In this document: positions 1 through 64,000 of the stretch, piece by piece | Numbering within the stretch: position 1 is the stretch's first letter | How the letters are laid out: every line of letters starts with the position of its first letter | Assembly (NCBI GenBank): GCA_963797095.1 | Contig: CAWCNY010000006.1 | Location: 288,001 to 352,000, forward strand | Reading direction: 5' to 3' | Length of the DNA: 64,000 nt | From: an uncultured Chloroflexia bacterium | Lineage (GTDB): Bacteria; Chloroflexota; Chloroflexia; QHBQ01; JADMIH01 | Translations under genes and position numbers: made by a program | The notes under the pieces: model-generated | Seen by the model: only the letters and a program-made list of their open reading frames with translations | The model's database searches: none | What the model was told of the DNA's origin: nothing

Positions 1-520
1 CTATCGGGATGGCTATCAGGAAGGACAACATGATAGTCAGCCCTATCAGGATTGCCGAATACCCTATCTTGGTGGAGAGCAACTCTCCCACCGGTGTCCC
101 CTTCTGGATCACCTTCGTTTTGCCGAAATCCCCTGTCAGCACTCCCGCTCCCTTCAGGTGAAAAGCCCCGATCTCGATATCTATCCCCTTTGGTGTTGGC
201 TGGAAGTCGCGGTCCACGTCGGTGGTATCGTTCGGGTCAAAGAGCCACACGAAGAAATCGAAGGGCCACGGTTTGTCCAGCTTATACGTCTCCTCCAGAT
301 CCTCCACCATACTCTTCGCGGTCTGGTATGCAGGAAAATCGGCCGCACTTGGTGTCTCCTTTACAAATTCGGACCATCGCGCGTAATCGGCCAAAGCCAG
401 CTCATAACTCACACGCGGGCTTGTCGGCAGCAGCAACACCACCACTGTGTATACCAGCAACATCGCCAGCAAGATAAACACTATACTTTGCAAAAAGCGG
501 CGGATGATAAACAGGCTCAT
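1..520 (-). CDS. Opp/Dpp-family ABC permease, OppB-like (runs off window edge)
   Basis: Manual translation from ATG at 520: MSLFIIRRFLQSIVFILLA...YKLDKPWPFDFFVWLFDP...GVLTGDFG; open to position 1; paralogous to 1716-2921. Confidence 0.85.
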   Translation of the reverse strand, partial: MSLFIIRRFLQSIVFILLAMLLVYTVVVLLLPTSPRVSYELALADYARWSEFVKETPSAADFPAYQTAKSMVEDLEETYKLDKPWPFDFFVWLFDPNDTTDVDRDFQPTPKGIDIEIGAFHLKGAGVLTGDFGKTKVIQKGTPVGELLSTKIGYSAILIGLTIMLSFLIAIPI

Positions 521-630
521 AGTGTCCTTCGTCCTCCGGTTACCAATAACTCCCTACTCGCTCGTTCGTGATACATGATACGTGATACGTGCTATGTGAC
601 CTACTGAGCTTCTCGTCCTTCGTCCTTTCG

Positions 631-1665
631 TCACCCCGCGCTGCTCCGTGGGTTGAAAACCTCCAGCAGTGTGTCGGCGACATAATTAAGTGACAGCACT
701 GTGATGTACACCATGATCACCGGCTGCAGAAAGAGCCATGCACGAATATCGTTGAATGGATTGATGTTCACAAGGTTGTTGATTTGCGATATGTTGTTCA
801 CGATCATGTTGCCCCACGACGGCACCGGCGGGTCAAAGATGCCCTGCACGAGGTAGGACATAATCGACTCCCAGATTATGAAGTCGGCTATCTGGAGGGT
901 GGTCGCCACCGAGATAGGAGCCAGCGAGTTGGGCAGTAAATGCCTCCAGATGATGTGCCTCCCTCCAGCCCCCAGCGCCTTCGACGCTTCGACGTAGTTC
1001 TGTCCCCTCAGCACCAGCAGTTGCCCCCTTACCAGCCGGCTGATACCCATCCAGCCGAAGATGCTGAATACTGCCAGCGTGAGTGTAATGCCGCCCTGGG
1101 TCTCCTGCAAAAAGGTGTCGTGCACTATTGTGGAGGTGAGAAGCCTGTAGCCGAAGATATACATAGGGAGGATAGGCAGGGCCAGTGTGAAATCGGTAAA
1201 GCGCATCAGCAAAGTATCTATCCAGCCGCCGAAGTAGCCCGCTAGCAGGCCGAGTAGAGTGCCTGTGATTATAGTGATGGCAGTTGCCGCTGCTGCAAGC
1301 GAAAGGGTGGCCCGGCCCCCCAGGAAGATGCGGATAAGTTGGTCCCTCCCCAGCTTGTCGGCTCCAAGCCAGAAGACGTTGTGGGTGAATGGGTCCACTG
1401 TGCCGGGCGTGGCGAACGATGCCAGCGGGCTTAGCGCGTTGGGGTCGAATGGAGAGAAGATCGGGACGAAAATGACGCCCACTATAATGAGCGTGAGCAC
1501 GGTGAGGGCCAGCATACCCGATGGGTATCGCCGGAAGCGACGGAATATAGCGACAAAGCCTCTCGAACCGGCAGGTATGCCCTGCCCGGCGTCGGGGCTA
1601 TCGTCTAATGATGGCGCTCCTATAACGGCGCGCCCTACCTCGTTTATTGCCTGAGCATCTGCCAA
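631..1665 (-). CDS. Opp/Dpp-family ABC permease, OppC-like
   Basis: WLGADKLGRD, EAA loop (YVEASKALGAG...HLLPN), PSWGNM; TTG start after AGGAG. Confidence 0.9.
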   Translation of the reverse strand: MADAQAINEVGRAVIGAPSLDDSPDAGQGIPAGSRGFVAIFRRFRRYPSGMLALTVLTLIIVGVIFVPIFSPFDPNALSPLASFATPGTVDPFTHNVFWLGADKLGRDQLIRIFLGGRATLSLAAAATAITIITGTLLGLLAGYFGGWIDTLLMRFTDFTLALPILPMYIFGYRLLTSTIVHDTFLQETQGGITLTLAVFSIFGWMGISRLVRGQLLVLRGQNYVEASKALGAGGRHIIWRHLLPNSLAPISVATTLQIADFIIWESIMSYLVQGIFDPPVPSWGNMIVNNISQINNLVNINPFNDIRAWLFLQPVIMVYITVLSLNYVADTLLEVFNPRSSAG

Positions 1666-1715
1666 GCATCGCTCCTATTACGGGGTGTTAATCCCGCACG
1701 GCCACTCGTCACTCG

Positions 1716-2921
<1,206 letters not shown>

Positions 2922-3029
2922 GCATTCCTCCGAAGAAGCCCGGTTCCCGGTTCCAAGTTCCAGGTTCCAGGTTCCAGGTTCCGACTACCGACTACCGACT
3001 ACCGACTACTAGGAACTAGCAACTTGGAA

Positions 3030-4016
3030 CTACGCTCCCAGCACCACACTACGCGGGTCAAGCACCTCTCTCAAAGCGTCGCCTATGTAGTTGATGCATA
3101 GCACCGTGAGGAAGATCATTATGTTGGGCATCAGGAACAGGTAGGCCCTGATATCGCTGAAAGGATTGAAGTTGGTGAGGCGCGATACATACTGGATATT
3201 GTTCGCCAGCATATTGCCCCACGATGGGGTTGGCGGGTCTACTATGCCCTGCACGAAATAGGCGAGTATGGCTTCCCAGATGATGAAATCGCCAATCTGG
3301 AAAGTGGCAGCCACGAATACGGGCGCGAGAGAATTGGGGAGCAGGTGGCGAAAGATAATGCGGCGATGGCCCGCCCCGAGCGCCCTCGATGCCTCGATGT
3401 AATCTCGACTGCGCAGCGAGAGCACCGACCCCCGCACCAACCGCGCGATGCCCATCCACCCGAACAGCGTGAACACGAGCAGGATGGTTGTTATGCCACC
3501 CATCGTGATCCTGAGCAGCTCCTGCCTATCTGTGCTCAGGATGAGGATCCTTGAACCGAAAATGAACATCGGCAGCAGAGGTAGGGCCAGCATAAAATCG
3601 GTGAAGCGCATAACGATCGAATCTATCACTCCTCCAAAATAGCCTGCTGCCGCCCCTACCAACACCCCTATGATAAGTGTGATAAAGGTGGCTAGCACGG
3701 CCAGGAAGAAAGAAGCGCGTCCAGCGTAGAAGATGCGCGTGAACAGGTCTTGCCCGAACACATCGGTTCCCAGGATGTGAATCTGCCCGTTCAATGGGTC
3801 GCGGGTACCCGCTGTGGCGAAAGCTATCACCGGGTTGGTTTGATCAACGGCAAACGGCGAGAAGACGGGCACCATGATTATCCCCAGCGCCATCAGCGCC
3901 AGTACAATGAGGGCGACGAAGCCTGCGCGTTGCCTTCTGAAGCGTCTCCAGGTCAGTGAGAACTGGCCCGCTTCTACAGGTTCCAGGGTTTCATTTGCTG
4001 CAATGACTGTTGCCAA
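3030..4016 (-). CDS. Opp/Dpp-family ABC permease, OppC-like
   Basis: HILGTDVFGQD, EAA loop, NYIGDALREVLDPR; TTG start after AGGAG. Confidence 0.9.
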   Translation of the reverse strand: MATVIAANETLEPVEAGQFSLTWRRFRRQRAGFVALIVLALMALGIIMVPVFSPFAVDQTNPVIAFATAGTRDPLNGQIHILGTDVFGQDLFTRIFYAGRASFFLAVLATFITLIIGVLVGAAAGYFGGVIDSIVMRFTDFMLALPLLPMFIFGSRILILSTDRQELLRITMGGITTILLVFTLFGWMGIARLVRGSVLSLRSRDYIEASRALGAGHRRIIFRHLLPNSLAPVFVAATFQIGDFIIWEAILAYFVQGIVDPPTPSWGNMLANNIQYVSRLTNFNPFSDIRAYLFLMPNIMIFLTVLCINYIGDALREVLDPRSVVLGA

Positions 4017-4108
4017 GCGGAACTCCTGTCCGGTGAGCGACGGACACCGGTATATATAGTTTGTGGGGGTGTTTTACAACGGCCTGGCGTTACTTTCGAC
4101 GTGCTTGA

Positions 4109-4573
4109 TCAGAACTCGAACTTCCCTTCTTCACGAATGTTTGCGTTCGCATCATGGCCTTCATCGTCGGGTTCTTCATCTTCTACGTTGTTCTGCGTCT
4201 TGATGCGCTTGAGGCTCATTGTCAGGCCGTCAGGCGTATCTCCGAGGGCCGCCGCCAGCGCTTGCTGAAGGGCCGCCTTCGCCTCGCGTGTGAAGTCTTG
4301 CGCGGGTGGCCGGTCGCCCTCCACATAGATCAACGCGGATAAATAGACGCCCTTGCGTATTGTGGGTCTGCCCTGTCTCGGGTAGCTCGCCGGGAGGCCG
4401 GGAGGTGGCGGCGGCAATGCCTCCGTGCTTTCCTCCGCGTTCGGTGCCCCATCGTTAATATCTTCTGGAGGGACTGTTTGTTGGGCGTTTATGGCCTCTT
4501 CCCGGCCCGAATCTATAGGTGTTTGGGGGTCAGGTTGGCCGGTGGTGTCCTGCGGTTCATTTCTTGTTTCCAT
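4109..4573 (-). CDS. hypothetical protein (Pro/acidic-rich)
   Basis: Likely start METRNEPQ at 4573, overlapping the stop of the upstream gene; the longer ORF-track start lies inside the upstream CDS. Confidence 0.55.
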   Translation of the reverse strand: METRNEPQDTTGQPDPQTPIDSGREEAINAQQTVPPEDINDGAPNAEESTEALPPPPPGLPASYPRQGRPTIRKGVYLSALIYVEGDRPPAQDFTREAKAALQQALAAALGDTPDGLTMSLKRIKTQNNVEDEEPDDEGHDANANIREEGKFEF

Positions 4574-5759
4574 ATGCGTACCTCGACACAAGTTGTTTGT
4601 CGGCGTCGTAGAGCACAGCCACATCGCCGCTGTTATTCCAGATAGCGCGCCCTGAAAGGAAACTGAACTCTCCGGGGGCAAGGTCGGTCTTGTTAGTATA
4701 GACGCGGATCGCCTCTCCCGGCTGCATCGCGTAGCTCTCCCACCTGTATTCAGTCTGTCCTGTCGTGTCTTCAAGCTCCCAGTCTGTGATGTCCACGGGC
4801 TGGGTCCCCGTGTTAGTGATCTCCACGTACTCGTCAGGCTCATTCCGCCCCTGCCCGTCGTAGAAGATATCCGTTATTTGCACGAGCTTGTTGTCCTGCA
4901 CGCTCGTGTCGCTTGCAGGTGGGGTAGTGGCAGTGGGTACGGGCGTAATGTCGAGAGCGGTATCCCCGGTGTTGACGGGAGGCTGGTTGATGCCCGTCGT
5001 GCCGTTGTCCAGCGGCTTCCACTGGCCGTTCTGCATAGTCTCAATCTGCATGATCGGGTGTATTTCCCAGATGGTGCCGCGTGTCTTGCCAACCTGGTCG
5101 GGGTGCTCAGGGTCCATCATCACCCAGCCGCTAATTCGCACCCGCTGGTGGTTCTTTACTATGTTGTTTATGCTTGTGATGGTCCACTGAGGGTGAACAG
5201 CCCGCACCCTGGGAGTGGTCTCCACCACGATTGACGACTCACGTCCCTTGTTCGGGTCGTCGGCCAGCCAGATGTGGTAGTCGACGTCCTGCACTGAGCG
5301 GCAGTTGGTCGTTTCCGGTCCCTGCTTCTTGGCCGATATCAAGTACCCCTCGATCTGAACGGGCGTCCCCTCGTATAGCGCCACCTCTTCCTTGTCCTCT
5401 GTTGACCAACTGGACCGGGGCTTGCTGTTGATATCCGAAGGCCATGTTAGTGACACAAGCGTGTGGGCCGAAATAGGCTCCCAGGTGGCTTCGTCAATGC
5501 GGTTCTTGAGGGTATTGAGCACAGGGTCGCCGCCATCTCCTGATGGTGGGCACCCCTTGAAGTAGTCAACAATCGGCTTCGGCTTGCCGTAGTAGTTGGT
5601 GCCGAACACAGGCGCGCCCGGTTTGGGAGGCGCCGTGAGGGTTGCCTGAGTTACCGGGCCCGGCACGTTCTCCTCGGGTTGCAACAGGTAAAAGGCCGAG
5701 ATAGCTATCAGGACCCACAGAGCAAGGATCGCTATGGCGATAAAGACTTTTCTTCCCAT
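4557..5759 (-). CDS. membrane-anchored protein with OB-fold-like domain and C-terminal lamin-tail domain
   Basis: N-terminal TM helix; DYHIWL...VVETTPR...VRISGW.MMDPEH...WEIHP; C-terminal EYVEITN.G..PVDITDWEL...IWNNSGD.AVLYD typical of LTD. Confidence 0.7.
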   Translation of the reverse strand: MGRKVFIAIAILALWVLIAISAFYLLQPEENVPGPVTQATLTAPPKPGAPVFGTNYYGKPKPIVDYFKGCPPSGDGGDPVLNTLKNRIDEATWEPISAHTLVSLTWPSDINSKPRSSWSTEDKEEVALYEGTPVQIEGYLISAKKQGPETTNCRSVQDVDYHIWLADDPNKGRESSIVVETTPRVRAVHPQWTITSINNIVKNHQRVRISGWVMMDPEHPDQVGKTRGTIWEIHPIMQIETMQNGQWKPLDNGTTGINQPPVNTGDTALDITPVPTATTPPASDTSVQDNKLVQITDIFYDGQGRNEPDEYVEITNTGTQPVDITDWELEDTTGQTEYRWESYAMQPGEAIRVYTNKTDLAPGEFSFLSGRAIWNNSGDVAVLYDADKQLVSRYAYGNKK

Positions 5760-5794
5760 CTTTTCTTCCCAGACCCAGCCGCGTTATCTCAGAG

Positions 5795-6979
5795 TTATAG
5801 ATTCGCTAACCGCATTGTACAGGCCGCCACGACCGGCTCGATTCCCAGGCCGAGCAAGCAAGGGCGCGGGCCGCACCCGTCACGCAGCCCTATAGAGAGG
5901 GCGCGATAGAAGCAAGGCTGGCAAGGTAAGTCGCGGGCCACTATCGCGTGGGGGTTGGCTTCGCCCGGCGGCACATACGGCCCCCAGGCGCGCCGGTTTG
6001 AAGGGCCAAACACAGCGACCACAGGTGTGCCTACAGCAGCGGCTATGTGCATCGGGCCGCTATCGCCTCCTACGAACAGGTCGCACCGCTCGATGAGGGC
6101 TGCGGTCTCTTTTATGCTTGTCCTTCCTGCGAGATTCCGGATGTGTGTCTCAAGGTAGAGGTTTCCATCCCCTGTTGCCTGCTCTACCAGCGTATTCCCG
6201 GCCTCGATTTCGTCGGGACCACCCATGACCACGATATGTGCATTGTGATCAGTCGCGAGCCTGCGGGCGACCTCCACGAACCGCTCTATGGGCCAGATAC
6301 GCGCCCGGCTGAAGGCCCCCGCCCCCGGGTGAAGGGCAACCAGAGGGTGGTGTTGTGCCAATCCTTCTCGTTCGAGCAACCCGGCAACCACACGCCTATG
6401 CTCGGCGTTTACGGGGATGTGCAAGCGCCACCCCGCGCTCGCATCGGCTCCCAGTTGAGCGGCCACCGCCAGCCAGTACGCAACTTCATGCCGGGTGCCG
6501 AAACCCAGGTCGGGCACAGTATGGGTAAGCCTGTCCGTGAAGAAATGGGCATGGGGCTTACCGTTGTCCAGCCCCACGGTTACGGGCGCATTCACCGCGA
6601 TGGCTAGCACTGCGCGCTCCCAGGCTCCCCAGCGCAGGGTGGCGTGATGGAACACGGCGAAGGCGTCGTACCGCGTCATCCTCAATTTGACCAGGGTTTG
6701 CACGATCTTCGCCAACTTCACAGGGTGGGTGATAGCGAATCTGCTGCTGAAGGAGAGGCCTTCGAACTCGATGATGTTGTCGAGGTAGGGCGCACCTTCT
6801 AGTATACGGGCGGAAGAAGGCGGGGCGATCAGGTCGAGCCTGGCCTGCGGGTGCGCCGCCCGAAGCGCCTGCAAAGCGGGTGTGACGGTCAGCATGTCGC
6901 CCAGGTCGGCCAACTTGACGGCAAGTATACGCCTGTAAGGCTGGCTATGACCCTGGCCCGATACTTGCATATCTCGCAT
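5795..6979 (-). CDS. glycosyltransferase family 9 (heptosyltransferase-like)
   Basis: KLADLGDML..TPALQALR, LHPGAG, DSGPMHIAAAVGTP.VAVFGP; start placed at ATG 6979, 6 nt after TATAAT. Confidence 0.85.
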   Translation of the reverse strand: MRDMQVSGQGHSQPYRRILAVKLADLGDMLTVTPALQALRAAHPQARLDLIAPPSSARILEGAPYLDNIIEFEGLSFSSRFAITHPVKLAKIVQTLVKLRMTRYDAFAVFHHATLRWGAWERAVLAIAVNAPVTVGLDNGKPHAHFFTDRLTHTVPDLGFGTRHEVAYWLAVAAQLGADASAGWRLHIPVNAEHRRVVAGLLEREGLAQHHPLVALHPGAGAFSRARIWPIERFVEVARRLATDHNAHIVVMGGPDEIEAGNTLVEQATGDGNLYLETHIRNLAGRTSIKETAALIERCDLFVGGDSGPMHIAAAVGTPVVAVFGPSNRRAWGPYVPPGEANPHAIVARDLPCQPCFYRALSIGLRDGCGPRPCLLGLGIEPVVAACTMRLANL

Positions 6980-7161
6980 ACGGTAATTATACAATGGATA
7001 GAGAGGATGGGTGACAAGGGAAGCACTGAGAAGGATGTGGCACGCAAAAAGAGACTAAAGACCGATTGCTTTTGCCTGGTGTCTATGATAAAATCCCCTG
7101 TGCGCTCTTGGATCCCATATCAGAGACCACGGCGCAGTTCGAGGAGCATGCAGCTTTTATA

Positions 7162-8286
7162 ATGAAGACAGAGACCATACTGGTCATCCCGTTTGCCGAT
7201 GGCATTGGGGATTTTGTGAATGTCCAGCCGTTGCTGGCGGCTTTGAAACGCGCCTTCCCCGACGCGGCTTTCACCGTCGCGGCTTCCGAGCACGGCAACT
7301 TTCTGATCAACGACCCCGATATCGAGGTGGTCAAGCCGTCGGGTTTCAACTATGAACCCGGCAAGATGGCGATTGCCCTTCGTCCTCTTCTTCCTCAGAA
7401 GCTACTTGCATGGATGGCCGGGCCGCTATTCGACCGCGAGCTTGGCCCCTTCGACCTTGTGATCAATATGTTCTACGCCTGGGAGCGGGGCATGGCCTTC
7501 CGCCGCTACTGGACGCCCCAGGTGCCCCTGGTGCCAGGTGCTCAACACTCGCTCGATTTCCTGGCCGACGAACTTGAGCGGCAGCTCGGTATAGCCATCA
7601 CTCCTGAGCAAAGAGTACCGCGCCTGGTGCTGCGGCAAGCCTCCACTGTTTGGGCCAATCGCTTCTGGGTCACTAACGATCTTGAAGGTGAGCGCGTAGT
7701 GGGTCTTGTTCCTTCGTCCAATATGGACATCAAGCGCTGGCCTCTGCACGAATGGATCAAGTTGGATGCTCACCTGCGCGAAATGGGTGTGCGCACTCTT
7801 CTTTTCTGCGACAAGCCCAACAGTGAGCAAGCCAGGGTATTCCGCGAGGCCGAATCGCCCGCTCTGCCTGTGTTCACCCAACTCGATAGCGTAGCGGGCT
7901 TGCTGACGCATTGCGACCTGGTGGTAGGCGTCGATACCGGCTTGCTTCACATGGCCGGCGCTCTCGACATACCCTGGGTCGGCCTATTTGGCCCCACCAA
8001 CCCCGAAGTTACAGGCCCCTACAAGCAAGAGGGTGGCATCGGGCTGGTGGCCCCCTTCGAGAAGCCCATCACCTGCGGCGGCTGTTGGAAGCACTTCAAG
8101 TACGAAGACGATACGTGTCGCACACTGGCGCACGGCTCGTGCATGGACTTCCTGCGCGAAGAGACTGTGCTGGAGGCGTGCGCGACTATCCTGAGGCGCA
8201 ACATCCCGGTCCCCGCGCCTCCCGTCTACAACTATCCCGGCCCATCCTTTATCCCCGCTGTGGCCGGTTCGCCCGCTTATACATAG
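7162..8286 (+). CDS. glycosyltransferase family 9
   Basis: DGIGDFV, KRWP, VGVDTGLLHMAGAL..PWVGLFGPT, Cys-rich C-terminus. Confidence 0.85.
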   Translation: MKTETILVIPFADGIGDFVNVQPLLAALKRAFPDAAFTVAASEHGNFLINDPDIEVVKPSGFNYEPGKMAIALRPLLPQKLLAWMAGPLFDRELGPFDLVINMFYAWERGMAFRRYWTPQVPLVPGAQHSLDFLADELERQLGIAITPEQRVPRLVLRQASTVWANRFWVTNDLEGERVVGLVPSSNMDIKRWPLHEWIKLDAHLREMGVRTLLFCDKPNSEQARVFREAESPALPVFTQLDSVAGLLTHCDLVVGVDTGLLHMAGALDIPWVGLFGPTNPEVTGPYKQEGGIGLVAPFEKPITCGGCWKHFKYEDDTCRTLAHGSCMDFLREETVLEACATILRRNIPVPAPPVYNYPGPSFIPAVAGSPAYT

Positions 8287-8306
8287 TATGTAATATAGAA
8301 AGGTGA

Positions 8307-8720
8307 ATGTTAATGCTCGATCTTTCGAACCCCCGCCACACACACGTGGACGAACGGCTGCGCTCTGACCTGATGATCTGGCTTTCCAGTGTCAAGCCCG
8401 ACGGCAAGGCCCATCTTGTGCCCGTGTGGTTCCTGTGGGACGGCGAGCATGTCTATATCTTCAGCAAGCCCGACCAGAAGATCCATAATCTACAGCAGAA
8501 CAAGTCGATCATGTTGGGCCTGGACGATACCAGGGAAGGCAGCGACCCCATCCTGATCGCGGGCGAGGCCGAGCTTTTGCCACCTGGCGAGGTCACACCC
8601 GCGATGCCTGCCTACGAGGAAAAGTATGCCGAGAAATTTGCTCGCTATAATTGGACAGGCGAGTTGATGGGCAAAGAATACACCGAGGCGATCAAAATCA
8701 CGCCGAGCAAGATACTCTAG
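8307..8720 (+). CDS. PPOX-class (pyridoxamine 5'-phosphate oxidase family) probable F420-dependent enzyme
   Basis: WLSSVKPDGKAHLVPVWFLWDG...K..NL split-barrel signature. Confidence 0.8.
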   Translation: MLMLDLSNPRHTHVDERLRSDLMIWLSSVKPDGKAHLVPVWFLWDGEHVYIFSKPDQKIHNLQQNKSIMLGLDDTREGSDPILIAGEAELLPPGEVTPAMPAYEEKYAEKFARYNWTGELMGKEYTEAIKITPSKIL

Positions 8721-8726
8721 TGATAT

Positions 8727-9863
8727 TCAGCTCGTAAGCACGCCCCAGGTCTCACGCGCGCATCGCTCCCATCTAAATGTCGCCGCTTGTGCCAATCCCT
8801 CCCGCGACAAATCCTCCCTGGTCTGTGGATTCGAGAGCAGACTCGCCACTGCGTCTGCCCACGTGTGCGCATCGGTGGGGTCAAGCAGGATACCGGCATC
8901 GCCCACGACCTCTGGAATCGAGGAAGCGTTGGACGCGATTACAGGAGTGCCACACGACGTAGCCTCAAGCGCGGGCAGGCCGAATCCCTCGTACAGGCTT
9001 GGGAAAGTGAGAGCAAGTGCCCCCGAATAGAGCGCGGGCAGGTCTTCGCGCTCCACGTAATCGGCGAACTTGATCAGGTCGCCTAAACCTTTCTCATTCA
9101 CAGCCTCGAACAGCGAATCGTACAGCCACCCGCGCTTGCCCGCCAGCAATAGCTGGGGTGGTTGCTCCACCATATTGCGCAATATCTCCCACGCCTCGAC
9201 CAGCATACCCAGGTTCTTGCGTGGTTGCAGCGTGCCCACGTGGATGCAATAGGGTCTGCTCACCCCATATTTGGCCGCTACCCTCTCTATCTCTGCCTGA
9301 TCGCCAACCGGCCTGAAGATCGGGTCGCGCCCATGATATACAACGGCGATTTTGCTTGCAGGGATGTGGTAGTGCTTGATAAGGTCGCGCTTGGTGGCCT
9401 CCGAGATCGCGATCACTCGCCGCGCCGAGCGGGCGCTGAACCACGTGGAAATGTGCAGATAGAGGCGCGACAACCGCGTGTGCGCCTGTGGATAGGCCAG
9501 GTATCCCAGGTCGTGGATCGTGACCACGGTGCGGCGTGGGTGCCACAACGGCACGACATGCGATGGCACGAACAATGTGTCGGGCGCGTGCGCCAGCATC
9601 TCAGCCGAAAGCCGCAGATGCGTCCACAATCGCGGGAAGGGTATCGCCCGCACGCGCCACGCCTTAGGCAGATCAACCCCCAGCCTCTCCCTTGCCTCGT
9701 CTTCGTCCTTAAGGTTTGCGTAAAGCACCACTTTGCGCCGCGACGCTTCGGGCAATTCGGCAAGCGCCCCAAGCAGACTCGCAGAATAGTGCTCGGTGCC
9801 CGTCCGCATGGAGAGCACAGCACGGCTGGCATCGATCCCTATAGTTGGTCGCGAACTCGCCAT
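8727..9863 (-). CDS. glycosyltransferase family 4
   Basis: VTIHDL, VGTLQPRKN, PSLYEGFGLPALEA. Confidence 0.9.
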   Translation of the reverse strand: MASSRPTIGIDASRAVLSMRTGTEHYSASLLGALAELPEASRRKVVLYANLKDEDEARERLGVDLPKAWRVRAIPFPRLWTHLRLSAEMLAHAPDTLFVPSHVVPLWHPRRTVVTIHDLGYLAYPQAHTRLSRLYLHISTWFSARSARRVIAISEATKRDLIKHYHIPASKIAVVYHGRDPIFRPVGDQAEIERVAAKYGVSRPYCIHVGTLQPRKNLGMLVEAWEILRNMVEQPPQLLLAGKRGWLYDSLFEAVNEKGLGDLIKFADYVEREDLPALYSGALALTFPSLYEGFGLPALEATSCGTPVIASNASSIPEVVGDAGILLDPTDAHTWADAVASLLSNPQTREDLSREGLAQAATFRWERCARETWGVLTS

Positions 9864-9871
9864 TACTTACT

Positions 9872-10000
9872 CACCGCAGAGGTGCAGAGGACGCAGAGCC
9901 TCACAAAGATCCCCGGCAATCTCCGTGCCTCTGTGTCTCTGTGGTTCCAGGTCATCATCAATCTTACTAAATCTCTGCGTCCTAAGCGTCTCTGCGGTGA
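9872..10000. repeat. CGCAGAG/CTCTGCG-type palindromic intergenic repeat cluster
   Basis: caccgcagaggtgcagaggacgcagag near 9872-9898 is inverted to ctctgcgtcctaagcgtctctgcggtg near 9974-10000. Confidence 0.55.
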
Positions 10001-10005
10001 TCTCG

Positions 10006-11307
10006 CTACATGCCAAGCTTGAGCATCTCGTCCAGGCGCGGCACAAGCTCCTCGATTGGAACGCGTACCTGGCCCATGCTGTCGCGGTCGCGTATGGTGA
10101 CGGCTTTGTCGTTGAGGGTCTCGAAGTCTAAGGTCACACACAGGGGCGTGCCGATCTCGTCCTGGCGGCGATAACGCTTGCCTATCGAGCCTGTATCGTC
10201 ATACTGGCTCATGAATTGGAGCCGCACGATAGCGTGCACCTTCCTTGCATCTTCGGCCAGCTTTTTGGACAGGGGCAGCACCGCCACCTTGATCGGCGCG
10301 ATCTCCGGGTGGAACCTCATCACAACGCGCGTTTCATCGTTGTCAGGCTCCTCATCATACGCATTCAGGAGGTGGATCAACGCGATGCGGTCCACGCCCA
10401 CCGCAGGCTCGATCACATAGGGGGTGATATGCTCGCCCGTTTCCTCGTCGAAGTAGGTAAGGTCTTTGTTGCTGGCAGCCGTGTGCCTCTTCAGGTCGAA
10501 GTCGGTGCGCGACGCCACGCCCTCAAGCTCACCCCAGCCCCACGGGAACTTGTACTCGATGTCGGTGGTGGCATTCGAGTAGTGGGCCAATTCATCCTGC
10601 TCATGTTCTCGCAGGCGCAGGTTTTCGGACTTCACTCCGTACTTGAGGTGCCATTCGTGCCGCATCTTGACCCAGGTGCGATACCACTCAAGCTCGGTGC
10701 CGGGCCGCACGAAATACTCCATCTCCATCTGCTCGAACTCGCGTGTGCGGAAGATGAAGTTGCCTGGCGTGATCTCGTTGCGGAACGCCTTGCCCTGCTG
10801 TGCGATACCGAACGGCAACTTGCGCCTCATCGACTGCTGCACGTTGAAGAAGTTGACGAATATACCCTGTGCTGTCTCCGGGCGCAGGTAGGCCACCGAA
10901 GCGTCGTCCTCCACCGGGCCAACGAATGTCTTGAACATCAGATTGAACTTGCGTACCTCGGTCAGTTCGCCGCCACAGTCAGGGCACCTATCGCCCTCGA
11001 TCTGGTCGGCGCGGAACCTGTGGTGGCAGCTCTTACAGTCCACCATCGGATCGGCGAACTCGGTCAGGTGGCCCGAAGCCTGCCAGATAAGGGGGGACAT
11101 CAGAATAGCCGAATCGAGGCCCACGATGTCGTCCCGGCGCTGCACCATATCGCGCCACCACAGGTTCTTGATATTCCGCTTTAGCTCCACACCCAGCGGT
11201 CCATAATCCCATGTAGAAGAAAAGCCGCCATATATCTCGCTGGATGGGAAGACGAAGCCCCGACGTTTAGCCAGCGAGACGATTGTGTCCATAGATACGT
11301 TTTCCAT
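10006..11307 (-). CDS. glyQS: glycine--tRNA ligase (alpha2 type)
   Basis: [57 protein letters not shown]; start MENVSMD after GGAGG. Confidence 0.97.
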
Positions 11308-11404
11308 GCCCTTACCTCCTTGTTTGGTAGCCGGTAGTCGGATTATGGTTCCTGGTTCCTGGTTTCCGCAATCGTTTATCGTCCTCCGACTACCGGCTAC
11401 CGGC

Positions 11405-11620
11405 AACAAAAAACCCCTCATCCCTGCCATCTGGCATAGGGACGAGAGGCCGATTTACTCCCGCGGTTCCACCCTACTTGGCACCCAACTTGATGCCCTC
11501 TTTGTGATGCCTGCCTTGCTCCGGAGCGCCATTACCGTTTCAGACAACCGGGGCTTCCACCCTCTCGCGAGGCCCCTCTCTCTGTTTGCCTTCAGCGGCT
11601 ACCATTCTCCATCATAGCTA
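11405..11620 (-). promoter_or_regulatory. T-box riboswitch (Gly specifier) with intrinsic terminator
   Basis: Minus strand: AGAGAG and GGTGGAAG stem-I motifs, GGC specifier at 11528-11530, T-box AAGTAGGGTGGAACCGCGG (11461-11479), hairpin plus U-tract about 11405-11446; TATAAT at 11655-11660. Confidence 0.92.
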
Positions 11621-11672
11621 CGGTGCGGCACGGTGTGCTATTCAGTTGGTTAGTATTATAACGAACCTCGCG

Positions 11673-12122
11673 CTATGCGGCAACCTCTAAAGCGTGCTCA
11701 AACAGGCACAGAGAATCCGTAACTGCGGCGTCTATGAAGAGCGCACCATGAGTTCTTGCTACCGAGACCCTGTGGTGCCCATCGCGAACGAAGTACTCGT
11801 CACCCACCTTCTGAAGCTCAACAGGGGGCAGTGCCTCGCCGTTCAAGAATGCCTCTTCGATTCGTTCCCATCGCTGACGTGTGACATCCGTGAGTGGGTT
11901 GAAGTCTCGGTCGAAATCGCGTGTTCGATTGATGCTGCCCACGATGCAGGTCAAGGGGATCTGTTGAATGCCGCTGAGAGTCTGGCCAGCATATACACGT
12001 CCGGATTTGACTGCGGACAGAGAAAGCAGCGCATTATCCCTGGAGAGGACGGCCCTGAGCAAGCGGCCCATTATCGCCTTCTTTCTGGCACGTTGGAAAT
12101 GTGTTTCCGGCATCTTGTCCAC
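11673..12122 (-). CDS. ParB/Srx-like domain protein
   Basis: IVGS..R..DFDRDF.P, LPPVEL.KVGDEYFVRDGHHRVSVAR. Confidence 0.7.
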   Translation of the reverse strand: MDKMPETHFQRARKKAIMGRLLRAVLSRDNALLSLSAVKSGRVYAGQTLSGIQQIPLTCIVGSINRTRDFDRDFNPLTDVTRQRWERIEEAFLNGEALPPVELQKVGDEYFVRDGHHRVSVARTHGALFIDAAVTDSLCLFEHALEVAA

Positions 12123-12298
12123 CTCGCTTGTCTATCGGGTCTTATCATGTGATCTATCCCTCCTAATATATCGGGCATCCATCGGATAGGCATCGTGCGC
12201 AAGGTGGAACCAGGCAACAACGAGTGGAGTAACATTATCTACTACTTCTGTACGACCCTATTTAGGCCCTGGAATCGCAAGTAAGGTGGACCCCGTTG

Positions 12299-14714
12299 TC
12301 AAGACCACTGGGAGGCATTTTCTAAGGTGAGATTGCCTCCTTCTTGTGGGGTAGCTAGCCGACGGTAGACTGCCGCCGGTGTCTGATAGTCGAGGGCCTG
12401 GTGGGGCCGCTCATGGTTGTAGAATTCGATGTATTGGCCCAGGCTATGCCTTGCCTCTCTAGGAGTGCAGTATTCGTGCAGGTACACCTGTAGGCTAAGG
12501 GCCGTGCGCCTTGAGGTATTGCTATCTCAGGTTTCACTGCCCTCGCCTCCAAACCGGACGTACTCATTTCTGAGTATCTCGGCTTTCCCGTCCTTCGTTC
12601 CTTGGCTGGCAAGCCAAGTATTGCAAGTAGGATTTTCGGTTGTTGTGGCACTATGTGCCCCTCCTTTCCCCCTTGCAAGTGAAGGACCTGCGAGACTTCG
12701 CCTTGTACACGCCGTTAACGTGCGCCGAGAGTGGGCATTACTCCACTGACTACTACTCTCGCTCCGTAGCCTGGTGTAATATTCAGGTCCTGCAACCATA
12801 GCCTTGTGTCAGACTTGTATCTAACGCAGTGGCATTTACACTCGAGCTATCCCCGTTTAGTCTTAAACCAGATGCTTTCGATTTAGGTGGCTCGTTCAAA
12901 CCTTTATTCTCTTACTGAGACTGTGTTGGCCTAGAGGGTACATCCCATCATGAGGAGAAATGGGATGTTGGGCCAAAAGTGAGTGTCACCAGCCTTGCTG
13001 TCACCTGTCACCAGCCTGCTCACCCGGTTCAAGTTGCCCCACTCGGTTCTGAGCTTCAAGCAGTTTAGCCTTCACCATGTCGAAATTACTCTGAGAAACC
13101 CTCCGGTTGACTGGAACCATTGTTTTCCCTTACTGATGCCGTGCTATGTTCCCTCACGAGTTTTCACTCTTGAGGTAAGGCACTGAGTAGCTTCCTTTCC
13201 CTCAGGAAGCGAGATTGTTCGGAGCAATCTCACTGGCACTAAGACCCTTTACGGGCGCACCCTCATAGTTGATGGTTCTCCAAAGCCGCTCGGTGAAGAT
13301 GTTGTCCACGAACCGGCCCCTCCCATCCATGCTGATCCGCACGCCCGCCTCCTCCAACAGGCTGGTGTACTGCGGAGAGGTGAAGTGGCTTCCCTGGTCG
13401 GAGTTCCAGATATGGGGAGTCGCCCTGGAAAGAGCGGCACGAGTAGCTTCCATCACGAAGCTTTGCCCCATGTTCTGGCTCAGCTCCCAGCTAACGATGT
13501 AGTAGGCTAGGCCGCCAGCGAGTTGCCGTTGCCGACACTTTTCTGTCGGCCCGCCCCCGAACCCCGCATGCGCGTTGTCCACGCACGAGGCTCTCCAGTG
13601 TCATGATACGTGAACGTGAGTACCCTTTGTCCTGCCTGATGGCAGTCCTCTGCTACCACGTTCGCGTATGAGGTTGAGTACAGTTTCGGCGCTCTGCATT
13701 ACGCATACCTCTGTGTCTGTCTCCTCCCTGACACCTGTCACCCTTCCCCATGTAGACGGCTTTCCCGTCCGCAGAGTAGTATGGTGACTCCGTTACCATG
13801 GGGGTCTCCCCCTTTAGGCAATCCCATATTCCCTGGGTGTTAGACGTTCTAGCGTGACTTAGGTGCTTCGTTCGCTTCCTTTAGTAACCTCGTTGGCTAC
13901 CGCCCTCCAGTGGAAAGTTTCAGACGGCTCTCGATACTCCGCCCTGTACTGGAGGCTCTGCCATAAACAGTGTGTCAGAGGACGTGGCATTGCATCGCTG
14001 GAAACTGAAGTTCGGGCAATATTGCCTGAATGGGCAATAACAGTTTAGCTCTCACCATATCACGCGGGTCTTGCAGGGCCGTACGGTAACTGTTTTCCCG
14101 TACTCCCCACTTTATCGGCATGCTACTTTCCCCTTCAACTTTCGTATCCAGGTAGGCCGATTGACCCATAGGTCTCCTTTCCAACCTATCCCGCTTGCGG
14201 CGGGGATCTAACGTCCGGTTATATGGCGCACGCGGGAGTGCCAGTCCAACACCGCCACGAGGTAGAGCCAGCCTGGGTAGTCGCCCTTCATCCTGACGTA
14301 GGTCAAATCCACTCCCCAGACGTGGTTCGGGTACTGGGCCACCACTCCCCGGAGCAGATAGGGATATTTCGAATCGGACGCTCGTTTGCTACCTCTGCTC
14401 AGATGCGGACCCGGCACTATGGCCGAAAGACCCATCTCTCGCATATGCCTGATTACGGCTTTGCGGTTGACCGCATGACCCTCTTGCTGCAACTGCACGG
14501 TGATGCGCCGAGAGCCGTAGAAGGGGCGAGCTGTGTAGATTTCGTCTATGCGCCTCTTGAGGAGCACCTCCTCAGAAGAGGGAGGCACACTGTGGTAGTA
14601 CAAGCTGCTGCGGTTCAGCCCAAGCAGCTGGGTCTGAGCACGCATCGACAACCCCTGCACAGTGGTAACCGAAGGCTCCCGCTCCAGCAACGCTACTCGC
14701 TCCGCCCTACTCAT
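12299..14714 (-). CDS. IS3 transposase OrfB, three exons (14714-14232, 13501-13261, 12489-12299), 304 aa after splicing
   Basis: Junctions give DWHSR|YIVSWELS and TINYE(G|AG)VYLHEY; DDE motifs W.VDLTY, NSDQGSHF, DNIFTERLWRT, YNHERPHQAL. Confidence 0.9.
12490..13260 (-). mobile_element. group II intron (IIA-like), 771 nt, RT gene deleted
   Basis: 5' GTGCG; domain V GAAAGCCGAGATACTCAGAAATGAGTACGTCCGGTTTGGAGG; 3' end CCTAC; EBS1 loop (12950-12957) complementary to ligated exons ATGAGG|AG. Confidence 0.92.
13502..14231 (-). mobile_element. group II intron (IIA/ML-like), 730 nt, RT gene deleted
   Basis: 5' GTGCG; domain V GAGAGCCTCGTGCGTGGACAACGCGCATGCGGGGTTCGGGGG; 3' end CCTAC; 32-aa remnant ORF MQSAETVLNLIRERGSRGLP... 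Confidence 0.92.
13601..13699 (-). pseudogene. remnant of intron-encoded reverse transcriptase (ends fused by internal deletion)
   Basis: MQSAETVLNLIRERGSRGLP resembles the recalled N-terminus of ML-class intron RTs; no YADD motif present. Confidence 0.7.
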
Positions 14715-15021
14715 CGAGCCGGCCAGCTTTTTTTCCCAGCCACTCCAACTGGGTGGTCAGCTTGCCTATCTGGGCATACAGTTCATGCACTTTCTGGGCG
14801 TGTGCCTGTTCCCTCTGTGCCTGCTCTTTGGCCGACTGGCCGGAGAAGAGGGTGGGCAGCCCCTGCAAAGCGATGTCTCGCCACTGGTAGAGTTGGTGGG
14901 GGTGGATGCCATGTTCGGCGGCTATCTGCGCGACACTCTTCTCCTCGCGCAGTATCTCCCGCACGATGTTAGCCTTGTACTCCGGTGAATACTGGTTGCG
15001 TAGTCCGTTCATCTTTCTCAT
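14707..15021 (-). CDS. IS3 transposase OrfA (HTH)
   Basis: YSPEYKANIV.E.L....SVAQIAAEHGIHP.QLYQW; AAAAAAAG -1 frameshift motif at 14727-14734. Confidence 0.9.
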   Translation of the reverse strand: MRKMNGLRNQYSPEYKANIVREILREEKSVAQIAAEHGIHPHQLYQWRDIALQGLPTLFSGQSAKEQAQREQAHAQKVHELYAQIGKLTTQLEWLGKKAGRLDE

Positions 15022-15083
15022 GGTTGTTCCATCTCACCTTAAATCCTGCCGTTTCGTGGTCTAGTTTATGGGATCCATTATAA

Positions 15084-15140
15084 AGGGCACCCCTCATAGG
15101 TGCCCTCTGTAGGGTGCCCTCTGTAGGGTGCCCTCTGTAG
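15084..15140. repeat. GTAG-type REP-like palindrome plus three 14-bp tandem units (GGTGCCCTCTGTAG)
   Basis: agggcacccctcataggtgccct hairpin; tandem units 15099-15140; related motifs near 33420, 39465 and 50125. Confidence 0.65.
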
Positions 15141-15215
15141 AAGAGATCCTTTTGTATGCCGCTCCATAAGTCCCGAAGGGCACCTATTTTTGGTGCCTTT
15201 ATGCTCTTGGCCGGA

Positions 15216-17597
15216 TTATGATCTTGGCGATGTTTCTAATTTTGCTTCGGCGGTGGCGGTCCTTGGTTGGGCGGCTTCGGAGCGGTGGCCTTTCTGGCGT
15301 TCGGCCAGGAAATAGCTCCCTATCACGAACGTGCCCGCTGCGATCTGCAACAATATCCCTTCCCAGGTAGGATACACGCCGAGCCACGTCCCAACCCAGT
15401 AGGGCAGGTCGAGCGCGGAAATAGTGTGCGCCGGAAGCCAACCAACCATCTGCATGATATGGGTCGTGTTCCCCACCATTATCAGGAGCACGCCCCCGAT
15501 CATCACACCCGTCACCACCAGCATCTTCTTGTACGGCAGTTTGGCCTGTAGCGCCAGCACCACCACGCCCACCAGCACCGTGCCCGCCAGCCCCACAGCG
15601 ATACCCGCCAGCACCGGCCCAATGCCCGCCTCCAATACTAGGGCTTGCAGGAACAGCACCACCTCGAAGCCTTCGCGGTAAACGCTTGTGAAGCCAAGCA
15701 CTACCAACCCAAGCATCTGGCCCATCTCGCCGCTGATCAGGCGCTTCTTCTGGGCGTGGAAGCTGGCGATCCAGCCGGTCCAGTACACCTTGTGGAAGAA
15801 CCAGTTGGTGATCAGCAGCAGCACCCCGATAGCGATCAGCGATACAACCGCCTCCAACGCCTCGCCGTACCTGGCAAGCGAAGCAATCAGGTCGCTCGCC
15901 AGCAGCCATGTAAGCGCGGTAACGCCAAGCGATACCGCTACTCCCCACCATAGCGGCTTGCGGAACCGCCTGTTGGCCCCGCTCTTCAGGCTGCCCAGCA
16001 GCGAAGCGAGGATCAGCACGGTTTCAAGCCCTTCGCGGAACACTATGATTGCCGAGTTGGTGGCGACCGCCACGGGAGCGTTGTTGCCCTTCACCACCTC
16101 GGTTGCTTCCTCCAGACTGGAGTCCAGCATACCTCTGGTGGCCTTGATCTGCGACAACGGGGCCTGGTTGGAGATGAGGTACGCCAGCCCGCGCTGCGTG
16201 TCGGAGCCGTACCAGAAGAGGTCTTCAAGCTGCAAGGCCAATTGCGGCGCGAATACCTTCAACCTGGCTTCAGGCCCAGTTTCCAGGATAGCGTATGCCT
16301 CCAGGCGCGCAGACTCGGCCAGCGCATAATCGCCTGAGGCTACAGCCGATTCCATCCGGTCCAGCACCGAGGCGATCACATCCAGGTCAGCCGATGGGCT
16401 GGCCTTCTTCCATGCTTCGGGCATTATGCCATTCAGCAGGTTGGTGATCTGCGTCGTGGCAGCCTGTACTTCATCGGGGTTGGCTACGGCCGTGCGCCTG
16501 GCGGCGGCATCAAGCCCAGCGGTCTGCTCGCCCATCAGGCGCTCGATCTCGGCGGCCTTGGCGGCGTCCTGCTTTTCCAGGATGATCGCCAGGTCGGCTA
16601 AGGCCGCCGTCGCCCCAGCCTGGAAGGTGATCGCTTCCTGCAACTCGATATCCTGGGCTACTGTGCCGTTGCTCACCCCACGCGCATATTCCACCGGGAC
16701 CAGCGACAGGAAGCGGAGCAACTGGCCTGCACGCCGCACCTGCTCCTCGTCTGTAAGGGGTGCGGCTCGGAAACCCTTGAGCACACCCTCCACAGTCGCC
16801 AGATAAGTAGTGGGGTCCTTGCCCTCTACCCCTGCCTGCCTCAGCGCGTCAAACGCGCCTTGCGCCGCAGAAAGCCCCGCTGCTCCATTCTGCGTCTTAT
16901 ACTGCGCTGCCAAAATACCGAAATAGCCCGCCGCCAGCGATGTATGCTGGGCGAACCCAACCAGGAAGCCCTGTCTGTAATCGTCGGGCGCGCTTCTCAG
17001 CGCGTCTTCCATACGCGCCTGATATGTGTCCAGCAGATCGGCGCGTACCGCCTGCATGGTGTCGTCGCCTGTGATCTCGCCCCTGCCGAAGGCCGCTACT
17101 GCCAGCGTGGCATCGGCATCGGGCCTTGAGAAGCGGGTGGCCTGCCGGAACTCGCGCACCGCCAACCATTGGCGTGCTTTCGCTGCATCGCCACTTTGCA
17201 CCGATTTTTCCACTTCAGCGAACGCGGCATTGAGGAGAGCTGTCCACGTACTTGCCTGAGCGGACGCGAATAGCGGGCCTTTGCCCTGCGCCAGCGCGGC
17301 GCTTGCCTGTGTAAACCCAGCCTGGATGCCAGAAGCCCGCTCAGGCACGTCCTTTTCCAGGTCTGCCCGCAGGTCTTGATCATAGGTGGCTTGTGCCTGG
17401 GCCAACTGCCGGCTTGCGTCCGTGTTATCGAGCACATTTAATTGCGCTTGCGCTAGCAGCGAGCGTACCTGTTCAGCCGATGCGGCCGGTGTTGTCTCAC
17501 CCGATGCAACCGTCCGGGCAAAGCCGCCAGGGGCCAACATGTGGCCCCATGCAACGGCGAGTATGACTATCAATGAAATGCGTAGCAGCCTGGACAT
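15216..17597 (-). CDS. FTR1/EfeU-family iron permease with large N-terminal extracellular domain
   Basis: Two RExxE motifs (FREGLE, YREGFE) in the C-terminal multi-TM region; N-terminal signal peptide. Confidence 0.88.
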   Translation of the reverse strand: MSRLLRISLIVILAVAWGHMLAPGGFARTVASGETTPAASAEQVRSLLAQAQLNVLDNTDASRQLAQAQATYDQDLRADLEKDVPERASGIQAGFTQASAALAQGKGPLFASAQASTWTALLNAAFAEVEKSVQSGDAAKARQWLAVREFRQATRFSRPDADATLAVAAFGRGEITGDDTMQAVRADLLDTYQARMEDALRSAPDDYRQGFLVGFAQHTSLAAGYFGILAAQYKTQNGAAGLSAAQGAFDALRQAGVEGKDPTTYLATVEGVLKGFRAAPLTDEEQVRRAGQLLRFLSLVPVEYARGVSNGTVAQDIELQEAITFQAGATAALADLAIILEKQDAAKAAEIERLMGEQTAGLDAAARRTAVANPDEVQAATTQITNLLNGIMPEAWKKASPSADLDVIASVLDRMESAVASGDYALAESARLEAYAILETGPEARLKVFAPQLALQLEDLFWYGSDTQRGLAYLISNQAPLSQIKATRGMLDSSLEEATEVVKGNNAPVAVATNSAIIVFREGLETVLILASLLGSLKSGANRRFRKPLWWGVAVSLGVTALTWLLASDLIASLARYGEALEAVVSLIAIGVLLLITNWFFHKVYWTGWIASFHAQKKRLISGEMGQMLGLVVLGFTSVYREGFEVVLFLQALVLEAGIGPVLAGIAVGLAGTVLVGVVVLALQAKLPYKKMLVVTGVMIGGVLLIMVGNTTHIMQMVGWLPAHTISALDLPYWVGTWLGVYPTWEGILLQIAAGTFVIGSYFLAERQKGHRSEAAQPRTATAEAKLETSPRS

Positions 17598-17605
17598 AGC
17601 GTTCC

Positions 17606-18721
17606 TTAGTCTTGTATTGTGATATTGAGTTGGGCAGCTACCTGCGTGATCTCACCTGTAATGGCTGTTGCCCTGTTTTGCGCCTCGGCCCCCAGTTGGC
17701 CGGCTTCTTCTGGGGTGAACTGCTTGCCGTCTTGCTCTTGCTTGTATACGCCCGCCACATAGTCTTTCAGGTTGCTCAATCCTTGCGTGATTTGAGTGTC
17801 GCTGTCGGCGTCAACCGTCCGCGCCATAGGGCTTAGCCCATTATAAATGACTTGCCAGCTTGAAACATTGTCCACTATGTCCGACAGGCGCGATATGGCT
17901 CCGAAATCGCGCTCCGTGGCGCTGTTCCCCATCACGAAGCGTGAGTTCTTCCACGATTCGAAGAAATCGCTCACGGTTGGCACGTTGCCTGCCAGCGCGC
18001 CAAAAGCCTCGGCTACCGTGGGCTGCCATGCCTGCGCGGTGGTCTGCAACTCGCCCGTATAGCTATCGAGTGCATCAACGCCTGCCTTCAACACATTCGC
18101 GTCCGGTAGCGCATCGCCGAAATCCTGCTTGCCGTTGCCGTCGAAGTCGGGTTGCACTCCCTGGGCCGTATAGTCGGGGAAGGTGCCGAACAGCGTGCTT
18201 TCAGTCACCCCGAACAGGTTGCCGGGCTTGGGCAACGTGCGCCCATCGGGAAGTTTCAGGTCGAACGGCACTACATTATCCCCACCTTCCGCGCCCGATG
18301 CGCCCGCATCGAGGATCGTGTCATATTGGGAGAGGTCCGGTGTGCCTGCCACGATGCCTTCCACCTGCTCGTAGAGCGGGCTGGCTTGCTTCCAGGTGGT
18401 TCGGGCATCACTCACAGCCTTCGTCACTTCGTCCTTGTGGTCGGCCCACATTTTCGCGTAATCAAAGCCTGCGTTCTTTGCGAGTTCATAGTATTGGCTA
18501 GATGGCACCAGCAGTGCTTCTGTGCTTTTCTTGAGAGAGTCTAATTTGCTCAGCAGATAGTTCTTGATACCTGCTAGGTCCGCTTCGCCGGTCTGTGGTT
18601 GGGATATCTCGGTAGGAGCACCGGTTTGGGTAGGTTGGACAGCGGCGCTATCGCAAGCCGATAGCAAAAGAGAGATGGTGATCAGGCCGGGTGCCAGTAA
18701 TCGTTTCTCGACTCGTATCAT
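17606..18721 (-). CDS. imelysin-like/EfeO-family iron-binding lipoprotein
   Basis: Lipobox LSAC; W..A...YEQVEG; directly upstream of the FTR1 gene. Confidence 0.75.
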   Translation of the reverse strand: MIRVEKRLLAPGLITISLLLSACDSAAVQPTQTGAPTEISQPQTGEADLAGIKNYLLSKLDSLKKSTEALLVPSSQYYELAKNAGFDYAKMWADHKDEVTKAVSDARTTWKQASPLYEQVEGIVAGTPDLSQYDTILDAGASGAEGGDNVVPFDLKLPDGRTLPKPGNLFGVTESTLFGTFPDYTAQGVQPDFDGNGKQDFGDALPDANVLKAGVDALDSYTGELQTTAQAWQPTVAEAFGALAGNVPTVSDFFESWKNSRFVMGNSATERDFGAISRLSDIVDNVSSWQVIYNGLSPMARTVDADSDTQITQGLSNLKDYVAGVYKQEQDGKQFTPEEAGQLGAEAQNRATAITGEITQVAAQLNITIQD

Positions 18722-18751
18722 GGGAGCGGGATGTCACCTTTCGTAAGTGAA

Positions 18752-18788
18752 TTAAGACAGCTTTATTTGCGGAATAAAGATAACTTAA
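18752..18788. promoter_or_regulatory. inverted-repeat operator, possible DtxR/IdeR-type metal box pair
   Basis: TTAAGACAGCTTTATT and AATAAAGATAACTTAA form a 13/16 inverted repeat upstream of the iron-uptake genes. Confidence 0.45.
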
Positions 18789-18843
18789 CATCCGGCGCCT
18801 GTCAAGGGGTTTCTACAGTTTTAATTGTAAAAAGTGGGTTAAT

Positions 18844-21483
18844 CTATCGGAGCAACTCAAATACCGCCTGGGTATCCGGCTCAAAGTACTGAAGAAGGTC
18901 CGGTTGAGCGTCCAAAACTGCCGGGTCAACGTCCCAAATACGGCTCTCTTCTATGCTTTGCATGTATCTGAGGCGCGGCAGCGTCCGTAAATAGTCGAGT
19001 GTACCGGGCCAATCGGCTCCGTAGGCGTTGGCGCTCACCACCACGTAGCGCACGCCCCAATCGCGCAACACATTGAGAGCCTGATCATCGGGGAAGTTCT
19101 GGAGGGCGGGGCGGAGGTCGCGCCAGGGCTGCGGCTCGAATGTGTCGTAACCGTAGGCAATGGGCTTACCCTCTCCATAGTAGGTCTCTTGAAACAGCAG
19201 CGGCCCCGACTGCGACGCCGATAGCGGCATCTCCATCACCAACCCCGGCTCAGGCTGCGCGGCCAGGAAGCGGGCGGTCTCGGTAGGCTCAACCCGGCTT
19301 GTGCCCCACGAATAGGGCGATGTCCACAGGTCGATCAACAGGAGCAGAAGGGCGAGAAAAGTAAGCCGGTTGGAGTTGATGCGCAGCCCGCCGATCTTCA
19401 CTCTGGCCTGCATGATGTAGGCCCAACCCATCCCCATGATCACCGCCAAAGCAAGCGCCCCCAGCACCCCAAACCGGGCGTAGGCACGCATCGACGAATA
19501 GAAGGGGAGCCAATCGAACAACAGTTGGCCGGGCAGCGGCAAAGGCCCGAACGAGAACTGTACCTGTCCCTCCAGGCCGTGCAGCGTCAGGCCGAGCGAC
19601 AGAATCGCGGTTACAATCAGCAGCGTTAGCCATGCCGAAGAAGCGCGATTGGCAGGCAGCCTGGCCCGCCGCCGCGTAGTCCACCCGGCCAGCACGATAG
19701 CCACCGCTACCACGCCAACATACAGGTTGGTCTCGATGATGTTCTCCTGTGCGTGCGCGCGCATGAACGGCTCGCCCCATACAGGTTGCAACTCGTTCGG
19801 TATCAGGTAATCGAGTGGCGATGCCGAGTGTTCGTCGGCGGCCTTCGCGCTATGCGTCAACTCGCCCTGCGCCCACAATCGCAGGCTGGGAATGGCGGCC
19901 ACCCCGCCCAGCACCAGAAAGACTACGGCAGCGGCAAGCAGGGGACGGACCAAGGACGAAGGACGAAGGACGGGTGACGATTGAGGGCTGTCACCTGTGT
20001 GCTCCCCGTCATCAACTGTCGTATTTCCTTCGTCCTCCGTCATTCGTCTTTGCTGCACCACCCTCACTACCGCGTAGAGTGCCAGCCCAAGCCCCACCAT
20101 GTAGGCGTAATACCACGCAGATAGCGCGGTGAGCGACACCATGAGGCCCAGCAGCGCGCCGTCCTTTACCGAGCGCGTCTTTAAGGTGCGTTCAAGAAAG
20201 TAGAACGAGAGCGCGATCCATCCTGTTCCCACAAGCTGGATGTGCCCGGCGATCTGCGCCATCCGGTAGGGGCAGAAGGCGAACGCTACCCCCGCCAGCA
20301 GCGCCGCGCCCCTGTTGCCCGTAAGCTCACGCACCAGCAGATACGCCCCCATGCCTGAGATCACAAACGACAGGAGCAGCAGCAGGTTGTAAGACACCAC
20401 ATCGTTGGTGAGCGTGCCGATCACCACACCGGGCAGGGTGTTCACCAGGGTCGGCTCGCCCTGCGCCAGGTCGAATCCATACGGTGCGTAGCTGTTGGGG
20501 TCGAACAGGGGCCACTGCCCGCGTTCTACAAGCGCCGTGCGGAACCACCACATCTTATAGAGGAACGCGAAATTGTCGGCGGGCCACCCCGGCATCGAGG
20601 TGCCAAGCCGAGTCGCCAGCGGCCAGGTGAAGGCCACCGCCAGCAGCGCCATCAAGAGAGCAACCGCCCCCAACTCTCTCCACTTTGGTGTACCGGGTGC
20701 GCCTGTATCCGCCTCAGGCTTCCGGCTTCTCAAAATGCGCAAAGCATAGTAGACAAAAAGCGCACCTGCCATCAACCCGGCCACCCATGCCATGACGGGC
20801 AACGCTGTGGTGGAGGGCAGCAGAAGAGAGGCCAGCGTGGGCAGCATTGCCGCGCCCACTCCCGCCACGATCCCGTAATAAAGAGAGCGCCGGGTGCCAA
20901 GCACAGTGGCACATACGGGTATGAGTATAGCTGCCAGCAGCCACAGGTATGGCGGCACTCGCAACCCCGCTCTCCCCGCGCGAGGGGCCGTAGCGATCGC
21001 TGAAACGGCCATCCCCAGCTTGCGCCTATCGTCAGGGCCTGGATAGAAGGTCTCGCTGTCGATTATCAGGCGGACATCAGGGCCGAGGCCCGGACCTACC
21101 GTAGTTGTGTAGGTGTTCCAACCGGGCTGTGCATCGTAGCTGCCCAGGTCCTGGGAGCCTATTGACAGGCGAAAGTGAGCGGGCGGGCTTTCGGCGGGGC
21201 GTGCGGGGTTGAGCGTAATGCTGATTACCTGGTTGGTTGCCAGCGCGGGCAGCGACACCGCCGAGGCCGTTCTGCTCCACCTGAACCCCACATCGCCCGA
21301 TTGTTCAGGCGGGTAGAAGTGCGCCGCCGAAAGGGCAGCATCGCCCAGGTCGAGGGTAACCGCCTTCGGGGGGGCCACCGCCCAGCGCACCATCAGGAGC
21401 GCTATCGCCACCGCGGCCAATCCAATCGACATGGCCGCAGTCAGCGTTCTTCGTGTCAGGTCAGGATTTCTAGGTGAGGACAT
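18844..21483 (-). CDS. multi-TM GT-C/YfhO-like membrane glycosyltransferase
   Basis: Many TM helices, AFAFCPYR, SMRAYARF, LRDWGVRYVVV; N-terminal FRWS beta-rich domain. Confidence 0.65.
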   Translation of the reverse strand: MSSPRNPDLTRRTLTAAMSIGLAAVAIALLMVRWAVAPPKAVTLDLGDAALSAAHFYPPEQSGDVGFRWSRTASAVSLPALATNQVISITLNPARPAESPPAHFRLSIGSQDLGSYDAQPGWNTYTTTVGPGLGPDVRLIIDSETFYPGPDDRRKLGMAVSAIATAPRAGRAGLRVPPYLWLLAAILIPVCATVLGTRRSLYYGIVAGVGAAMLPTLASLLLPSTTALPVMAWVAGLMAGALFVYYALRILRSRKPEADTGAPGTPKWRELGAVALLMALLAVAFTWPLATRLGTSMPGWPADNFAFLYKMWWFRTALVERGQWPLFDPNSYAPYGFDLAQGEPTLVNTLPGVVIGTLTNDVVSYNLLLLLSFVISGMGAYLLVRELTGNRGAALLAGVAFAFCPYRMAQIAGHIQLVGTGWIALSFYFLERTLKTRSVKDGALLGLMVSLTALSAWYYAYMVGLGLALYAVVRVVQQRRMTEDEGNTTVDDGEHTGDSPQSSPVLRPSSLVRPLLAAAVVFLVLGGVAAIPSLRLWAQGELTHSAKAADEHSASPLDYLIPNELQPVWGEPFMRAHAQENIIETNLYVGVVAVAIVLAGWTTRRRARLPANRASSAWLTLLIVTAILSLGLTLHGLEGQVQFSFGPLPLPGQLLFDWLPFYSSMRAYARFGVLGALALAVIMGMGWAYIMQARVKIGGLRINSNRLTFLALLLLLIDLWTSPYSWGTSRVEPTETARFLAAQPEPGLVMEMPLSASQSGPLLFQETYYGEGKPIAYGYDTFEPQPWRDLRPALQNFPDDQALNVLRDWGVRYVVVSANAYGADWPGTLDYLRTLPRLRYMQSIEESRIWDVDPAVLDAQPDLLQYFEPDTQAVFELLR

Positions 21484-21600
21484 ACGGCAATCCGGCTGGC
21501 CGCTTCTGCTTAGGCGAGGCGGTCAGCCGGATTGTCATTATACAATGATCTTAGTTGTGCTGTACACCTTTTTGCTCACTTCTCATTTCATGATCCAAAT

Positions 21601-21647
21601 AATAAAGAGGGAAATGGGCATCTGCAATGCCCATTTCCCTCTTTATT
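21601..21647. terminator. long inverted repeat, probable terminator
   Basis: aataaagagggaaatgggcat...atgcccatttccctctttatt downstream of 21661-22227. Confidence 0.7.
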
Positions 21648-21660
21648 ATTCTCTTAGATT

Positions 21661-22227
21661 CTAGCGAGGAGTGCGGTTGCCGTTATGGCGTATGCTACCG
21701 TCGTCTTCGTCATCCTCTACGAACTCTTCTGCTTCCTCATCTTCTTCGTATTCCTCTTCGTCTTCGTCCTCTCCGCCGTTTTCGTACTCCGCTTCCTCTT
21801 CCTCTTCCATGTCCTCTTCGAATTCCTCGTAGTCTTCGCTCATCGCCTCGATGAAATCATCTACGATAGCGGCGACTTCGTCTGGATTGCCCGCAAGCTC
21901 GTGTACATCGTCCTCGGTGCCGATATCGACGCGCAGCTCGTGCTCTTCGCCTTCTGCGCGCCACATCGTGACGGCGTACATCCCTTCTTCATCTGATACA
22001 CCCGCGTAGAACCAATCATTCTGGGCGAGGTCATCGGCGTCGAGGTAAGCGTCACGGTCGGACCCCTTCAGGCCTGCCGACAGGTTGACGACCACCTCTT
22101 GTAAGGCGTCTATCAACTCCTCACGAGTGACTTCGTAATCCTCGAACTCCTCATCTTCCTCATCCATAGGCTCCAAGTTCTCATCGACCTCTTCTTCCAT
22201 CTCTTCCTGGGGCTTCTGGCTGTCCAT
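21661..22227 (-). CDS. highly acidic hypothetical protein
   Basis: GGAGG RBS; D/E-dominated termini around a roughly 90-aa core. Confidence 0.75.
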   Translation of the reverse strand: MDSQKPQEEMEEEVDENLEPMDEEDEEFEDYEVTREELIDALQEVVVNLSAGLKGSDRDAYLDADDLAQNDWFYAGVSDEEGMYAVTMWRAEGEEHELRVDIGTEDDVHELAGNPDEVAAIVDDFIEAMSEDYEEFEEDMEEEEEAEYENGGEDEDEEEYEEDEEAEEFVEDDEDDGSIRHNGNRTPR

Positions 22228-22244
22228 CCGGCGTCCTCCTTGTG

Positions 22245-23171
22245 TTATTTCCCTTTCTTCTCGGCCTGCTGGCCGATCCTGGCGTACACCTGCGTAGTGG
22301 AAATATTAGCGTGTCCAAGTATTTGTTGCAAGTCGCGCATGTCGGTGCCGCCTTTGAGTTTCTGAGCCGCGAACGAATGGCGCAGAGTGTGAGGAGATAT
22401 TTCGTCGAGGCCGGCAGACTTCGCGTAGCGCTTTAGTATGAGCCAGAAACCCTGTCTCGTCAACCTCTGGCCCCTGTGGTTCAGGAAGAGCGCCCTGCTG
22501 TCGTCGTCGCGGGCAAGCGTTCTGCCCCTGGCGCGTGCGAGCAGCGCCCTACCACGCCCCATATAATCGCGCAGGGCTTGCAGGCTGTCGGGCGATGCAA
22601 TGGGGATGCGGCGCATCTTGCCTCGTCCCCGCGTGGCAACCGTGCCCGTGTCCAGGTCTATGTCACCCAGGTCGAGGGCCACCGTCTCACCCACCCGCAG
22701 CCCCGTGGCATACAAAAGCTGCATCATGGCCCGGTCTCGCAGCGTTTCGGGAGTGTCGGGAGCGATATACATCTCGCGCAAAAGCCGCCCAACTTCGCTC
22801 GCATCAATCGTGTGCGGCAGGGCGCGGTCCACATGCGGCGCTGCAAGGTCCTTAACCGGGTTGTTGCTCACAACCCCTTTGGTGATGAGGTACTTGAAGA
22901 ACGACTTGATCGCCGCCTGCTTGCGGGCCACGGTGGTAGTGGCGTACTGGCGCTCGCGCAGGTGCAGCAGGAAGTGTAGGATGTGCTCGCGGGTGATACG
23001 GTTCCAGGCCGAGGGGGCTTGGAGCGGCGGTCGCAGCTGGCCTTTCTCCTCACTCAAATAATCCGCGAATTGCGTCAGGTCGTTGCGGTAGGCCGCGAGG
23101 GTATTGCCGGAAAAGCCTCTTTGGGCTTCCAGTGCAGCGAGAAACTGATCAATAGGCCCTGAATCGAGCAT
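22245..23171 (-). CDS. xerD: tyrosine recombinase, XerD-like
   Basis: NTLAAYRNDL, RDRAM..LLYATGLRV.E, TRQGFW.ILK, SPHTLRHSFA, LGHANISTTQVY. Confidence 0.88.
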   Translation of the reverse strand: MLDSGPIDQFLAALEAQRGFSGNTLAAYRNDLTQFADYLSEEKGQLRPPLQAPSAWNRITREHILHFLLHLRERQYATTTVARKQAAIKSFFKYLITKGVVSNNPVKDLAAPHVDRALPHTIDASEVGRLLREMYIAPDTPETLRDRAMMQLLYATGLRVGETVALDLGDIDLDTGTVATRGRGKMRRIPIASPDSLQALRDYMGRGRALLARARGRTLARDDDSRALFLNHRGQRLTRQGFWLILKRYAKSAGLDEISPHTLRHSFAAQKLKGGTDMRDLQQILGHANISTTQVYARIGQQAEKKGK

Positions 23172-23352
23172 CGAGTTTCCCTCTAGCAGTTACCGCCAAC
23201 CGGTACCGCCAACCGTCATCTTCGCATTCAGAAGCGGTCTCTCACAATAGCGGTGTAGTAGAGCGCAGGGCGAGAGTTGTACAATTCTAGCAGAGCAGTT
23301 GGCTTATGTCAACTGCTAATCTGGGTGATTAAGGAGTAGTGTACACTCTTTG

Positions 23353-24297
23353 CTATCTACTGCCTTCAGATCCTGGGATCCTGACCCCCGGCCCGCCCAG
23401 TGCATTATCGAAAAAGTGGAAAACTCTCTCGGCATACTCATCCTCGCTGGCTGAGAAAGACGACACGTGCCCCACCGAAGGCACGATCCAGAGTTGCAGG
23501 TTGGGGTCGTCTGCCCCCGCCTCTGCAAGCTCCTGAGCCTGCTCCACCGGGATCATATTGTCGCCGTTGGCGTGGATCAGCAGCACCGGACGGTTTCCCA
23601 ACCTGCCAGTCGCCCGCCGAGGCTCGTTCGCCGATATGTCTGTGCCATACATCAATCTTGTTACCAACACGATACCGGGATCAAGGAACCCTGGCGCGCC
23701 GGTGCTCCCTCGTTCGATGTCCACCATAGACATCAAATTTGAGAAAGAAGAGTCGGCCACGATAGCCGCGATCTCAGGGTGATCGGGGGCGGAGTTGATA
23801 ATGGTGGCCGCGCCCATCGACCACCCGATTGCCCCTACCTCGTCTATTCCTCTCCCCTTCAGATAAGCCAGTGCCCCCGCCACGTCCCGCGTCTCCAAAT
23901 CGCCTATAGAGCCGGTGTCCCCACCCGACTCTCCATGCGCCCTGAAATCGAACATGCACAGGTCGTATCCATGCTCGTATAGCCTCCGGCCTACCTCCAT
24001 GTTGATGTAATTGTCCCTGGCGCTGCTCTCTCCATGCAACACAAGAATCGTGCGATCCCTCGGCGAATCGATAAACCACCCTTTAAGAAGTACGCCATCC
24101 GGTACGCTGGGGAAAGTCACACTTTCGTACTTCATCCCATACACTTCTGGTGTGGTGTGAAGCGGCATTCGGATCGGATGGGTGACCTTGTAAGCGGCGT
24201 AGGCTGACAGTCCGAAATAGGCAATCAGCGCGATGGCGAACAGCGTCACCCCTACCCGCGACAGCCGTTTTCTCCATCTGTGTGTAGGATCCTGCAT
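23353..24297 (-). CDS. alpha/beta hydrolase, membrane anchored
   Basis: FDFRAHGES, GWSMG nucleophile elbow, D and GH catalytic residues. Confidence 0.85.
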   Translation of the reverse strand: MQDPTHRWRKRLSRVGVTLFAIALIAYFGLSAYAAYKVTHPIRMPLHTTPEVYGMKYESVTFPSVPDGVLLKGWFIDSPRDRTILVLHGESSARDNYINMEVGRRLYEHGYDLCMFDFRAHGESGGDTGSIGDLETRDVAGALAYLKGRGIDEVGAIGWSMGAATIINSAPDHPEIAAIVADSSFSNLMSMVDIERGSTGAPGFLDPGIVLVTRLMYGTDISANEPRRATGRLGNRPVLLIHANGDNMIPVEQAQELAEAGADDPNLQLWIVPSVGHVSSFSASEDEYAERVFHFFDNALGGPGVRIPGSEGSR

Positions 24298-24446
24298 CTA
24301 TGTTAGAGTAATTTCGTCGTGCTTTCCGAAAGGACATCCCCTTAATTGGAGACGTATCTATGATACAGGTTGAGCACCTCAATCGTGTACGCTGGTCTAC
24401 TGTTTGCTACGCTTCTCAATAAAGAAAGGTTACAGGAGGTTAGAAG

Positions 24447-25274
24447 ATGGCTGACAACGAGAGAGCATTCTCTTTCCTGAAGGTGAACAGGCGCGAAGGC
24501 AAGCCTCGCAAACGAGGCATAACCGAGATTCGCGGCCCCTATTACACCCCGATGGGCACACGCTACCTGCAAGACGTTCTAGAGACGATGGGAGAGTACG
24601 TCGACAACCTCAAGTTCGCGGGCGGCTCGTTCTCCCTCATGCCCCGGAAGCGTCTCATAGAGATTACCGACCTTTGCCACTCCCACAATGTGCGGGTTTC
24701 GACCGGGGGCTTCATCGAATACGTGTTGACCCAGGGTTACGATGCGGTGGACCGCTATCTTGAGGAATGCAAAGCGGTGGGCTTCGATATCGTGGAGGTG
24801 TCGAGCGGTTTCATCACTCTCCCTGCTGACAGCATCGTGCGCGTGGTCGAAAGGGTGCAAAAAGCGGGGCTAAAGGCCAAGCCCGAAGTAGGGGTACAGT
24901 TCGGGGCAGGCGGCGCGACCTCCGTCGAGGAACTGGAAGCCGAGGGCACACGTGACCCAGGCATAGCCATCAGCCTCGCCAAACGCTGCCTCGAAGTGGG
25001 TGCGGAGATCATTATGATCGAGTCTGAAGGGATCACCGAGAATGTCAAAACGTGGCGCACCGACATAGTGGCCCGCATCGCTGACGAGATCGGCCTGGAA
25101 AATGTGATGTTCGAGGCCGCCGACCCTGAGGTTTTCGCCTGGTACATCAAGAACTACGGCCCCCTGGTCAACCTCTTCGTAGACCACAGCCAGATCGTGC
25201 AACTCGAGTGCCTCCGCGCCGGAATCTGGGGTACCAAGAGCCTCTGGGGCAGGGTGCTTACCTACCAGCCGTGA
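24447..25274 (+). CDS. comA: phosphosulfolactate synthase (ComA family)
   Basis: KPRKRGITEIRGPYY, LKFAGGS, E.SSGF, KPEVG, MIESEG, FEAA, NLFVDHSQ..LECLR. Confidence 0.85.
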   Translation: MADNERAFSFLKVNRREGKPRKRGITEIRGPYYTPMGTRYLQDVLETMGEYVDNLKFAGGSFSLMPRKRLIEITDLCHSHNVRVSTGGFIEYVLTQGYDAVDRYLEECKAVGFDIVEVSSGFITLPADSIVRVVERVQKAGLKAKPEVGVQFGAGGATSVEELEAEGTRDPGIAISLAKRCLEVGAEIIMIESEGITENVKTWRTDIVARIADEIGLENVMFEAADPEVFAWYIKNYGPLVNLFVDHSQIVQLECLRAGIWGTKSLWGRVLTYQP

Positions 25275-25488
25275 CAAATAGCACCGCAATTTTCCAGGCA
25301 TGATGTTTGTCTCTGGTATACTCCGAAATCGGACGAAACTCGTTGTATGGTGAAATAGCCAGAATATGAAGGTCACGCTTGTGAGCATATTACCTGGTTC
25401 AAAATAAGCCAAAAATGGGGAGGGGTTGGGGTGGGGTCTTGGGTGCCACCTGCAACTGTGGTTTAGGCGATCACAACGAGTTTTGACG

Positions 25489-25535
25489 TTGACACGCCTG
25501 GCAGAAAGCGTTATAGTTACCCTAACAAGCGTTAG
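25489..25535 (+). promoter_or_regulatory. sigma70 promoter with PaaR-type operator
   Basis: TTGACA (25489) N17 TATAGT (25512); palindrome CTAACAAGCGTTAG (25522-25535) resembling the TetR-type PaaR box CNAACGNNCGTTNG. Confidence 0.7.
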
Positions 25536-25545
25536 TTTTCCTCCT

Positions 25546-26157
25546 ATGGCAATAGATCGCAAAGAGCAAATATACTCCACCGCACGCTCCCTCTTCCGCG
25601 AAAGGGGCTACCCAGCTACCACCGTGCGCGACATCGCGCGCGAGCTTAACATGCAGGCAGGCTCACTCTATGCCCACATCGAGTCGAAAGAGGACGTCCT
25701 GTGGGAGATAGTCAACCGAGCCGCCGAGCAATTCCTGGCAGCCGCCGAGCCTATCGCCGCCTCCGACCTCTCACCCGCCGACAAGCTGCGCGCCCTGGTG
25801 CGCGCCCACGTACGCCTGGTAGCCGACAACCTCGACGAGGCCACCATCTTCCTCAATGAGTGGAAGTTCCTGGGCGAAGCACGCCGCGCCTCAATTACCG
25901 AGCGGCGCAGGCGGTACGAGCACCTTTACAGGCAGGTAATAGAGCAAGGTATTCAGCAAGGCCAGTTTGCCCCCACTGACCCCAAAATGGCGACTCTCCT
26001 GGTCCTCTCTGCGGTCAACTGGATGCCCCAGTGGTACAATCCCTCCGGTCCCCTATCGCCGGACGAAATAGCCGACAGCTTCAGCAAACTGGTCCTATCA
26101 GGAATAGCCTGTGACGATGAAAGACGAAAGACGAAGGCAATACGCAGTACGAAGTAA
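25546..26157 (+). CDS. paaR: TetR-family regulator, PaaR-like
   Basis: LFRERGYPATTVRDIA..LNMQAGSLYAHIESKE HTH; WYNPSGPLS; precedes paaA. Confidence 0.75.
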   Translation: MAIDRKEQIYSTARSLFRERGYPATTVRDIARELNMQAGSLYAHIESKEDVLWEIVNRAAEQFLAAAEPIAASDLSPADKLRALVRAHVRLVADNLDEATIFLNEWKFLGEARRASITERRRRYEHLYRQVIEQGIQQGQFAPTDPKMATLLVLSAVNWMPQWYNPSGPLSPDEIADSFSKLVLSGIACDDERRKTKAIRSTK

Positions 26158-26184
26158 GCAGTATGCAGTAGTTAAGGAGGCACA

Positions 26185-27099
26185 ATGGACGATCCAACCC
26201 GTGTAGCAGAATTTACCGAATACGTTCAAAAAGGTGGCAAGGTCGAGGCCAACGACTGGATGCCTGAGGAATACCGCGCCCTGGTGCTCAAGTTCGTGGA
26301 GATGCACGCCAACTCCGAACTGATGGGTGTCCTTCCCGAGCGCGAGTGGATCAACAAGGCCCCCACGCTCAAGCGCAAGCTGGCCCTCACCGCCAAGATA
26401 CAGGACGAGGCCGGGCACGCCCAGCTTCTCTACCGCGTCGCCGAAGACCTCGGCAAGTCACGCGACGAGATGCTTCTCGACCTGCTGGCAGGCAAGACCA
26501 AGTTTCACAACGTCTTCCACTACCCCACCTTCAACTGGGGCGACGTGGCCGTGATCGCCTGGTTGGTCGATGCCGCTGCCATCCAATCGCAGAAGGCCCT
26601 CCTCGATTGTTCGTATGCGCCCTATGCCCGCACCATGCAGAAGATCTGCTGGGAGGAAAGCTTCCATATCAAGCACGGCTACGACATGATCATAACCATG
26701 ATGAACGGCTCGCAGGTGCAGAAGGATATGGTGCAAGATGCCCTCAACAGGTGGTGGTCGCCCCTGGTCATGTTCCACGGCCCACCCACCGACCCGGCCA
26801 AGGACCGCGACCTCTATTATCGCGTGAAGGCCAAGCCCAACTTCCTTCTCAGGCAGGAGTTCTTCTCCAAGTACATCCCCAAGATCCTCGAACTGGGCCT
26901 CACCATCCCCGATCCCGACCTCCACTTCGACACCGAAAAGAACGAGTGGATCTACACCCAGCCCGACTGGAACGAACTCAAGATGGTGGTCACGGGCCAC
27001 GGCCCCAAGAGCCAGGACCGTCTCGACCTGCGCCGCCTGAACTACGCCGACACCCAATGGGTGCGTGACATGGTCCTCGCAGAGCAAGTAGCCGCGTAG
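26185..27099 (+). CDS. paaA: 1,2-phenylacetyl-CoA epoxidase subunit A
   Basis: DWMPEEYR, HANSE..G, APTLKRK..L.AK.QDEAGH, EESFH di-iron motifs. Confidence 0.95.
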   Translation: MDDPTRVAEFTEYVQKGGKVEANDWMPEEYRALVLKFVEMHANSELMGVLPEREWINKAPTLKRKLALTAKIQDEAGHAQLLYRVAEDLGKSRDEMLLDLLAGKTKFHNVFHYPTFNWGDVAVIAWLVDAAAIQSQKALLDCSYAPYARTMQKICWEESFHIKHGYDMIITMMNGSQVQKDMVQDALNRWWSPLVMFHGPPTDPAKDRDLYYRVKAKPNFLLRQEFFSKYIPKILELGLTIPDPDLHFDTEKNEWIYTQPDWNELKMVVTGHGPKSQDRLDLRRLNYADTQWVRDMVLAEQVAA

Positions 27100-27206
27100 A
27101 ATGTGCCACGCCGCGAACCTCACTCCTATTACAACGGTATAGATTAACAGCACGCTGTTTCAAATCCCCCGGCGTGATTGATACAGAACGCTCGGAGGAT
27201 ATTTAG

Positions 27207-28148
27207 ATGAAAATCGGATTACAGATACCCTATTACACATACCCCGGTACGTCAGAACCCCTGGCCGATGCTTTCGCGCGCATCGTGCAGACCGCCGAAG
27301 CGGCGGGCTTCGACAGCATCTGGGTTATGGACCACTACTTCCAGCTTGAAGGGCTTGGCCCAGCCGAGTTCGAGATGATAGAAGCCTACACCACCCTCAG
27401 CTACGCAGCGGCGCTCACGAAGCGCGTCATGCTTGGGCCGCTCGTGGCAGGAGTTATGTACCGGAATCCCGCTATGCTGGTCAAATCGGCCACCGCTCTC
27501 GACGTCTTGAGCAAGGGGCGCTCCTACTTCGGCGTTGGCGCGGCCTGGTTCGAACGCGAGCATAAAGGCCTCGGGGTGAACTTCCCTCCCCTCAAAGAGC
27601 GATTCGAGCGCCTTGAAGAGACCCTTCAGATCGCCCATAAGATGTGGTCGGACGAGGTAACCGAGCACCTCGGCAAGCATTACAACCTGGCCGAAACCAT
27701 CAACATGCCCAACTCGGTGCAGCGTCCCCACCCACCCATAATGATCGGCGGCACAGGCGAGCGGAAGACATTCAGGCTGATCGCACAATATGCCGACGCC
27801 TGCAACGTCTTCACCTGGCGGGGCGTCGACTACGTTCGCCAGAAGTACGATGTATTGCGTGAGCGCTGCGAGGAGGCCGATCGCCCCTACAGCGATATAG
27901 AGAAGACCACTCTCAGCGAGCTAAACGTCACGCCCGACGGCAAGCCCTTAGCCAACGAATTCCTCACGCCCGACAAGCGCGAAGATATGACGGCGAGCCA
28001 CGCTATCGAGCAATTCCACCAGTTAGCCGAAATAGGCACCGACCACGCCATCTTCAACAGCACGATCTCCCACATCCCAGGCGCGCTGGACATCTGGGCC
28101 GAAGAGATCTTGCCTGCGGTGCACAAGATGGTCCCAGCAGGAAGGTAA
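27207..28148 (+). CDS. LLM-class probable F420-dependent oxidoreductase
   Basis: GFDSIWVMDHYFQ, YRNPA.L.K...LDVLS.GR, GAAWFEREH, PPIMIGG.GERKT. Confidence 0.88.
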   Translation: MKIGLQIPYYTYPGTSEPLADAFARIVQTAEAAGFDSIWVMDHYFQLEGLGPAEFEMIEAYTTLSYAAALTKRVMLGPLVAGVMYRNPAMLVKSATALDVLSKGRSYFGVGAAWFEREHKGLGVNFPPLKERFERLEETLQIAHKMWSDEVTEHLGKHYNLAETINMPNSVQRPHPPIMIGGTGERKTFRLIAQYADACNVFTWRGVDYVRQKYDVLRERCEEADRPYSDIEKTTLSELNVTPDGKPLANEFLTPDKREDMTASHAIEQFHQLAEIGTDHAIFNSTISHIPGALDIWAEEILPAVHKMVPAGR

Positions 28149-28261
28149 GTCAACGGCGAAAGACGAAAGACAACGAGTGACGAGTGACGAGTGACGAGTG
28201 GATACGCAATACGCACGCACCACCCGTCATTCGTCATTCGTCCAAACCAGAGGTACCACAA

Positions 28262-28561
28262 ATGCCCGTATACGAAGTCTTCACACAGGCCCGCGAGGGC
28301 AAGCCGTTTGAGCACGGCGGCAACGTGGTCGCACCCGACCCTGAGTTGGCTATGCTCTACGCTCGCGAGTTCTACGGTCGCCGCCAGGAAAGCGCCCGCA
28401 TCTGGATAGTGCCTCGCGATGCCATAGTCGAGATCAAAGACCCCGACCTCCTTCACCCGCCAGCCGTCGACCGCTCCTACCGCACTGTCGGCGGCTACTC
28501 TGTGCGCGACACCCTGAGAGCCACCAGAGGCGCAGTAGCCGGGAGCCAACAGCCCGACTAA
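28262..28561 (+). CDS. paaB: phenylacetyl-CoA epoxidase subunit B
   Basis: MPVYEVF, H.G.V.APD.ELAM.YARE.YGRR.E...IWIV. Confidence 0.88.
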   Translation: MPVYEVFTQAREGKPFEHGGNVVAPDPELAMLYAREFYGRRQESARIWIVPRDAIVEIKDPDLLHPPAVDRSYRTVGGYSVRDTLRATRGAVAGSQQPD

Positions 28562-28620
28562 GACGCGACGAAGGACGAAATAAGCGATACGCAGTACATA
28601 TTCCCAACGTATCAAAAACA

Positions 28621-29412
28621 ATGATAGAACAACTAACAACCAAACCCCTCCACATCCTCCTCCTCTCCATCGCCGACGACGAGTTCATACTGGGTTACCG
28701 CAACTCCGAATGGACCGGCATCGCCCCCATGCTCGAAGAAGATGTAGCCTTCTCCTCCATGTCGCAGGACGAGATCGGCCACGCCCGCCTCCTCTATGAG
28801 ATGCTACAGGCCGAAACGGGCATCTCTGCCGACAAGATCGCCTATGCGCGCCAGCCAGACGAATTCCTCTGTTGCAGGCTGATGGAGCACCGCAAGCTCG
28901 ATTGGGCGCACGCCATCGCCCGCCAGTTCCTCTACGATACAGCAGATCACGTCCGCCTTGAGGTTCTCTCGAACTCTACATACGAGCCTTTGAGGCAGGC
29001 CGCAGGCAAGATCATCCGAGAGGAGAAATACCACCTCCTCCACGGCGACATGTGGATGAACCGCCTCGCCACCCGTACCGATGAATCTCGCGCCCGCCTG
29101 ATCGCAGCCCTCGATACCCTCTGGCCCGACGCTTTGAGCATCTTCGAGCCGCTAATGGGCGAAGACGAGTTGATCAGCAATGGGGTCTTGCCCGCCACCA
29201 TGGGCGAAATGCAGGCCGAATGGCTCGCTCAAATAGCTCCCTACTTCAAAAACCTGGACCTCCCCTTCCCCGCCGAGGAAGATGCCCAGGGCCTCTACAC
29301 CACCATCAAGCCCAACTACGGCGGCAGAAACGGCGAGCACGGCCCCGAGTTCACCGAGCTATGGGAAGAAATGACCTCCGTGTACAGATTGGACCCGGAG
29401 GCGGTTTGGTAG
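28621..29412 (+). CDS. paaC: phenylacetyl-CoA epoxidase subunit C
   Basis: ADDE.ILG.R.SEW.G.APMLEEDVA, QDEIGHAR, EEKYH. Confidence 0.93.
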   Translation: MIEQLTTKPLHILLLSIADDEFILGYRNSEWTGIAPMLEEDVAFSSMSQDEIGHARLLYEMLQAETGISADKIAYARQPDEFLCCRLMEHRKLDWAHAIARQFLYDTADHVRLEVLSNSTYEPLRQAAGKIIREEKYHLLHGDMWMNRLATRTDESRARLIAALDTLWPDALSIFEPLMGEDELISNGVLPATMGEMQAEWLAQIAPYFKNLDLPFPAEEDAQGLYTTIKPNYGGRNGEHGPEFTELWEEMTSVYRLDPEAVW

Positions 29413-29422
29413 GAAATACACT

Positions 29423-29932
29423 ATGAAGACAACACAACAGATAACAGAACAACAGGTGCGCGACGCCCTCATGGACGTAATGGACCCGGAGATCCCACAC
29501 CTCTCCATAGTAGACCTCGGCATAGTCCATAAAGTGGAAACAGGAGACACAGGGATTGCGGTAGATATCATGCCAACCTTCGTAGGCTGCCCCGCCCTTG
29601 AGATCATAAAAGACAGCGTGCGAGAGCGCCTGGAAACCCTCGCCCCCGACCACGACATTACCGTCAACGTCACAATGGAAGTGCCGTGGACCAGCGACCG
29701 CATCTCTGAGCGTGGGCGCGAAATCCTGAAAAGCTCAGGCTTCGCCCCGCCCCTCGCCCGCAAGCTGATGCCAGCCCGTGCCAACCTGATCCAGCTACTT
29801 CCCGTAGTCGAGTGCCCCTACTGCAACTCGCGCAACACAGTAATGGAAAACGCCTTCGGCCCCACCCTCTGCCGCGCCATCTACTACTGCCACAACTGCC
29901 GCCAGCCGTTCGAGCAATTCAAACAGGTCTGA
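29423..29932 (+). CDS. paaD: phenylacetyl-CoA epoxidase subunit D
   Basis: V.DPEIP.LSIVDLG, PTFVGCPA, WTSDRI, CPYC, FGPTLCRAIYYC..CRQPFE. Confidence 0.93.
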   Translation: MKTTQQITEQQVRDALMDVMDPEIPHLSIVDLGIVHKVETGDTGIAVDIMPTFVGCPALEIIKDSVRERLETLAPDHDITVNVTMEVPWTSDRISERGREILKSSGFAPPLARKLMPARANLIQLLPVVECPYCNSRNTVMENAFGPTLCRAIYYCHNCRQPFEQFKQV

Positions 29933-30006
29933 AACCGACAAAGGACGAAGGATGGTGGTGCGTGCGTATTGCGTATTCACTCGTCACTCGTCACTCGTCA
30001 CTCGTC

Positions 30007-30669
30007 CTACTGTGGCTGAATAATCAGCGTCATACCATCAAAGTAGTTCCAGCGGAAGATGAATGAGTTCCACTCGGTATGGTAGAAGCCGCCATCGCCG
30101 ACATCCATCAAATAAACGCCATCGCTGTCGTACCCGTACAGCACAAGAGCATGCTCGTAGGGCACAAGCTTGAACGTCTGCCCATCGTACTCTTCCCAGT
30201 ACTCCGGACGCTCTTCATACTTGCCTGCGGTCAACCACACCACCGCCGGGTATCCCGCCCTGATATTCGCCTTGAGCCTCTCCACGTCCGTCCCGTAGAA
30301 CACCGTCGCCTTATATCCACGCTCCTCAAGCACAGACGCAAGTGGCTCGGCGTAGATGCCATAATCATCGATCCAACCGAACCCACCGTTGATATCACCT
30401 CTGAATCCGACGTGCGGGTTGGGGTTCTCGGGTATCTCCGCAATGAAATCTTTCTGCGAAACTAAATTGCCCCAGTAAAGTGTGACCGTAGCTGCGGCAG
30501 CATACTCGCAACTGAGGTTGTACCACTGAGTAACTGAAGGGATCCCGTCTATAACATATGCACCTTTTTGGGCCTCGGCTGTGGGTAACATCGCGAAGGC
30601 CGGCACTATAACGGATAGGAGGACTGAGCACGTTAAAAGAATACGCTTGCGGATTGATTTAGTATACAT
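30007..30669 (-). CDS. secreted C39-like peptidase
   Basis: Signal peptide; Q..NLSCE, NPHVGFRG, EHALVLYGYD. Confidence 0.8.
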   Translation of the reverse strand: MYTKSIRKRILLTCSVLLSVIVPAFAMLPTAEAQKGAYVIDGIPSVTQWYNLSCEYAAAATVTLYWGNLVSQKDFIAEIPENPNPHVGFRGDINGGFGWIDDYGIYAEPLASVLEERGYKATVFYGTDVERLKANIRAGYPAVVWLTAGKYEERPEYWEEYDGQTFKLVPYEHALVLYGYDSDGVYLMDVGDGGFYHTEWNSFIFRWNYFDGMTLIIQPQ

Positions 30670-30878
30670 TTCGTCTGCCCTCAACATAATATTGTGTGCT
30701 TACTGTCCTTTCTGCTTGGTGATCTTCTTCGCCCTTCTTAACATAATGCAAACAACATGCCAATAGAAGTACCGAAAAGTTAAGATTTGATGAGATTCAT
30801 CGCGGCTTGACGCACCTTTGCGCGGGTCCTTATAATAAGTTGGCGGAGCGTGACCCCTCTGCCCAGGCAAGCCATAAT

Positions 30879-31496
30879 ATGATCGATTTCTTTACATCCC
30901 CCCTCTTTCTGCTGTTTGCCCGCCTCTGTGTAGGCGGGGTATTCATTGTGTCCGGCGTTGGCAAGTGGCTCGATAAGCCTGGCACCGAGGCCAGCATGTC
31001 CCGCTACCTCTTCCTGCCCGGGGGTTCGGGCAAGTTCATCGCCACCGTCTTCCCCCCTCTTGAGATGGCAATCGGCCTGGCCCTCATCTTCGGCCTCCTC
31101 ACCCGCCTGGCCGCCCTCGGCGCTTGCCTCCTCCTCATTCTCTTCACCGGCCTCATAATCTACGACCTCTCGCGTGGCAAGACCCAATCATGCCACTGCT
31201 TCGGCAAGCTCTCCGACGACAAACTGACCCCGATGGCTGTGGTGCGCAATGTGGCGCTGATGCTCTTGTCCCTACTGGTGCTCTTCGCCTTTGACGGTTT
31301 CGCCTCGCTCGACCGCCTCATCGCGGGCAACACAAGCGGCCTCCTACTGGCAAACCTCCCGCCCACAGGCGACCCTGGTGCAAGCAATACAGTGCCGGTA
31401 GTAATCCTCTCCCTGGTGACCGTAATAGTGGTGGTATTCGGTGGCAAAGCGGTGTCAATGGTACGCAATACCCTGCGCGGTCTGGGCTTCCGCTAA
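30879..31496 (+). CDS. MauE/DoxX-family redox membrane protein
   Basis: ARL..GGVF..SG..K, P.LE..IG, CHCFG, RN. Confidence 0.85.
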   Translation: MIDFFTSPLFLLFARLCVGGVFIVSGVGKWLDKPGTEASMSRYLFLPGGSGKFIATVFPPLEMAIGLALIFGLLTRLAALGACLLLILFTGLIIYDLSRGKTQSCHCFGKLSDDKLTPMAVVRNVALMLLSLLVLFAFDGFASLDRLIAGNTSGLLLANLPPTGDPGASNTVPVVILSLVTVIVVVFGGKAVSMVRNTLRGLGFR

Positions 31497-31607
31497 TGAA
31501 GAAAGACGCAAGACGAACGACGTTGGCAATGCCAAGTTCCACACTCGCCGCTCGTCACTCGCCAATAATCTTTCGTCCACAAATACCAGAAAGGAGGTGG
31601 TGTAGAG

Positions 31608-32447
31608 GTGGCAAATACTATAACTGAGCCTGCTCAGGACGCTAATGCAGCCCGCATGCGCGCATGGGTGCTCGGGCTGGTGCTATCCGCTTTTCTCATG
31701 CTTATATGCGGCTTCGTCCTTGCGGCCTTCATCGACGGCCCGGCTCGGCTCTGGACCGGCCTGACCTACGTGGTCGCTATGGGCCTCGCCCTGGTGGTCG
31801 GCCTATCGAAGACCTCTTCTGCCTGAGGGCTAAACATGATCTTCGTGATCGTGCCCCTCGGGAAGGGGACCAGAGAAACTGTAAACTGGGTAATAAGGGT
31901 TATCTTCTACACCATCGGCTCGACCTTTGGTGCGGCGGCGCTCGCGCTTCTGCTCGGCCTGGTTGGTATGGGCCTAGGCGCGATCCTGCCCGACATCGGT
32001 TATGGCTGGGTAACTGCCCTCTTCGGTGGGCTGGCGCTAATCTGCGCCCTCAAAGAGCTAAACATCCTGCATCTGCCAACCCTCCAAATAGGCTGGCAGG
32101 TCCCTCAAAGCTGGATGCGTCCAAGTCGCACGCTGGGCAACACCCTCTACGGCATAGTGCTCGGCGCGGGCATCTTCACCTTCATCCCGTTCGCCAGCTT
32201 CTATCTCCTCCTCATGTGGGAGGTGGCGATGGGCGGTGCATCCCTGCAAGCTGCCGTCACGCTGGGCATCATCTACGGCTTCTTCAGGGGTCTGCCCGCC
32301 ATCGTTGGTGGCATCTCCGTCCTGCGGGGTCAGTACCCCCTACCCATCAGCGACTGGCTGATAGCTCACCTGGGCCTATGGCACGCCATCAACGGCTTAG
32401 TGCTCCTCTTCGTAAGCGGCCTCCTGCTGGGCTCCTTCGTCCTGTAG
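31608..32447 (+). CDS. probable selenoprotein: CcdA/DsbD-like or MauF-like membrane protein, Sec at UGA 31824-31826
   Basis: ORFs 31608-31826 and 31836-32447 share a frame separated only by TGA GGG CTA AAC; SSA-U-GLNM parallels the SP-C-GLSM motif; hairpin directly after UGA; WQVP..W and G..LG.G..T motifs. Confidence 0.72.
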
Positions 32448-32480
32448 ATGAGGGGTTATTATGGCCAATAACACAAACTG

Positions 32481-32521
32481 AATAAACAAGAATGGCGGCA
32501 CAGCCGCCATTCTTGTTTATT
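32481..32521. terminator. bidirectional terminator
   Basis: aataaacaagaatggcgg-cacag-ccgccattcttgtttatt between convergent genes. Confidence 0.75.
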
Positions 32522-32530
32522 CCATACCCT

Positions 32531-33259
32531 CTATTGAGGGGCCTGAAGCGCCGCCGTGCTGAACAGCACATCAAACGTCTTGCAATAAATCACCACCGAC
32601 CTTATACGCGTGGCGTCAATTTCCGGGTCTATAGTGTAACTGAATGAGCCGTTGGTAGCCTTTAGAGTGCCCAGGTTGTGCTCCCCCGTGTGCAACTCGC
32701 CGCTCGTTTGCGGGTTGGGGTGCTCGCTCACATACACATAAAGATCAGGCCCATTGGCGGCATCCAGGTCTTGCAGCCGCAGAATATAGCTCCCGTCGAC
32801 ATCCCGCGCAAGCACGGCCTGCCCGTTGGCATAGTGCACACTATCCTTCCGGTCGAAATTGCCCGCTGCTAGCACAACCGGGCCTGAAGGCTCCATACTC
32901 TCGTCAGACGGCTTGTCCATCGCCATCTCGCCTTCCATATCACTATCACCCGCATTGCCCGCGTCGTCCATCACCGGGGTAGCATCACTCATACTGTCAC
33001 TGTTCGCTGCGCTGTCGTCCATGCTGTCGTCACTCGTAGCGGCGATTGTAGTTGCCGTAGGAATTGCCGTGGCTGTTGCTGGCACTGCCGTGCTGTTGTC
33101 AGCTACCACCGCAGGCACATTGATATTGTCGCCTTCCACAAGCGTGGTCCGAACAAACAAAGGGGATATAGTCCACCAGGCGAAGGCCACGGCGGCAACG
33201 AGAATCACCCCCGCTACAATGAGAAATAAGGGGTTCCGTCGTGCTTTCTGCAAAAACAT
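32531..33259 (-). CDS. DM13-domain membrane-anchored protein
   Basis: NGPDLYVYVS, LGTLKA..G.F.Y, SVVIYC..F.V.F..A. Confidence 0.85.
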   Translation of the reverse strand: MFLQKARRNPLFLIVAGVILVAAVAFAWWTISPLFVRTTLVEGDNINVPAVVADNSTAVPATATAIPTATTIAATSDDSMDDSAANSDSMSDATPVMDDAGNAGDSDMEGEMAMDKPSDESMEPSGPVVLAAGNFDRKDSVHYANGQAVLARDVDGSYILRLQDLDAANGPDLYVYVSEHPNPQTSGELHTGEHNLGTLKATNGSFSYTIDPEIDATRIRSVVIYCKTFDVLFSTAALQAPQ

Positions 33260-33481
33260 GTGAGGCTCCTGTCTGTCGTGATCGTGTGGTGGCTCAACAA
33301 GTTCCGCGTGTATGCCTCCACTACTAAATGTTCACGACCAGTATGCCTGCCTGATCTTACAGCTTTATTACGAGGGCTGCGTTACCCTTAAACCCGCCCA
33401 AAACCCACCAACAAAGCCCTGTAGGGCCACCCCTCGTGGGTGCCCTGTTTGCTACTCGATGCCAGTGTGCTTTCGAAACCT

Positions 33482-34969
33482 CTACCCTTGAGCTTGAGCC
33501 TGTGATTCGCGCATGAACCGCTGAGACTCCTCAACCTGCCTGGCGGTTATCAGGCCCTCGCTGTGCAAGACTCGCAATACGTCGTCCATAGTAACAGCCG
33601 CGTGGCAGGTCAACCCATGCCGCGCCATCGCCTGCGGCCCTCCCTGCCCCCTATCTACAAGCACCACGATATCGCTAACCTTCAACCCTGCATCGTGCAA
33701 GTGCCCCACCACTTCCAGCTTGCTGGCCCCATCCGATACCACATCGTCCACCAGCACAGCCGTGCCCCCCTCGGGCCACACACCCTCCACCATCCGCTTG
33801 GTGCCGTGGGCCTTCGGTGCGCTACGCACGTACCCTCCCGGTATTCCCGTATACTGCGAAAGCGCCACCCCCAGCGGTATCCCTGCCTCCGCGATCCCCA
33901 CCACAATATCCGGCTTCAGCCCGGCACTTTCCATTGTATCGGCCATAACCCCCGCCACCGCCCTCAGCAAGCGCGGATACGACGACAGGATGCGTAGATT
34001 GTTGTAATAAGGCGAGATCAACCCCGACTTCAACTGCACAGGCTCAAACCTGATAGCCCCGATTTTGAACATCTCCAGGATCACATCCCGCAGCCCCGCA
34101 CTCTCCGCACTCCCAACTCCAATCTTCGTACTCCGCACTCCCAACTCCGCACTCCGCACTTCCTCAAGCCTATCACGCCACTCACGCGCAGCCGCGCCTG
34201 GGTCGTCCGCCTCGGTGACCCCTCGCGACACATTGATCACAAGCCCCACACCCTCGGCATCCAACCCAGCAGCCACCGCTGCCTGCAAATCGCCCCCTTG
34301 CGCGCCCACCCCTGGGCACAAGATAGGCAGATTGGGAGCCGTTCGCCGCACCATTGCCAGCATGCGCGGCTCGGTGGCGGGCGCGACCACCCCCACGCCT
34401 CCGCTCTCGTTCCAGGACGCCACGATCTTGCGGGTGATCGCCACATAGAGCGGCTCACCCGAAGCAGTTTCGATATCCTGCATCTCCTCGGCACCAGGAT
34501 TCGACGTTCGTACCACCAGGAAGCACCCTCTGCCCGGCCTCGAAATCAACGGCATCAACGCCTCCCTGCCCGGCGCTGGCATCGCTGTCACAGCGTCCAC
34601 GTCGAAAAGCTCGAACGCCTCATGCGCGCATCGCTCCAGCGTGTGCCCGATATCCGCGTACTTCGCGTCAAGGATGATCGGGATGTGGGGATAATGCCCC
34701 CTGATATACTCGCACGTCAACCTCAAAGCCCTTATGCCCGCCTCGCCTTCGGCTGAATAGAACTTGTATTGCGGCTTGAACGCGGCGGCGTAGGGCGCGG
34801 CCCCATCGATCACCCACTTGTTGAACGCGAATATATCCTCCGCTACGTCGCCTGTCCGGAACCGCTCCGGAAGCTTGCTGTGCAGCGGGTCAAGGCCAAC
34901 GCACAGGATCGACTTCTGGGCGCGGATAGCATCGTTCAATCGCTCGGCCCATGTGGATGTCTTGATCAT
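33482..34969 (-). CDS. pyrF: bifunctional OMP decarboxylase / orotate phosphoribosyltransferase (PyrF-PyrE fusion)
   Basis: LCVGLDP, DAKYADIG.T, RTSNPG, PGVGAQGG; C-terminal LKSGL.SPYY, K.HG, LVDDVVSDGASK. Confidence 0.9.
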   Translation of the reverse strand: MIKTSTWAERLNDAIRAQKSILCVGLDPLHSKLPERFRTGDVAEDIFAFNKWVIDGAAPYAAAFKPQYKFYSAEGEAGIRALRLTCEYIRGHYPHIPIILDAKYADIGHTLERCAHEAFELFDVDAVTAMPAPGREALMPLISRPGRGCFLVVRTSNPGAEEMQDIETASGEPLYVAITRKIVASWNESGGVGVVAPATEPRMLAMVRRTAPNLPILCPGVGAQGGDLQAAVAAGLDAEGVGLVINVSRGVTEADDPGAAAREWRDRLEEVRSAELGVRSTKIGVGSAESAGLRDVILEMFKIGAIRFEPVQLKSGLISPYYNNLRILSSYPRLLRAVAGVMADTMESAGLKPDIVVGIAEAGIPLGVALSQYTGIPGGYVRSAPKAHGTKRMVEGVWPEGGTAVLVDDVVSDGASKLEVVGHLHDAGLKVSDIVVLVDRGQGGPQAMARHGLTCHAAVTMDDVLRVLHSEGLITARQVEESQRFMRESQAQAQG

Positions 34970-34977
34970 ATTCTCCT

Positions 34978-35352
34978 CTAAACGGGTGGTGGAGTGGCTT
35001 GGTTATCTATCCAGCGTCGCATAGCTGCCAATCGTTGCGCCGCCAGGCTCTTCATTTTATCGCATCTCTTCTGTATGGATGCAACGGTGGTGCGTGGCGA
35101 GAACACCAGGTACCATATGCCCATCCTGAGCGACCTCACGTACTCGCCCAACTCGGCCAGCGGTATGATCTCGGCGCTCCCGAAAGCCAACTCAGGCGTG
35201 ACCACCGCCAGCACAACCTGATCCGCTTGTGCATACTCGCACTGTATTGCGATCACGTTGGCGTTCTCGCGCAAAACACTCGCCGCTTGCATAGTGCGTT
35301 CGGCCCTATCTATCGCTTCTGGCGTGATCCTCGGTGCCATGCGCTCCATCAA
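34978..35352 (-). CDS. hypothetical protein
   Basis: Overlaps the stop of the pyrD-like gene and ends just before pyrFE; no recognised motif. Confidence 0.6.
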   Translation of the reverse strand: MMERMAPRITPEAIDRAERTMQAASVLRENANVIAIQCEYAQADQVVLAVVTPELAFGSAEIIPLAELGEYVRSLRMGIWYLVFSPRTTVASIQKRCDKMKSLAAQRLAAMRRWIDNQATPPPV

Positions 35353-36530
35353 TCCCGTTTGCTAGCCTCGGCAACCCGCACAGCCAGCAGGTGGTCCCAC
35401 ATCGGCCCGGTGGCTCCCTGCACCGCATCAGCCCCAGCCTCTCGGTAAGAGAAGTAATCGTCAGGCGTCAGGAAACCCCCAACCCCGATAATCGCGTAAT
35501 CATACCCATATTCGGCGCGTATTAGGGCCAGTCGCCCCACAATATCCAATCCTACCCCTCGAAGCGCCGCTCCGCACACGCCCGCCACCTGCCGCCCCGC
35601 GCCCGGCAGGGCCTGCCCGCCCTCCCCGGTCGTCACGGGCACAGGAACCGCGTTCACCGCCCCGTGCCCTTGCACATACGGCGCGGTCGCCGCCACGACA
35701 GCGCGCAACGTGGCCTCCCCCGCTTCGTCTACCCCGTAGCTCCCGATCTTGGCGAACAAAGGCCTGCTCCCTATCGCATCGCGCACGGCCCGGCACACCT
35801 CGCCCGCGGCCTCAGGGTCGTGGCATAGCAGACCATGCCCGCCCAGGTTGGGGCACGACAGATTCACCTCGATGGCGTGTGCCCCCGTTTCGGCGCACAT
35901 CGCCGCCGCCCGTGCGTGGTCAGCCACGAAATCGGCCCGGCTGCCCCCCGCCCTCGCCGTACCCGTCACGCTCGCCACCAGCGCCTGCCCGCGCCGGGCG
36001 TTACGTGCCGCCCGCTCCATATCGGCCTGCCATACTTCCGGGGCCTGCGCCGGCATCCCGAACGAATTAGTGATACTAAGCCTGTGAATATTCACCCGCT
36101 CATCGGGCCGGAACGCCCGCGCCACAAGCGGCGACCGCCCCATCTCAGTGGGCGCGATAGGCTCCTGGGCATCAACATACAGCACATTCGGCACAGGGTG
36201 CGAAGGCCATTCCCTGCTGCGCACCGTCTTGTAGTGGCACAGGTCAAATCCCCAACTGAAAGCAGCATCAGTGAACTTCGAATTGAGTAGCGGTCCTGAC
36301 GGAATACCAACCGGCCTGCGCAGCCGCAACCCCACCACCGTCACCCACTCCGATTCGGGCAAATCCAGCGCCGCCTCTATCTCGGGCGAAGGTTCCTCGG
36401 CGAATGGCCCGAACGGCCCCAGGTCGTAATTCTCCTGGTAGGTGAGCAAAGGATCGTAGAATGGATTTTGGACTTTGGACTTTGGATTTCGGATTGTTTT
36501 CTCTTGTTCCCCTGCTATCCTCAACTCCAA
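35349..36530 (-). CDS. dihydroorotate dehydrogenase-like flavoprotein
   Basis: YKTV, NSFGMP, EVNLSCPN, IIGVGG, GADAVQ; pyr operon context. Confidence 0.8.
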   Translation of the reverse strand: MELRIAGEQEKTIRNPKSKVQNPFYDPLLTYQENYDLGPFGPFAEEPSPEIEAALDLPESEWVTVVGLRLRRPVGIPSGPLLNSKFTDAAFSWGFDLCHYKTVRSREWPSHPVPNVLYVDAQEPIAPTEMGRSPLVARAFRPDERVNIHRLSITNSFGMPAQAPEVWQADMERAARNARRGQALVASVTGTARAGGSRADFVADHARAAAMCAETGAHAIEVNLSCPNLGGHGLLCHDPEAAGEVCRAVRDAIGSRPLFAKIGSYGVDEAGEATLRAVVAATAPYVQGHGAVNAVPVPVTTGEGGQALPGAGRQVAGVCGAALRGVGLDIVGRLALIRAEYGYDYAIIGVGGFLTPDDYFSYREAGADAVQGATGPMWDHLLAVRVAEASKRD

Positions 36531-36583
36531 CCTCCACTTCCCTGCAAATAAATCCGCAATCTAAAATCTAAAATCCGCAATCG

Positions 36584-37585
36584 TTACACCGTGTGTGCTA
36601 TCGATTCTAATCCGCACACGTAGCGTACCATCCGCTCGAAGCCCATCCCGAAGCCCGCTTGTTGTGTGGCCCTCTCACGCCGCATCTCCACGTACCACTC
36701 GTAATCGGTCATCACCCCGCCCAGGTCCATTATCTGCCGGACGCTCTTCGATTGCAACATCCGCGTTTCCAGCAGGTAGGCATCAGGTTCCGTTTCCGAC
36801 GCCCCCATCACCTCGCCCACGCCAGGCATAAGCAGATCGCAGCACTCCACCACGCGCGGGTCGTGCCTGCAAATCTTCATTGTGAAGAACCGCGTCTCCA
36901 CCGGATAATGCGTGACGAACAGCGGCCCGCCCGCCACATCGGCCAGCGCGATTTCGTGCTCGTTCGACAGGTCCTCGCCCCACTCGATAAAATAACCCGC
37001 TCCCTGCAAGGCGATGATCGCCTCGTCGTAAGTCATCCGCTTGAACGGTGCCGCCACGCGCTCCAACATTCGAGACCCTACCCCGAGCGTGCCCAGCGAG
37101 CCTGCCGCAGTGGTGGCCGCGCGCCGCGCCATCTCCACCACCATTCGCTCCATGAGCCCCATCAGCTGTTCCAGGCTCCAACCGGCTGCCTCGGCCTCCA
37201 CCAGCGTGAACTCGGTCAGGTGCCGGTTGTCGCTTCTCCGCTCCGCCCTGAACGATCTCCCAATCGAGTAGACGGCCCCTAACTCTTGCATCAGCGGTTC
37301 GAGGTGCAACTGCGCCGTCTGCCGCAGAAACGCCTTCCCTCCACCTACTTCCACTGCGATCAATGTCCCCGGCTCGCCGCAAGCCCCCAACTGGTGGGTC
37401 AGCGTAGGCGCGACTACCTGTGTGAACCCCTCCCCATCCAGCGTATCCTGCGCTGCCTGCAAGAGGGCCGCCTTCACCCGCGCAATATGGGCGGCTTGCA
37501 TAGCATTTGCCGCTCCCGCACCCGTTCTACCGGGGATGCCTATGGGAGTCTGCGGGCCGATCCACCCACTAGCTACCGTTTGCAT
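36584..37585 (-). CDS. AsnRS/AspRS catalytic-domain paralogue lacking the anticodon-binding domain
   Basis: FLRQTAQLHLE, motif 2 SFRAE....RHLTEF..VEAE, DLLMPGVGE..GASE, motif 3 GFGMGFER; start at 37585 after GGAGG. Confidence 0.8.
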   Translation of the reverse strand: MQTVASGWIGPQTPIGIPGRTGAGAANAMQAAHIARVKAALLQAAQDTLDGEGFTQVVAPTLTHQLGACGEPGTLIAVEVGGGKAFLRQTAQLHLEPLMQELGAVYSIGRSFRAERRSDNRHLTEFTLVEAEAAGWSLEQLMGLMERMVVEMARRAATTAAGSLGTLGVGSRMLERVAAPFKRMTYDEAIIALQGAGYFIEWGEDLSNEHEIALADVAGGPLFVTHYPVETRFFTMKICRHDPRVVECCDLLMPGVGEVMGASETEPDAYLLETRMLQSKSVRQIMDLGGVMTDYEWYVEMRRERATQQAGFGMGFERMVRYVCGLESIAHTV

Positions 37586-37620
37586 TTTCCCCTCCGGCGC
37601 TGGTGTAAAGCCCCTTGCTA

Positions 37621-37704
37621 CAAAAATACCTTGCCCATCGGCAAGGTTGGCAGCTACATGCTTTACACCAACCTTTTCGACCTCACAGGGCCGATAATTA
37701 AAGG
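37621..37704 (-). promoter_or_regulatory. PyrR-binding attenuator
   Basis: CCTTTAATTATCGGCCCTGTGAGGTCGAAAAGG (37672-37704); antiterminator AAGGTTGG/CCAACCTT; terminator ACCTTGCCGATGGGCAAGGT plus T-tract; promoter TTGACA (37777-82) N18 TATACT (37753-58). Confidence 0.8.
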
Positions 37705-37840
37705 TCGTTCCGGGCTGGCCTACGCCTGGCACCCCAGGTTTCCAGCTACCCAAGTATAAGCGCTCATCCCCCAACCTGTCAATACACTTGTCCACCGATA
37801 GCAGGGCGGATGCAAAGAGTTGTAGGGGCGAGGCATGCCA

Positions 37841-39119
37841 CAATGGTGCCGCATAAAAGTTGGGCTCTTAGTCTGGTAGACTTGAGGTTGCAAAACAAAC
37901 AAGTTGAACCAGAGGAGCCCAACTACATGATACCAGATTGGATAGGGTGTGGCCGTCGGCAATACCGCATGGTGCAACCACTGATTGAACAGTCTACCCA
38001 CAAAGGAGAAGGAGGAGCAGACCGATATCGCAAGCATTTCATGGCTCGCCCTCACATATGGTTGTTGATCCTGCATCTGGCTCATGGAGGAGCTAGTCTG
38101 CGCCAAAGCCATGCTCAATTAGGAGCTAATCTTCCCTTACGCCAGCGGTTGGGTATGCCTGATTGGGTCAGCCTGAGCCAATTGGCACGCCCCTCCACAA
38201 GCAGACAACCTGATTGCTTCGAGTGGTTGCTTGGGGCACTTACCAGCTTGGTCAAGCGAACACCACTCTTGCGCAGGGACAGGGATAAGGACCACGATTG
38301 GCTTGCGCTGAACCGCACCATCCCCATTGACTCCACCTTCCTACGCCTGTCGGCCAAGCTAAGCCCGTGGAGCAAACAGGGTGGATACGAAGCAGGGGTA
38401 CGAGTACAATACAGTTTGGAGCTAGCCACGCACATACCACAGTTACTATGCATACACGGGGTAGCCAAGAATGACCACGTTGCGCTACACGAGCAAGACC
38501 TCGCCTCTCTTGCCGGGTGGACCATAGACCATATTGGTAGACCTGGGCTACTACGGGCATCGTCAGTTCAAGAGGTTGCCAGATAACAGTGTGCATTTTG
38601 TGACCAAACTCAACGCACAAGCTTCCTATCTGGTAACCAGTTCTGGTAACCGGTCAAAGAGCGATCAATCAGAAACAGGGTTGGACAAAGGCCGATGATG
38701 TGGTTGTATCCGACCACACAATCACTTTAGGCAGTGCCAATAACAGACGAGGAGCAGTGCTACCTAACATACGGTTGGTAACAAGCCGCAATCCTGAGGG
38801 TAAGCAATGTCATTTGATTACCGACCGGCACGATTTGGAGGCATGGGAGGTGGTGGAATTGTACCGTAGGAGGTGGCAGATAGAACTGTTCTTTCGTTGG
38901 CTCAAGCGTCAACTAGGGGCTGTGCGTCCTTTCGGGCAGAGCAAGGAAGCTGTATGGCTGACGATAATGACGGCTGGCATTGTGGCGTTGATGTGGCTGT
39001 TGTTGGACCAGATGAACGCTCGACCTCCAGCTATGTCGCGCATATCATGGCTGCGGGCTGTCGTGGTCGCTCTGCACCCTGCTCTTAACCTCTCCGGTTG
39101 ATTTTTATGCGGCCCATTG
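37841..39119 (+). mobile_element. IS4-family insertion sequence (inactivated)
   Basis: IRs CAATGGTGCCGCATAAAA and CAATGGGCCGCATAAAA; flanking direct repeat AGGCATGCC(A/T) at 37831-37840 and 39120-39129. Confidence 0.85.
37927..39101 (+). pseudogene. IS4-family DDE transposase with two frameshifts
   Basis: IDST, VDLGYY, LYRRRWQIELFFRWLK; 7-nt (38520-38533) and 13-nt (about 38629-38651) duplications whose removal restores one frame. Confidence 0.85.
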
Positions 39120-39882
39120 AGGCATGCCTCGCCCCTACAACGAATTTATCCTCCCAACTATATACCGACTTTCCACAAACTGACTGTGCATCCGCCCCGT
39201 CCACCGGTAGCAGTGCAGTTCAGGATAAAAGTAGAGGTAGATTGTTTAGAGGATATCCCTTGTTAGCAATGCTATCGCATAAGAATCCCGGAAATGGTCC
39301 AAGTACGAGCTCTCCCAATGGGTGCCCTGCCCCATTTCCACCCAGGCCAAGTCCCTTCGGGACTATCGGGACTATATGGAGGTAGCGCACCATGGAGGTG
39401 GCGCACCGCCTTCTACTTCCTCTACTACCGTCTCTATGGTACTTGGCTTGGGTGGCAATCTATTGGGCACCTATGAGGGGTTCCCTACATGTCTACGCCC
39501 CTTACGTTTTTGTGCGACAGCATGCCCACCAGGGATGCCCTATACTCCAATAAGGATCCTCCCCCACCAGGGCATCACAAGAAGTACCTCTGCATCACAT
39601 CCACAAAACCACCCGAAAGTACACCCCAAAACCTGTCCAGTTTTGCCCCACAAATGCCATTTAGTATGTGAGGGCTGATCTAACCACAAAATCCCAAAAC
39701 AACTACAAAACCTCCAAAAACCGCATGACATATACCAAAGTCCACATCCATACACCAAGAAGCACCAACCAACAACCAACAACTCCGACACTCGTCACTC
39801 GTCCAAATATGCTATAATAATCAGTTGAACGCCGCTTTTGCGGCCTATTTGATGGCACGCACCCACACCACAGGAGCCTCAA

Positions 39883-41049
39883 ATGTTACAGACCGAACCC
39901 AACCCGGCGGAAGTAGAGAGCGCCGCTCCCGAACGCCTCTATTCCTTTAACGCGCTGGCCCGCAGGATCGAGCGCGTGCGAGCCGCCATGAGCGACAAAG
40001 GCATCGACAGCATGCTTGTCTCTCACCCCTATAACCGCAACTACCTGATCGGCTTCAGCGGCGAAGACCAGCCCCCGCTCGACACAGCGGGCATGCTGAT
40101 CATCGGCCCCGAAGACCTCTGCCTCGTCACCGATGGCCGCTACACCATCCAGACCGCCGAAGAGCTTTACCCTGAGCTTGGCATCGAGGTCGTAGCCCGC
40201 CAGGGCAGGGTCGCCCCCGCCCTCGCCGAGCAGATCATCAAGCGCAACTGCCGTCGCCTCGGCTTCGAGACCGCCCACCTGCTCCATCTCCTCTGGCGCT
40301 CCCTCGACAAGTCTCTCCCCGATACCGACTTGATCCCAGTAACAAGGCTGGTCGAACCTCTCAGGATGGTCAAGGACGACGACGAAATGGCGATCATGCG
40401 CGAAGCCAGCCGCCTTTCCGACCAGGCCTTCAACATAGTCAGCAGTCGGATCGAGCCGGGCATGACCGAGAAACAGGTCGCCTGGGACATGGAGCGCACA
40501 ATGCGCGAGCTAGGTGCAGATGAGCGTGCATTCGGCACGATAGTGGGCTCAGGCCCCAACGGCGCGATGGCCCACGCCATCCCCGGCAACCGCCAGATCC
40601 AGGCGGGTGAGCCTATCGTCATAGATATGGGCGCTCACCTCAACGGCTACAACTCCGATATGACCCGCACGATCATGCTCGGAGAGCCTACCGACAAGTT
40701 CCGCGAGATCTACAACATCGTGCTCAAAGCCCAACTGGATGCCGAGCACGCCATCAAAGCAGGCATGACGGGCGTGGAAGTCGACAAAATTGCCCGCGAC
40801 GTTATCGAAGCCGCAGGCTATGGCGACCAATTCAACCACAGCCTCGGCCACGGCGTCGGCCTCGAAGTGCACGAAGCCCCCAGCTTCAGCAAATTCTCAG
40901 AAGACACCATGGAAGAAGGCAACGTCATGAGCGTTGAGCCGGGCATCTACATAGAGGGCTGGGGCGGCGTCCGCATAGAAGACCTGGTCATGATCCGCCG
41001 CGACGATGCCGAAGTGCTAACCCTGGCCGACAAACATCTAGAATACTAA
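39883..41049 (+). CDS. Xaa-Pro aminopeptidase (M24B)
   Basis: IDMGA...GYNSDMTRT, HSLGHGVGLEVHE, EPGIY, GVRIED; upstream of efp. Confidence 0.92.
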   Translation: MLQTEPNPAEVESAAPERLYSFNALARRIERVRAAMSDKGIDSMLVSHPYNRNYLIGFSGEDQPPLDTAGMLIIGPEDLCLVTDGRYTIQTAEELYPELGIEVVARQGRVAPALAEQIIKRNCRRLGFETAHLLHLLWRSLDKSLPDTDLIPVTRLVEPLRMVKDDDEMAIMREASRLSDQAFNIVSSRIEPGMTEKQVAWDMERTMRELGADERAFGTIVGSGPNGAMAHAIPGNRQIQAGEPIVIDMGAHLNGYNSDMTRTIMLGEPTDKFREIYNIVLKAQLDAEHAIKAGMTGVEVDKIARDVIEAAGYGDQFNHSLGHGVGLEVHEAPSFSKFSEDTMEEGNVMSVEPGIYIEGWGGVRIEDLVMIRRDDAEVLTLADKHLEY

Positions 41050-41152
41050 AGTTGCTAGCGCCAGTTGCTAGCGCCGGTTCCAAGTTCCAAGTTGCTGCTT
41101 CCGACTACCGACTGGCGCTAGCAACTAAACACCCCAAACAGGAGAACAAAGA

Positions 41153-41713
41153 ATGACAGTAACCACAAGTGAGTTGAGGAAGGGATTAACAATCCAGATG
41201 GACGGTGACCTGTACAAAATCACCGACTGGCAGCACAACAAACAGGGTCGTGGCAGCGCCCAGGTGCGCCTCCAGTTGAAGAATCTCCGCACCGGAACCA
41301 ACACAGAGCGAACATTCCAGGCAGGGGCCAAGTTCGATGATGTGCGCCTTGAGCGCCGCGAACTACAATTCTTGTACGCCGATGGCGATGTATTCAACTT
41401 CATGGACCCGGAAACCTACGAGCAGTTAAGCCTCAGCGCCGACCTGTTGGGTGATGCTGTGAATTACATGCGCGAGAACGAGAATATTGACGTTCTTATG
41501 CACGACGATGCGTTTGTCGATATTGACCTTCCCGCCGCCGTAGTTCTCACAGTGACCGAAAGCGAGCCAGGCGTGAAGGGCGACACAGCCACAGGTGCAA
41601 CCAAACCCGCTAAGCTGGAGACAGGGCTTGTGGTCAATGTACCTCTATTCATCAACGAAGGCGACCGGGTAAAGGTAGATACCCGCTCAAGCAAGTATCT
41701 GGAACGAGCATAA
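41153..41713 (+). CDS. efp: elongation factor P
   Basis: KQGRGSA loop, QFLY, FMDPETYEQ, PGVKGDT, KPAKLETG..V.VPLFI. Confidence 0.97.
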   Translation: MTVTTSELRKGLTIQMDGDLYKITDWQHNKQGRGSAQVRLQLKNLRTGTNTERTFQAGAKFDDVRLERRELQFLYADGDVFNFMDPETYEQLSLSADLLGDAVNYMRENENIDVLMHDDAFVDIDLPAAVVLTVTESEPGVKGDTATGATKPAKLETGLVVNVPLFINEGDRVKVDTRSSKYLERA

Positions 41714-41831
41714 AACCTGACGAGTGAATGACATATTGTGTACTTCGTACTGCGTATTCACTCGTCACTCGTCACTCGTTACTCGTAATCTTCATTCTTC
41801 GTCCTCACGTATCACTCCCAAGGGGGCACCC

Positions 41832-42428
41832 ATGGTAAGACTCCCCGAGAAAGGCCCAGGCGACCGCTCTCAAGCTGATGCTTATGGCGACAGTTTTGTT
41901 CTCCCGACCCTGGCCGAGCTGAGCCAGGAAGTCAAGGAGCTTGTACGCCATATCTCTACAACCGATGTCAGCGAGCTACATCTTGAGAGTGGGCCTATTC
42001 GCATAATCATAAAGCGCGGCATCGCCAATGGCGCGCAGGCGGTTGCCCTGCCCCCTGTTGCCTATCCCCCAGCTGGTGCGGTCTTTACCCCTCCGCCCGT
42101 ACTCCCGATCTCCGATACGTCCAGCATGGTGAGCATGATAGGCCAAAGCCCCTCGCACGGCGAAGGCGTAATGCTGGCCGAGGGCGAGCAATTGATCGTA
42201 GCACCTATGGTCGGTACCTTCTATGTCGCGCCCTCTCCAGGAGCCGATCCCTACGTAACCGAAGGCGACCTCGTCGAACCGGGCCAGGTGGTGGGCATCA
42301 TCGAAGCCATGAAGATGATGAACCCCATCGAGTCAGAAGTTACAGGCATCGTAGTCCGCATGCTGGTCCAGAATGCCCAGCCGGTCGAGTACAACCAGCC
42401 TTTGATGGTGGTATCTGCCGGAACGTGA
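41832..42428 (+). CDS. accB: acetyl-CoA carboxylase biotin carboxyl carrier protein
   Basis: APMVGTFY.APSP, IIEAMKMMN, PVEY.QPL. Confidence 0.92.
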   Translation: MVRLPEKGPGDRSQADAYGDSFVLPTLAELSQEVKELVRHISTTDVSELHLESGPIRIIIKRGIANGAQAVALPPVAYPPAGAVFTPPPVLPISDTSSMVSMIGQSPSHGEGVMLAEGEQLIVAPMVGTFYVAPSPGADPYVTEGDLVEPGQVVGIIEAMKMMNPIESEVTGIVVRMLVQNAQPVEYNQPLMVVSAGT

Positions 42429-42530
42429 TACGTGACACGTGATACGTGACTACTGTGCACTGCGTATTCATTTGTCACTCGTCACCCATCGTCCTTACAT
42501 AGGACGTATCACACGTCACGTATCAAATCC

Positions 42531-43697
42531 ATGAACCTCCGCCGCATTGCCTTCGGTCTCCGACGCATCGCCATCGGCCTCGTTGTGAGCTTTGTTTGCC
42601 TCTATTTTGTCATCCGAGACGTGGACTGGGGCGAAATCCTTAGACACCTGAGTGAAGTGAACATCTTGCTGTTTCTCCTTTCGATGGTGCTCATGCTGGC
42701 CGCCTACTTCCTCATGACCTGGCGCTGGCAATTTCTCCTGGACCCCCTTGAGTTACCGGCATCGCCCTCCTCAGACCCTGAAGCTAGTGGTGCGCAGTTG
42801 GGAATCCGTGGTCGGGTGGGCTTGCTCCCACTCTATGCCAAGATGCTCACGGGCTATTTCTTCAATGCCTTCTTTCCCGCCCGCGCCGGTGATCTGGTGC
42901 GGGCTTATTTACTGGGGCGCGTCACTGGCCTTCGCAAGACCACCATCCTGGCAACGATCGTCATCGAAAAAGCCTTCGACGGCATAGCCCTCCTCCTCCT
43001 TTTCCTCCTCAGCCTGGTGCTTCTCCCTGCGGCCACCTCACGCGCCTCCGGCCTCTCGCCAGAGCTTTTGGCCTGGCTGGCAGCCATCGCCCTGGTGGCA
43101 GCGGTGGCGGGCCTCCTCCTATTCTATCGCTTCAGCGACCGCATAGGCCGGTTGGTAGAGAGGATCTTCGATTTCCTCCCCCTCCCCTGCAGGTTTGAGA
43201 AGTTGCTGGTACGCCTCATCGACACGTTCGCAGGGGGCATGCATATCTTCAAGACCCCTCGCCCCCTCATTATGGCCGGGCTTATCTCGGTGGTCGTGTG
43301 GCTGGTAGTAACGCTGATGTTCCTCGCGGCCCTTCTCTCCTTCAAAGCATCCTTCCCGTCCGACCTGATAAGCTTGCCCGGCCTTCTCTTTATGACCGGG
43401 CTGGTCAACCTGGGCCTGCTAATCCCTGCCCTACCTGGAAACGTGGGTACTTATGAAGCCTTGTGCATCGCCGCCATGGCTGTTTTTGCGGTGAACAAAG
43501 AGCTGGCGGTCGCCTTCGCCCTCATTTTCCACGTCGGCCAACTGCTAACTACGCTCGCGGTGGGCGTGATCGCCTTCTGGACGCAAAACCTCACCTTTGC
43601 CGAGATCGGCCCTGTAGAGCAGAAGGCCGAGCAAGAAGCCGAAGAGTCCCTGGCTCAAATAGAAGAACCCGAAGCTCTTCCCATCATCAGGCAGTAA
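42531..43697 (+). CDS. lysylphosphatidylglycerol-synthase TM / flippase-like membrane protein
   Basis: WRWQ.LL, N..FPARAGDLVR, EK.FD, PGNVGTYE. Confidence 0.82.
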   Translation: MNLRRIAFGLRRIAIGLVVSFVCLYFVIRDVDWGEILRHLSEVNILLFLLSMVLMLAAYFLMTWRWQFLLDPLELPASPSSDPEASGAQLGIRGRVGLLPLYAKMLTGYFFNAFFPARAGDLVRAYLLGRVTGLRKTTILATIVIEKAFDGIALLLLFLLSLVLLPAATSRASGLSPELLAWLAAIALVAAVAGLLLFYRFSDRIGRLVERIFDFLPLPCRFEKLLVRLIDTFAGGMHIFKTPRPLIMAGLISVVVWLVVTLMFLAALLSFKASFPSDLISLPGLLFMTGLVNLGLLIPALPGNVGTYEALCIAAMAVFAVNKELAVAFALIFHVGQLLTTLAVGVIAFWTQNLTFAEIGPVEQKAEQEAEESLAQIEEPEALPIIRQ

Positions 43698-43764
43698 GCA
43701 TACCAACCAACTCTTCACATATCACGTATCATAAATAGATCACGCAACAGATAAGAGCTAGACT

Positions 43765-45048
43765 GTGAATATACTCGTTCTCGCGCCACAATGGCCCGAC
43801 CCTCCGATGCAGGGAGCCGCCATACGCAATCTGCAAATCGTGCGCTACCTGGCGCGCAACCATACTGTAAGCCTGCTTACCTTCGAGGGTCCAAAGGGGC
43901 ACGATACCCCACCGCGCTACGATCTACACGCGATCTGTCGCCACGCCGAAGTCCTACCCCCTCCTTCGCGCACGCGCAGGCAGCGTCTTCTCAGGCTTCT
44001 AACCTCTTCTTTGCCAGATATGGCGTGGCGGCTCTATTCGGACCCCATGTGGCGGCGGGTAGCCGAGTTATGCCAGGAGGAACAGTTCGACGCCATTCAT
44101 GTAGAAGGTATAGAGATGGCTCCCTACGCCCTCCTTGCCATGCGCCTCCTGCCGAATGCCCAGATGGTTTACGATGCCCACAACGCCGAGTATCTGTTGC
44201 AGCGTGGAGCCTTTACCACTGACTTCCGGCACATTCGACGTCTGCCCGCCGCGATCTATTCGCTGGTGCAGTGGTACCGCCTGCGCCGGTTCGAGCGCCA
44301 TGTACTTCTGATGAGCAAGCGCGCGCTTGCCGTCTCTCCAGCCGATGTGGCCGCCCTCTCTCGCCTATCTGTCTCGGCAAAAGACCATGTGACTCTTCTT
44401 CCAAACGGTGTAGACCTCGACTACTGGTCTCGCCAGGCTATTCGCCCTGAGGATTTCGAGGTGGGCCGTGAGGCCCTCGTCTTCGACGGCACGATGGATT
44501 TTCGCCCTAATGTAGACGCCGTACTCTGGTTCGCCCAGGAAGTGTGGCCCCTGATTCGCGCCGAACGCCCGCACACCCATTTTTACATTGTGGGACGCAA
44601 CCCTGCCCCCGAAGTGCTGGCCCTCAGCGAAAATCCCGGTATCATCGTTACCGGCATGGTAGACGATACCCGTCCCTGGGTCGCGGGTTGCGAGGTCTAT
44701 GTGGTCCCGATGAGAATGGGGGGTGGGGTGCGCCTGAAAGTGTTGCAGGCGATGTCGATGGAATGCGCTATCGTATCCACCCCGATGGGAGCGGAGGGCA
44801 TCGCCGTACGCCCTGGCAAGGACATGCTCCTCACCTTCTCGCCTCGTGGTTTCGCCAACGCGGTGCTCCTGCTACTGTCGGCCCGCCATCGCAGGCGTGC
44901 GCTCGGCACATCAGCCCGCGAGCTTGTCACCACCCTCTATTCGTGGGATAGCCTTCTCCCCGTGCTTGATGAGCTCTACCCTCAACCGTCACCTAAGACG
45001 GATGGCCCCATCTTGGAACAGGAAAACGAGGAACCAGCATCTTCCTAG
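43765..45048 (+). CDS. glycosyltransferase family 4
   Basis: DAHNAE, PNGVD, G.MDFRPNVDA, GGGVRLKVLQAM, GAEG. Confidence 0.88.
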   Translation: MNILVLAPQWPDPPMQGAAIRNLQIVRYLARNHTVSLLTFEGPKGHDTPPRYDLHAICRHAEVLPPPSRTRRQRLLRLLTSSLPDMAWRLYSDPMWRRVAELCQEEQFDAIHVEGIEMAPYALLAMRLLPNAQMVYDAHNAEYLLQRGAFTTDFRHIRRLPAAIYSLVQWYRLRRFERHVLLMSKRALAVSPADVAALSRLSVSAKDHVTLLPNGVDLDYWSRQAIRPEDFEVGREALVFDGTMDFRPNVDAVLWFAQEVWPLIRAERPHTHFYIVGRNPAPEVLALSENPGIIVTGMVDDTRPWVAGCEVYVVPMRMGGGVRLKVLQAMSMECAIVSTPMGAEGIAVRPGKDMLLTFSPRGFANAVLLLLSARHRRRALGTSARELVTTLYSWDSLLPVLDELYPQPSPKTDGPILEQENEEPASS

Positions 45049-45413
45049 AACAGCTTGATCCACTTCAACGAGAGCGACAAGCTGAACAGCAGTGTTGCCC
45101 CGATCAAGGTCGCGACCCCTGCGAAGCGCCAGTTGCGGGCCAGCACAAATGTAACAATCGTGGATAGCAGAGTAATGCCCGGCGTAAAAAGGAGCAATAC
45201 CACCCCCAGGCTCACAATCGCCAACGGATTGCCTGCCGTAAGCTCCGGCCCTAACCTATCAAGGGCTATCGAGTGATGCTCTGCATCAGCCGGTATGCTG
45301 GCACCCGCGATCAGCACCCAGCCCAGACCCACCAGCATGACGCCAAAGCTCAGGTACATCCCTGTCCTGAGTATCAACCCTGCCACCCGGTATGTCATGT
45401 TATCCCGGCTCAT
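45045..45413 (-). CDS. DUF1634-like membrane protein
   Basis: LR.G, LG..LL.FTP; follows TauE genes. Confidence 0.7.
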   Translation of the reverse strand: MSRDNMTYRVAGLILRTGMYLSFGVMLVGLGWVLIAGASIPADAEHHSIALDRLGPELTAGNPLAIVSLGVVLLLFTPGITLLSTIVTFVLARNWRFAGVATLIGATLLFSLSLSLKWIKLF

Positions 45414-45417
45414 GCTT

Positions 45418-46254
45418 CTACCCTATGATCAGTCTGACCCCGACCAGCGCCAGCGCCAGCGCCAGCCCACGCACGATCCACCTGCCCTTGATCCTGCTTG
45501 AAAGTGCTCCCCCGATCTGAGCGCCACCTATGGCCCCGACTGCCATCGAAATGGCAGGTATCAGCCGCACATGCCCAAGCGTAAGCTGAGTGATCGACCC
45601 CGTCGCCGCCGATATCGCCAGGATAAAGTGCGATGTGGCGGTGGCGATATGCGCCGGGAAATCGAACAGCGTGATCAGGGCGGGCACGTGAATGATCCCG
45701 CCCCCGATCCCCAATATGCTCGACATGAACCCCACCCCAAAGCTGAGCACAACCCCCCACACAAGCGAGAAGCCGTATGTGTACTCCTCACCTTTGGAGT
45801 CCACCTTCGTGCGCACCGTCCATCCCCAACCTGCCGGGCCTTTCGGGCGTTCGAGGCGCACCTGGCTGGTTGCTCGTTTCTCCGGCCTCACCATCAGATA
45901 GAGCGAGATAATCACCAGCAGGCTACCGAAGATGATGTTGAATACCCTCCCGCTCAGCAACTCCACTATCAAAGACCCCAGCACCGCCCCCGGCAACGTA
46001 GCCACGGCGAATCGGATCCCTGTCTTGAAATCAACTCTTCCCTGCCGCCAGTACGAGATCGTACCGCTGGCGGCGTTGGCCGTCACTACAAAGAGCGATG
46101 TCCCAACCGCCTGCTCGTGCGGCCACTGAAGCACCAGCAGCAACACGGGCACGATTATGAACCCGCCACCGGCTCCTATAAGCGTTCCGTATGCTCCCAC
46201 TGCCAGCCCGAAGGTGATGAACGCAGGTATTGCAATCCATAAGTCTATATCCAT
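45418..46254 (-). CDS. sulfite exporter TauE/SafE family
   Basis: G.LIGAGGG..IVP, AVGTS, LGIGGG..HVP, A.ATS. Confidence 0.88.
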   Translation of the reverse strand: MDIDLWIAIPAFITFGLAVGAYGTLIGAGGGFIIVPVLLLVLQWPHEQAVGTSLFVVTANAASGTISYWRQGRVDFKTGIRFAVATLPGAVLGSLIVELLSGRVFNIIFGSLLVIISLYLMVRPEKRATSQVRLERPKGPAGWGWTVRTKVDSKGEEYTYGFSLVWGVVLSFGVGFMSSILGIGGGIIHVPALITLFDFPAHIATATSHFILAISAATGSITQLTLGHVRLIPAISMAVGAIGGAQIGGALSSRIKGRWIVRGLALALALVGVRLIIG

Positions 46255-46276
46255 GCTAAATACTCAATCCTTTTGA

Positions 46277-47155
46277 CTATTTATTTGTTGCGCTGTACAG
46301 GCCCAGCGTCTGAAGTACCATAAGTATTGCTATCACTACTGCGACCCACGCGAATATTCGCCTCAAGCGCGCGTTGGGTGTCCGCGGCACCAGCCACGCC
46401 CCTACCCTCGCACCCAGGAAAACAAACAGTGTAACAGGCACGGCCACCAGAGGGTCGATATCACCATGCGCATAGCGCACGAAGGCGGCGCTCGTGGAGG
46501 TTATACCTATCATCAGGTTGCTTGTGCCGGTCGCGACCTTCAAAGGCACGCCCATCAGCAGGTTCATCACCGGCATCTGCACGACGCCGCCGCCCACACC
46601 GAGCAGCCCTGCTACCACCCCGGCCAGCGCATTGGTGGCTATCCCAGCGCCAACTCTCCTGGGGGTGTAGCTTTCGCTCTTGCCTGCGGCAGGGTCGTAG
46701 TATTCGCCTGACAGGTCTAGTGCACCATCTTCCTTCGTATGTGCCTCCGCCTCATTTGCCGTTTTTACTACAGGTGCTGCGTCCGCGCGTCTTGCACCCC
46801 GCTGCATGGAGACGGCTGTATAAATGAGCATGACCGCGAACAGGCCGCTCAATATCTGTACAGGCAAGATCGCCGCCACCAGCGAACTAAGAAGCGCAGC
46901 AGCCGTCGTTGACATCAGAAGCACAAGCGCGATCCTGACGTTAGCCAGGCGATTGCGCACGTAAGTAGAGGCGCCCGCCGTGGACGTCGCAATTACCGCC
47001 ACATTGCTCGTTCCTACGGCTGTAAGGAACGGCAAGCCGAAGATCAGCCTTAGAGCAGGCACGACAAAGACCCCGCCTCCCAGCCCCAGCAACGCCCCCA
47101 ACAACCCCGCCACAAACCCCGTGAGCGCCAGCCCTGCGTAGTACAGAATTTCCAC
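46277..47155 (-). CDS. sulfite exporter TauE/SafE family
   Basis: GALLGLGGG..VVP, GLLGVGGG, PLKVATGTSN.MIGIT. Confidence 0.88.
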   Translation of the reverse strand: MEILYYAGLALTGFVAGLLGALLGLGGGVFVVPALRLIFGLPFLTAVGTSNVAVIATSTAGASTYVRNRLANVRIALVLLMSTTAAALLSSLVAAILPVQILSGLFAVMLIYTAVSMQRGARRADAAPVVKTANEAEAHTKEDGALDLSGEYYDPAAGKSESYTPRRVGAGIATNALAGVVAGLLGVGGGVVQMPVMNLLMGVPLKVATGTSNLMIGITSTSAAFVRYAHGDIDPLVAVPVTLFVFLGARVGAWLVPRTPNARLRRIFAWVAVVIAILMVLQTLGLYSATNK

Positions 47156-47236
47156 GCGCCAATTATAACAGGTTGTGCTTTTGACAGCGTGCTCTTTGCG
47201 GGCTTATAATTCGGCTATCTCAAAGAGGAGGCGGCA

Positions 47237-47872
47237 TTGCTAGACCTTAATCAACTTGCTCGTTACAGCCTGGAGAGGCAAAAAGAACTCGAAGCCAACG
47301 GTATCTATTTTCTGGGTGATATTACGGACGAAGCAGCCGAGCGTCTTGGTCAGGCTCTCGTGTCTATGTCGGTCGAGAGGGAAGACCACTCGGACAAGCC
47401 GATAACGCTCTACATCAACTCGGGTGGAGGCTCGGTGGGGGCGGGCCTCGCTATGATGCAGATCGTCTACCGCATGCGCGCCCTTTATAAGGTCACTATC
47501 AACACTGTTGTCACCGGCTATGCCTACTCTATGGGCGCTATCGTGTTCCAGGCAGGTGATAAGCGGCAGATAGGCTCTTTTTCGACCCTCATGCTCCATT
47601 CGCCGCAATGGTTTCTGTCGGGTAGCGACCAGCAGATATTCAGCGACTACGCCACACTCGCCCGCCACTATAAGAGCCTGGTGTCCAACATCTTTGCCCA
47701 GCGCTCAGGCAAGCACGATGCCGCCTGGTGGGAGAAGTTGATCTATTCCGGTCGCGACCGCTTCCTGACAGCCGAGGAATGCATCGACCTGGGCCTTGCC
47801 GATGAGATCTATGGCCTCCAACTGGTGACGCCGCCGCCTCCAACTCCCGGCGCTGGGGTGACGCCGGAGTGA
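47237..47872 (+). CDS. clpP: ClpP-family protease subunit (divergent)
   Basis: ITLYINSGGGSV, AYSMG (Ser), MLHSP (His), RDRFLTAEE...GLAD. Confidence 0.75.
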   Translation: MLDLNQLARYSLERQKELEANGIYFLGDITDEAAERLGQALVSMSVEREDHSDKPITLYINSGGGSVGAGLAMMQIVYRMRALYKVTINTVVTGYAYSMGAIVFQAGDKRQIGSFSTLMLHSPQWFLSGSDQQIFSDYATLARHYKSLVSNIFAQRSGKHDAAWWEKLIYSGRDRFLTAEECIDLGLADEIYGLQLVTPPPPTPGAGVTPE

Positions 47873-47934
47873 CCGGTAGTCGGTAGTCGGTAGTCGGAAA
47901 CGGGAGCCGTCGTCTTTCGTCTTTCGTCCAACTC

Positions 47935-48768
47935 ATGAAAACCTATATCTCCTGTGATCTAGACGGTGTATGTGGTGTGGTGGATCGCGACCAGTTGTTC
48001 GATTCTGCCAGTGCCGATTATCGCCATGCTTGCCACTTACTCACCGGCGAGGTGAATGCTGCCGTTGAGGGTGCCCTGTCGGCAGGGGCTACCGAAGTGG
48101 TGATAAACGATGGGCATTACCGCATGCGCAATCTCGTCCCCGACGAGCTTCACCCGCGTGCGCGCTCTATTGCGGGCAGATTCAAGCCCGGTTTCATGGT
48201 CGAGGGTCTCGACAGCAGCTTTGGCGTTGTGCTCTTTGTGGGCTATCACGCCGCCGTTGGCGTGGCCGACGGCACCCTCAATCACACATACCATGCTCTC
48301 GAATTGCGCCTCAACGACATGGTTTGCAGCGAAGGGACCATCAACGCTGCCGTCGCGGGGCACTACGGTGTGCCCATTGGCCTCATAACCGGCGACGTGG
48401 CGGCCATCGACACGCTTCGCGCCCAGGTTGGCCCGCAACTGCAGGGTGTGGCGGTCAAGCGGGGTATTACGCGGTTGGCTGCCCACCACCTGATGGGTGT
48501 GCAGGAGGCCCGAGACGCTATACAAAGAGAGGCCGCTGCCGCCGTGCACTCGGCCATAGAGGGTACGGCAGCACCACCCCTCAAGTTGGACACGCCGGTG
48601 CGGATGCGCCTTGCCTTCAAAGAGACTATTTATGCCGATGCCTCGGCGCTGATCCCTGGAGCCGAGCGGCTGGATGGGCGCACTCTCCAATGGACCTGCA
48701 AAGACATCCTGGAGGCTTACCGCATTTTTGTAGTAACATATTACCTATCGCGCGGCGTGGAAGCATAA
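47935..48768 (+). CDS. dppA: M55 D-aminopeptidase (DppA family)
   Basis: YISCDLDG, EVNAA, NDGH..MRN, GYHA, HT, GD, VAVK. Confidence 0.85.
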   Translation: MKTYISCDLDGVCGVVDRDQLFDSASADYRHACHLLTGEVNAAVEGALSAGATEVVINDGHYRMRNLVPDELHPRARSIAGRFKPGFMVEGLDSSFGVVLFVGYHAAVGVADGTLNHTYHALELRLNDMVCSEGTINAAVAGHYGVPIGLITGDVAAIDTLRAQVGPQLQGVAVKRGITRLAAHHLMGVQEARDAIQREAAAAVHSAIEGTAAPPLKLDTPVRMRLAFKETIYADASALIPGAERLDGRTLQWTCKDILEAYRIFVVTYYLSRGVEA

Positions 48769-48795
48769 CAGGTCTAGAAAGAAGAAGGACCCGCC

Positions 48796-49650
48796 ACGGT
48801 AGACAACATTTTCTCGGGTAATGGCGGTGCAACCGGCGATGGCAGGATTGCCGTTCTCCAGGCGTGTACCGTTCTCTATGATACTCTCCCTGAACTCAAC
48901 TCTGCATCCCAACAGAGCGCTCTTGAGCGTATTGTGGGTCCATGCATCGTTGAATGGGCGTCTGTGGGTCCGGGAGGTTCGGCCACAGGCACCCTCTTGA
49001 TGGGGGGCGTGGCTGCCTTCGGCGACCACCGGATCGCTATGGTAGCCCTGTCCGCGCCTGTTCGGTCCGAGGTGCTCGATGTGACGGTCGAGGTGTCGCC
49101 CATGCCTGAGGAGCAGCGCCAGGCGCTCGCCAATCATAACGCCGCCGTGCGCGTCCTCTACATTGGTTTCGACCCAGACCCCATAGAACAGCTTACCGCC
49201 CTTTACCGTGTAGCGCGTGTGCTGCTGGCGCTTGGCGGCCTTGGGATCATCAACGAGCGTGCAGCTCTGGCTCAACCCGCTGAGCTTGCAGCCAGCTTGA
49301 TGCCCCAGCTTGGAGGCGATACGCCGCCTATCCAGCTTTGGACGGGCGCTGTCACCTTTGCACTGGGCGAGGCCGATGGCCTGAGCCGCTTCCTGCTACG
49401 CACCTATGGAATGGACCAGTGCGCGCTGCCCGAAATCGCTATTTATTTGAGCGACCGCGCCCAGGCAGACGATGCGTACCACACTATCATTAACGTTTGC
49501 CTATATCTTGTGCAGTCGCGCTCCAGCGTCCTCCTGGGTGTGGGCGACCGGGTCGAGTTCGCCGGGCATACCTATCTCCTGACCGACCCCCAGAGCGATG
49601 CCTCTGAGTTCGCCTCGGAAACGGGCCTTTACCTCCTGGTTGAAGTTTAG
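48796..49650 (+). CDS. hypothetical protein; start uncertain
   Basis: Frame open from 48778; best RBS (AAGGA) precedes ACG at 48796; RTYGM.Q..LPEI motif. Confidence 0.55.
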   Translation, partial: TVDNIFSGNGGATGDGRIAVLQACTVLYDTLPELNSASQQSALERIVGPCIVEWASVGPGGSATGTLLMGGVAAFGDHRIAMVALSAPVRSEVLDVTVEVSPMPEEQRQALANHNAAVRVLYIGFDPDPIEQLTALYRVARVLLALGGLGIINERAALAQPAELAASLMPQLGGDTPPIQLWTGAVTFALGEADGLSRFLLRTYGMDQCALPEIAIYLSDRAQADDAYHTIINVCLYLVQSRSSVLLGVGDRVEFAGHTYLLTDPQSDASEFASETGLYLLVEV

Positions 49651-49877
49651 CTCATATAGGAATATCGTATAGGCAACTCCATTTCTCACCTTGCACGCCT
49701 ATCCCGGTGCTCTGCCGCCAGGACCGCAGTAAGGATACTTTAGTACAGCCGGTGATGGGGTCTTTAGTAGGTTGATTGGAATGTGGTTGGACTTCCCCTC
49801 GCTAACTTAATGACATTGGTGGGGCAAAACGGGACAGGTTTTGGGGTGTACTTTAAGGACAGTTTTATGACAGGATA

Positions 49878-50112
49878 CCACCCAAGCCAAGTCCCGGAGG
49901 GACGGCAGAGAGTAGCCCAGGGCGTAAGCCCTGTGGTAAGCCAAGGACAATGCCATAGCCCCATAGGGGCGTAAGAACAAGCACTCCAGCGTTGCATCAT
50001 GCAATGCTAATGCTCTTACGTCCCTCCGGGACTACTTACTTGGGCGGTATGAACCGCAGGGCTTACGCCCTGGGCTACTTTCTTGCGTCCCTCCGGGACT
50101 TGGCTTGGGTGG
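49878..50112. repeat. REPIN-like inverted repeat pair (GTCCCTCCGGGAC and AGCCCAGGGCGTAAGCCCTG)
   Basis: About 49878-49936 is the near reverse complement of about 50056-50112; related motif near 39340-39363. Confidence 0.7.
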
Positions 50113-50143
50113 CACTCTGGTAGAGTACCCACAAGGAGTGCCC

Positions 50144-50875
50144 CTACAGAGATTGGGCGATTACGACCAGGCAGGAGCCTTTGCTGTTGGAGGCTACCTT
50201 CGCGCTGACTTGAAAACCGGCCTCTTCCAGCCTCTGTCTTAGGAGGCCGATCCAGCCGTACCAGCCGCCATTCTCGGCCAGCTTGCCCAGTCTGCGTTGT
50301 ATCACTTCGATATCGGAGGTCTCCGGGCTGTTTTCGTGACCGTATATGACCCTGGCGATACCTTCCAGCGTTCTGGCCCTGGTGTCTTTCGGCTTTAGCC
50401 ATCCGCCCGGTACGATCACGAGTGCTCCGCCCGGTCTGAGCACGCGCCGCAACTCGGCAAGGGTCTGCGGGTCGGCTATGTACTCGCTGGGGAAGGTGCT
50501 CACCACCGAGTTAAAATAGGATGCGGGGAAGGGCAGCGCCTGTGCGCGTGCTTTCAACATCCTGTTCGACAGCAATCCAAGCCTGCGCGCCTTACTGCGC
50601 GCTTGCCGCAACATTTGTGGTGACGCATCTATCCCCCACACCTCGAATCCTGCCCCCGCAAGATCGGCTTGGAGGTTGCCCGTGCCCATCCCCACTTCCA
50701 GCACCCTCGGACCTGTGAGGTGCGGTATGGCTGCCCGCTGCCACCACCGCCACTGCCCCATGAAGAAGGTGCTGCTTACCCAATCGTAGGCCCACGCGAA
50801 CGGCCCGTAGAGCGATTCGAACGCCAGCTTGCACATTCGAGCGCGCATCCCACCCGACCCGCTGACTTGCTGCAT
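50144..50875 (-). CDS. class I SAM-dependent methyltransferase
   Basis: VLEVGMGTG, GIDAS.QM, LPFP...F, RVLRPGG. Confidence 0.88.
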   Translation of the reverse strand: MQQVSGSGGMRARMCKLAFESLYGPFAWAYDWVSSTFFMGQWRWWQRAAIPHLTGPRVLEVGMGTGNLQADLAGAGFEVWGIDASPQMLRQARSKARRLGLLSNRMLKARAQALPFPASYFNSVVSTFPSEYIADPQTLAELRRVLRPGGALVIVPGGWLKPKDTRARTLEGIARVIYGHENSPETSDIEVIQRRLGKLAENGGWYGWIGLLRQRLEEAGFQVSAKVASNSKGSCLVVIAQSL

Positions 50876-51137
50876 ATGGTTATTGTAACATCAGGTCGCC
50901 GACAAGTGGTTGAAGGACCAGACACACTATTGTGTGCAAGAAGAGAGGAGACAGTGAGGCTTTCTGCTAAGCATCAAATTGACTCTTGCCTAGCGAGTCG
51001 TGTATAGTTGAGGTCACGGCAACAATCGTCAACCCGATAGTTGATATCGGGTGTGTAACTCTCCAATTTATGCCTCCTTATAGCTGCATGCCCATGGTGT
51101 GGTTGTTCCGAGCACAACGGAAGTACAGGAGGCATCA

Positions 51138-51560
51138 GTGAGTCAGACCATCCAACGTGACGTCGGCAACCCCTCTGGTCAGAAACATATCGTTGTTGTC
51201 AATGACAGCGAGGACCTACTCGATCTTATCAAAACAGTGCTGGAAGAGGGAGGGCATGAAACGACAATACTTCATGCAAGCGATGGCGCTTACAAAAAGA
51301 TCAAGGAGTTACAGCCAGCACTTCTAATTCTCGATATTGTAATGGAGCAGCCCGATAGCGGCTGGCAATTGTTACAAATATTGAAGCTCGACACCCAAAC
51401 AAGCGAAATTCCTGTCATTATATGTAGCGCAGACAGCAGATTCCTACACGCAAACGAAGAACGACTACAGCGTCTTGGCTGTTATATTCTCCCCAAGCCC
51501 TTCGATATTGACGAACTGCTTCAACTGGTCAATTTAGCGATGACTGCGGAAGCGCTCTAA
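51138..51560 (+). CDS. single-domain response regulator
   Basis: IVVVNDS, LLILDIVM, IPVIICSA, KPFDIDEL; GTG after GGAGG. Confidence 0.85.
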   Translation: MSQTIQRDVGNPSGQKHIVVVNDSEDLLDLIKTVLEEGGHETTILHASDGAYKKIKELQPALLILDIVMEQPDSGWQLLQILKLDTQTSEIPVIICSADSRFLHANEERLQRLGCYILPKPFDIDELLQLVNLAMTAEAL

Positions 51561-51667
51561 CCTATGACGACCGCGAGCACTACAATCGCATGATTGCGGC
51601 CTCAGATGAGACCGGGCGGCTTATGGGAGTGATTGACGCGGCGATACCGGTATGGCCCCTGGTCTAA
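51557..51667 (+). pseudogene. C-terminal relic resembling a type ISP/IIG restriction-modification enzyme
   Basis: LTYDDREHYNRMIAASDETGRLMGVIDAAIPVWPLV* resembles the recalled tail L.YDD..HY..I..AL.ET.RLM..ID.AI..WPL. Confidence 0.5.
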
Positions 51668-51735
51668 GCAGAACGCTTGCAGATCTGATCCGGCAACCGT
51701 TGACTTGCTGCATACGGTTATTGTAACATCAATAG

Positions 51736-53250
51736 ATGAGCAGCCAACCCGTCCTGTCCCTCAAGGGATTGGGCTACCTCAACTACCTGCATAACACCCT
51801 CAGCCAGCCGCTCGGCTCCTGGGAAGGCTTTTATCGCCCGCAGAGCCAGTCGATGAACTTCGCCCTGCGCTACCAGTTGGCTTTTTCCACCTATGCTCTC
51901 GCGGCCCTTCAGCAGGCCACCCCCGCCTACCGCGCCCCCTACGTGGAGGCTATGCGTGCTGCTATCGAGAAGCTTATCCACCCCGACGTTTGGAGCTACT
52001 GGCGCGCTCCACAGGAGCATTCGGAGGCGGGTCAAGAGCGGAATGGGATGGCCTCTTCCGGCCACATAGCGGTGCTTGTTAGCCCTCATCAGAGGACCAT
52101 TCCCGGGGCGCCCTCCGATCCCATCGCTCGCGATAACCTCCAGTATTCCGGCCACCTGAGCACCATGCTCGGCCTCTATGAGAAAGTATCGGGCGATGGT
52201 CGCTACGACAGCCCATTCACCCTCCATGATCCTTTCTGCGGAGTTGAATTTACCTACACTCATGGCAAAGTGGCCGACCGCATCCATTCCCAGATGGTGC
52301 TCAATCGCTTCGGCGGGGTTTGCTGCGAGCAGGGGATGGCGTATGTGCCTTGCAATAATCACGCGATGGCCTCCAACACCTTGCACGATGCCTTGCACGG
52401 GACACGGTTCCGCGACGCCAACGCAGGATGGCTCAAGACGGTTCGTGACAAACTTGTCCTGAAAGGCCCCGCCCTCCGTGGTGTATTCGGCACGGCCTAC
52501 ATGAAAGACCTGGGCCTCGCCACTCCCATCGCTTTCAACTTCACCGACGCCTGGGGCCTGGCCTTCATGCTCCCTTTCAGCCGCCCATTGGTGCGCAAGC
52601 TGTACGGCAAGTTCAAGAAGCGTGGCGTGTCGCGGGCAGGCTCAGATGGCGCGTTCGTCGGCTCGGCCAACGTGAGCGAGCGCATGGAGATCAGCGATAT
52701 CCCGATAAACACAGGCTTTGGCTTGATACTCTCTCGCGGCATGGGAGACACCGATCTTTTCGACGACCTCTCGCGCTACAGCGAGCAGGCCTTCGGAGCA
52801 GGCTGGCACGGCGACCGCTATTTCTACGCCGGTGCTCCCCGCACCCTCCACGCTACCGCCCTCTACGCCATCTCGGAGGCTATCGAGCCTGGCGGTGAAG
52901 GCTTCGCACGGCTCTTCAACGAATCGCCCGACCGCGCTGCGGGCAGCAACCCTTACCTCGACTCCGTCACGAGCGATACAAACCGCGTGGGCGTATCGCA
53001 GGCATATTTCGACGAGCAGGAACACACGTTGCATATTGCTCTTCGACAGGTGGGCGATCCCATCGCTTTGCGCGACGCGGCCCCTCTCAAGGCAACTCTC
53101 ACAATCGGCAATGTGCCGGGCGAAATCCACCTTGTAAGTGTAGGAGCGGCTGCGTCCGAATACACGCGCTTGCCTGGCGGTCATGTGACCATAGATGCCA
53201 CTGTGTTACCTGATAAAGAATTGCTGCTCGCGATACGTCTGGCTGCATAA
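51736..53250 (+). CDS. linalool dehydratase/isomerase-like protein
   Basis: RYQLAF..YALA, VWSYW, DPI..DNLQYSGHL..M.GLY, GVCCE....YVPCN. Confidence 0.72.
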   Translation: MSSQPVLSLKGLGYLNYLHNTLSQPLGSWEGFYRPQSQSMNFALRYQLAFSTYALAALQQATPAYRAPYVEAMRAAIEKLIHPDVWSYWRAPQEHSEAGQERNGMASSGHIAVLVSPHQRTIPGAPSDPIARDNLQYSGHLSTMLGLYEKVSGDGRYDSPFTLHDPFCGVEFTYTHGKVADRIHSQMVLNRFGGVCCEQGMAYVPCNNHAMASNTLHDALHGTRFRDANAGWLKTVRDKLVLKGPALRGVFGTAYMKDLGLATPIAFNFTDAWGLAFMLPFSRPLVRKLYGKFKKRGVSRAGSDGAFVGSANVSERMEISDIPINTGFGLILSRGMGDTDLFDDLSRYSEQAFGAGWHGDRYFYAGAPRTLHATALYAISEAIEPGGEGFARLFNESPDRAAGSNPYLDSVTSDTNRVGVSQAYFDEQEHTLHIALRQVGDPIALRDAAPLKATLTIGNVPGEIHLVSVGAAASEYTRLPGGHVTIDATVLPDKELLLAIRLAA

Positions 53251-53276
53251 ATGTGATAGAAGAGGCTTTCCGTGCT

Positions 53277-53363
53277 TTTTCCACGCCCCTTGCGCTATGG
53301 ATGTGGAAAACCACCCACTTTAATGTGGAAAACGTGCGCATTATGGGGATAACTTGTGGATAA
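53277..53363. promoter_or_regulatory. DnaA-box cluster
   Basis: TGTGGATAA (53355, perfect), TGGGGATAA (53344), TGTGGAAAA (53302, 53324), TTTTCCACG (53277). Confidence 0.6.
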
Positions 53364-54312
53364 TCACCCGCTCGATGGCTGGACGCTGGTGATCTGCAAC
53401 CCTATATCGGGGTCAGGTCGCGGCATGTCTATCCTTTCCACGGTCAGGCGCGCATTCGATGACGAGGGCGTGGCCTACAGCGCCGAAATCTCGCGCAAGC
53501 GCGGCGACGTGGCCCGGCTAGCCCGCTCAGGCGTGCTCTCAGGCTGCGGCGCTGTAGTGGTAATTGGCGGCGACGGCAGTTTCTTCGAAGCGGTAAACGG
53601 TGTGATCGGTCCCGTTGAGCCCGCTGACGCGGAAGGTGGGGCCGTGGGAGGTGTGGCGTTGGGACTTGTCCAAGCGGGCCGGGGTAGCGACTTCGGCAGG
53701 TCGGCGGGCATACCCTCGGACGTTCAGGCTGCCTGCGCCCGCCTTCTTGCTGGGCGTACCGCGCAGTTCGACCTGGGGCACGTCACGTACCGCTCGTTCG
53801 ACGGAAAAACGCGCCGCAGGTACTTCGCCAACGCCGCCGGGCTGGGATTCGATGCTGAGGTCGCTTTGCGGGCGAACGCAGGCCCCCGCAACCTGGGCGG
53901 TACAATCCCCTATCTGAGCAGCCTGTTGCGAACTTTGGTTTCCTACACCAACAAGCGCGTTCAGGTGACTCTTGACGATGCGGATCCCTGGCCTGCTCGC
54001 GTAAATAGCCTGGTAGTAGCCAACGGCCAGTACTTCGGCGGCGGCATGAAGATCGCCCCCACCGCCAGCCTTTCGGATGGCATATTCGATATCACAGTGC
54101 TTGGCGACCTCGATAAGGTGGACCTGGTGCGCAACGTACCTCGCGTATACGATGGCAGCCATCTGACCCACCCCAAAGTTAGCACCGCCCGCGCCACCAC
54201 GGTCCATGTCGAGCCATCTGACCGCACGCTACTCCAGGCCGACGGCGAGGTGCTGGGCATGGCCCCGGCCACCTTCACAATAGTGCCTGCTGCCCTCCGG
54301 ATGATTGTTTGA
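53356..54312 (+). CDS. diacylglycerol kinase family lipid kinase
   Basis: NP.SG.G, GGDGS..E.VNG, G.GSDF, GLGFDA, NGQYFGGGM, QADGE. Confidence 0.9.
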   Translation: MDNHPLDGWTLVICNPISGSGRGMSILSTVRRAFDDEGVAYSAEISRKRGDVARLARSGVLSGCGAVVVIGGDGSFFEAVNGVIGPVEPADAEGGAVGGVALGLVQAGRGSDFGRSAGIPSDVQAACARLLAGRTAQFDLGHVTYRSFDGKTRRRYFANAAGLGFDAEVALRANAGPRNLGGTIPYLSSLLRTLVSYTNKRVQVTLDDADPWPARVNSLVVANGQYFGGGMKIAPTASLSDGIFDITVLGDLDKVDLVRNVPRVYDGSHLTHPKVSTARATTVHVEPSDRTLLQADGEVLGMAPATFTIVPAALRMIV

Positions 54313-54333
54313 ATAGCAAAGGGGAGAATTATC

Positions 54334-54795
54334 ATGCATGACGCTGACCGGTACATACATGACGTTGCGGCTCTCCACCGCGCTGCCCACAAGCAATTGC
54401 GCGAGGAGATCGCCGACCTTGATACAGATGCTTTGAACTGGATGCCTGGACCGGACACAAGCTCAATAGGCACTATCCTGGTGCACGCCCTGGGGGCCGA
54501 GGCCGAGATGCTTCGCAATCTACTCAATATCCCCACCCGGCGCGACCGCGATTCCGAATTCATAACCACCGTCCACAGGCGCGAGGCCCTTCAGCAGTTG
54601 ATCGACGGCGCGGAAGCCGATTGGGATGCGCTCGCCTCCAGGCTCACCGCCGTTGAACTTAGAACGCAGATCCCTCGACCCAACAAACCAATACCGGAGT
54701 CCGGCCTCTTCTGGCTTGTGCGCAACCACGGCCATCTCCGCGAGCACCTGGCCCAGGTGCAACTGACCAAACAACTCTACCGGATGAGAGATTGA
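54334..54795 (+). CDS. DinB-family protein
   Basis: LNW.P....SSIG.ILVH, H..EHLAQ. Confidence 0.75.
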   Translation: MHDADRYIHDVAALHRAAHKQLREEIADLDTDALNWMPGPDTSSIGTILVHALGAEAEMLRNLLNIPTRRDRDSEFITTVHRREALQQLIDGAEADWDALASRLTAVELRTQIPRPNKPIPESGLFWLVRNHGHLREHLAQVQLTKQLYRMRD

Positions 54796-54877
54796 TGCGG
54801 GTTTGAAATACGACCTGTTGGGCAAATCGGAGGGGCGGGTGACTAAAGCCCGCCCCTCGCCACACAATCAGACCTGA

Positions 54878-55645
54878 TCAGTATGCCTTTCTCCTGAAGA
54901 GGGGCAGCGCAATCGCCACGGGTATAACAGCCGCCACCAGGCACACGGCAAACTCCTTTGCCGGGAAGCCCACGCCGAGAAAAGCGTCCGCGCTGTACCA
55001 GTAGTTGGGCAGGCTCCAGTTGGCCCAGTCGGGTAGGAGCGTGGAAACCAGGCCGGGAATGCCCACCACTATCGCCACCAGCAAGGCCAGCCCGACCGAT
55101 TTCAATAGATCGTCGAATACTACCGAGAAAAGCGCAGCCACGCCGAGCACCCCCAGTGTGCCAAGCCAGATAAGGACCACTGAAACAAGCAGGCCCATTA
55201 CATCTATGCTATGCCCTGCTATCGCGCCTGCTACGAGCAGGCAGAGTCCGCTCAGGAGGCAAATGCCCAGTTGCAGGGCCGCCGCAACCCCGTATTTGGT
55301 GACGAATACCTGCGCCCGGCTGACCGGCTTGCTCAGCAAGAAGAAGATCGTGCCCTTGCTTACCTCACCCGCGATCAGTCCGCCACCGAGGAAGGCTGCC
55401 AGCCCACCCAACACCATCTGACCGTTCTTGCCAAACCACTGGAAGAAGACGTAGTTGTTGTATGCGCCCATCACCGCCTCTACCTGCGATCTGAGCACGT
55501 CGGGCAAGGTTGTGATTGCCGGGCCAAGCGCATCGCGCAGCAAATCGTAAGAAAAGGCGATCAGCAGGGTAAACGCCAGCGTGAGCACGCCCGCGATTAT
55601 CAGTTTCCCACGCGCCTCTACCAACTCTTTAGTGATCATCGCCAC
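54878..55645 (-). CDS. ABC-2 type permease
   Basis: AGEVSKGT..FLLSKPVSR....TKY. Confidence 0.85.
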   Translation of the reverse strand: MAMITKELVEARGKLIIAGVLTLAFTLLIAFSYDLLRDALGPAITTLPDVLRSQVEAVMGAYNNYVFFQWFGKNGQMVLGGLAAFLGGGLIAGEVSKGTIFFLLSKPVSRAQVFVTKYGVAAALQLGICLLSGLCLLVAGAIAGHSIDVMGLLVSVVLIWLGTLGVLGVAALFSVVFDDLLKSVGLALLVAIVVGIPGLVSTLLPDWANWSLPNYWYSADAFLGVGFPAKEFAVCLVAAVIPVAIALPLFRRKAY

Positions 55646-56600
55646 CCTCTTTCATGTATTCAAGGAACAAGTCTTCCAGGTTCAGATTGGTTATGTCCAC
55701 GTCACGTGGAGCCGGTGTCATGCTTTGCACCGCCTGGACCACTTTGTCTGTATCTTCGCTTACCACTAGCCGCACGCTCCGGCCTTCCTGTTCTACTCGC
55801 TTCACGCCCGGCAGCGACCTCAGAGCCGCGATCCCATCTCCTGATGGTGTGTCGGCGTACATCAGTCTGACCACCTTGTGCATTTGCTTCAGGTTATCCA
55901 GGTTGTCGCTAACTACCAGTTTCCCTTTATTGATGATGCCAACATGGTCGGCCACTTCCTCTACCTCTGAAAGAATGTGCGACGAGAAGAAGATCGTTTT
56001 CCCTTCGGCGGCTATCTCTGATATAAGCGCCCTGAGGAATTGCCGCCTCGCGATGGGGTCGAGACCGGATGTCGGCTCGTCCAGTATCAGCAGGTCCGGT
56101 TCGCTCCCCAATGCGAGGCTAAGCGCCAGTTGCGACTTCATCCCCTTGGAAAACTGCCCAACTTTAGCTTGCGTGGATAGGCCGAACATGCCGATATAGT
56201 GGTCGACTGTTGCCTGGTTCCACCTGCGGTTGGTATCCTTGCAGAAGTTGCACAACTGCGGGATCGTCAGGTAATCGTAAAGGCTGTTTACCTCGCTCAC
56301 ATACCCTGTACGAGCGCGTATCTCTATGCTATCGGCTACAACATCGTATCCCAACACTCTTGCGCTTCCCTCGTTCGGCGGCCTGAAGCCAAGCAGCGCC
56401 TTGATGGTGGTGGTCTTGCCTGAGCCGTTAGGCCCCAGGAACCCGAACACCGACCCGGTGGCCACCTGGAAGCTCAGCCCGTCCACGGCGGCTATGTCCC
56501 CGTACTTCACCACCAGGCTATTCAGCTCGATCGCTATAGTCGATGGCGAACCGGCCTGTTGCTCTATTTTCTCCCGGTTTGACATTGCTACCGTTGTCAT
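55629..56600 (-). CDS. ABC transporter ATP-binding protein
   Basis: GPNGSGKTT, FSKGM, LILDEPTSGLDP, SSH. Confidence 0.93.
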   Translation of the reverse strand: MTTVAMSNREKIEQQAGSPSTIAIELNSLVVKYGDIAAVDGLSFQVATGSVFGFLGPNGSGKTTTIKALLGFRPPNEGSARVLGYDVVADSIEIRARTGYVSEVNSLYDYLTIPQLCNFCKDTNRRWNQATVDHYIGMFGLSTQAKVGQFSKGMKSQLALSLALGSEPDLLILDEPTSGLDPIARRQFLRALISEIAAEGKTIFFSSHILSEVEEVADHVGIINKGKLVVSDNLDNLKQMHKVVRLMYADTPSGDGIAALRSLPGVKRVEQEGRSVRLVVSEDTDKVVQAVQSMTPAPRDVDITNLNLEDLFLEYMKEGGDDH

Positions 56601-56633
56601 CCCTATACCTCCGCTTGCCTTTACCGCTTACCG

Positions 56634-57020
56634 TTACTCGAAGACCCTGTCTATCTCGGCCTTGAGCCTTGCTTCAAGCTCTGCTGGGTCTATTTCAAGG
56701 CCCGCCGCGTCCTGTACCAGCGTGGCGAGCCGCTTGAAAAGCGCTTCTCGCTGTTGCTCGCGCAACGTTCCGTCCAGGTTCGCCGTTACTACCGTTCCAG
56801 CACCCTGCCTGCTCTCGATCAGGCCGCTGGCCTGTAGATCGTTGTAGGCTCTCACAATAGTGTTGGGCGCTATGGAAAGCTCGCTCGCCATCTGGCGCAC
56901 CGTGGGCAGTTGATCGCCGGGCTGCAAGGTCCCAACTTCCAGGGCGTGCTTCACCTGCTCGACTATCTGCAGGTAGATCGGCACACCGCTATGCTGATTT
57001 ACGCTCAACCAGATAGGCAT
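56634..57020 (-). CDS. GntR family regulator (YtrA subfamily)
   Basis: PIYLQI, LPTVRQ.A..L.I.PNT..RAY, G.GT.V. Confidence 0.9.
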   Translation of the reverse strand: MPIWLSVNQHSGVPIYLQIVEQVKHALEVGTLQPGDQLPTVRQMASELSIAPNTIVRAYNDLQASGLIESRQGAGTVVTANLDGTLREQQREALFKRLATLVQDAAGLEIDPAELEARLKAEIDRVFE

Positions 57021-57042
57021 ACATCCTCAAGAAGATCGAAGA

Positions 57043-57066
57043 ATTGTATCATTGTATTGATACAAT
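57043..57066. promoter_or_regulatory. YtrA-type operator
   Basis: ATTGTATCA-N6-TGATACAAT perfect inverted repeat upstream of the GntR gene. Confidence 0.75.
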
Positions 57067-57197
57067 AACACTATTTTGTTCGGTTGTCAAGATATCGTCT
57101 GGCGAGTTTGCATACATCTGGCTCTGCCTGTATAATAGATGGGTTACGGCGTAAATTCAGCCGTGTGGGTAGCGTCTTTGAGAGGAGTAATTTCGAA

Positions 57198-57431
57198 GTG
57201 GATATCAGGACGGCTCTGGCCATAGTTCAGATCATCATGGCTGTCGTGCTCATTACGTGTGTGCTCATGCAATCCAAAGGCTCCAGCTTTGGGGGCATCT
57301 TCGGTGGTGACGCATCGACCGTCTACCGCACGCGGCGCGGCTTCGAAAAGCGCCTCTTTCAGTTCACAATCGGGCTGGCGGTGGCCTTCTTCCTCGTAGC
57401 CGTTATCAGCAGCTACGTCATTACTCCCTGA
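57198..57431 (+). CDS. secG: preprotein translocase subunit SecG
   Basis: VLMQSKG..FGG.FGG, RRG.EK.L..FT; GTG after GAGGAG. Confidence 0.9.
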   Translation: MDIRTALAIVQIIMAVVLITCVLMQSKGSSFGGIFGGDASTVYRTRRGFEKRLFQFTIGLAVAFFLVAVISSYVITP

Positions 57432-57471
57432 TCCTATCCTCTTATGAGGCAGCCTGCTCCTTGACCTTGTA

Positions 57472-59271
57472 TTGCAGGCTCCCCTCGCAAGCACATTGTC
57501 AGGCGGGCGCTCTTCTATAAGCGTCCCGGCCTCGTCGCAAGCACCTCCCCTTTACTTTATGCGATCCTCTTTCAAGCCACAGGCCCTCGCAGGCTTGTTT
57601 GGTGTGGCCCTCATCCTTGTCTTGCTGGTGATGGGTGCCCAGGCTGGCACTCCACTCGCCCCTCCGCCCGCTCCTTCAGGCGATACTTACGTTGAAGCTA
57701 TGGTGGGCGTGCCACGCTGGGTCAATCCACTCCTTGCCGTCTCTGATACCGACCGCGACCTTTCGCACCTGATATTCAGCGGCCTCACGCGCGTTGACGC
57801 CCAGGGCAACCTGGTTGGCGACCTGGCCTCAGGATGGCAGGCCGCCCCCGACAGCACGGTCTTCACCTTCACTCTCAAGCCAGACCTTACCTGGCACGAT
57901 GGCGAGCCTCTCACCGTCGGCGATGTTCTTTTCACGCTCAACCTTCTGCAATCACAGGACTTTCCAGGCGACCCGGCACTTGCCTTGCCCTGGCACGGAG
58001 TTGACATGACATCACCGAATGATAGCACCATCGTTTTCAAGCTGACCTCCCCCAATGCCTCTTTCCCCCAGTACACCACGCTCGGTATCCTGCCGAGGCA
58101 CATCTGGCAAAGCGTCAAGCCCGCCGACCTCCCAGGCTCGGAATATAACCTTTCGCCTATAGGTTCCGGCCCCTGGCGCTACGCTCACCTGCAAACCCCC
58201 TCCAGCGACGCAAGCCCCTCCGACCTGGTTAGCTCCACTCTAGCCAGCCGGCTACCTGACTCAGTAGACCCCTCTGAAGGGATACTGCTGGTCCGAGCCA
58301 CTTCTGCGCCCAATCAAGGCAAAAGCATCGGGCGCATCTGGTTCAGGCTCTACCCCACTTTTGGCGCGGCCCTCACCGGCTTCCAGCTTGGCGAGGTTCA
58401 TGGCCTGGGCCACATCCCCAACGATGAGCTTGACGCCGTTGCCGCCGTCCCAGGCGTGACGCTCCACACCCAGAACCTCGCCCGCTACAATATGCTGATC
58501 ATGAACCTCGATTCGCCGCTCTTCGATAAGGTGGAGACGAGGCGGGCATTCGAGCTTGCTATCGATAGGAGCACATTGGCCGGTGACGGGCAGGATCGTC
58601 TGGCGATGCCTCTCTATGGGCCTGTTCTCCCTCACTCGTGGGCCCACAGCGCCACCTGCTCTCCCCCTCGATCTCAGGATATAGCGAAGGCGCGCAAGCT
58701 GCTCGACGACGCGGGTTGGACGCTCGGCCCCGATGGTATACGCGCTCGCGACGGTATGACGATGACCGTGGTGGTAGCCGCCAACTCGGACGTGCCTGCA
58801 AATATCACAATGACCCAGCAGGTAGTGAACGACCTGCGCGTGATTGGGGTGGATGCGCGCATGGTGGCCGTTAGCCGCGATGTTCTGCTGAGCGACTATC
58901 TTGGCCCCCGCGCTTTCCATATTGTGCTTGCCAGTTGGGAGGCCCCAGGCCCCGACCCTGATATTTATGATTACTGGCATTCCTCGCAGGCGAAGACAGG
59001 CGGCCTCAACTTCGCGGGCTGGAAGAACACTACCGCCGATAAAGCGCTGGAGACGGAGAGGTCCGATCCCAAGCGGGACGCGCGCACGCCCGCTTTCTGC
59101 GATTTCCAGACGGCGTTCGCGGCGGATGTGCCTGCTGTGGTGCTGTCAACGCCCCTTTACACTTACGCCACGCGCCTGCCAGCGCAGGGGATCACGCTCC
59201 CGAATACCGACCTGCTTTCGCCTGCGAATCGCTTTGATACGCTGGATAATTGGTCTTTGCAATCGCCCTGA
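57472..59271 (+). CDS. peptide ABC transporter substrate-binding protein (family 5); start uncertain
   Basis: NPLLA, LIFSGL, GDLA, WHDG.PLT..DV.FT, PIGSGP, WHSSQ...GLNF. Confidence 0.85.
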   Translation: MQAPLASTLSGGRSSISVPASSQAPPLYFMRSSFKPQALAGLFGVALILVLLVMGAQAGTPLAPPPAPSGDTYVEAMVGVPRWVNPLLAVSDTDRDLSHLIFSGLTRVDAQGNLVGDLASGWQAAPDSTVFTFTLKPDLTWHDGEPLTVGDVLFTLNLLQSQDFPGDPALALPWHGVDMTSPNDSTIVFKLTSPNASFPQYTTLGILPRHIWQSVKPADLPGSEYNLSPIGSGPWRYAHLQTPSSDASPSDLVSSTLASRLPDSVDPSEGILLVRATSAPNQGKSIGRIWFRLYPTFGAALTGFQLGEVHGLGHIPNDELDAVAAVPGVTLHTQNLARYNMLIMNLDSPLFDKVETRRAFELAIDRSTLAGDGQDRLAMPLYGPVLPHSWAHSATCSPPRSQDIAKARKLLDDAGWTLGPDGIRARDGMTMTVVVAANSDVPANITMTQQVVNDLRVIGVDARMVAVSRDVLLSDYLGPRAFHIVLASWEAPGPDPDIYDYWHSSQAKTGGLNFAGWKNTTADKALETERSDPKRDARTPAFCDFQTAFAADVPAVVLSTPLYTYATRLPAQGITLPNTDLLSPANRFDTLDNWSLQSP

Positions 59272-59280
59272 GCTACTTGA

Positions 59281-59330
59281 GTTGAATACACAAAATGGAC
59301 GGCGTTCGCCGTCCATTTTGTGTATTCAAC
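59281..59330. terminator. long perfect inverted repeat between convergent genes
   Basis: gttgaatacacaaaatggacggcg-tt-cgccgtccattttgtgtattcaac. Confidence 0.75.
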
Positions 59331-59337
59331 CCACCTC

Positions 59338-59688
59338 TCAATATATCGTGCCGCGAATCAGCCATAACAGGCATGTGAGAATGAAGCATGCCACCATCAG
59401 TACGAGCAAAATCCAGACCGACATCCAACCCGTGCCGGTCTTGGCCCAGAGGGCCATCTCGATCTCCATGTTCTTATAGTTGAGCAGGTCCTTGGGTGGG
59501 GGGCCGTTCATGTAGCTGAAATCTATTTCATCGCTGCGGTTGGCCGATATTCTGTTTTGCACCGTCGCGGGTTCGTTCTCGTTCTGTTCGTCACCGTCGG
59601 TTTCGGCGTCGTCCGGGGCGCGCAGCCGCTCGGCGTATTTCGCCAGCGTTTCGGCTTCACGCGATCTCCAGATATCTCCGTTCATAAT
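59338..59688 (-). CDS. hypothetical protein with C-terminal TM helix
   Basis: GGAGG before ATG near 59688; hydrophobic C-terminus. Confidence 0.55.
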   Translation of the reverse strand: MMNGDIWRSREAETLAKYAERLRAPDDAETDGDEQNENEPATVQNRISANRSDEIDFSYMNGPPPKDLLNYKNMEIEMALWAKTGTGWMSVWILLVLMVACFILTCLLWLIRGTIY

Positions 59689-59786
59689 AGCCTCCCCGTG
59701 CCGTACCATGGTTCGCAAGCAATAGCCCTATTATATATACTACGAATATCCCAGGATGGTTGCGAATGTTTGCTCGGAGGTCTTGA

Positions 59787-60035
59787 TTGAATTCGCCCGT
59801 TATAGTCTACAGCGGCAATCTTTGAGGCCCATGCCAGCATGTGAAGGAGTTTCTTTCACGCATTGGCATCCCTTTCGAGGATCGCAACATCAGCCTCGAC
59901 CGCCAGGCCAGGGACGAGTACATTGAAAAGGGCTACGACTTGCTGCCTGCTATCGAAGCAGGCAACACCGTGATCACCGAATATACGAGCGTTCCCCAGT
60001 TGATCGAGGTGCTGGCGAAAGAGGGTTATTTGTAG
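59787..60035 (+). CDS. glutaredoxin-like selenoprotein (UxxC), Sec at 59823-59825
   Basis: GGAGG, TTG start, MNSPVIVYSGNL-U-GPCQHVKEFLSRIGIPF..RNI; hairpin ATGCCAG...TTGGCAT after UGA. Confidence 0.85.
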
Positions 60036-60038
60036 CGA

Positions 60039-60785
60039 TTAGCCGGGACGGCCCCTATACTGCGCCAGCCAATCCTCTACATAGGGTCTCCCGCTCGCCA
60101 CGAACACCTCGCTCATTTTCTCTATGTCGAGGGCCACCCGCCGGAAACCAAGGTCCAACTTGCCATCCTCCACAGATAAGACTGCATATTCGGCCCAGTG
60201 GTCAAGCTGGAAGTTTTCCTCGGGTTGGTGGCGGTTGTAGGCGACGCCTACGCTGCCTGGGTTGAAGAAGAAGAAATCGCCCAGGCGACGGATCTGCTGC
60301 AAGTGGGTGTGCCCTCCGGTCAGCACACGGCCTGTGTAGGGGCCGAGCATGCGCTGGAATTCCTCTTCGGGCGTTTCGGGGTAGATGATCTCATCGAATG
60401 AGGCGGGCGACCCGTGGAAGCAGAGCATCTCAACGCCATCCCCAATCGGTACGTTCACGGTTGGTCGGAACGATTCGATATAGCGGCGGTCTTCCTCCGA
60501 TAGACGTTCAAGCTGCCATTGGCGCACCTTCTCCTGCTTCTCCGACACTCCTTCTATAGTGCCCGTGTTGATCCCGCTGAGGAGCCAGGCATCGGCGTTG
60601 CCCATTACGACGGGGCATCCCAGGGCCCGCAGTCGCGCCACCACTTCGGCGGGCTGCGGCCCACCCTGCACAGCATCGCCCAGGCAGACCACGAAGTCGG
60701 CGGGCCTCTCTTGAAGGTCGGCAAGCACCGCGTCGAGCGCGAAGCAGTTGCCGTGTATGTCGGAGATGATGGCTATGCTTGACAT
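60039..60785 (-). CDS. metallophosphoesterase
   Basis: SDIHGN, LGD, GNAD, HGSP, GHTH, NPGSVG. Confidence 0.88.
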   Translation of the reverse strand: MSSIAIISDIHGNCFALDAVLADLQERPADFVVCLGDAVQGGPQPAEVVARLRALGCPVVMGNADAWLLSGINTGTIEGVSEKQEKVRQWQLERLSEEDRRYIESFRPTVNVPIGDGVEMLCFHGSPASFDEIIYPETPEEEFQRMLGPYTGRVLTGGHTHLQQIRRLGDFFFFNPGSVGVAYNRHQPEENFQLDHWAEYAVLSVEDGKLDLGFRRVALDIEKMSEVFVASGRPYVEDWLAQYRGRPG

Positions 60786-60787
60786 GG

Positions 60788-61456
60788 CTAGCTCTCCTTG
60801 ATCTCGCCCGCCCAGCGGTCGTCGGCCTCGCCTCTGATGGTGCGCCATAAGTACAACGCTGCGTAGGAGCGATATGGCTTCCACGGCTCGGCCAATGCGC
60901 GCATCGGCGCAGGCTTGGGAAGGTCGTCCAGCCCATAGAGGCGCTTGAGGGCCACCTGCAAGCCGTAGTCGCCCACGGCGAACACATCAGGGCGGGCCAG
61001 CGAGAACATGAGGAACATCTCGGCGGTCCAGCCCCCGATCCCCTTGACCGCCACCAACTCCTTGATGATCTCCTCATCTTCCATGGCGGCGATGCGGCCC
61101 AGGTGTACCTCGCCTGCTGCCACCTTCTGCGCGAGGTCTTTCACATAACTCACTTTGCCCCACGATAGCCCCGCATCGCGCAGAGCCTGGTCGGGCACGG
61201 CCAGTATATCCTCCACCTCGATATGCTCTTTGCCACCCACCAACGCCCGGAGGCGGCGGATGATCGTATCGGCCACCTTGCCCGATAGTTGCTGCGAGCA
61301 GATCGACTCTACGAGCGTGAAGAAGTAGTCGTCTGTCTGCGAAAGGTGGAGAGGTCCGATCTGCTCGACCAACCCCGCCATCGCCGGCTCCGCTTGCCGC
61401 AAGTGCCCGACGGCAGCCTCCATCTGGGCCTGCGTATCCAGTCTCAGGTTACTCAC
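60788..61456 (-). CDS. DNA-3-methyladenine glycosylase II (AlkA family)
   Basis: SQQLS, GLS..K, L.AVKGIG.WTAEM.LMF.L.RPDV, W.PYRS.A..YLW. Confidence 0.9.
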   Translation of the reverse strand: MSNLRLDTQAQMEAAVGHLRQAEPAMAGLVEQIGPLHLSQTDDYFFTLVESICSQQLSGKVADTIIRRLRALVGGKEHIEVEDILAVPDQALRDAGLSWGKVSYVKDLAQKVAAGEVHLGRIAAMEDEEIIKELVAVKGIGGWTAEMFLMFSLARPDVFAVGDYGLQVALKRLYGLDDLPKPAPMRALAEPWKPYRSYAALYLWRTIRGEADDRWAGEIKES

Positions 61457-61926
61457 TGTTGCTCTCTTTCGCCCGGTTGGCGTACTTTGCGGCCTCTTCC
61501 TGAAGCTCCTGGTCCCACTGTTCGTGCGGCATAGAACTATTGATCTCGATCAGGTTGCCGTCGGGGTCGCGCAGGTGGGCGGTCCTGATGCCCCAATCTG
61601 GGTGGCTGGTCGGGTTGGTTACGAAGACGGCCCCGCGATTCTGTTAACTCCAGGTAAGTGGCGTCGATATTGTCCACGCCGAAGATCAGGGCAAGGCGGT
61701 CCTGGGTTGCGCCAGGGGCGGCTAAGGGTAAATTGCCGGTGCCCAACTCGACCGACATGGCGGCGCGGTCAAAGAGCGCGAGGCCGCACCCCTCGCCTAC
61801 CTCGAACTCGCCGTAGCCGCCCTCGCCCTCGCCGCCCCATACGGGCCTGAGGCCCATCACGTCCCTGTAGAAGCGGAACGAGGCGGCAAAATCGCCTACC
61901 AGCAGGCGTACATAGGTCAGCTTCAT
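61449..61926 (-). pseudogene. VOC/glyoxalase protein with one frameshift (or sequencing error)
   Basis: YVRLLV.DF..SFRFYRDV.G; removing one A near 61645 restores GAVFVT.P...PDWGIRTAHLRDPDGNLIEI. Confidence 0.75.
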
Positions 61927-61996
61927 AGCGCTCTCCTTAAAGTGATGCGGCCTGGAAGAGTAGCCATCTCCCAGGCTGCGATTTTCGCCCATTTGC

Positions 61997-62137
61997 ACAC
62001 ACCAACAGGTTTAAGGAAGGGTTCATTCTTGAGATCGTCGTGTTCTACGATTGAACTACCGGCCCATATGTGGCGGGCCAGAGGGGATTTGAACCCCTAT
62101 CCGACGGATTCCGACCCGATCCGCTAGATTTGGCGTT
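61997..62137 (-). ncRNA. circularly permuted tRNA-like RNA, unit 2 (YrlA/Y-RNA-like)
   Basis: T-arm AGGGGTTCAAATCCCCT (62082-62098), CTGGCCC-GCCA, short linker, GGGCCGG, TA, D-arm GTTC..GAAC; no anticodon loop; ends ACGCCAA/TTGGTGT can pair. Confidence 0.75.
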
Positions 62138-62156
62138 CGGCGAGGATGCTTATGCT

Positions 62157-62322
62157 GGAGTGATAACCTTATTCTGGGGTGGCGTTCACGCTGCCTCTGC
62201 CGATTGGGCTACCCCGGCGTGTTGTGGGTGCCGGGGGTAGGATTCGAACCTACACTGTGGTGGTCGCTGCCTTCAGTTTTAGCTTCAGTCTCATTTTGCT
62301 TCAGTCTCAGCTTTTGCACTCC
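62157..62322 (-). ncRNA. circularly permuted tRNA-like RNA, unit 1 (YrlA/Y-RNA-like), with three ACTGAAG repeats
   Basis: TATAAT at 62329-62334; T-arm GTAGGTTCGAATCCTAC (62237-62253), CCCCGGC, loop, GCCGGGG, TA, D-arm GCCC..AGGC; ends GGAGTG/CACTCC can pair. Confidence 0.75.
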
Positions 62323-62410
62323 ACCTTTATTATAGGCGAAGCCATGCTGCCAGGGCAATCGGGCGAAAGACGGAGATTCAGCCATGTGAACCTTCGTCTT
62401 TCGTCCTTCG

Positions 62411-62788
62411 TTAGTCTTTGAAGATGTACTGGAAGACCTTCTCGCCGACCTTCTGCTCCTGGGTTTCGGTGTTGTTAGCTTCCTCGCGGGCGAACTTGAT
62501 CGCCTGCTGTAGACGCTCAACGCGCTCCAGGATCTCGTTCACATGCTGGGCCGGAAGGGCACCGGAGAACTTGATGGTTCGCCAGTAGCCGATGGTCACA
62601 TCCTCGTAGTAGACCTCGACCTGGGCAGGGTGGTGCTCGGTGGCCTCGGCCTTTACGTGGTTGCGTGGGATCTTCTTGGTACGCAGGGTTTGCACCGGCT
62701 CGGTGGCATAGCAGTCTTGCGAAGTGTCGAAGGTCCAGGTGTTAGATGCATCGAGGACGGGGAGCTTCTTTACAAAGGTATGGATGTC
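62411..62788 (-). pseudogene. 5'-truncated conserved hypothetical gene
   Basis: DIHTFVKKLPVLD...RTKKIPRNHVKAEATEHHPAQVEVYYEDV..GYW.TIKFSGALP...KFAREEAN recalls an uncharacterised actinobacterial/phage family; in-frame stop just upstream and no start codon. Confidence 0.65.
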
Positions 62789-62850
62789 GCAACATCCATG
62801 TTTCGTAGTCGAGGTATGTGTCGAGGATATTCATTGGTTGCTACTCAACA

Positions 62851-63537
62851 TTACGAAAGGTGCTCGCGCAGGAAGGCGATGGTGCGCTCCCATGCCAACC
62901 TGGATGCCTCGGCGTCGTATTCGGGGCGATTGTGCTCGAAGAACCAGTGCTTGGTGTTGGGGTAGGTATAGAAGTCGGCTATGTGTCCGGCGGCTTTTAT
63001 GCGGGATTCGAGAACAGGCACATCTTCAGTAGACTCGTACTGGTCATTGGCGGCCCAGTGACCCTGCAAAGGCGCGGTTGCGTTCTCGGGATAGTCGGCA
63101 TTCCACTCGCTTGCCCCGTAAAATACAACTACAGCGGCTATCTCAGGCCGCAGGGTGGCAAGCCATGTGACGTAGGCCGCGCCCATTGAGAAGCCAATCG
63201 CGCCGATACGTGCGCTTTGCACGTTGGGGCTGTTCAGCAGATAGTCGAGCGCGACCTGCTCTTTGGCGATGGCTTTTTCAGCGCCCCCCTCTCCTTCGAG
63301 GGCTGAGACAGACGCTTCGGCTTCGGGGATTGTGGTGGCAATATGCCCCTCGTAGAGGTCGGGCGCAAGCACCGTGAAGCCCTCGGCGGCCAGGCGGTCG
63401 GCAAGTTCGGTGAAGATTTCGTTCAAGCCCCACCAGGCATGGCAGAGCAGCACGCCCGGTCCCTTGCCTCCTTTAGCCTCGGAGAAATATGCGCGAAGAT
63501 TGCTTCCTTCCGGGTCGACCTGTATGAATGTACCCAT
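62851..63537 (-). CDS. dienelactone hydrolase family protein
   Basis: HAWWGLN, LAPDLY, GFSMG, FYG, Y....HWF, AWERT..FL. Confidence 0.88.
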
Positions 63538-63563
63538 CGTGTTGAACCTCCTTGTTGTTGGTG

Positions 63564-64000
63564 CTAGTCAGTAGAGGTGCCCACTTCGGCGGCGTCCGCG
63601 GTTTCCGCTACTAACGCCTGGAAAGCGGGGTCGTTGTGCAGCAACGCAAGCTCGGGGTCTTTCATGCTCCCCGCACGAAGGTCTGGCACACGGGCAAACG
63701 CCTCGCGAAGCGTGGTGAGCGCCAGATCGTGCTGGCCTGTTTGAGCGTAGAAGCAGCCCAGGTTGTAGACTATGTAGCCGAAAGCCTGCGTGTCCCCAAT
63801 TAAGCGGCGGGCGGTGTTAATCGCCTTCTCACGCACGGCGCTGGCGCGCGCCACGTTGCCAGACTCCAGGTAGAATTGCGCGTAGTGCTCGGAAGGGTGA
63901 TCGTAGGTGGAGACGAAAACGGTGGTCCATAGTGGAAATCCCTCGCGCCATGGGAAGCGCGTTGGATCGCTCAGGTCGGCTTCGCTACACGTTTCGAGCG
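63564..64000 (-). CDS. DinB-like plus TPR-like protein (start beyond window)
   Basis: Open frame from the edge: ...[16 protein letters not shown]...[10 protein letters not shown]...AL..L..A. Confidence 0.6.

What the first reader, a model, noticed from the sequence alone, without database searches (positions are those of the whole stretch)
12282..15082. Intact IS3 element whose transposase is interrupted by two different RT-less group II introns
Seen: IRs, 3-bp target duplication, orfA and A7G slippery site are all intact. orfB is cut at HSR|YIV and YE(G|AG)VY by 730-nt and 771-nt inserts with GUGCG starts, domain V/VI and AC ends. Removing both gives an uninterrupted 304-aa DDE protein and a 1300-bp IS. 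Established: group II introns often target IS genes, but usually singly and with an RT ORF. Inference: transposase expression would need two splicing events plus a frameshift, with non-autonomous ribozymes riding on and possibly throttling the IS.
Basis: partly seen in the sequence, partly recalled or inferred. Interest (0 to 1): 0.85.

Follow-up and report, generated by a model that had tools for sequence, protein, structure and literature searches.

The report
Insertion sequence split by two introns
A small jumping gene in a Chloroflexota genome has itself been invaded twice by self-splicing group II introns that have lost their own enzyme genes: a tidy but essentially known case of parasites nesting inside parasites.

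Summary
Window 12282-15082 (minus strand) is a 2,801-bp composite. It is a 1,300-bp IS3-family element with imperfect inverted repeats and a 3-bp CTT target duplication. Its orfB is cut by a 730-nt and a 771-nt ORF-less group II intron. Removing both restores a 304-aa transposase that aligns without gaps to 60 uninterrupted homologues.

- orfB lies in the +1 frame behind an A7 run, as in IS1447, not the classic -1 frame.
- An invariant lysine (60 of 60 homologues) is Asn here.

Additions:
- Intron 2 sits at its lineage's natural homing site. An RT-encoding relative (89.6% identical) occupies the same codon in a much more divergent IS on a metagenome contig.
- Intron 2 has a second copy (770/771) elsewhere in the genome, so the ORF-less form moved recently with a reverse transcriptase supplied in trans.
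- Intron 1 is a deletion derivative of LtrA-like, twintron-forming introns. It sits at an imperfect site (EBS1 5 of 7 pairs).

Group II introns in IS3 transposase genes, ORF-less derivatives and trans-mobilisation are all published. Splicing here is untested. This is a new member of a known kind, of moderate interest.

The parts
12282..15082 (-). Whole composite element: a 1,300-bp IS3-family IS plus two introns (2,801 bp)
   Evidence: The ends were set by comparison with 6 left and 5 right ends of related IS copies. Exon-only similarity to an intronless relative at C6:794048-795340.
15083..15085 (-). Target-site duplication CTT, left flank
   Evidence: the flanks read ...CCCTT| and |CTTGCG on the minus strand.
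12279..12281 (-). Target-site duplication CTT, right flank
15056..15082 (-). Left terminal inverted repeat (TATAATGGATCCC...AGACCAC)
   Evidence: 9/13 and 18/27 identical to the right repeat. A further shared TAAGGTGAGA block lies inside.
12282..12308 (+). Right terminal inverted repeat (read on the + strand: TAAGGTGGACCCC...AGACCAC)
14707..15021 (-). orfA, 104 aa, HTH_Tnp_1
   Evidence: ORF. Pfam PF01527, E = 1.5e-12.
14728..14734 (-). A7 run followed by G. This is the slippage site joining orfA to orfB, which lies in the +1 frame
   Evidence: frame +1 reads ...WEKKLAGSMSRAERV, matching fused homologues such as P0085 (...WLKKKLALAMSRGERL). The -1 frame stops after 5 codons.
14232..14714 (-). 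orfB exon 1 (161 codons from the ATG): HTH_21 and the start of rve
13502..14231 (-). Intron 1, 730 nt, ORF-less group II intron of an LtrA-like lineage
13985..13989 (-). Intron 1 EBS2 (UGCCA), in the terminal loop homologous to EBS2 of relatives
   Evidence: 5/5 Watson-Crick pairs with exon positions -12..-8. The position comes from alignment A2.
13928..13935 (-). Intron 1 delta (A) plus EBS1 (UCGAGAG) in an 11-nt loop
   Evidence: 5/7 pairs with exon positions -7..-1, with mismatches at -1 and -4. Delta A pairs with U at +1.
13640..13699 (-). Remnant of the RT ORF in domain IV of intron 1 (first 20 codons)
   Evidence: 65% identity over 20 aa to residues 1-20 of the intact 620-aa IEP of 'inner intron B'.
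13502..13595 (-). Intron 1 domains V and VI
   Evidence: RF00029, 43.7 bits.
13261..13501 (-). orfB exon 2 (80 codons plus 1 nt)
13268..13270 (-). Codon AAC (Asn239) where 60/60 homologues have Lys
12490..13260 (-). Intron 2, 771 nt, ORF-less group II intron
12949..12956 (-). Intron 2 delta (U) plus EBS1 (CCUCAUG) in a hairpin loop
   Evidence: 7/7 pairs (6 Watson-Crick, 1 G-U) with exon positions -7..-1. Delta U pairs with A at +1. The stem and EBS1 covary in relatives.
12490..12587 (-). Intron 2 domains V and VI
   Evidence: RF00029, 43.7 bits.
12299..12489 (-). orfB exon 3 (2 nt plus 62 codons plus stop): rve_3 C-terminal part

Best explanation
The locus is a three-layer nest of mobile elements in a Chloroflexota (Chloroflexia-like) genome.

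Layer 1, the IS. A 1,300-bp IS3-family insertion sequence with IS1447-like gene layout (orfA, an A7 run, orfB in the +1 frame) transposed here and made a CTT duplication.

Layer 2, the introns. Its orfB was then hit by two separate retro-insertions of non-autonomous group II introns from two LtrA-like lineages.
- Intron 2 retrohomed into its lineage's natural target, the conserved ...K-Y-E|E-V-Y coding stretch of this IS clade.
- Intron 1 is an internal-deletion derivative of introns that normally home into the YADD-coding stretch of other introns' RT genes. It entered a partly matching ectopic site.

Layer 3, the maturase. Neither intron can make its own reverse transcriptase/maturase. Excision in vivo therefore depends on an intron-encoded protein (IEP) supplied in trans. 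The candidate is the intact 620-aa LtrA-like IEP of 'inner intron B', present in 2 copies.

Consequence. A full transposase needs +1 slippage on the A7 run and both splicing events. I infer that output is very low and the IS is effectively parked. It is single-copy and carries Lys239Asn.

What is shown and what is inferred:
- Shown: the anatomy, the ancestry of both introns, EBS-IBS pairing, structural conservation, and recent trans-mobilisation of intron 2.
- Inferred: that both ribozymes still splice, which IEP serves them, and the effect on transposition.
For: Anatomy:
-.
- The spliced OrfB aligns without gaps across both junctions to 60 of 60 uninterrupted homologues. The best is P0003, at 271/304 identical.

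Intron 2:
- EBS1-IBS1 is 7/7 and delta-delta' pairs.
- Metagenome contig L157 carries an RT-encoding relative at the same site (...KYE|GTGCGCCCGTAAAGGG). The ribozyme 5' part is 550/614 identical, while the host IS coding sequence is only 434/694 identical. That IS has no intron 1.
- A truncated intron-2-like 3' tail sits at the same site of a second IS remnant at C5:4663-4925.
- A second full copy at C4:713111-713881 is 770/771 identical and shares the ORF deletion. Its target is weaker (EBS1 5/7). This means retromobility happened after ORF loss.

Intron 1:
- It aligns through DI-DIII and DV-DVI with RT-bearing inner introns A and B.
- It keeps 20 codons of the ORF.
- EBS2 pairs 5/5 and delta pairs.

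Ribozyme conservation:
- In the intron-2 family, 107 of 197 consensus pairs covary across 4 sequences.
- In the intron-1 family, 57 of 143 covary across 5 sequences.
- Intron 2 keeps 188/197 pairs and intron 1 keeps 134/143, within or near the range of relatives.
- MFE z-scores are -4.9 and -4.4.

IEP lineage:
- The inner-A IEP and the L157 RT fragment both match LtrA best among solved structures (E = 1.9e-101 and 7.4e-64).
- Inner B encodes an uninterrupted 620-aa IEP.

Published precedents:
- ORF-less introns mobilised in trans (PMC2882425, passages read).
- ORF-less bacterial introns usually live beside related IEP-encoding introns (PMC4424553, passages read).
Against: - No RNA data: no RNA run was listed, so splicing is untested.
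- Intron 1 has EBS1-IBS1 mismatches at -1 and -4, which could cripple 5' splice-site use.
- No EBS2-IBS2 pairing was found for intron 2. At the loop where relatives L023 and L015 show 6-11 bp of EBS2 complementarity, intron 2 has none to the IS exon.
- No close cognate RT for intron 2 is in the assembly. The best match to the L157 RT fragment is inner B, at 47.7% over 241 aa. The assembly is 93% complete.
- The RT of inner intron A, the closest relative of intron 1, has a stop at codon 79 in both copies.
- No Rfam family other than RF00029 matched the intron bodies even at E <= 10.
- The covariation sets are small, and two intron-2 relatives (L016, L021) lack a canonical GUGCG start and may be decayed.
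- The consensus structures were predicted on alignments that include the two introns themselves.
Confidence: 0.6

Rival explanations
1. Dead relic. The IS was inactivated by the two insertions, neither intron is spliced any more, and the locus is decaying junk that has not yet accumulated many mutations.
For: - The full IS is single-copy in the genome. Other copies are a degenerate intronless relative with frameshifting tandem duplications and a 3' remnant.
- Lys239Asn sits at a position invariant in 60/60 homologues.
- Intron 1 has EBS1 mismatches, including at -1.
- There is no close cognate RT for intron 2.
- The inner-A RT is stopped at codon 79.
- A review states that most bacterial intron copies are truncated or inactivated (PMC4424553, passage read).
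Against: - The exons differ from >=95%-conserved columns at only 1 of 152. That is within the 0-9 range seen among the 60 homologues when each is left out.
- Both ribozymes keep about 94-95% of consensus pairs, like their relatives.
- The two copies of intron 2 differ by 1 nt, so an excised ORF-less RNA was active very recently.
Confidence: 0.28
2. Selected throttle. The introns are retained because inefficient splicing limits transposase and protects the host, as proposed for RmInt1 in ISRm2011-2.
For: - The published proposal for RmInt1 (PMC4238363, abstract read).
- The imperfect EBS1 pairing of intron 1 would give inefficient splicing.
- Intron-2-type introns recur at the same IS site: L157 and the C5 remnant.
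Against: - Recurrence at one site is what retrohoming alone predicts.
- The two-intron arrangement was not seen in the other 60 related genomes searched or in the one metagenome hit.
- No test of selection was possible.
- A parked IS carrying a Lys-to-Asn change needs no throttle.
Confidence: 0.08
3. Assembly artefact. Repeated intron copies were mis-joined into the IS during assembly.
For: Intron 2 is a repeat, with 2 copies in the genome.
Against: - Intron 1 is unique in the genome.
- Both insertions are exact to the base, restore one reading frame and have EBS-IBS pairing to these exons.
- An independent metagenome contig shows the same exon-intron junction.
- The contig is 1.06 Mb long.
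Confidence: 0.02

Closest known systems
E.c.I4 (IntA) group II intron in IS629/IS911/ISEc16/ISEc31 of E. coli/Shigella
   Same: A group II intron whose homing sites are specific positions in IS3-like transposase genes. Copies spread among divergent IS copies (PMC3522654, passages read).
   Different: E.c.I4 is an autonomous, RT-encoding intron with one copy per IS. Here there are two introns of different lineages in one orfB, and both lack the RT ORF. Whether the insertion position is the same was not compared.
RmInt1 in ISRm2011-2 (Sinorhizobium meliloti)
   Same: An intron inside an IS. The published idea is that poor splicing limits the host IS (PMC4238363, abstract read).
   Different: RmInt1 encodes its own IEP, which lacks the En domain, and splicing was measured. 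Nothing is measured here. The IS family and intron class differ (recalled, not tested).
TeI3 ORF-less introns and TeI4 twintrons of Thermosynechococcus elongatus
   Same: - ORF-less derivatives arose by a deletion in domain IV that leaves ORF remnants.
[quoted passage not shown]
- Twintrons occur in the same genome (PMC2882425, passages read).
   Different: - In T. elongatus, 17 ORF-less copies derive from one deletion and IEPs are 84-100% identical.
- Here there are two unrelated deletions and few copies (intron 1 once, intron 2 twice).
- The nearest IEP is only 47.7% identical to the RT of intron 2's relative.
- The IEPs here are LtrA-like rather than close to the T. elongatus type: 6me0 scores far lower than LtrA.
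IS1447 subgroup of the IS3 family (Clostridium thermocellum)
   Same: orfB is in the +1 frame behind a run of at least 7 A. In IS1447 the full transposase comes from +1 transcriptional slippage (PMC6211511, abstract and section 8 read).
   Different: IS1447 has A9 and is enriched in Firmicutes. Phylogenetic membership of this IS was not tested, and slippage is not shown here.
Nested group II introns of Methanosarcina (homing into related intron ORFs)
   Same: The relatives of intron 1 in this genome sit immediately after the YADD/FADD codons of other introns' RT genes. Homing into intron sequences is the pattern described for Methanosarcina (PMC4424553, twintron passage read; Dai and Zimmerly 2003 seen only as a reference).
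   Different: Intron 1 itself is in a transposase gene, not in an intron ORF.

Membership tests
Group II intron (ribozyme) | 5' GUGYG and 3' AY termini | tested here: met
   Both introns start GUGCGCC and end CCUAC.
Group II intron (ribozyme) | Domain V and domain VI matching the curated covariance model above its gathering score | tested here: met
   RF00029 scores 43.7 bits against a cut-off of 40 for each intron. The AGC of domain V and the unpaired A of domain VI are visible in the printed alignments.
Group II intron (ribozyme) | Multi-domain secondary structure (DI-DVI) supported by compensatory changes | tested here: met
   - Intron-2 family: 197 pairs, 107 with changes on both sides, 4 sequences.
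- Intron-1 family, DI-DIII: 143 pairs, 57 with changes on both sides, 5 sequences.
- The introns keep 188/197 and 134/143 pairs.
- Caveats: the sets are small, the structures are predicted, and the two introns are included in the alignments.
Group II intron (ribozyme) | EBS1/EBS2 (and delta) complementary to the flanking exons | tested here: inconclusive
   - Intron 2: EBS1 7/7 and delta paired, but EBS2 was not found.
- Intron 1: EBS2 5/5 and delta paired, but EBS1 only 5/7, with mismatches at -1 and -4.
Group II intron (ribozyme) | Self- or protein-assisted splicing | not testable with these tools
   No RNA run was listed.
Autonomous mobile group II intron (retroelement form) | RT/maturase ORF in domain IV | tested here: not met
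   There is no RT ORF in either intron. Intron 1 keeps 20 codons. Intron 2 diverges from its RT-bearing relative at the ORF start. Both are therefore filed as non-autonomous (ORF-less) derivatives.
LtrA-like (mitochondrial-like) intron lineage | The IEP of the lineage is closest to LtrA. 3'-exon recognition uses a delta nucleotide next to EBS1. | tested here: inconclusive
   - The IEPs of relatives (inner A, L157) hit LtrA best among solved structures.
- Delta-delta' pairs and covaries: U-A in intron 2 and G-C in L023.
- The class name is recalled. Ribozyme class features were not scored, and no Rfam domain I-IV model matched.
IS3 family insertion sequence | rve (DDE) transposase with an upstream HTH orfA | tested here: met
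   - Pfam finds HTH_Tnp_1, HTH_21, rve and rve_3 on the exon pieces.
- NCBIfam transpos_IS3 is the best model for exon 1 (E = 2.4e-30; below the whole-protein cut-off because only a piece was given).
IS3 family insertion sequence | Terminal inverted repeats and a 3-bp target duplication | tested here: met
   imperfect inverted repeats (9/13, 18/27) and CTT/CTT flanks.
IS3 family insertion sequence | Conserved catalytic signature, including the basic residue after the catalytic Glu (signature recalled) | tested here: not met
   151 of 152 columns that are >=95% conserved agree with the homologues. The exception is Asn239, where 60/60 have Lys. That this Lys is the signature K/R is recalled, not tested.
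IS1447-type subgroup | orfB in the +1 frame behind an A run of at least 7 | tested here: met
   The definition comes from PMC6211511 (section 8 read). Phylogenetic placement was not tested.

The most novel reading that the evidence does not exclude
One LtrA-like 'driver' IEP with relaxed specificity may serve two unrelated ORF-less introns. The candidate is the IEP of inner intron B, itself encoded inside a twintron and only about 48% identical to the RT of intron 2's closest RT-bearing relative. Transposase production by the IS would then be gated by the activity of a third, autonomous retroelement. That would be a natural three-tier dependency chain: IS, then non-autonomous introns, then autonomous twintron. 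It would also be a bacterial example of a shared trans-acting splicing factor for diverged introns outside cyanobacteria.
Probability: 0.2. Interest if true: 0.6.

Novelty: new member of a known kind. Interest (0 to 1): 0.4.

Why it matters
If both introns are spliced by a protein supplied in trans, this locus is a compact natural test bed for three questions:
- How far a group II maturase can stray from its cognate RNA.
- How non-autonomous introns persist in bacteria, where a review calls them rare (PMC4424553).
- Whether introns really restrain the insertion sequences they live in.

As it stands, it mainly documents ordinary retroelement behaviour in an intron-rich Chloroflexota genome: homing into conserved sites of other mobile elements, ORF loss and trans-mobilisation. 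That genome also holds several twintrons.

Tried and rejected
- RNA evidence. The look-up of sequencing runs (kind rna) on the whole element: no RNA holder listed.
- Rfam at E <= 10 on the element. Only RF00029 hit the introns. Three other weak matches (two frameshift-element families and a plastid domain-V model, 17-22 bits, far below their cut-offs) were treated as chance.
- Genome-contig scan with the 16-nt degenerate junction pattern. In one search, only 1 of 120 continued like an intron-2 5' end, and its exon is not IS-like.
- Phylum-wide BLAST of intron 2 with flanks. 4 of 401 genomes matched, including G000. The 3 others gave weak partial matches and none was at the IS site.
- Search for a conserved domain IV hairpin motif elsewhere in the genome. 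It occurs in both intron-2 copies and in three other places that I did not examine; no intron was linked to those. The search did show the single difference between the two intron-2 copies.
- EBS2 of intron 2: not identified. A 6-bp match next to EBS1 was rejected because it lies in the hairpin stem.
- A perfect 6-bp match of intron 1 positions 38-43 to exon -6..-1 was rejected as EBS1. It is one strand of a conserved, covarying hairpin near the 5' end.
- My first guess at the IS ends (TGG...CCA, 12287-15077, no duplication) was rejected after comparison with relatives.
- Literature. Searches found no report of an IS transposase gene carrying two group II introns. This is not proof that none exists, because subscription journals and supplements were not searched.
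- No structure prediction, complex prediction or protein-atlas search was run. None would change the verdict.
Full report
**1. What is there.**

On the minus strand of the window the sequence reads as follows:
- a terminal repeat starting TATAATGGATCCC at 15082;
- orfA (15021..14707, 104 aa, Pfam HTH_Tnp_1);
- a run of seven A followed by G (14734..14728);
- an open frame beginning MSRAERVALLE that stops making sense after ...VLDWHSR at 14232.

At 14231 the sequence GTGCGCCATATAACC begins. 730 nt later it ends ...GGCCTAGCCTAC at 13502. The frame resumes with YIVSWELSQ... for 80 codons. A second insert, GTGCGCCCGTAAAGGG...CCCTTAGCCTAC (13260..12490, 771 nt), splits a Glu codon (G|AG). The frame then runs to a stop at 12299.

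Rfam's group II domain V/VI model matches the 3' end of each insert at 43.7 bits against a gathering score of 40. Each match ends exactly on the last intron base.

**2. The exons make one gene.**

- Pfam's rve profile is matched at positions 4-35 by the last residues of exon 1 and at positions 36-100 by the first residues of exon 2.
- A search with exon 1 against longer proteins returned 3,283 hits at E <= 1e-10. Of the 120 listed, the closest are uninterrupted proteins of about 303-312 aa, up to 91% identical over exon 1.
- I aligned the computationally spliced 304-aa product with the top 60. It has no gap at either junction and is 271/304 identical to P0003.
- Of 152 columns that are at least 95% conserved among the 60, the spliced protein departs at one. 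Residue 239 is Asn where all 60 have Lys.
- The same leave-one-out count for the homologues ranges from 0 to 9, so the gene as a whole is not decayed. This particular Lys lies in ...FTERLWRTI-K-YEE. From memory, it is the conserved basic residue that follows the catalytic Glu of DDE transposases. That identification was not tested here.

**3. The IS ends, the duplication and the frameshift.**

- My first reading of the ends (TGG...CCA) gave no target duplication.
- I then aligned six left ends and five right ends of related copies, from this genome and from genomes of the same genus and order. Similarity starts at TATAATG and stops at CACC(T/A)TA.
It is flanked by CTT on both sides.
- The inverted repeats are imperfect: 9/13 and 18/27, plus a shared TAAGGTGAGA block.
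- orfB is in the +1 frame relative to orfA. Reading on in the -1 frame from the A run meets a stop after five codons. The +1 frame gives ...GKK-LAGSMSRAERV, which matches fused homologues such as P0085.
- This is the layout described for IS1447. In that element, +1 transcriptional slippage on an A run of at least seven A gives the full transposase (PMC6211511, abstract and section 8 read).

**4. Intron 1.**

*Copy number and relatives.*
- It is unique in the genome.
- Its closest relatives are the inner introns of two twintron families, which I call A and B. A lies at C3:115831-118378 and C1:~492-494.8 kb. B lies at C3:569575-572081 and C2:~823-826 kb.
- In those twintrons, an RT-encoding intron sits directly after the YADD (A) or FADD (B) codons of another intron's RT gene.
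- The same arrangement is present in a same-genus genome (L025).

*Descent by deletion.*
- Intron 1 aligns with A and B through domains I-III and V-VI.
- In domain IV it keeps the region around the ORF start and the first 20 codons, which are 65% identical to the inner-B IEP. It then jumps to just before domain V. It is therefore a deletion derivative.
- The inner-A IEP is LtrA-like (E = 1.9e-101 over residues 20-522) but carries a stop at codon 79 in both copies. Inner B encodes an uninterrupted 620-aa IEP.

*Exon recognition.*
- Covariation between A, B and their exons identifies EBS2 and EBS1 as two terminal loops, with a delta nucleotide 5' of EBS1.
- At those positions intron 1 pairs 5/5 (EBS2) and 1/1 (delta), but only 5/7 for EBS1. 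The mismatches are at -1 and -4.
- Both mismatched exon bases are synonymous third codon positions. A TCT CGA allele would pair perfectly. I found no such allele.

*Structure.*
- A five-sequence alignment gives 143 consensus pairs, 57 with changes on both sides.
- Intron 1 keeps 134 of them, against 137-139 in the RT-bearing relatives.

**5. Intron 2.**

*A second copy.*
- A second copy, 770/771 identical, lies at C4:713111-713881. It is 9 nt after the stop codon of a rarA-like gene, inside a GAGTGAA repeat.
- Both copies lack the ORF, so the ORF-less RNA was mobilised after the deletion.

*Exon recognition.*
- EBS1 (CCUCAUG, in a hairpin loop) pairs 7/7 with the IS exon but only 5/7 with the C4 site. 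Delta U pairs with A at +1 in both.

*The RT-bearing relative.*
- A degenerate junction pattern found one metagenome contig, L157.
- L157 carries an IS3 relative whose OrfB is 62% identical in protein to this one. It has no intron 1.
- After ...KYE at the same position, it has an intron whose first 614 nt are 89.6% identical to intron 2. That intron then continues into an RT ORF, of which 277 aa fall on the contig.
- The host IS coding DNA is only 62.5% identical (434/694). The intron is therefore much younger at these sites than the ISs are. That is the signature of homing.
- EBS1 of L157 differs from intron 2 at the position opposite exon base -2, in step with the exon: C-G here, U-A there.

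*Other evidence for the site.*
- A second IS remnant in this genome (C5:4663-4925) carries the last ~40 nt of an intron-2-like sequence at the same site.

*The missing cognate RT.*
- The L157 RT fragment is LtrA-like (E = 7.4e-64).
- Its best match in this genome is the inner-B IEP, at 47.7% over 241 aa. All others are 34-41%.

*Structure and distribution.*
- More distant ORF-less relatives (66-75% identical) exist in other genera of the class.
- With three of them, the consensus fold has 197 pairs, 107 with changes on both sides, and shows the six-domain layout. Intron 2 keeps 188 of the 197.
- Two of those relatives (L016, L021) lack a canonical 5' end and may be decayed.
- In a 401-genome sample of the phylum, the family was found in only 3 genomes besides this one, and only weakly.

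**6. Context.**

- The genome has 22 matches to RF00029, 19 of them above the cut-off. It holds three twintron families and several DV hits without an RT ORF within 4 kb upstream.
- Among 60 related genomes, IS relatives are contiguous across site 2 in G013:C110, G001:C876 and G001:C853, and across site 1 in L018 and L001. None shows the two-intron arrangement.
- Names attached to the closest homologues of a neighbouring FTR1 gene point to Chloroflexota, Chloroflexia-like (71% identity).

**7. Interpretation.**

The simplest history has four steps:
1. Transposition of the IS, which made the CTT duplication.
2. Retrohoming of an intron-2-type element into its usual IS site.
3. Ectopic insertion of an intron-1-type element.
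4. Loss of each intron's ORF by deletion. For intron 2 this came before its last move.

Neither intron can supply a maturase. Bacterial ORF-less introns are reported to be rare and to sit in genomes with related IEP-encoding introns (PMC4424553). Trans-mobilisation by 'driver' IEPs has been shown in T. elongatus (PMC2882425). That fits intron 1 well. It fits intron 2 only if an IEP about 48% identical to that of its relative can serve it, or if the cognate copy is missing from a 93%-complete assembly.

I think it more likely than not that intron 2 still splices, given its recent mobility and perfect EBS1. Intron 1 probably splices poorly. Together with the required +1 slippage and Lys239Asn, the IS is functionally parked. 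None of this is measured.

**8. Novelty.**

All of the following are in print:
- group II introns homing into conserved positions of IS3-like transposase genes (E.c.I4; PMC3522654);
- the idea that such introns restrain their IS (RmInt1; PMC4238363);
- ORF-less derivatives, trans-mobilisation and twintrons.

Four literature searches found no report of two group II introns in one IS transposase gene. That is a limited negative. I file this as a new member of a known kind with an unusual double, non-autonomous configuration. I score interest at 0.4.

Noticed in passing
L004 (G000:C3:114500-120500), L005 (C1:491000-497000), L006 (C3:568500-574500), L007 (C2:821000-827000); also C1:~28.3-31.6 kb: There are three twintron families. 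LtrA-like introns are inserted immediately after the YADD or FADD codons of another group II intron's RT gene, in two copies each. The same arrangement is in a same-genus genome (L025). The RT of inner intron A has a stop at codon 79 in both copies.
   Followed up: partly
G000:C4:713111-713881 (L002): A second copy of intron 2 (770/771 identical) lies 9 nt after the stop codon of a rarA-like gene, inside a GAGTGAA tandem repeat. The one difference is at window 12659 in domain IV. There the C4 copy has the base shared with relatives L157 and L021.
   Followed up: partly
window 12984-13017: Intron 2 carries a 22-nt tandem duplication in domain I that doubles a GGUGACA motif conserved in all relatives. 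The duplication is absent from L157 and the other relatives, but present in both genomic copies, so the mobile form tolerated it.
   Followed up: no
L001 (G000:C6:793500-796000): The intronless, degenerate IS relative has an 18-nt tandem duplication in orfA. It also has a frameshifting 14-nt tandem duplication (TGGACTGGCACTCG) ending 3 nt before the position where intron 1 sits in the window's copy. This may be coincidence or a footprint; it is unresolved.
   Followed up: no
window 49890-49935 (-) and 50055-50100 (+): Two full-length matches to Rfam Acido-Lenti-1 RNA (49.7 and 49.9 bits; cut-off 37) lie in inverted orientation about 120 nt apart.
   Followed up: no
window 15083-15140: Directly outside the left end of the IS there is a palindromic GGGCACC...GGTGCCC hairpin-like stretch and three exact tandem copies of GGTGCCCTCTGTAG. 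The IS inserted next to a repeat or hairpin region.
   Followed up: no
G000:C4:~362619-363368 and C4:~422439-423230: Two further RF00029 matches have no RT ORF within 4 kb upstream and a GTGYG at 750 and 792 nt upstream. They may be additional ORF-less introns. C3:424726 and C3:435563 share only their last 173 nt, so they look like 5'-truncated copies.
   Followed up: partly
L015 (G048:C4), L023 (G048:C1): Distant intron-2 relatives show long EBS2-like complementarity to their own 5' exons: 11 bp in L015 and 6 bp in L023. This sits in a loop where intron 2 and L157 have no match to the IS exon.
   Followed up: partly

Follow-up and report, generated by a model that had tools for sequence, protein, structure and literature searches.

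Two open reading frames (ORFs) in the DNA of an uncultured Chloroflexia bacterium lie in the same frame on either side of a UGA codon, which raises the question of whether this codon ends a short gene or is decoded as selenocysteine (Sec) within a longer one. In the window, by which we mean the whole stretch of 64,000 nucleotides that was analyzed, the ORF listing gives the pair as 31608..31826 (72 aa, GTG start) and 31836..32447 (203 aa). A first-pass annotation had proposed that the two fuse in frame through TGA 31824 into a protein of 279 aa, and read-through translation of the TGA at 31824-31826 reproduced this result, giving 279 residues and a stop, and a polytopic membrane protein. We conclude that 31608-32447 is almost certainly one gene, encoding a 279-residue membrane protein with Sec at the site of the CcdA active cysteine.

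Structure of the predicted selenoprotein gene

The gene (31608..32447, forward strand) comprises 279 codons, the 73rd of them for Sec, and a TAG stop. The UGA that we read as Sec (U73; 31824..31826, forward strand) lies in the motif K-T-S-S-A-U-G-L-N-M, a reading based on conservation of the column and on the presence of Cys in some homologues. A GGAGG ribosome-binding site (RBS), identified from the sequence, is located at 31593..31597 on the same strand, 10 nt upstream of GTG 31608, and the orthologues start at the identical aligned position, most of them with ATG. The feature had originally been drawn from position 30879, but it is the upstream MauE gene, rather than the selenoprotein gene, that begins there. 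Preceding the unit formed by MauE and the selenoprotein is a candidate sigma-70-like promoter (TTGACG, 18 nt, TATAAT; 30807..30836, forward strand) with 11 of 12 consensus matches, a call that is a consensus match alone, with no functional evidence. A terminator-like hairpin with a 20-bp palindrome (32480..32522, assigned to neither strand) lies between the convergent genes. The sequencing runs containing the locus are 3 DNA runs from one soil study, with no RNA run among those listed.

Alternatively, the UGA could be a true stop, and the locus could hold two coupled genes, a 72-aa two-helix peptide followed by a 203-aa protein whose translation restarts at AUG 31836. The second ORF had been described as lacking a clear RBS, but a conserved GAGG overlaps the UGA 7 nt ahead of the likewise conserved ATG 31836, and both phyla, Chloroflexota and Actinomycetota, retain TGA-GG. 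This is the layout of translational coupling, with the GAGG serving the restart; a missing RBS is therefore unusable as an argument for read-through, and the case rests on other evidence. Gene calling also agrees with a restart: the 203-aa form is called in 95 of 95 matches, and within the top 150 representatives, the start falls at profile positions 72-82 in 127 and at exactly position 77 in 92.

Conservation of the UGA and its exchange with Cys

Within the order, 36 of 36 genomes with a match across column 73 contain exactly one in-frame TGA (32 of 32 without four unpublished genomes). The TGA falls in the identical alignment column in all 30 loci of the order, codon 73 is TGA in 26/26 sequences from published genomes, and the same column holds TGA in 5 further Chloroflexota loci that we inspected. 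All 32 Actinomycetota loci read ...S-P-U-G-L-S-M-V-E-T-I. Neither TAA nor TAG was ever seen at this column, and the unvarying use of TGA argues against a true stop, as does the place that such a stop would occupy, in the column of the CcdA active Cys and midway along a transmembrane helix. Further evidence against coupled genes comes from the three codons between the TGA and the ATG, which vary only synonymously or conservatively (G, L or V, N), and from two UGA forms without Met past the UGA (L094, U-G-L-P-Q-L-F; L095, U-G-F-N-A-A-T).

Homologues with Cys at the column bear on the same question. In P0108, P0124, and P0276, the protein is continuous and has Cys at this position; P0276 reads ...WSPCGFSM..., a near match to the motif SP-C-GLSM that the first-pass annotation had given for related proteins. 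G172 is another Cys form (A-K-T-A-T-A-C-G-L-N). The existence of continuous Cys forms argues against coupled genes, and the one that could be tested, G172, comes from a genome (96% complete) in which SelA was not found (best 18 bits); SelA scored above its cut-off in all 10 UGA-form genomes tested, namely, this genome and 9/9 others. The pairing of Cys with UGA that had been suggested as a check appears as UGA in every spanning locus of the order, together with rare homologues that have Cys.

Residues upstream of the UGA are conserved and their codons variable (entropy 1.40 bits, codons 60-72), and both halves around the UGA are under protein-level constraint. This constraint weighs against a broken gene or an assembly error, a reading that has nothing in its favor except that a stop codon occurs within a conserved frame. 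The identical TGA recurs in every spanning homologue, across dozens of independent assemblies and two phyla, and we give damage or error next to no chance of being the explanation.

At E <= 0.001, the profile search returned 2177 clusters, and at E <= 1e-10 the number was 618. Among the top 150 representatives, the column is covered in only 2, both with Cys. We conclude that the selenoprotein family is almost certainly large, soil-bacterial, and regularly shortened by gene callers.

A SECIS-like hairpin follows the UGA

The first-pass annotation had described a hairpin right after the UGA (GGGC-TAAA-CATGATC-TTCGT-GATCGTG-CCC), which we located at 31827-31856. It belongs to a SECIS-like stem-loop at 31815..31869 (forward strand), delimited from the fold, the pairing, and the codon entropy, with a core hairpin at 31835-31853 (7 bp, loop UUCGU) and a lower stem in which 31822-31829, UGA included, pairs with 31855-31862. 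The hairpin begins 8 nt past the UGA, and a G is present in the apical loop. Folding of the 86 nt at 31815-31900 gives -31.6 kcal/mol, compared with -22.7 +/- 3.0 kcal/mol for shuffled sequences (z -2.9), and only 2 of 200 shuffles fold as well.

Across 25 sequences, 90.3% of cells are paired, compared with 42-56% when the partners are slid, and the core hairpin is also recovered by RNAalifold. One compensatory change, from a C-G to a U-A pair, was observed; with most pairs invariant, the hairpin offers little covariation. Synonymous sites are frozen over the 12 codons 3' of the TGA, and over codons 74-86 (n=9) the codon entropy is only 0.48 bits, compared with 1.39 bits at the other codons (n=50; Mann-Whitney p 2e-5). 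Actinomycetota genes carry another hairpin, GAUGGU-NNAG-ACCAUC, at the same offset from the UGA, and no Rfam family reached its gathering score in the window. For the coupled-gene reading, the hairpin is an obstacle, since AUG 31836 is buried in its conserved 5' arm, which should impede new initiation. Given the weight of these points, we regard two coupled genes as very improbable and favor a single selenoprotein gene.

Sec machinery and a second selenoprotein gene

The genome contains the machinery that the earlier reading had looked to for confirmation (selA, selB, selC, and selD): SelA at 566.7 bits (cut-off 268), SelB at 323.5 bits (cut-off 242), a Sec-type SelD at 324.6 bits with one internal TGA, and tRNA-Sec at 69.1 bits (gathering score 47). 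A second gene with a UGA and a hairpin, also noted at first pass, held up. This glutaredoxin-like gene (59787..60038, forward strand) has a TTG start and an in-frame TGA at 59823-59825 that would give '...NL-U-GPC...' (U-G-P-C, of the UxxC type), with its own hairpin past the UGA (z -3.0). It matches the NrdH and YruB models at E of about 1e-11 to 1e-10, under their cut-offs. The gene lies outside the MauE unit and supports Sec use by the organism. From the conserved UGA, the exchange of Cys and Sec, the constraint on the hairpin, and the Sec machinery, we infer that the UGA at 31824-31826 encodes Sec.

The selenoprotein as a probable divergent branch of the DsbD_2/CcdA superfamily

The first-pass annotation had called the protein CcdA/MauF-like. 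Direct searches give no such assignment: the read-through protein of the window has no match in Pfam or NCBIfam (the latter at E <= 0.1), its relatives have no NCBIfam match at E <= 1, and 23 members of the narrow family alignment A1, searched against Pfam at E up to 10, match no DsbD-type model and just 9 unrelated weak families. Searches of the genome with PF13386 and PF02683 likewise do not recover the selenoprotein gene.

The relatives provide a link. The A1 profile reaches P0124 at E 2.1e-27, and P0124 matches DsbD_2 (PF13386) at E 2.8e-8 and 34.4 bits, above the cut-off of 24.9; P0249, P0265, and P0300 also exceed this cut-off, at 26-29 bits. When the family alignment A2 was compared by hhalign with the genome's own CcdA, the two aligned with a probability of 74.5% and E 3.3e-6, placing U73 on the Cys of S-P-C and F195 on the Cys of T-P-C, while the narrower A1 gave no significant alignment (probability 0.6%, E 0.049). 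Every one of the 23 A1 rows has Phe or Tyr at position 195, and besides the U73 column the selenoprotein has no conserved Cys. These results support its placement as a probable divergent DsbD_2/CcdA branch, a link that is indirect and runs through relatives. The CcdA/MauF-like label therefore stands in part, by way of profile-linked relatives that pass DsbD_2 and of the A2 alignment, but the second CcdA Cys is absent.

The AF2 model (pLDDT 83.5) has broken helices at residues 51-81 and 174-211, as might be expected of the six-helix 3+3 inverted repeat of this superfamily, with the lowest confidence near Sec (pLDDT 61, residues 71-80). Searched against PDB sequences, the A1 profile returned only a chance lipoyltransferase row (E 1.1), and Foldseek against PDB found nothing at E <= 0.001. 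In a wide VIA-align search, no row reached Z >= 8; the best rows were RnfA, NqrE, and RnfE (Z 5.9-6.8), under the tool's meaningful level for helical bundles, and CcdA was not among the rows, an absence that does not exclude a CcdA fold. With the second active Cys replaced by Phe or Tyr, no internal redox pair would be possible, and since no other Cys is conserved, a relay would need a partner thiol.

MauE and other genomic neighbors

A candidate for this thiol lies immediately upstream. The gene at 30879..31496 (forward strand) encodes a MauE/DoxX-family membrane protein of 205 aa (PF07291, E 2e-28) with the motif S-C-H-C-F-G, which is invariant in the 20-sequence MauE alignment A5. The pairing with MauE proposed at first pass was well borne out: MauE is directly 5' of the selenoprotein gene in 24/24 same-genus loci and is present in 5/6 Actinomycetota loci checked, and 6 proteins of about 375 aa among the matches are annotated with a MauE domain, a fusion that we verified for one of them (P0278, E 6.1e-20). 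Coupling of the selenoprotein to MauE is thus supported. The convergent DM13 protein, also suggested as a partner, is a neighbor in only 2/24 same-genus loci, and we rejected it as a member of the system.

In sister families, the gene order is MauE, MauD-like, TAT Cys-rich protein, selenoprotein. The MauD-like protein matches TIGR02661 at E 7e-22 and 77.8 bits, below the cut-off of 188.6. A MauD-like gene adjoins the selenoprotein gene only in these sister lineages; in the window's own genome and genus, the MauD-like and Cys-rich genes are on another contig, so that the link to them is drawn from the sister lineages and from the joint occurrence of the genes in related genomes. Next to Cys-rich paralogues in this genome, a Kelch-propeller protein with SLH domains follows in 4/5 loci. 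The TAT Cys-rich proteins belong to no Pfam family; one of them, searched against PDB sequences, gave only a chance RNase T1 row (E 0.65), and its AF2 model was poor (pLDDT 57.3), with two fold searches uninformative. No methylamine dehydrogenase light- or heavy-chain domains were found in the genome, a weak result given that control genomes likewise gave none.

A proposed thiol relay

Taken jointly, we consider that a single 279-aa selenoprotein gene of the CcdA superfamily, working in a thiol relay with MauE, is the best explanation and a reasonably probable one. The UGA at 31824-31826 would be recoded by SelB and tRNA-Sec under the guidance of the stem-loop, and Sec would occupy the site of CcdA's first redox-active Cys (S-P-C), within a first core transmembrane helix that is kinked. 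Because the protein is unable to form CcdA's internal disulfide, the selenol is proposed to undergo exchange with the two thiols of the C-x-C motif in MauE, which is encoded in the same operon here and fused to this domain in other lineages. Together, the two proteins might then pass reducing or oxidizing equivalents over the membrane to the MauD-like membrane-anchored thioredoxin, which in turn may act on the TAT-exported Cys-rich small proteins whose genes adjoin those of Kelch-propeller wall proteins. We infer this redox role from the family and the neighbors, and likewise which way electrons would flow and which proteins would be the clients.

It is also possible that Sec is a soft-metal ligand in a transporter that carries a thiophilic metal, such as Cu(I), across the membrane or passes it on there, for example to load the Kelch-propeller (galactose-oxidase-like) wall proteins, with U-x-x-x-M, in which Met follows one turn later, lining the path. 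A single chalcogen residue with no resolving Cys would fit such a transporter, as would the public-record name of the DsbD_2 members P0265 and P0300 ("sulfite exporter TauE/SafE") and the Cys-rich genes followed by a Kelch-propeller/SLH protein at the paralogue loci. The best, though weak, fold rows point the same way, since the membrane Cys of RnfA, NqrE, and RnfE bind an iron-sulfur center. Met77 is conserved at >= 90% across the family alignment, but it is Ala or missing in several members (P0108, G172, L094, L095), and its conservation may partly stem from the RNA hairpin, which includes the AUG. Moreover, the constant partners are thiol-disulfide proteins (MauE with C-x-C, MauD-like with C-x-x-C) rather than metal chaperones or P-type ATPases, and no metal-binding domain occurs in the loci scanned with Pfam. 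We therefore view a metal transporter as unlikely and favor the thiol relay with MauE.

A fuller version of the relay is more speculative, and we advance it with considerable reservation. The locus might be the founding member of a large family of integral-membrane selenoproteins that has gone unannotated in soil Chloroflexota and Actinomycetota. In such a family, a selenol buried in the membrane and without a resolving Cys would form a two-protein selenenylsulfide relay with MauE. This relay would mature undescribed TAT Cys-rich small subunits paired with wall-anchored Kelch propellers, in the manner of light- and heavy-chain amine dehydrogenases.

Novelty and significance

Few bacterial selenoproteins are membrane embedded. 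No such selenoprotein family was found in Pfam or NCBIfam, and our literature searches found no paper on a membrane selenoprotein family linked to MauE, TauE, PF13386, or CcdA. A 2026 review tabulates the selenoprotein families of prokaryotes, with a stated total of 119 (PMC13188914), and none in its table is tied to DsbD_2/PF13386 or MauE. If our interpretation is true, the databases contain hundreds to thousands of truncated selenoproteins, in entries of ~200 aa named "hypothetical protein" or "sulfite exporter TauE/SafE family protein," and selenium use is under-counted in soil Chloroflexota and Actinomycetota. It would also mean that a CcdA scaffold can function with one Sec and a partner protein, which offers a concrete test of the role of MauE, and it would point to an uncharacterized system of secreted Cys-rich and Kelch-propeller proteins.

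Comparison with known systems

Like CcdA/DsbD (DsbD_TM, PF02683) and DsbD_2 (PF13386), the selenoprotein has a polytopic layout with an apparent two-fold repeat. As in CcdA, the chalcogen follows S-(P/A) in the predicted kinked first core helix (S-P-U in Actinomycetota, S-A-U here, S-P-C in the genome's CcdA). Relatives pass the DsbD_2 gathering score, and sister lineages share with CcdA/DsbD a membrane-anchored thioredoxin-fold partner. Unlike CcdA, the protein has Sec in place of Cys, its second Cys is gone (I-P-F here, with Phe or Tyr, versus T-P-C), and the Chloroflexia branch has an additional N-terminal helix; the window protein is also too divergent for either Pfam model. Two ordinary DsbD_TM genes are retained elsewhere in the genome.

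With MauF of the methylamine-utilization (mau) gene cluster, the likeness is one of context: a DsbD-like protein, MauE, a MauD-like thioredoxin, and a small TAT Cys-rich protein followed by a beta-propeller protein. The system differs from the mau cluster in that no methylamine dehydrogenase chain domain accompanies it in the genome (subject to the weakness of that search), the Cys-rich proteins lack a Pfam family, and the propeller is of the Kelch type. We know of no report of Sec in MauF.

Small polytopic membrane proteins of the Rnf-Nqr family (PF02508) gave the best structural matches to our model, all of them weak and below the meaningful level of VIA-align: RnfA 8ahx_A (Z 6.8, rmsd 5.8, 151 aligned), NqrE 7xk3_E (Z 6.5, rmsd 5.0, 152 aligned), and RnfE 7zc6_E (Z 5.9, rmsd 5.5, 136 aligned). 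Unlike these proteins, the selenoprotein shows no sequence match to the family and has no Nqr or Rnf genes nearby. NqrE is itself listed as a selenoprotein family in the review table (PMC13188914). Another bacterial selenoprotein that the review labels DsbD-like is TsoB (NF045694), a "rhodanese/DsbD fusion-like selenoprotein" in its Table 1 (PMC13188914). As described there, TsoB carries two Sec in a U-x-x-x-x-U motif together with a rhodanese part, whereas the window protein has one Sec, no rhodanese domain, and a different operon.

Two reading frames joined by a UGA codon

Two ORFs occupy the same frame on the forward strand, ORF 1 (31608..31826; 72 aa, GTG start) and ORF 2 (31836..32447; 203 aa). 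As the first-pass annotation had proposed, they join in frame via the TGA at 31824, and read-through of 31824-31826 yields a protein of 279 residues with selenocysteine (Sec) as U73. GGAGG stands 10 nt ahead of the ORF 1 start, and orthologues of ORF 1 start at the same aligned position, with ATG in most. The hairpin quoted in that annotation was located at 31827-31856, and the 86 nt around it fold at -31.6 kcal/mol, compared to -22.7 ± 3.0 for shuffled sequences, with 2 of 200 shuffles equal. The claim that ORF 2 has no clear ribosome-binding site is contradicted by a GAGG that overlaps the UGA, 7 nt before the ATG at 31836. Since this GAGG could serve ORF 2, the alternative of two coupled genes, in which UGA is a true stop, needs other grounds for its exclusion.

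A six-frame search found a homologue in 37 of 61 related genomes. Exactly one in-frame TGA was present in all 36 genomes with a match spanning column 73 (32/32 without the unpublished genomes G016, G021, G022 and G033); the 37th match, in G044, comprises residues 159-260 only, outside that column. The TGA fell at one shared column in 30/30 fetched loci, within G-x-(S/A)-K-T-S-S-A-U-G-(L/V)-N-M-I. Relatives' identity to the window protein extends down to ~40%, and the TGA is therefore not the recent shared descent of an error. In codons 60-72, before the UGA, residues are conserved while codons vary (mean entropy, 1.40 bits), and the three codons from TGA to ATG show only synonymous or conservative changes.

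Past the UGA, constraint falls on the RNA as well. Codon entropy, computed over 26 sequences from published assemblies, averages 0.48 bits at the nine conserved codons within 74-86 and 1.39 bits at 50 conserved codons elsewhere (Mann-Whitney p 2e-5, which is approximate because the 26 sequences are kin). Across 25 distinct sequences, 90.3% of cells in the stem-loop are paired, versus 42-56% when partners are slid by 1-3 columns, and RNAalifold returned the same stem-loop core. One compensatory pair was seen (C-G to U-A), and within-clade covariation is thin because most stem pairs never vary.

When 1.84 billion representatives were searched with the selenoprotein profile, 2177 clusters matched at E <= 0.001, of which 618 reached E <= 1e-10. 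Among the best 150 representatives, 127 start at profile positions 72-82, with 92 of those at position 77 itself, which is the Met four codons past the UGA. A further 21 are fragments that start later, and just 2 reach across the Sec column, each with Cys there. To reach the underlying DNA, we took the family members that start M-V-E-T-I and searched genome contigs with their alignment. All 33 resulting loci belong to Actinomycetota MAGs, Solirubrobacterales and Thermoleophilaceae among them, and a TGA lies exactly four codons ahead of the Met in 32/32 loci that contain the N terminus (L082, matched in an internal part only, is left out), giving the motif S-T-L-F-S-P-U-G-L-S-M-V-E-T-I. These genes carry a different hairpin, GAUGGU-NNAG-ACCAUC, at an unchanged offset from the UGA, and an AUG-containing hairpin is kept across both branches though the peptide differs (M-I-F-V-I-V versus M-V-E-T-I).

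The family was also found in 11 of 401 sampled Chloroflexota genomes, where the column-spanning matches comprise six with TGA (five of these were fetched; the sixth, G283, is unpublished) and one, in G172, without. The latter reads A-K-T-A-T-A-C-G-L-N, bearing out the annotation's expectation of Cys at this column in relatives. In two UGA-form loci, L094 and L095, no Met follows the UGA, and therefore no restart is possible there.

SelB, SelA, SelD and tRNA-Sec all scored above cut-offs in the source genome, whose SelD carries an internal TGA of its own. SelA was above cut-off in the five Actinomycetota and four Chloroflexota UGA-form genomes tested, and was not found in the Cys-form genome G172, which is 96% complete and gave a best score of 18 bits. 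The second UGA/hairpin gene named in the annotation was recovered as a glutaredoxin-like selenoprotein gene (59787-60038, forward strand, TTG start), with TGA 59823-59825 in N-L-U-G-P-C and a hairpin of its own directly past the UGA (z -3.0).

Taking all the evidence together, we are highly confident that 31608-32447 is a real selenoprotein gene. Two coupled genes, and likewise a gene break or assembly error, are very unlikely: UGA conservation, coding on both sides, the RNA constraint, recurrence in a second phylum and Cys/Sec exchange all argue against them.

MauE and a thiol-disulfide neighborhood

The MauE gene (30879-31496, forward strand; PF07291, E 2e-28) encodes an invariant S-C-H-C-F-G. 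The proposed pairing with MauE held, since this gene lies directly upstream in 24/24 same-genus loci (21/21 without unpublished genomes). DM13, suggested as a further partner, adjoins in just 2/24, and the remaining neighbors (PaaD-like, C39-like peptidase, PyrF/E) also vary among these loci. The earlier interpretation was largely right on identity and the MauE link, and wrong on DM13 and the ribosome-binding site. A promoter-like site ahead of MauE and a 20-bp palindrome after the selenoprotein gene fit a two-gene unit. We also found six fusions of ~375 aa, five starting M-V-E-T-I and one M-A-Q-T-I, all with a precomputed MauE domain, which was confirmed at the C terminus of one (P0278; E 6.1e-20); the fusions are known as protein records, and the UGA upstream of them is assumed.

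Near MauE in the window lie genes for a PaaD-like protein with an Fe-S assembly domain and zinc ribbon (29423-29932, forward) and, adjoining, a signal-anchored C39-like peptidase (30007-30687, reverse), both variable among relatives. Elsewhere in the window are two group II intron catalytic domain matches (RF00029; 12490-12587 and 13502-13595, reverse; 43.7 bits each, ~1 kb apart) and divergent Acido-Lenti-1 motifs (RF01687; 49890-49935, reverse, and 50055-50100, forward; ~50 bits each, 120 nt apart). On contig C1 of the source genome (L087 3876-6428), a second MauE gene has a redoxin gene directly after it, then a 106-aa ORF and a gene for signal peptidase S26, with no DsbD_2-like selenoprotein alongside.

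In sister families of the order, the sequence of genes is MauE, a MauD-like thioredoxin, one or two TAT Cys-rich proteins (~150 aa, no Pfam match) and the selenoprotein, followed in one locus by a Kelch propeller. The thioredoxin is membrane anchored, and among NCBIfam models MauD fits it best, over the full length but below cut-off (E 7e-22). The gene order in Actinomycetota is similar, with MauE on the opposite strand, a redoxin-like gene, a ~175-aa TAT Cys-rich protein and the selenoprotein; MauE was present at 5/6 Actinomycetota loci scanned. Contig C2 of the source genome (L084 4273-8335; L085 3998-7995 and 11579-12031; L086 4125-6815 and 7166-10027) carries five Cys-rich paralogues, with TAT signals, ~150 aa long and of no known family. 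A MauD-like thioredoxin gene precedes one, and after four of them comes a gene for a large Kelch propeller with SLH domains; these pairs look like a putative enzyme family of small subunit plus propeller. A DDE_5 transposase gene (L085 8037-9464) directly follows one pair, and the Sec-containing selD (C2:243079-243930) lies on this contig between Cys-rich/Kelch clusters at ~222 kb and 254-262 kb, which may be coincidence.

Across the 61 relatives, the Cys-rich family and the selenoprotein are distributed alike, each occurring in 36/39 genomes of the order and neither in the class's 21 other genomes, save one weak partial match. Since these genomes are kin, the co-occurrence agrees with a link between the two and is no proof of it.

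We propose that the membrane selenol, on a CcdA-like scaffold without an internal partner, would exchange with the C-x-C pair of MauE, and that redox equivalents would cross the membrane in this way, passing first to the MauD-like thioredoxin and from it to Cys-rich TAT clients. The main rival is a transporter serving the Kelch proteins, in which Sec, perhaps with Met77 one helical turn on, would be a soft-metal ligand; the constant thiol-disulfide partners argue against this rival, which is the less likely of the two.

Family placement and relation to known systems

The window protein had no match in Pfam or NCBIfam, and no real match among PDB sequences. The selenoprotein profile found P0124 (E 2.1e-27), which matches DsbD_2 (PF13386) at E 2.8e-8 (34.4 bits, cut-off 24.9, profile positions 2-170) and DsbD_TM weakly (E 0.022); three further relatives passed the DsbD_2 cut-off. 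With hhalign, the family-wide alignment matched the source genome's own CcdA-like protein (probability 74.5%, E 3.3e-6), and a narrower alignment of close relatives gave no significant score (0.6%, E 0.049). The AF2 model (pLDDT 83.5, pTM 0.83) has broken helices at 51-81 and 174-211 and is least confident around Sec. Foldseek found no match to it, and the top VIA-align hits in a wide search, RnfA (Z 6.8, rmsd 5.8, 151 aligned), NqrE (Z 6.5, rmsd 5.0, 152 aligned) and RnfE (Z 5.9), are below the tool's meaningful level. Four members (P0284, P0297, P0271, P0293) continue beyond the membrane domain for another 250-280 aa at the C terminus, and this extension may be a fused periplasmic client or partner domain; P0284 had no Pfam match.

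Members are publicly named "hypothetical protein," "cytochrome c-type biogenesis protein" or "sulfite exporter TauE/SafE family protein," all in truncated form. We found no description of the family in the literature, where subscription journals and supplements may contain one, and it is likely new. A 2026 review (PMC13188914) puts the number of prokaryotic selenoprotein families at 119, and none in its section 7 table is linked to DsbD_2/PF13386 or MauE. Its entries that come closest are TsoB (NF045694), NqrE (PF02508) and a MerT-like protein. TsoB is described as "rhodanese/DsbD fusion-like" with U-x-x-x-x-U, and neither the window protein nor its relatives matched NF045694.

CcdA is among the closest known systems. 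U73 aligns with the Cys of CcdA S-P-C in both the narrower and the family-wide alignment, and S-P-U of the Actinomycetota members is its direct counterpart. In the family-wide alignment, F195 aligns with the Cys of CcdA T-P-C, and the selenoprotein alignment holds no further conserved Cys. The selenoprotein is thus probably a divergent offshoot of the DsbD_2/CcdA superfamily in which Sec occupies the first active-site position and the second has been lost, which would make it a CcdA scaffold working with a single Sec.
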